Assembly (NCBI GenBank): GCA_029856155.1
Contig: JAHQWL010000101.1
Location: 1 to 13,309 of the forward strand
DNA length: 13,309 nt
Direction of reading: 5' to 3'
Origin: Promethearchaeia archaeon
GTDB taxonomy: Archaea > Asgardarchaeota > Lokiarchaeia > Sigyniarchaeales > SOKP01
Under the pieces are notes generated by a model. That model made no database searches and was not told the DNA's origin. It was given only the letters and a program-made list of their open reading frames with translations. Positions within the stretch are counted from its first letter, which is position 1, and each line of letters opens with the position of its first letter. Of this stretch, positions 1 through 13,309 are shown one piece after another. The position numbers were made by a program, and so were the translations under genes.

Positions 1-130
1 ATAGAATTTTTATAGCCTATTCTTTCCAGTATTACATTAATGACAAAATTCTATAAGCTATACATAAAATTTTTAAGAAAATGAAATCTCACTTATATTC
101 ATAAATTAAATCTATTTAAAAGTGAATTGT

Positions 131-1525
131 ATGTCAAAAGAAGAAAACGATGTAAAAACTCCTTCTGAGATACTTAGTGATGATAATATAGAATATGAAA
201 CTACCACTTCAAGACGAAATGTGTTCTTTTGGGCTATGTATGACCTCGCAAACACAATTTATTCTATGGTAATTGTGAGTTTAATTATTAATCGTTATAT
301 ACTGGTGATAGGTCAATTAGAATATGGGATGTCTTATGGTACTGTTAGCTTCCTATATGGTGTAGTTAGTTTTATTATGCAAATAGGAGTCGCTGTTTGT
401 GTACCTATTTTAGGCGCGCTTAGTGATAATGTAGGAAAACGTAAACCTTTTGTTATAAGCTTAACGGGTATTATACTTCTTTTTGCGAGTTTACTAGGAT
501 TTTTCCACGATCTTTCAACTGTTATATTATTTTATGTTATTGCAAATGTTGCATATCAATTTAGTCTTACTTTCTATGATGCTATGCTTCCATTTATCGC
601 TAAGAGAGAAGATATTGGAAAAGTCGCTGGATTTGGAGTTGCTTGGGGATACTTTGGTACGATTCTTTCTCTTTTTATCATGTATCCATTAATTATCATT
701 TTGAATGATATGAATTCTGATCCTACTTCACCTGATCCATTAACATACGGTTATACAGGTTTCTGGTTTACATTTGTTATACCAATGATATTATTTTTAG
801 TCTGTGCTATTCCATTTCTTTATGTACGTGAAAAGCAGAAAAAAGGAAAAAGACCTCCTATAGGCAAGTTAATCAGTAATACTTTTAAGCAGTTAGGTAG
901 TACATTCAAGGATATCAGAAAACATAAATCAATGTTTATCTTCATTATAGGATATTTTTTTGTAGCGGACATTGCTAATGTTATTGTTCTCTATATGACA
1001 CCAATAGTTACTGATGGTTTACTTATTGCGGGGGGAACTTTATTTGCTATCCTTTTTATTATTATTGCTACATTTTCTGCTGTTGCCTTTACGTACTTTG
1101 TTGGAAAGTTTGGTGAAAAACATGGAGCAAAAAAGACTTTTTACCTTGTAGGTGCTTTATGGGGAATTTCCTTAACTATAGGTATCTTATTAATATTTTC
1201 AACAGATGGTATAGAACTTGGAGCAAATCTCCCCTTTATACTTAGTATTATCATGGGAGTGGTAGCAGGCCCCGCTTTAGGAGGAACATGGACAGCCCAA
1301 AGAATCATGGTTGTAGAACTTGCCCCTAAAGAAAAATTCGGTCAATTTTTTGGATTTTCTAAATTAAGTGGAAAACTTTCTTCCGCATTAGGTCCATTTA
1401 TTTGGGGTACTGTAATGTTATCTTATGATATAATAGGCAATAATGCATTTGGTTGGGCGATGATAGCTGTTGGTATCATAATGGGTCTTGGAATTTTGAT
1501 TATATCCTTTGTAAAAAATGAATAA
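131..1525 (+). CDS. MFS transporter, UMF1/Atg22-like (YxiO/BtlA-type) family
   Basis: About 12 hydrophobic segments; N-terminal WAMYDLANTIYS, LGALSDNVGKRK (MFS motif A-like), FYDAMLP and FFGFSKLSGKLSSALGP are typical of this family. The ORF track starts at GTG 122; ATG 131 preferred because AGTGA lies just upstream. Confidence 0.85.
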   Translation: MSKEENDVKTPSEILSDDNIEYETTTSRRNVFFWAMYDLANTIYSMVIVSLIINRYILVIGQLEYGMSYGTVSFLYGVVSFIMQIGVAVCVPILGALSDNVGKRKPFVISLTGIILLFASLLGFFHDLSTVILFYVIANVAYQFSLTFYDAMLPFIAKREDIGKVAGFGVAWGYFGTILSLFIMYPLIIILNDMNSDPTSPDPLTYGYTGFWFTFVIPMILFLVCAIPFLYVREKQKKGKRPPIGKLISNTFKQLGSTFKDIRKHKSMFIFIIGYFFVADIANVIVLYMTPIVTDGLLIAGGTLFAILFIIIATFSAVAFTYFVGKFGEKHGAKKTFYLVGALWGISLTIGILLIFSTDGIELGANLPFILSIIMGVVAGPALGGTWTAQRIMVVELAPKEKFGQFFGFSKLSGKLSSALGPFIWGTVMLSYDIIGNNAFGWAMIAVGIIMGLGILIISFVKNE

Positions 1526-1542
1526 TCTATAAAATTATTATC

Positions 1543-1569
1543 CTTTTCTTTTTTTTATTTAATTTTTTT
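1543..1569 (+). terminator. Oligo-T tract, putative archaeal-type terminator
   Basis: Long T runs starting about 18 nt after the MFS stop codon. Confidence 0.45.
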
Positions 1570-1741
1570 AAAAGTTCGTCATACATTTTAACTTCCATTG
1601 AAGTTCAATAGCTTAAACTATAAATTATCAAATTTCATTATCTTAATTAATTGAAGTCAAATTAAGCTTAGGTTTAATTTTACGCTTAAAAACTAAATCA
1701 ACCTTTACTAAACTAATTATTTTCTAGAAAAAGGGATAAAA

Positions 1742-2050
1742 ATGCCAAAAATTAAAATTTCAATAATAAAAAGGTTCAGTCCTGAAGATGTTTTTGGACA
1801 TGAGTACAAAACTCCTACTGGAAAAGTAGTAGAAAAATGTCATTTTAAAGATGGTCAAGAATGGATAAGTGAAGATGGAGAAATGCCTGATGGTTTTTGT
1901 AGTTGGGCATGGACGGATTTAGCTCGCAGTATACATGTTCTGCGGTTTGGTGGTAATTTCAAGAATTGGGCAGAGGATGGAATAATGTATAATGCTTGCT
2001 CTGATGGAGTAAGACCTGTGTGTTTCAAATTAGAACGACTAGAGGAATAA
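1742..2050 (+). CDS. TIGR04076-family Cys-containing small protein
   Basis: Pattern C-x4-GQEW ... MPDGFCSWAW ... CSDGVRPVCFKLER matches my recollection of the TIGR04076 family. Confidence 0.8.
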   Translation: MPKIKISIIKRFSPEDVFGHEYKTPTGKVVEKCHFKDGQEWISEDGEMPDGFCSWAWTDLARSIHVLRFGGNFKNWAEDGIMYNACSDGVRPVCFKLERLEE

Positions 2051-2116
2051 AATGAAAAGTTAGAACGAATTTCTGATTAAATCTCATCTTAGATTCAAAA
2101 TTTTAAATCAAAAAAA

Positions 2117-2989
2117 GTGATAAATATAGGTATTAAAAAATTGGATTTTAAAACAATTTATTTTGATTTGTATGAGCTAAGTCCGGGAATTTATACGGCT
2201 ATAACCGCTGAGAAATTACCTTCTTCAAATGCTGGTTTTTTTGATTTTGGCAACTATTTGGTCATTTTTGATACACTTTTTGATCCGTTTTCCACTATTG
2301 ACTTAATTGAAGCTTCAAAGCAATTTACAAATAAAGAACCATCATTTGTAATAAATAGCCATTATCATATGGATCATTTATTAGGTAATCGTAAATTTCC
2401 TTTAAATATACCGATCATTAGTAGCTCTAAGGCATTGTCAGAATATTATAAAAATTTAAACGATACACTTAAACGCTACAAAGGAATTGCCGGACAAGAA
2501 TTAAAAAGAACAAAAGAAATTGTCAAAAAAGAAACTGAACCAGATAAGATTCTTGAATATAATAATGATATAAAAACCTATACTGAATTTCTTGACGAAA
2601 ATTTTACATTGAGACCTCCAGATTTCATTACAAATAGTTCTTTTACAATCCAAGGAACAAAAAACCAAGTTCAGATAGTACATATAGGAGATGCTCACAC
2701 ATCAGGAGATATGATTGCATACTTCGAAAAAGAAAAAATTGTTTTCATGGGAGATTTATTATTTGAGCAACCTGATCCTAGTTGGTATACTAGAACTAAT
2801 CCTGCGCCTGCTGATCCTCCTGCTAATCCTCAACGACTCTGTGATACTCTCATTGAATATATGGAAAAGGACATTGATATATATATTCCAGGACATGGGA
2901 AGATATGCTCAAAAAAAGACCTTCAAGAAAATGCAGAATTTTTCGAAAAATACTTCATTAAGAACGAAATAACTAAAACTGCAGCATAA
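2117..2989 (+). CDS. MBL-fold metallo-hydrolase (cyclase/glyoxalase II-like)
   Basis: SNAG..., IFDT, HYHMDH (HxHxDH), AHTSGD, FMGDL and IPGHG give the full set of MBL metal-ligand motifs. Confidence 0.88.
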   Translation: MINIGIKKLDFKTIYFDLYELSPGIYTAITAEKLPSSNAGFFDFGNYLVIFDTLFDPFSTIDLIEASKQFTNKEPSFVINSHYHMDHLLGNRKFPLNIPIISSSKALSEYYKNLNDTLKRYKGIAGQELKRTKEIVKKETEPDKILEYNNDIKTYTEFLDENFTLRPPDFITNSSFTIQGTKNQVQIVHIGDAHTSGDMIAYFEKEKIVFMGDLLFEQPDPSWYTRTNPAPADPPANPQRLCDTLIEYMEKDIDIYIPGHGKICSKKDLQENAEFFEKYFIKNEITKTAA

Positions 2990-3019
2990 AGCTTTTAATA
3001 ATCTAAAATAAAGTTTAAG

Positions 3020-3033
3020 ATTTCTTTTTTTTT
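3020..3033 (+). terminator. Oligo-T tract, putative terminator of the MBL gene
   Basis: T-rich run about 30 nt after the stop codon. Confidence 0.4.
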
Positions 3034-3096
3034 AACATTTAAGTCAAAGTATTCAATACTTCTATTTTTTCAAGTGAAATATCAGAAATCTATAAC

Positions 3097-3110
3097 TTTT
3101 TATATAAAAA
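3097..3110. promoter_or_regulatory. Palindromic TATA-like element TTTTTATATAAAAA
   Basis: Perfect 14-bp palindrome containing TTTATATA, just outside the left inverted repeat. It would lie upstream of the 74-aa gene only in the flipped orientation. Confidence 0.35.
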
Positions 3111-3122
3111 CCTTTGGTTTCC

Positions 3123-3341
3123 TCACGGTTTATATATATTTAAAAATAAAATGATTAAATTTGAAATGTTATTAAAACAAACTTGTGAATTCTTACTTTT
3201 AAACAAATCTGCCACGAGTTTTGATAATAAGAAAAACTTCCTTTTTTGGAGTCTTCTCCTATTAAATGAATTTTCTGGTTTGAATATATATTTCAATAAA
3301 TTTTCGACTTTTTTTTCAATTAAACGTGAATCCCCCATCAA
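3123..3341 (-). CDS. N-terminal part (70 aa plus KP-stop) of an inversion-split small protein; basic N-terminal region
   Basis: 72-aa ORF (TTG 3341 or ATG 3338; GAGTGA upstream) ending just past IRL. Its last residues FNNISNLIILFLNIY align with the middle of the neighbouring paralogues (FLDIPNLAIPFSAVF; FPDVSQFLTSFADLG). Confidence 0.7.
   Translation of the reverse strand: MMGDSRLIEKKVENLLKYIFKPENSFNRRRLQKRKFFLLSKLVADLFKSKNSQVCFNNISNLIILFLNIYKP
3130..3157 (-). repeat. Left inverted repeat (IRL) of putative invertible segment
   Basis: Minus strand reads TAATCATTTTAT-tt-TTAAATATATATAA; matches plus-strand 3748-3776 in a 12-bp and a 14-bp arm. Confidence 0.85.
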
Positions 3342-3485
3342 TTAAAATTCACTCTCTTTTATGGATTATCTTTATTTAATTATAAAAAGAGGTTGAATTT
3401 TTGATAGAGGTTAAAACAATGCTTAGAGTTATATCTTATACTTATTGAATTAGAGAATTTTACATATAAATTCAAAAAAAAAAGT

Positions 3486-3710
3486 TCAATCTGCTAAGAA
3501 CTCATTAATAAGAATTTCTTGATATTCAGGAAGTCTTTCTTTAAAACACATTTTCTCGTCTCCAAAATAAATAAATCCTGGTTTTTTACTTTCACCTAAA
3601 TCAGCAAATGAAGTAAGAAACTGGGATACATCTGGGAAATGAGATTGTTCTACGGTTTGAAAAATATCTTGAATCGTTTTATATATATCTTTGGCTTCCA
3701 TTGTCAACAT
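3486..3710 (-). CDS. Small hypothetical protein, paralogue 1 of the 'ILxxEFL' family
   Basis: 74 aa; C-terminus IYFGDEKMCFKERLPEYQEILINEFLAD is clearly similar to that of 3980-4201; followed by a T run on its own strand (A run 3474-3483). Confidence 0.75.
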   Translation of the reverse strand: MLTMEAKDIYKTIQDIFQTVEQSHFPDVSQFLTSFADLGESKKPGFIYFGDEKMCFKERLPEYQEILINEFLAD

Positions 3711-3747
3711 ATCTGAACTTGATATTTTTAGACTATTTTTTTGAGTA

Positions 3748-3776
3748 TAATCATTTTATAAATTAAATATATATAA
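3748..3776 (+). repeat. Right inverted repeat (IRR) of putative invertible segment
   Basis: TAATCATTTTAT-aaa-TTAAATATATATAA; contains palindromic TTTATAAA at 3755-3762. Confidence 0.85.
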
Positions 3777-3882
3777 TGAAAAATTTCCAATGGATAATTA
3801 TTCTAGCCTAGAAGATAAGTCTCTTAAGAATTACAATTCAGAATTTAAACATATTCTGAAAGATGAATTTCTTAATGAATAA
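3763..3882 (+). pseudogene. Orphan C-terminal part of the inversion-split gene (contains a 30-aa ORF from ATG 3790)
   Basis: Translated by hand: LNIYNEKFP-MDNYSSLEDKSLKNYNSEFKHILKDEFLNE-stop. Not in the ORF track. Carries the family C-terminal motif E(F/Y)xxILxxEFL. Confidence 0.7.
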
Positions 3883-3979
3883 TAATTAACTTAGATTTAT
3901 CACTAAATTTGTCGGGACTCTCAATATAAATTAATGAATTTTTACTGTTGAATTAAATAGTAATCAATGTGAGATAAAA

Positions 3980-4201
3980 ATGGGTTTAGAGTTAATAAAT
4001 AGTAAAATTCACTTCAATGACAGTGAATTAAAAATCTCTGAAGAATTTTTAGACATTCCAAATCTAGCAATCCCATTCTCAGCTGTTTTTAAAAAAGAAG
4101 ATATACCAGACATCTATTCTGGAGAGGATAATATACCATTTAAGGAAAAAGTCTCAGAATTTCAACAAATTCTAATAAATGAGTTTTTAAGAGATAGGTA
4201 A
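3980..4201 (+). CDS. Small acidic hypothetical protein, paralogue 3 of the 'ILxxEFL' family
   Basis: 73 aa; C-terminus IYSGEDNIPFKEKVSEFQQILINEFLRDR is similar to 3486-3710 and 3763-3882. Confidence 0.75.
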   Translation: MGLELINSKIHFNDSELKISEEFLDIPNLAIPFSAVFKKEDIPDIYSGEDNIPFKEKVSEFQQILINEFLRDR

Positions 4202-4335
4202 ATTTAGCTAGAACTAAAATATAGGAAGAGAATTTCTACCTTAATTTCAGATAAGAAATTTAAATTTTATATATCAAGAAATATAAGATATAATCTATAT
4301 ATCTTTAGCATTCAAATAAAAGAAAATTCTCAATC

Positions 4336-4968
4336 ATGGAGAAATTAGATAAAATATTCGAAAAAATTCATGCAAGTTATTTTGGGTTTATTGGAATTGC
4401 TATTTTTCTTGTTGGAGCAATCCCCGCGATGTTGGTTCATAATAGTTTCAGTTTATTGACTACTTTTATTAGTGAATTGTCCGTACCAGGATGGAATGAC
4501 TTAGCTATTTTCTTTAGTGTATGTTGGTTTATAACTGGGCTTTTTATGATATTATTTATATTAGGATTTACTAGATATTTACAAGAGAAGGGAGCATCTA
4601 CAAAAGGAACTTGGATAGCGTGTATTTTAGGTGTAGTTTCAGCTATAGGTATTTTAATGTTGGCACTATTTAATACAAGGGACTTTGATGCATTACACGA
4701 TATCGCACAATACGTTTTCTTCTTCCCAGGTATTTTATACTTATTCAGTTACGCCTATCTTGAATATAAACTCTCGGAGTTTCCACTTTGGCAAGCAATG
4801 ATTAATATTATTGTAGCATTTTTCTTCATACTATACTTGGTGCTTTTTATTGTTAATAGAGTGGAAGAAACGCTACTTGTAGAAGCTAAAGTTTTAGCTG
4901 AGTGGTTATTTCTTTTTTCAAATTTATTCTGGTTTGTAGAAACAGGTGCTTTTATCCTAAAGAAATAA
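4336..4968 (+). CDS. Integral membrane protein, DUF998 / Frag1-DRAM-Sfk1-like
   Basis: About 6 TM segments; FISELS after TM1, a His (ALHDIA) after TM3 and EW in the last helix fit this clan. Confidence 0.65.
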   Translation: MEKLDKIFEKIHASYFGFIGIAIFLVGAIPAMLVHNSFSLLTTFISELSVPGWNDLAIFFSVCWFITGLFMILFILGFTRYLQEKGASTKGTWIACILGVVSAIGILMLALFNTRDFDALHDIAQYVFFFPGILYLFSYAYLEYKLSEFPLWQAMINIIVAFFFILYLVLFIVNRVEETLLVEAKVLAEWLFLFSNLFWFVETGAFILKK

Positions 4969-4978
4969 AAAATTCCAA

Positions 4979-4997
4979 TTTTTCTTTTTTTTTTTTT
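4979..4997 (+). terminator. Oligo-T tract between convergent genes
   Basis: Long T run in the 38-bp gap between the stops at 4968 and 5007. Confidence 0.45.
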
Positions 4998-5006
4998 AAT
5001 TCTTTC

Positions 5007-5324
5007 CTAAAGCTTTCCTAAAGCGAAAATCTTATTTGGAAGTACAAAGACATTTTGACACATTGGGCATGCATTATATTTTAAAAGCCAAGCTGAAACA
5101 CACGTTGAGTGATAGATGCTTTCACAATAAGAACATTTGATTGTCTTATGCTTATTAGGATCAACAATTTTATGGCAAATTGTACATTGAACTTTTTTTA
5201 TGAATTTCTCGTTATTCTTTTTTAATTTTTTGCCACAAAAAGAGCAAAAATTTGTTTTAGTATAATCAGAACTAAGTAATTTTTTCCCACAATAAGGACA
5301 AAAATTATAAATTCTCTCGGGCAA
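5007..5324 (-). CDS. Zinc-ribbon plus RING-type (C4HC3) finger protein, candidate E3 ligase
   Basis: CPYC-x14-CSFC, then C-x2-C-x13-C-x2-C-x4-H-x2-C-x3-W-x6-C-P-x-C; TTG start with AGTGA upstream. Confidence 0.8.
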   Translation of the reverse strand: MPERIYNFCPYCGKKLLSSDYTKTNFCSFCGKKLKKNNEKFIKKVQCTICHKIVDPNKHKTIKCSYCESIYHSTCVSAWLLKYNACPMCQNVFVLPNKIFALGKL

Positions 5325-5421
5325 ATATTTTTCACTAATTATAAGATACTTTTCTATACTTTACTAAAAATAAAAATAGTAATAAAATGATCTTTAGTCC
5401 AATTTTTTAACAATCTTTCTC

Positions 5422-6705
5422 CTATTCATGAAAATATTTCGTTAAGATCCATATTTCAAATAGAATCCCTATGATTGAAATAATAAATGGGGCTAAATAA
5501 CTGACACGTTCAATGAGAAATGCTCCAATAATACCTGTAGGTAAATATCCAATTCCCTGTAGAAAGCCTAAAATACCATAAGATTCAGCTTTTCTGGTTT
5601 CATCTAAATCAGTTATGATCATTTGCTGGGCACCGATAAATGTAGAAGCACTTAGACCACGCAAAATGGCACCAATACTGAGTAGTGGAATTAAAAATAA
5701 ACCAAAACTGTTTGACCAGAGTATAAAAGTTAAAATTAGTGTTGAGAAGTATCCTATACCAAAAAGTTCACTTACAATTAAAGTTCGCTTTTTCCCGATT
5801 TTATCTGCAAGATGTCCTCCAGGAATTTGAAAAACAATACTAGATATACTAAAACTAATTGATAAGAGGGCCAACTGTTCATATGTTAAATTGTATTGAG
5901 ATCTTAATCCCGCAAAATAAACCGACAGGGAAATGTTATATACTAATACATCTAGTGTGAAAAAAATAATCACTGCCTTATTTTTAGGATTAAGAAAGAT
6001 ATTACGCCAAAGTTTTTTTCTTTTAGAAGGATTTCTGGGAGTAATCATAGGATTTTTAGTTTCATTATTCAATGGATTAGAGATACCAAAGATTGTAATG
6101 AGGTAATTACCTAAATTAAAAATTATATAAATTATGAAATAAATGCGAACTTCTTTTACAATATCAAGCATTACAAAGTATTGACCACAGACTCCTCCAA
6201 GATTTATGCCAAAAAACATTAAGCCAAACATTAAACCTTTTCTCGATATCCTACTACTTTCAGAAATAAACATAAAATAACTTATCTCTCCTATAACTGA
6301 GCTCATATAGTAAAAAATTATTCCCACAACCAAAAATATTAGGTTTTTGGCAAAAATTAGAAGAAGTAGCCCTAAAATTGCTAAAGGAACATCAAATAAC
6401 CATATTTTTTTACGACTGAAGCGATCAGACAATTTTCCTACCCATGGTCTTGGAAAAAACATTATTATCCCTCCGATGGTTATGAGAATTCCTGTAATAA
6501 AGAGTGATCCTGTAACTTCCAATAAGAATGGTTGATAAACTAAAAAAAATGGACTTGAACTAAAACCATAGATTAATGCCATAAAAAATAAAGCCCAGAG
6601 ATTCCTACGCTTTAAGTTTTCTGCCTTTTGCATATCCTTAACTGCATCATGAACTTTTTCAATCTGCTCTAAATCGTCTTGAAAACGCATTTTCACGTTA
6701 ATCAC
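5422..6705 (-). CDS. MFS transporter
   Basis: About 12 TM segments; motif A in both halves (GKLSDRFSRKK, GGHLADKIGKKR). The true start may be GTG 6696 or ATG 6690, downstream of GGTGA. Confidence 0.85.
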   Translation of the reverse strand: MINVKMRFQDDLEQIEKVHDAVKDMQKAENLKRRNLWALFFMALIYGFSSSPFFLVYQPFLLEVTGSLFITGILITIGGIIMFFPRPWVGKLSDRFSRKKIWLFDVPLAILGLLLLIFAKNLIFLVVGIIFYYMSSVIGEISYFMFISESSRISRKGLMFGLMFFGINLGGVCGQYFVMLDIVKEVRIYFIIYIIFNLGNYLITIFGISNPLNNETKNPMITPRNPSKRKKLWRNIFLNPKNKAVIIFFTLDVLVYNISLSVYFAGLRSQYNLTYEQLALLSISFSISSIVFQIPGGHLADKIGKKRTLIVSELFGIGYFSTLILTFILWSNSFGLFLIPLLSIGAILRGLSASTFIGAQQMIITDLDETRKAESYGILGFLQGIGYLPTGIIGAFLIERVSYLAPFIISIIGILFEIWILTKYFHE

Positions 6706-7122
6706 CCTATTTTTTTTAGTAACTTTTTAATTCTTACTTTAACTCTCCCAAAATTGATCTAATAGAGCCTATCTACCCTGGCTAATTTTACTGAATTTTT
6801 TACTTCTCTACTTCTGGAAAATAGGCTTATAACAAATTATCATATATTTTTGAAGTAATTTAATGTATAAGATGTTTGGTAAAGTTCATAGCAATATCTA
6901 TCATTTTAATAGCTAAAATTTGGACTTAGAAAAAAAGTTTAATTCAAATATGATAATCGCTATAAACTTATTCCATTTTTAATCACTATACATATTAACA
7001 CATCTTAAATATTTAAATTTTTAGGTTTGAATTGGATTTTTTAAAGAAGAAAAGAAAATTTATTATTAATTAGGATCTCGCTAAAATAAGCTAAATTTTG
7101 ACTATAATATAGAGTTCAATTG

Positions 7123-7908
7123 TTATTTGTGTTTATGAATAAATTCTTTCAATGGAGTCGTATATTCTTCTTTAAATGAAAAGATATTATTATGCCCTGC
7201 ACCTTCAATTAATACTAATTTTTTCTCAATTCCATCAGGAATATTGTCATAAATTAGGTTACTTTCAGTAGAAGGAATAATGAAATCTTGAGTACCATGA
7301 ATTATCAAAACAGGTTTTTGAAATTTCCTGATTCTTGTGTTATTTGAAAACTCGCTCAATCCATCGGGAGTAATACCAGGTCCACTCACTCTGAATAGCC
7401 TTGTCATCATGTTATACATACTCGCAAACCCACTTTCAAAAATAATTCCTTTTAAACTGTTCGGATTATGTGAGCCGATTTCTGAAGCACAAACACTACC
7501 AAGCGAACGTCCCAAAAGAAATAGAGAATCTTTTAAATCATATTCAATCATCCATTCATAGAATTTATCGTACACCGGAAAGGCGTCAGAAATCAAACTG
7601 CTATATATTGGTTGACCTGAACTGAAACCATAACCACGAAAGTCAACAACTGCCAAATTTACCCCACAATCAAAAAAAAAGTCTAAGAAATATTGGTAAT
7701 CAGCTGCAATCTCTCCATTTCCATGAAATAACAATATTGTTGGGAGGTTCACATCATTTAAATAGAAAAATCCTCCGATCATAATGTTTTTACTTATTTC
7801 AAATTTTAAGATTTTAATATTTGGCCCTAAATTAGTAGGGATAGGAACTTTTCGTGGATAAAAAACAATATTAGAAACTGTTGGGCTATCAATTAACTTT
7901 TTCACCAT
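7123..7908 (-). CDS. Alpha/beta hydrolase (ABHD13/ABHD17-like serine hydrolase)
   Basis: FHGNGE oxyanion motif, DFRGYGFS, GRSLG nucleophile elbow, IHGTQD acid, GAGHN His. ATG 7908 preferred over the track start at 7947. Confidence 0.88.
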   Translation of the reverse strand: MVKKLIDSPTVSNIVFYPRKVPIPTNLGPNIKILKFEISKNIMIGGFFYLNDVNLPTILLFHGNGEIAADYQYFLDFFFDCGVNLAVVDFRGYGFSSGQPIYSSLISDAFPVYDKFYEWMIEYDLKDSLFLLGRSLGSVCASEIGSHNPNSLKGIIFESGFASMYNMMTRLFRVSGPGITPDGLSEFSNNTRIRKFQKPVLIIHGTQDFIIPSTESNLIYDNIPDGIEKKLVLIEGAGHNNIFSFKEEYTTPLKEFIHKHK

Positions 7909-8067
7909 AATAGAAAACCTCTTGTATGTTTTTAAAAAATTGCTCAAATGCTTAAATTATTTTGTTAATAATTTTTGACAAAATTGAAAATCCTTAAATA
8001 AAATTGTTATAATTAGGTACATACCGTAAATCCAATTTTTAAAATTTAAAAGAGGTATATATGAACT

Positions 8068-8379
8068 ATGGGAGTTATAATGATAACTACATGGTACCCG
8101 AGCCATAAAGGTATGGATATTGGTAAAATGTATTTAAAGCAACCAAGAGAGGTACCATATGTTACAAAATGGCGTGTTTTTAATACTCCAGCTGGGAACG
8201 ATGGTATGAAACAATACCATTTAATATACACAGAAAAAGGAAAATTAGAAGAAGCAACTATGGAGCTATGGAAATATTTTACTCCATTTGCTTTACAGAT
8301 AGAAGGATATAATATGACAGTTGAAATGCTAATTGGAGTATCAGATACCTATAAAATGGCAGGAATGAAATGGGAATAA
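8068..8379 (+). CDS. Hypothetical protein (small alpha/beta fold likely)
   Basis: 103-aa ORF with GAGGT upstream, protein-like composition and a T tract (8401-8414) after the stop; no motif I can name reliably. Confidence 0.7.
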   Translation: MGVIMITTWYPSHKGMDIGKMYLKQPREVPYVTKWRVFNTPAGNDGMKQYHLIYTEKGKLEEATMELWKYFTPFALQIEGYNMTVEMLIGVSDTYKMAGMKWE

Positions 8380-8431
8380 GTTCTTAATTAATTTAAATTC
8401 TTTTTTTTTATTTTGAGAGAAAAGACACTTT

Positions 8432-8986
8432 CTAATCCTTAGGTACTTTCTTTTTATAATACGCTAAAATAAGTATCATTGTGCTAAATAGGATTATTGA
8501 GAATGTTATCACATTGAAATCAATATTTGGTTGACCCTCAGAACAAACAGGGTACCCCTCAGCAATCCAATCAGTTATACCTCCTAGCATATTGTAAATC
8601 TTTGTAAAATTGTAATTGTCTACTACGTTATCACTTGCTAGGGCACTTCTACCTCCAACCCCACAGTAAACTATTATTTCAATATCCTTATACGGTTCAA
8701 GTTCGCTAATTCTCGCATCAATTTCTGAAACGGGTAATAAAATTGCATCGCATAAATGATTTTCATCATATTCCGATTGTTCTTTAACATCAAGTATAAT
8801 CAAGTTCGGATATTGAGTATTGTTATTTATCATATCATAAGCGGTTTGCACAGAAATATCTCTAACAGTCTGAGCTTTGACATTTACTACAGGCATCAAA
8901 ATAAAAGCCGGTAATAAAAAGAATAAAATAGAGAATAATACAATATTTTTAGGACTAAATAATTTCGACTCGGTTTTTAAGGTCAT
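8432..8986 (-). CDS. Rhodanese-like domain protein with N-terminal signal/TM and C-terminal membrane anchor
   Basis: IILDVKEQSEYDENHL, active-site loop VYCGVGGRS, MLGGITDW; hydrophobic N-terminus ending VKA-Q; C-terminal TM followed by KKK. Confidence 0.85.
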   Translation of the reverse strand: MTLKTESKLFSPKNIVLFSILFFLLPAFILMPVVNVKAQTVRDISVQTAYDMINNNTQYPNLIILDVKEQSEYDENHLCDAILLPVSEIDARISELEPYKDIEIIVYCGVGGRSALASDNVVDNYNFTKIYNMLGGITDWIAEGYPVCSEGQPNIDFNVITFSIILFSTMILILAYYKKKVPKD

Positions 8987-9003
8987 ACTATTACCTTCAT
9001 AAA

Positions 9004-9753
9004 TTATTTTTTTGCCTTTCCTTGACTGGCAACAGCTTCAATTGCTTTAGCTATTTCTTCAGCATCACCAAGATAATAATGTGTAATTGGCTTTAAATCA
9101 TCATCTAATTCATATATCAATGGAACTCCAGTAGGTATATTTAATTTGACCACTTCTTCATCTGGCATATTATCAAGATATTTTACAAGTGCTCTTAAAC
9201 TATTTCCATGAGCTGAAATCAAGACTTTCTTGCCAGATTTTATTGTAGGGATGATAGTATCGTGCCAATAAGGTAATACCCTTGCCACTGTATCTTTCAA
9301 ACATTCAGTTAAAGGAATCTCATCGGCAGATAAGCCTTTATATTTCTCCTCATTTCCAGGATATCGTGGATCGCTTGTTTTTAGAGGTGGAGGAGGTATA
9401 TCATAACTCCGTCTCCAGATAAGAACCTGTTCTTCCCCAACTTCTTTTGCCATCTCTGATTTAGAATATCCTTGTAAAGCACCATAATGTCTTTCATTTA
9501 ATCGCCAAGAACGAAACACTGGAATCCACATTAAGTCCATCTTATCTAAAACAATCCAAAGAGTTCGAATTCCTCTTTTAAGTACCGATGTATATGCTAT
9601 ATCAAAAGTAAAACCTCCTTCTTTCAACAGTTTTGCAGCTTCAATAGCTTCTTGGACCCCTTTTTCTGAAAGATCCACATCTGTCCAACCAGTAAACTTG
9701 TTTTCTTTATTCCAGGTACTTTCTCCATGCCTTAGAAGCACTACTTTAAACAT
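9004..9753 (-). CDS. gpmA: 2,3-bisphosphoglycerate-dependent phosphoglycerate mutase
   Basis: [51 protein letters not shown] and LNIPTG are canonical dPGM motifs; ATG 9753. Confidence 0.96.
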
Positions 9754-9884
9754 TTTAATCACATTTTGTACTTGTATTTAACACATTATTTGATTATTTT
9801 AAAACTTAATATATAAATTCTTTCTCTTAAAAAAAGAATAAAAAAAAAATAAAATTAGAATTAATTATTTTCTCATATATATCA

Positions 9885-11309
9885 CTATGATTGATCGATA
9901 TTTGAAGATCCTTCTAATTCTTCTAACTTTTTATGCTTTTCATCATGCAATATAAGTACATCTTTTTGAATCTTTTCCCAATATTTTCCTTTTATTGGAT
10001 ACAATTGTAATATTAGAGCTGCTATTATTAATGCAATTCCTGGAATTAATCCAATGAAAAGTCTAATTGCAAAAATTGCTGCTGGTGGTTGTGGAAGTAC
10101 TGGGGGATCACCAAGATCATGAGGAATAAAGTTGGCTAAATCTAATAATGCTGTAGGAATGATTATAGCAATACTTTGTGCGGGCTTAGTAAATAAAGCA
10201 TTCATACCGAAGAAAGCAGCTTCTCTTCTTACTCCTGTCTCTAATTCATCTTCGTCAGATACTTGCGCAAATAAGACATTGGTAAAAATTAAAGGTCCTA
10301 CAAAACCGATCGCGGCAATAGCTAATGTTAGGTAAACTAATTCTACGACATCAAAAGCAGTAATAATAAATAACAGAATTAATCCCGTTCCACCGATTAA
10401 AAGTAAAAATTGGTCACTTCTTACTACACCCCATTTTTTAATTAATTTCGGAGTTGCCCAGATACCGGCGAGGAGGGGGATAAATACAAATAATAATAAA
10501 ATCATTGTTGATTGTTGTACGACATAGTCTGCTAAATAGAAGAGAGATCCAACAATTAATGACTGAATGAGGATTCCCATAAAATTAGCGGCAGCAACAA
10601 CAAGAAAGGACCTACTTTTTATTGTAACCTTAAAAGCTTCTCCAAATCCTAAGGGTTTACCTATTTTAGCGAATTCTGGTCTTTCTGTGAATTTATAAGA
10701 AGTATAGAGGATTAATGCCACACCTAAAATTCCAACCAATACCATCGACATCAGAAGTAAAAAACGTGATTGATTGCGGAATAAATCTGGGATGATGAAG
10801 CCGAAAATCGTACCAATCATACTAAAGAATTGCCAATACATGTTAAGACCATTTCGTTCTTGTTCATCTTCGGTCAGTTCAGGTAGAAGAGCAGAATATA
10901 CAAGAAATATTATCGTATAAGCGGTATCATAAAGACATGTTGTTATCACCATCCACCAGAATATATTCCAATTTCCTGCACTTGCATCTGGAGCAAACCA
11001 GACTAATACAAATGTTAAAGCTAAAAATGGAGCAGTGAATCTAATAAATGGAATTCTCCTTCCCTTTTTGATTTTTGACCTATCTGAATAAAATCCGAAG
11101 AGTGGATCATTTAAAGCATTGACTATTAGATAGATAATTTGGACGTAATAGATAATCGCTGCGTTCTCTACTAAACCTAAATAATCCACATAAAAAATAG
11201 GTAAAAGAGATGCGTAAATACCTCCTATCATTGCTCCACCAAGACTAGCCAAACCCCATTGTACTTTACGTGTTTTTGAAAACTTAGGTGGTGTTCGATT
11301 AATTGACAT
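9885..11309 (-). CDS. MFS transporter, GPH (MelB-like glycoside-pentoside-hexuronide:cation symporter) family
   Basis: NALNDPLFGFYSDR, GRRIPF, YSALLPELT...ER, DEDELETGVRREAAFFG and terminal YPI are GPH signatures. Confidence 0.9.
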   Translation of the reverse strand: MSINRTPPKFSKTRKVQWGLASLGGAMIGGIYASLLPIFYVDYLGLVENAAIIYYVQIIYLIVNALNDPLFGFYSDRSKIKKGRRIPFIRFTAPFLALTFVLVWFAPDASAGNWNIFWWMVITTCLYDTAYTIIFLVYSALLPELTEDEQERNGLNMYWQFFSMIGTIFGFIIPDLFRNQSRFLLLMSMVLVGILGVALILYTSYKFTERPEFAKIGKPLGFGEAFKVTIKSRSFLVVAAANFMGILIQSLIVGSLFYLADYVVQQSTMILLLFVFIPLLAGIWATPKLIKKWGVVRSDQFLLLIGGTGLILLFIITAFDVVELVYLTLAIAAIGFVGPLIFTNVLFAQVSDEDELETGVRREAAFFGMNALFTKPAQSIAIIIPTALLDLANFIPHDLGDPPVLPQPPAAIFAIRLFIGLIPGIALIIAALILQLYPIKGKYWEKIQKDVLILHDEKHKKLEELEGSSNIDQS

Positions 11310-11418
11310 TATTGATCATTTTGATTTTTTTTATATAGAGTGAATTTTTCTTAATGAAAATATATCAACTATTTTCTTTATTAAAATTTATTTTCAAAAA
11401 TTATTAATTCATTTAAAA

Positions 11419-12309
11419 TTAGTCTATTTTTCTATTTGAAAATTGTTTTGTATCAAATTCAATTCTTTCACCCGTATCTACCAATCTTCTCATTGGTTGT
11501 TTCTTACTATCTTCTATGGCGATCTGAGTTGGTTGATATTTTTGTGCCGGATTTCCAATATAAATCCAATCGGGTTCTATTATTTGATTAATATGGGTTA
11601 CTGTCCACACACCTAAAGTTGCTCCTTTCCCAATTATAGTACCTGGTGAAACAATTGAATTTGCTCCTAATACTACATGATCACCAACAATAACTTTTTT
11701 AATTAAAAGATAATCAGTATTCTCTATTCTGACAATAGTGCTCGAAAAAATTTGAGCTCCTTGCCCTATCATAATATTATTGCCATACTCAATAAATTCA
11801 ACATCGCTCCAACCATCAAACATAGTACTTTTAAAGTCGGCATTTATATCACACATTTTAAACGCAAAATTGTTAGCCCAAGGAAAACAGAAATTATTCC
11901 ATACCAGAAAAATGAATTTTTTCACAGTTACTCGTAAGCAGAAATAAGAAAAATCTTTATTCTTTCGGTCAATTTTAAAAAGTCCCTCTTGTGGTTTATG
12001 AATTAATTTAAGAATAATTAAACACAATTTACCTAGAAGTAAACTAAGGAGAATATAGGAGCCCCACCAAGCAAAAATATCAATAAAAAATAATACAATT
12101 CTCCAATGAAAAAGATTTGAATCCATTGCAAAACTAAAAAAAGTCAATATCATTACTGAAGGCATCACGATTGAAAGAAAATGTAAAAATAAATAGAGTA
12201 AAGATGAAGTAAAAGTCCATTTAAATCCATTTGTTGTTATTGGGATCTTTTTAATATCAATTGAATTTTCTCCAGATTTAATGACTGAAATTCCATTATT
12301 CTCCGTCAT
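11419..12309 (-). CDS. Membrane-bound left-handed beta-helix (hexapeptide-repeat) acyltransferase-like protein
   Basis: Two TM segments, then IEYGNNIMIGQGAQI, VIVGDHVVLGANSIVSPGTIIGKGATLG and YIGNPAQ; ATG 12309 follows GGAGGTGA and overlaps the upstream stop by 14 bp. Confidence 0.8.
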   Translation of the reverse strand: MTENNGISVIKSGENSIDIKKIPITTNGFKWTFTSSLLYLFLHFLSIVMPSVMILTFFSFAMDSNLFHWRIVLFFIDIFAWWGSYILLSLLLGKLCLIILKLIHKPQEGLFKIDRKNKDFSYFCLRVTVKKFIFLVWNNFCFPWANNFAFKMCDINADFKSTMFDGWSDVEFIEYGNNIMIGQGAQIFSSTIVRIENTDYLLIKKVIVGDHVVLGANSIVSPGTIIGKGATLGVWTVTHINQIIEPDWIYIGNPAQKYQPTQIAIEDSKKQPMRRLVDTGERIEFDTKQFSNRKID

Positions 12310-13309
12310 ATTCACCTCCAGTGAATTTCTTAATTTGTTCTCGATTTAATTTTTTTGCAGGAAATCGTCCATATATATTATTTTTTCCCAACTGATCATA
12401 TTTTATTGATGCACACATTGGTAATACTGTAGAATTATCTTCCATCTTTAAACCTGGTAAAGAACCATTTGATAGACTAAAAACGCAATTATTACCAATG
12501 TCAGCTCCAAAAAAAGTTAGATTTTCTTCTCCGTAAACGCCGTCAACTAAATGGTTGGTAATGTGGGAAAAAGTTCCGATATAACAATTTCTACCATAAT
12601 CAACATGACTATGGAAAAAAGTATCTTCAAAGACTGTTGCTTTACCAATCTTATTCGAACCTATAAATTTTAACTCCCAATTAATAAGCCAAGGAAAGGG
12701 AGAACGAATAAAAGCAAAGATTGGATATTTAAATAAGAAGGACCTAAAATGATAATAATCTAAAGCTTTAGATGTTTCGTCTAAATTCCGATCAAATACT
12801 CCTTGAACATGTCCTCTTTTATCTGTTATTTTGTAAAACCATCTAGTAAAGAGCGCTACAAAAAATAAATGAATGAGGTATATCGCAATAAAAATTAAAG
12901 GTGTAAGGAATAGATTTGTAATTATAGTTGTATCTAAAAATGAATTTAAAGAAAAAGTGGTTGAGAGTAAATTTGGGATTAGTAATCCAAATAGAAATAA
13001 GAAAAATAAAAAACCGGGCAAAATAAAAGAACACCCAATTATAATTATTCCCGCGATTAAATAGAAGTGAAAAGGAACTGATAATTCCTTTGCATACGCT
13101 CTTAAATTTTCTGTATCATATTCATCAAAAATCTTCCTATTAAAAATAATATTTTGGAGCTTATTGTGATTTTTAATTGATTCTGTTCCCTCTATCTTTT
13201 TAGCAGGAGAACCTCGGTAAATTGCGTTAGATTCTAACCGTTGATTAAGTGTTGTCATTGCAATTGCATCTAATATTGTATTAGATTCTATTATTGTTCC
13301 AGGTAATAC
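12296..13309 (-). CDS. Membrane-bound protein with at least two left-handed beta-helix modules (5' end outside window)
   Basis: The frame is open to the window edge (VLPGTIIESNTILDAIAMTT...YRGSPAKK is the end of one LbH module), then two TM segments and a second module (IGSNKIGKATVF, YGRNCYIG, IGNNCVF, YGRFPAKK). Confidence 0.8.
   Translation of the reverse strand, partial: VLPGTIIESNTILDAIAMTTLNQRLESNAIYRGSPAKKIEGTESIKNHNKLQNIIFNRKIFDEYDTENLRAYAKELSVPFHFYLIAGIIIIGCSFILPGFLFFLFLFGLLIPNLLSTTFSLNSFLDTTIITNLFLTPLIFIAIYLIHLFFVALFTRWFYKITDKRGHVQGVFDRNLDETSKALDYYHFRSFLFKYPIFAFIRSPFPWLINWELKFIGSNKIGKATVFEDTFFHSHVDYGRNCYIGTFSHITNHLVDGVYGEENLTFFGADIGNNCVFSLSNGSLPGLKMEDNSTVLPMCASIKYDQLGKNNIYGRFPAKKLNREQIKKFTGGEYDGE

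Follow-up and report, generated by a model that had tools for sequence, protein, structure and literature searches.

A lineage-specific inversion at a short inverted repeat splits a small conserved gene in an Asgard archaeon

The window, by which we mean the whole stretch of DNA analysed here, is an entire contig (C101) of 13,309 bp from a MAG of 4.1 Mb (104 contigs, 30% GC). Because the source names of some homologues are Thorarchaeota, Hermodarchaeota and Promethearchaeota, the organism is, to judge from these names, an Asgard archaeon, as the original prediction for this DNA had thought probable. The ORF list places four small ORFs, two on the minus and two on the plus strand, between a gene of the metallo-beta-lactamase fold and a DUF998 gene, and the features of this region are, from left to right:

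2117..2989, plus strand: metallo-beta-lactamase-fold (MBL) gene, the left synteny anchor
3123..3341, minus strand: 5' part of the split 104-aa gene, truncated, with 72 codons if read from a TTG or 71 from an ATG at 3338
3130..3143: left outer arm of the inverted repeat, TTATATATATTTAA, TATA-box-like and the exact complement of 3763-3776
3144..3762: inverted segment, flipped with respect to every other species
3146..3157: left inner arm, ATAAAATGATTA, with two base changes specific to the lineage, now adjoining the 5' part of the split gene
3486..3710, minus strand: first paralogue, 74 aa, within the inverted segment; every other species has its orthologue on the opposite strand
3748..3759: right inner arm, TAATCATTTTAT, from the putative promoter/leader region of paralogue 1, with the ancestral form in loci L001 and L019
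3763..3776: right outer arm, TTAAATATATATAA, coding (codons L-N-I-Y-N of the 104-aa gene) and conserved as coding in relatives
3763..3882, plus strand: orphaned 3' part of the split 104-aa gene, 39 codons plus stop, LNIYNEKFP...DEFLNE
3980..4201, plus strand: third paralogue, 73 aa, outside the inversion and in the ancestral orientation
4336..4968, plus strand: DUF998 membrane protein gene, the right synteny anchor

Structurally, the two-arm inverted repeat described in the original prediction is there, with 26 of 26 identical bases in a 12-nt and a 14-nt arm: the copy at 3130-3157 reads TAATCATTTTAT-TT-TTAAATATATATAA on the minus strand and the copy at 3748-3776 reads TAATCATTTTAT-AAA-TTAAATATATATAA on the plus strand, the two spacers (TT in the left copy, AAA in the right) being different. 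The minus-strand ORF at 3123-3341 runs through the left repeat and ends in ...LIILFLNIYKP-stop, with the stop just past the repeat after two foreign codons (K and P), as had been read from the letters; it matches residues 1-71 of the 104-aa query at 82% identity and appears as cluster P0047 in the protein collection. The plus frame from 3763 reads LNIYNEKFPMDNY...DEFLNE-stop and matches query residues 65-104 at 88% identity; this orphaned 3' part has no start of its own except an internal Met, which gives a 30-aa ORF, and presumably lacks a promoter of its own. The segment between these points comprises the first 70 codons of the 104-aa gene and the DNA upstream of them, as well as paralogue 1 in full, 5' leader included, and reverse-complementing it (3144-3762) in silico yielded one open in-frame ORF of 105 codons, ...NISNLIILFLNIY|NEKFPMDNY...DEFLNE, which agrees with the predicted fusion into a protein of 104-105 aa. 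Both gene halves are free of stops and frameshifts, and by eye the private amino-acid changes of the lineage are no more numerous than those of its relatives. Antisense to the truncated fragment lies a 64-codon ORF (3151-3345, plus strand), whose ATG is inside the left inner arm, a short way downstream of the TATA-like arm kept there, and for which a Pfam search returned no family; it may be open simply by chance in AT-rich DNA, and the putative old paralogue-1 promoter could now be driving antisense transcription there.

Evolutionarily, the arrangement in the window is the exception. In a tblastn of six window proteins against all fetched loci, the 27 loci from other species were collinear without exception (27/27), with the 5' and 3' parts of the gene abutting in one frame, and the window alone was inverted. 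Every one of these loci encodes an intact protein of 101-105 aa that continues through the junction (...LIILILNIY|NEKFP...) and does not end at NIYKP, and the order is MBL, paralogue 1 (~75-79 aa), the 104-aa gene, paralogue 3 (~73-75 aa) and DUF998, all on one strand, which is the tandem arrangement that flipping the segment had been predicted to restore. The 104-aa protein of locus L002 matches the in-silico fusion across the junction (...NISNLIILILNIYNEKFPMDNYSSLED...). A census of the genus found the gene in 38 of the 53 genomes of other species, and wherever present it was uninterrupted across residues 62-70; among the 39 genus genomes with a match, the window's own (G000) is the only one in which the gene is split, with residues 1-71 matching on the minus and residues 65-104 on the plus strand. 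Outside the genus, 24 additional genomes from the order and class gave no match to the 104-aa gene, and among the 61 genomes searched the family and its shorter paralogues are confined to the genus. A handful of homologues of the 73-aa paralogue were found, and a metagenome scan with the 72-aa fragment returned three loci only, all collinear and all from other species.

The protein collection (15 billion proteins) contains 59 clusters of the 104-aa family, nearly all of 101-105 aa, across which the core KKKFxLLSKLVADLFNxKNSxxCFNNISNLIILILNIYNEKFPVD is almost invariant; since the break point falls within this core, it interrupts the protein at the centre of its best conserved region. An hhalign comparison of the 104-aa and 73-aa families gave a probability of 97.4% (E 1.3e-11) over 65 columns spanning the junction, pairing NISNLII...PVDIYS...K(H/Q)ILxEEFL with DISNLIIPFS...PPDIYSGEE...FQQILINEFL, in keeping with the predicted alignment of the fusion with its neighbours, and the motif E(F/Y)xxILxxEFL in the 3' part of the 104-aa gene is common to all three small genes. 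On this profile alignment the three are true paralogues, and the comparisons as a whole show, at the level of sequence, that the 104-aa family and the two shorter paralogues are real and strongly conserved genes. Functionally, a Pfam search of the five small ORFs assigned no family (one match to RAP1, at E 0.074, was set aside as chance), and an ESM Atlas feature search with the 104-aa protein gave no usable match. An AlphaFold2 model of that protein (51-row alignment) has four helices at a mean pLDDT of 58.6, which is too weak for a fold search, and exact look-ups of the paralogue-1, MBL and DUF998 proteins added nothing new.

The 104-aa gene is decaying or has been lost in several relatives. 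In-frame stops (TAA or TGA) interrupt it in six genomes of other species, the N-terminal part is missing from the matches in three species (G025, G017 and G013), and two metagenomic contigs carry truncated or frameshifted copies (L034:621-878 and L035:1223-1483), one through a C-terminal deletion or divergence and the other through a frameshift. Examples of decay from the genus search are:

G016:C54
G004:C77
G014:C176
G075:C270
G071:C31
G026:C37

By this pattern the gene is, as far as the genomes tell, dispensable in relatives, and the locus itself appears to be prone to rearrangement, so that losing the 104-aa gene through a rearrangement is unremarkable here. Two truncated homologues, P0064 and P0060, were considered as independent inversions at the same site and rejected: the former is a same-strand deletion or divergence and the latter a frameshift. 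Among the neighbours, the paralogue-1 orthologue of a close relative (L002:174-395) has a GAA>TAA nonsense change at codon 40, which shortens the called ORF to 39 aa. The closest GTDB species (L007, G005:C72, 880-1360) has lost the MBL and 102-aa genes by deletion, together with the 5' portion of paralogue 1, and an MFS transporter gene directly adjoins the paralogue-1 remnant. Many genus genomes also have, elsewhere, ORFs of 159-166 aa that contain more distant relatives of the 104-aa protein, with matches (E 1e-4 to 1e-8) that cover query residues ~22-95, for example at G015:C38:38109-38324 and G020:C1:30003-30215; with the 104-aa query, none was reported in the window's genome.

Within the species, an exact look-up of the 73-aa protein identified four conspecific contigs (L030-L033) from four samples (Logan SRR25582489, Logan SRR3095933, JGI 3300032029 and ENA ERZ27232714), all of them 99.6-99.9% identical to the window and all inverted, with the same junctions and spacers apart from an A/G difference at position 3771. 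Logan contigs of four runs from four studies were also compared with the window. In run X1 a single 3,291-nt contig covers both junctions and the whole stretch between them in the inverted arrangement, and in run X3, a salt-marsh sample from another study, a 623-nt contig crosses the right junction, also inverted. Every same-species assembly or Logan contig over a junction thus has one orientation, although all 22 runs found are represented by contigs, which drop minority variants and cannot show the absence of the other orientation. Contigs of runs X4 and X5 end near the left repeat (at 3121 and 3123), and contigs there break at many other places too; the ends and holes near the repeats in X3, X4 and X5 are evidence for neither orientation. 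The protein collection includes the truncated 71-aa form, and in its 59 homologue clusters no intact protein exceeds 88.5% identity to the fusion.

These contigs bear first on whether the rearrangement exists at all. If the genome were truly collinear with its relatives and an assembler had mis-joined it at the inverted repeat, the split would be an assembly or amplification artefact, a concern raised by the fact that the window is a whole 13.3-kb metagenomic MAG contig and that inverted repeats can mislead assemblers. The repeat, however, is only 28-29 bp long, shorter than the Logan k of 31 and than any Illumina read, so that such a mis-join is not credible; moreover, the four other assemblies, made from different samples by different pipelines in different years, have identical junctions, and the independent 3,291-nt Logan contig runs across both. 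We regard an artefact as extremely improbable. As all conspecific contigs are inverted with the same junctions, the inversion is real and older than the ~0.4% divergence among the conspecific strains.

The repeat itself is specific to the lineage. Upstream of paralogue 1, relatives have at the counterpart of the left site the sequence (T)TTAAATATATA(T/C)AA-TT(T/C)-AT(A/G)AAATGATT(A/G), a TATA-box-like element ~50-65 nt before the paralogue-1 start codon that, from archaeal promoter architecture, is probably the paralogue-1 promoter. The counterpart of the right site is coding and reads TAAT(A/T)ATTTTAA-TT-TTAAATAT(A/T/C)TA(T/C)AA. In inverted register the two sites of relatives match at ~21-22 of 26 positions, and perfect 26/26 arms are confined to the window's lineage. 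When the right site was aligned locally with the ~1 kb upstream, using shuffled sequence as control, its best inverted partner in 22 relatives scored 10-15 (shuffle means 11-13.6), that is, the repeat is not conserved there; in the window the score over the upstream kilobase is 21, against a shuffle mean of 12.8, and 0 of 200 shuffles reached it.

Aligning both junctions with loci L001, L002, L003 and L019 placed both breakpoints within the 28-29-bp repeat. Any single-crossover model, worked by hand, leaves at least four base differences, all of them towards arm identity. Two are in the coding-derived inner arm, namely a synonymous ATA>ATC and an ATT>TTT that produces I65F at a position that is at least 90% conserved as Ile; neither change (given on the coding strand) occurs in any relative compared, and both add complementarity to the promoter-side arm. 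The other two are in the outer arm, where the coding-type version of a near-palindromic TATA sequence is present at both junctions. Because all four lineage-specific changes run towards arm identity, their simplest reading is a short-patch gene conversion that would have accompanied or followed the inversion.

Mechanistically, then, we posit that the event began with two AT-rich stretches that resembled each other by chance in inverted orientation (~21-22 of 26 positions), one being the TATA-box region and leader start of the paralogue-1 promoter and the other the stretch encoding ...LIILILNIY..., which belongs to the best conserved core of the 104-aa gene. The intervening DNA would then have been flipped by one ectopic recombination event between these sites or by a replication template switch, and short-patch conversion in the paired 28-bp region, then or soon after, would have changed four bases and made the arms identical, with a paired, heteroduplex or template-switch intermediate as the likely setting. 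An alternative origin, that the rearrangement itself created the repeat through staggered breaks whose fill-in duplicated breakpoint sequence in inverted orientation, would account for a perfect repeat in the inverted lineage only, and for each arm resembling one ancestral site in two copies, the other ancestral version having disappeared. It is nevertheless very unlikely: the order of pieces at the left junction, worked by hand, is not that of flank, own overhang and inverted foreign overhang, the promoter-type inner arm sits between a coding-type spacer and a coding-type flank, and relatives are already ~21-22/26 complementary at exactly these two sites.

Genome-wide, the 14-mer alone occurs three times and the 12-mer alone 16 times (both strands), about as composition predicts. 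In contrast, a scan for inverted pairs within 1 kb with two exact arms next to each other, each at least 12 nt long, returned just two composite repeats in the 4.1-Mb genome, the window pair and one on contig C22; single arms occur at the expected frequency and paired arms are rare, so the non-randomness resides in the two arms standing side by side. The C22 repeat (12405-12438 and 12934-12967, arms of 21 and 12 nt, ~500 bp apart) flanks a whole 150-aa ORF on the minus strand, by the look of its sequence alone a NifU/IscU-type scaffold protein, and splits no gene; it could be an operator pair, twin promoters or a whole-gene invertible unit.

The search for an enzyme that might act on the repeat gave little. 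The window encodes no recombinase, by its ORF list and by the Pfam labels of the syntenic locus L001, as had been noted at the outset. The 97%-complete genome has one PF00589 match, which is its single tyrosine recombinase, XerA (NF040815 at 236.5 bits, against an NCBIfam equivalog cut-off of 220), situated at L036 (G000:C81, 194-3485) between a thioredoxin reductase gene and an orc1/cdc6 gene, which probably puts the xerA locus near a replication origin. No serine recombinase (PF00239) was found in this 97%-complete genome, and with XerA as its sole tyrosine recombinase it encodes no dedicated invertase.

The original prediction offered a switch or a fixed one-off inversion, and these results favour the latter. 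The combination that it had named as speaking against a switch, a single orientation and a repeat that relatives do not conserve, is what was observed, as far as contigs show. Under the former, the assemblies would have captured the majority OFF state, the one seen here, of a young, species-specific reversible switch whose ON state would be an intact 105-aa protein with three tandem paralogues, and whose agent would be XerA in trans, or RadA-dependent or microhomology recombination between the perfect arms. Arms that are perfect in one lineage only are what concerted evolution of repeatedly recombining sites would give, and the four directed changes are also an expected product of repeated recombination between the sites; the restoration is exactly in frame, the gene halves are undamaged (as expected for a recent inversion and equally for a maintained switch), and the ends of the X4 and X5 contigs at 3121 and 3123 could mark a graph branch, although there are many other breaks too. 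Against this, all junction-covering same-species contigs, including strains 0.4% diverged, have one orientation, the protein collection lacks an intact conspecific protein, the genome has no dedicated invertase, the repeat is conserved in none of the 22 relatives, and the 104-aa gene is decaying in several of them. Furthermore, the A/G polymorphism among conspecific strains at 3771 lies inside the right outer arm, and the G, present in the contigs of runs X1 and X3 and in loci L031 and L032, reduces this arm to 13/14 and leaves the repeat no longer perfect, yet the inverted arrangement is unchanged there. (The G also creates an in-frame ATG two codons before the junction, with the result that the 3' fragment is called as a 37-aa rather than a 30-aa ORF.) We therefore consider the reversible switch unlikely.

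Comparison with described systems points the same way. Putative archaeal invertons, 12 in number, had already been reported by Chanin et al. (PMC10028968), and an intragenic case from Salarchaeum sp. JOR-1 is one of them, which corrects the original prediction in one respect. Their scheme separates 'intragenic' from 'partial intergenic' invertons, and here the earlier label needs correction: one repeat of the ancestral layout lies in the intergenic, putative promoter region of paralogue 1 and the segment holds a whole extra gene, so that the restored layout is 'partial intergenic', not 'intragenic', and the switch weighed above would be classed likewise. Like both kinds, the locus has inverted repeats around a sub-kilobase segment whose flip alters a coding sequence and brings an early stop, with one orientation restoring the protein in frame; unlike them (PMC10028968), it has no invertase, its repeat is not conserved, and both orientations have not been seen together at contig level. 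The fim/hin switches and shufflons share with it a repeat-bounded segment whose orientation decides whether an intact gene is expressed, but these rely on a dedicated recombinase of the tyrosine (FimB/E) or serine (Hin/Gin) type, in most cases encoded next to the segment, and on conserved recombination sites, neither of which was found here.

Inversions that become fixed after short inverted repeats have recombined ectopically or undergone a template switch are a general form of prokaryotic rearrangement, and quasi-palindrome template-switch mutation is likewise a known process. The locus resembles these in having its breakpoints at inverted repeats and a derived state in one lineage against collinear outgroups, in the clustered changes that perfect an imperfect repeat and in the disruption of a gene as a by-product. 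It departs from them in the very short repeats (12 + 14 nt), in the pairing of a TATA-like promoter element with coding sequence, and in its host, an Asgard archaeon with uncharacterised recombination pathways. Collinear outgroups, breakpoints in repeats and a single orientation in the sampled conspecifics, the features of a fixed inversion, were all found, whereas among the features of an inverton the flanking inverted repeats were found and an invertase and site conservation were not. We thus favour, at a probability of roughly 0.78, a real inversion of ~0.62-0.65 kb that is confined to a single lineage, has become fixed in this Asgard species and is not a programmed switch.

The consequences of the fixed inversion can be read from the junctions. 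The break in the 104-aa gene follows codon 70; the 5' part still has its own upstream region and ends after Lys-Pro, and the 3' 35 codons, with the motif common to the three paralogues, have lost their start and presumably their promoter. Paralogue 1 has moved together with its leader and now lies behind the coding-derived, near-palindromic TATA-like outer arm, which differs from its original TATA-like element at two symmetric positions, and on this resemblance the paralogue probably stays expressed. At the left junction, a TATA-like element is kept, now facing the antisense of the truncated gene.

Even so, the perfect arms leave some room for a newly evolved, invertase-independent switch, in which XerA, homologous or microhomology recombination would flip the 0.63-kb segment at low frequency. 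We hold this to be distinctly improbable, and phase variation in Asgard archaea is not established by contig-level evidence; if true, the 104-aa protein would toggle between full-length and truncated forms while the neighbouring paralogue is re-oriented, and the locus would give Asgard archaea their first documented invertible element and capture how an inverton is born. As a fixed inversion, the locus would be a well-polarised natural case in which a very short chance inverted repeat has rearranged an archaeal chromosome and truncated a gene, and the gene conversion that seems to have gone with it may offer a small window on recombination in Asgard archaea, organisms that few laboratories can grow.
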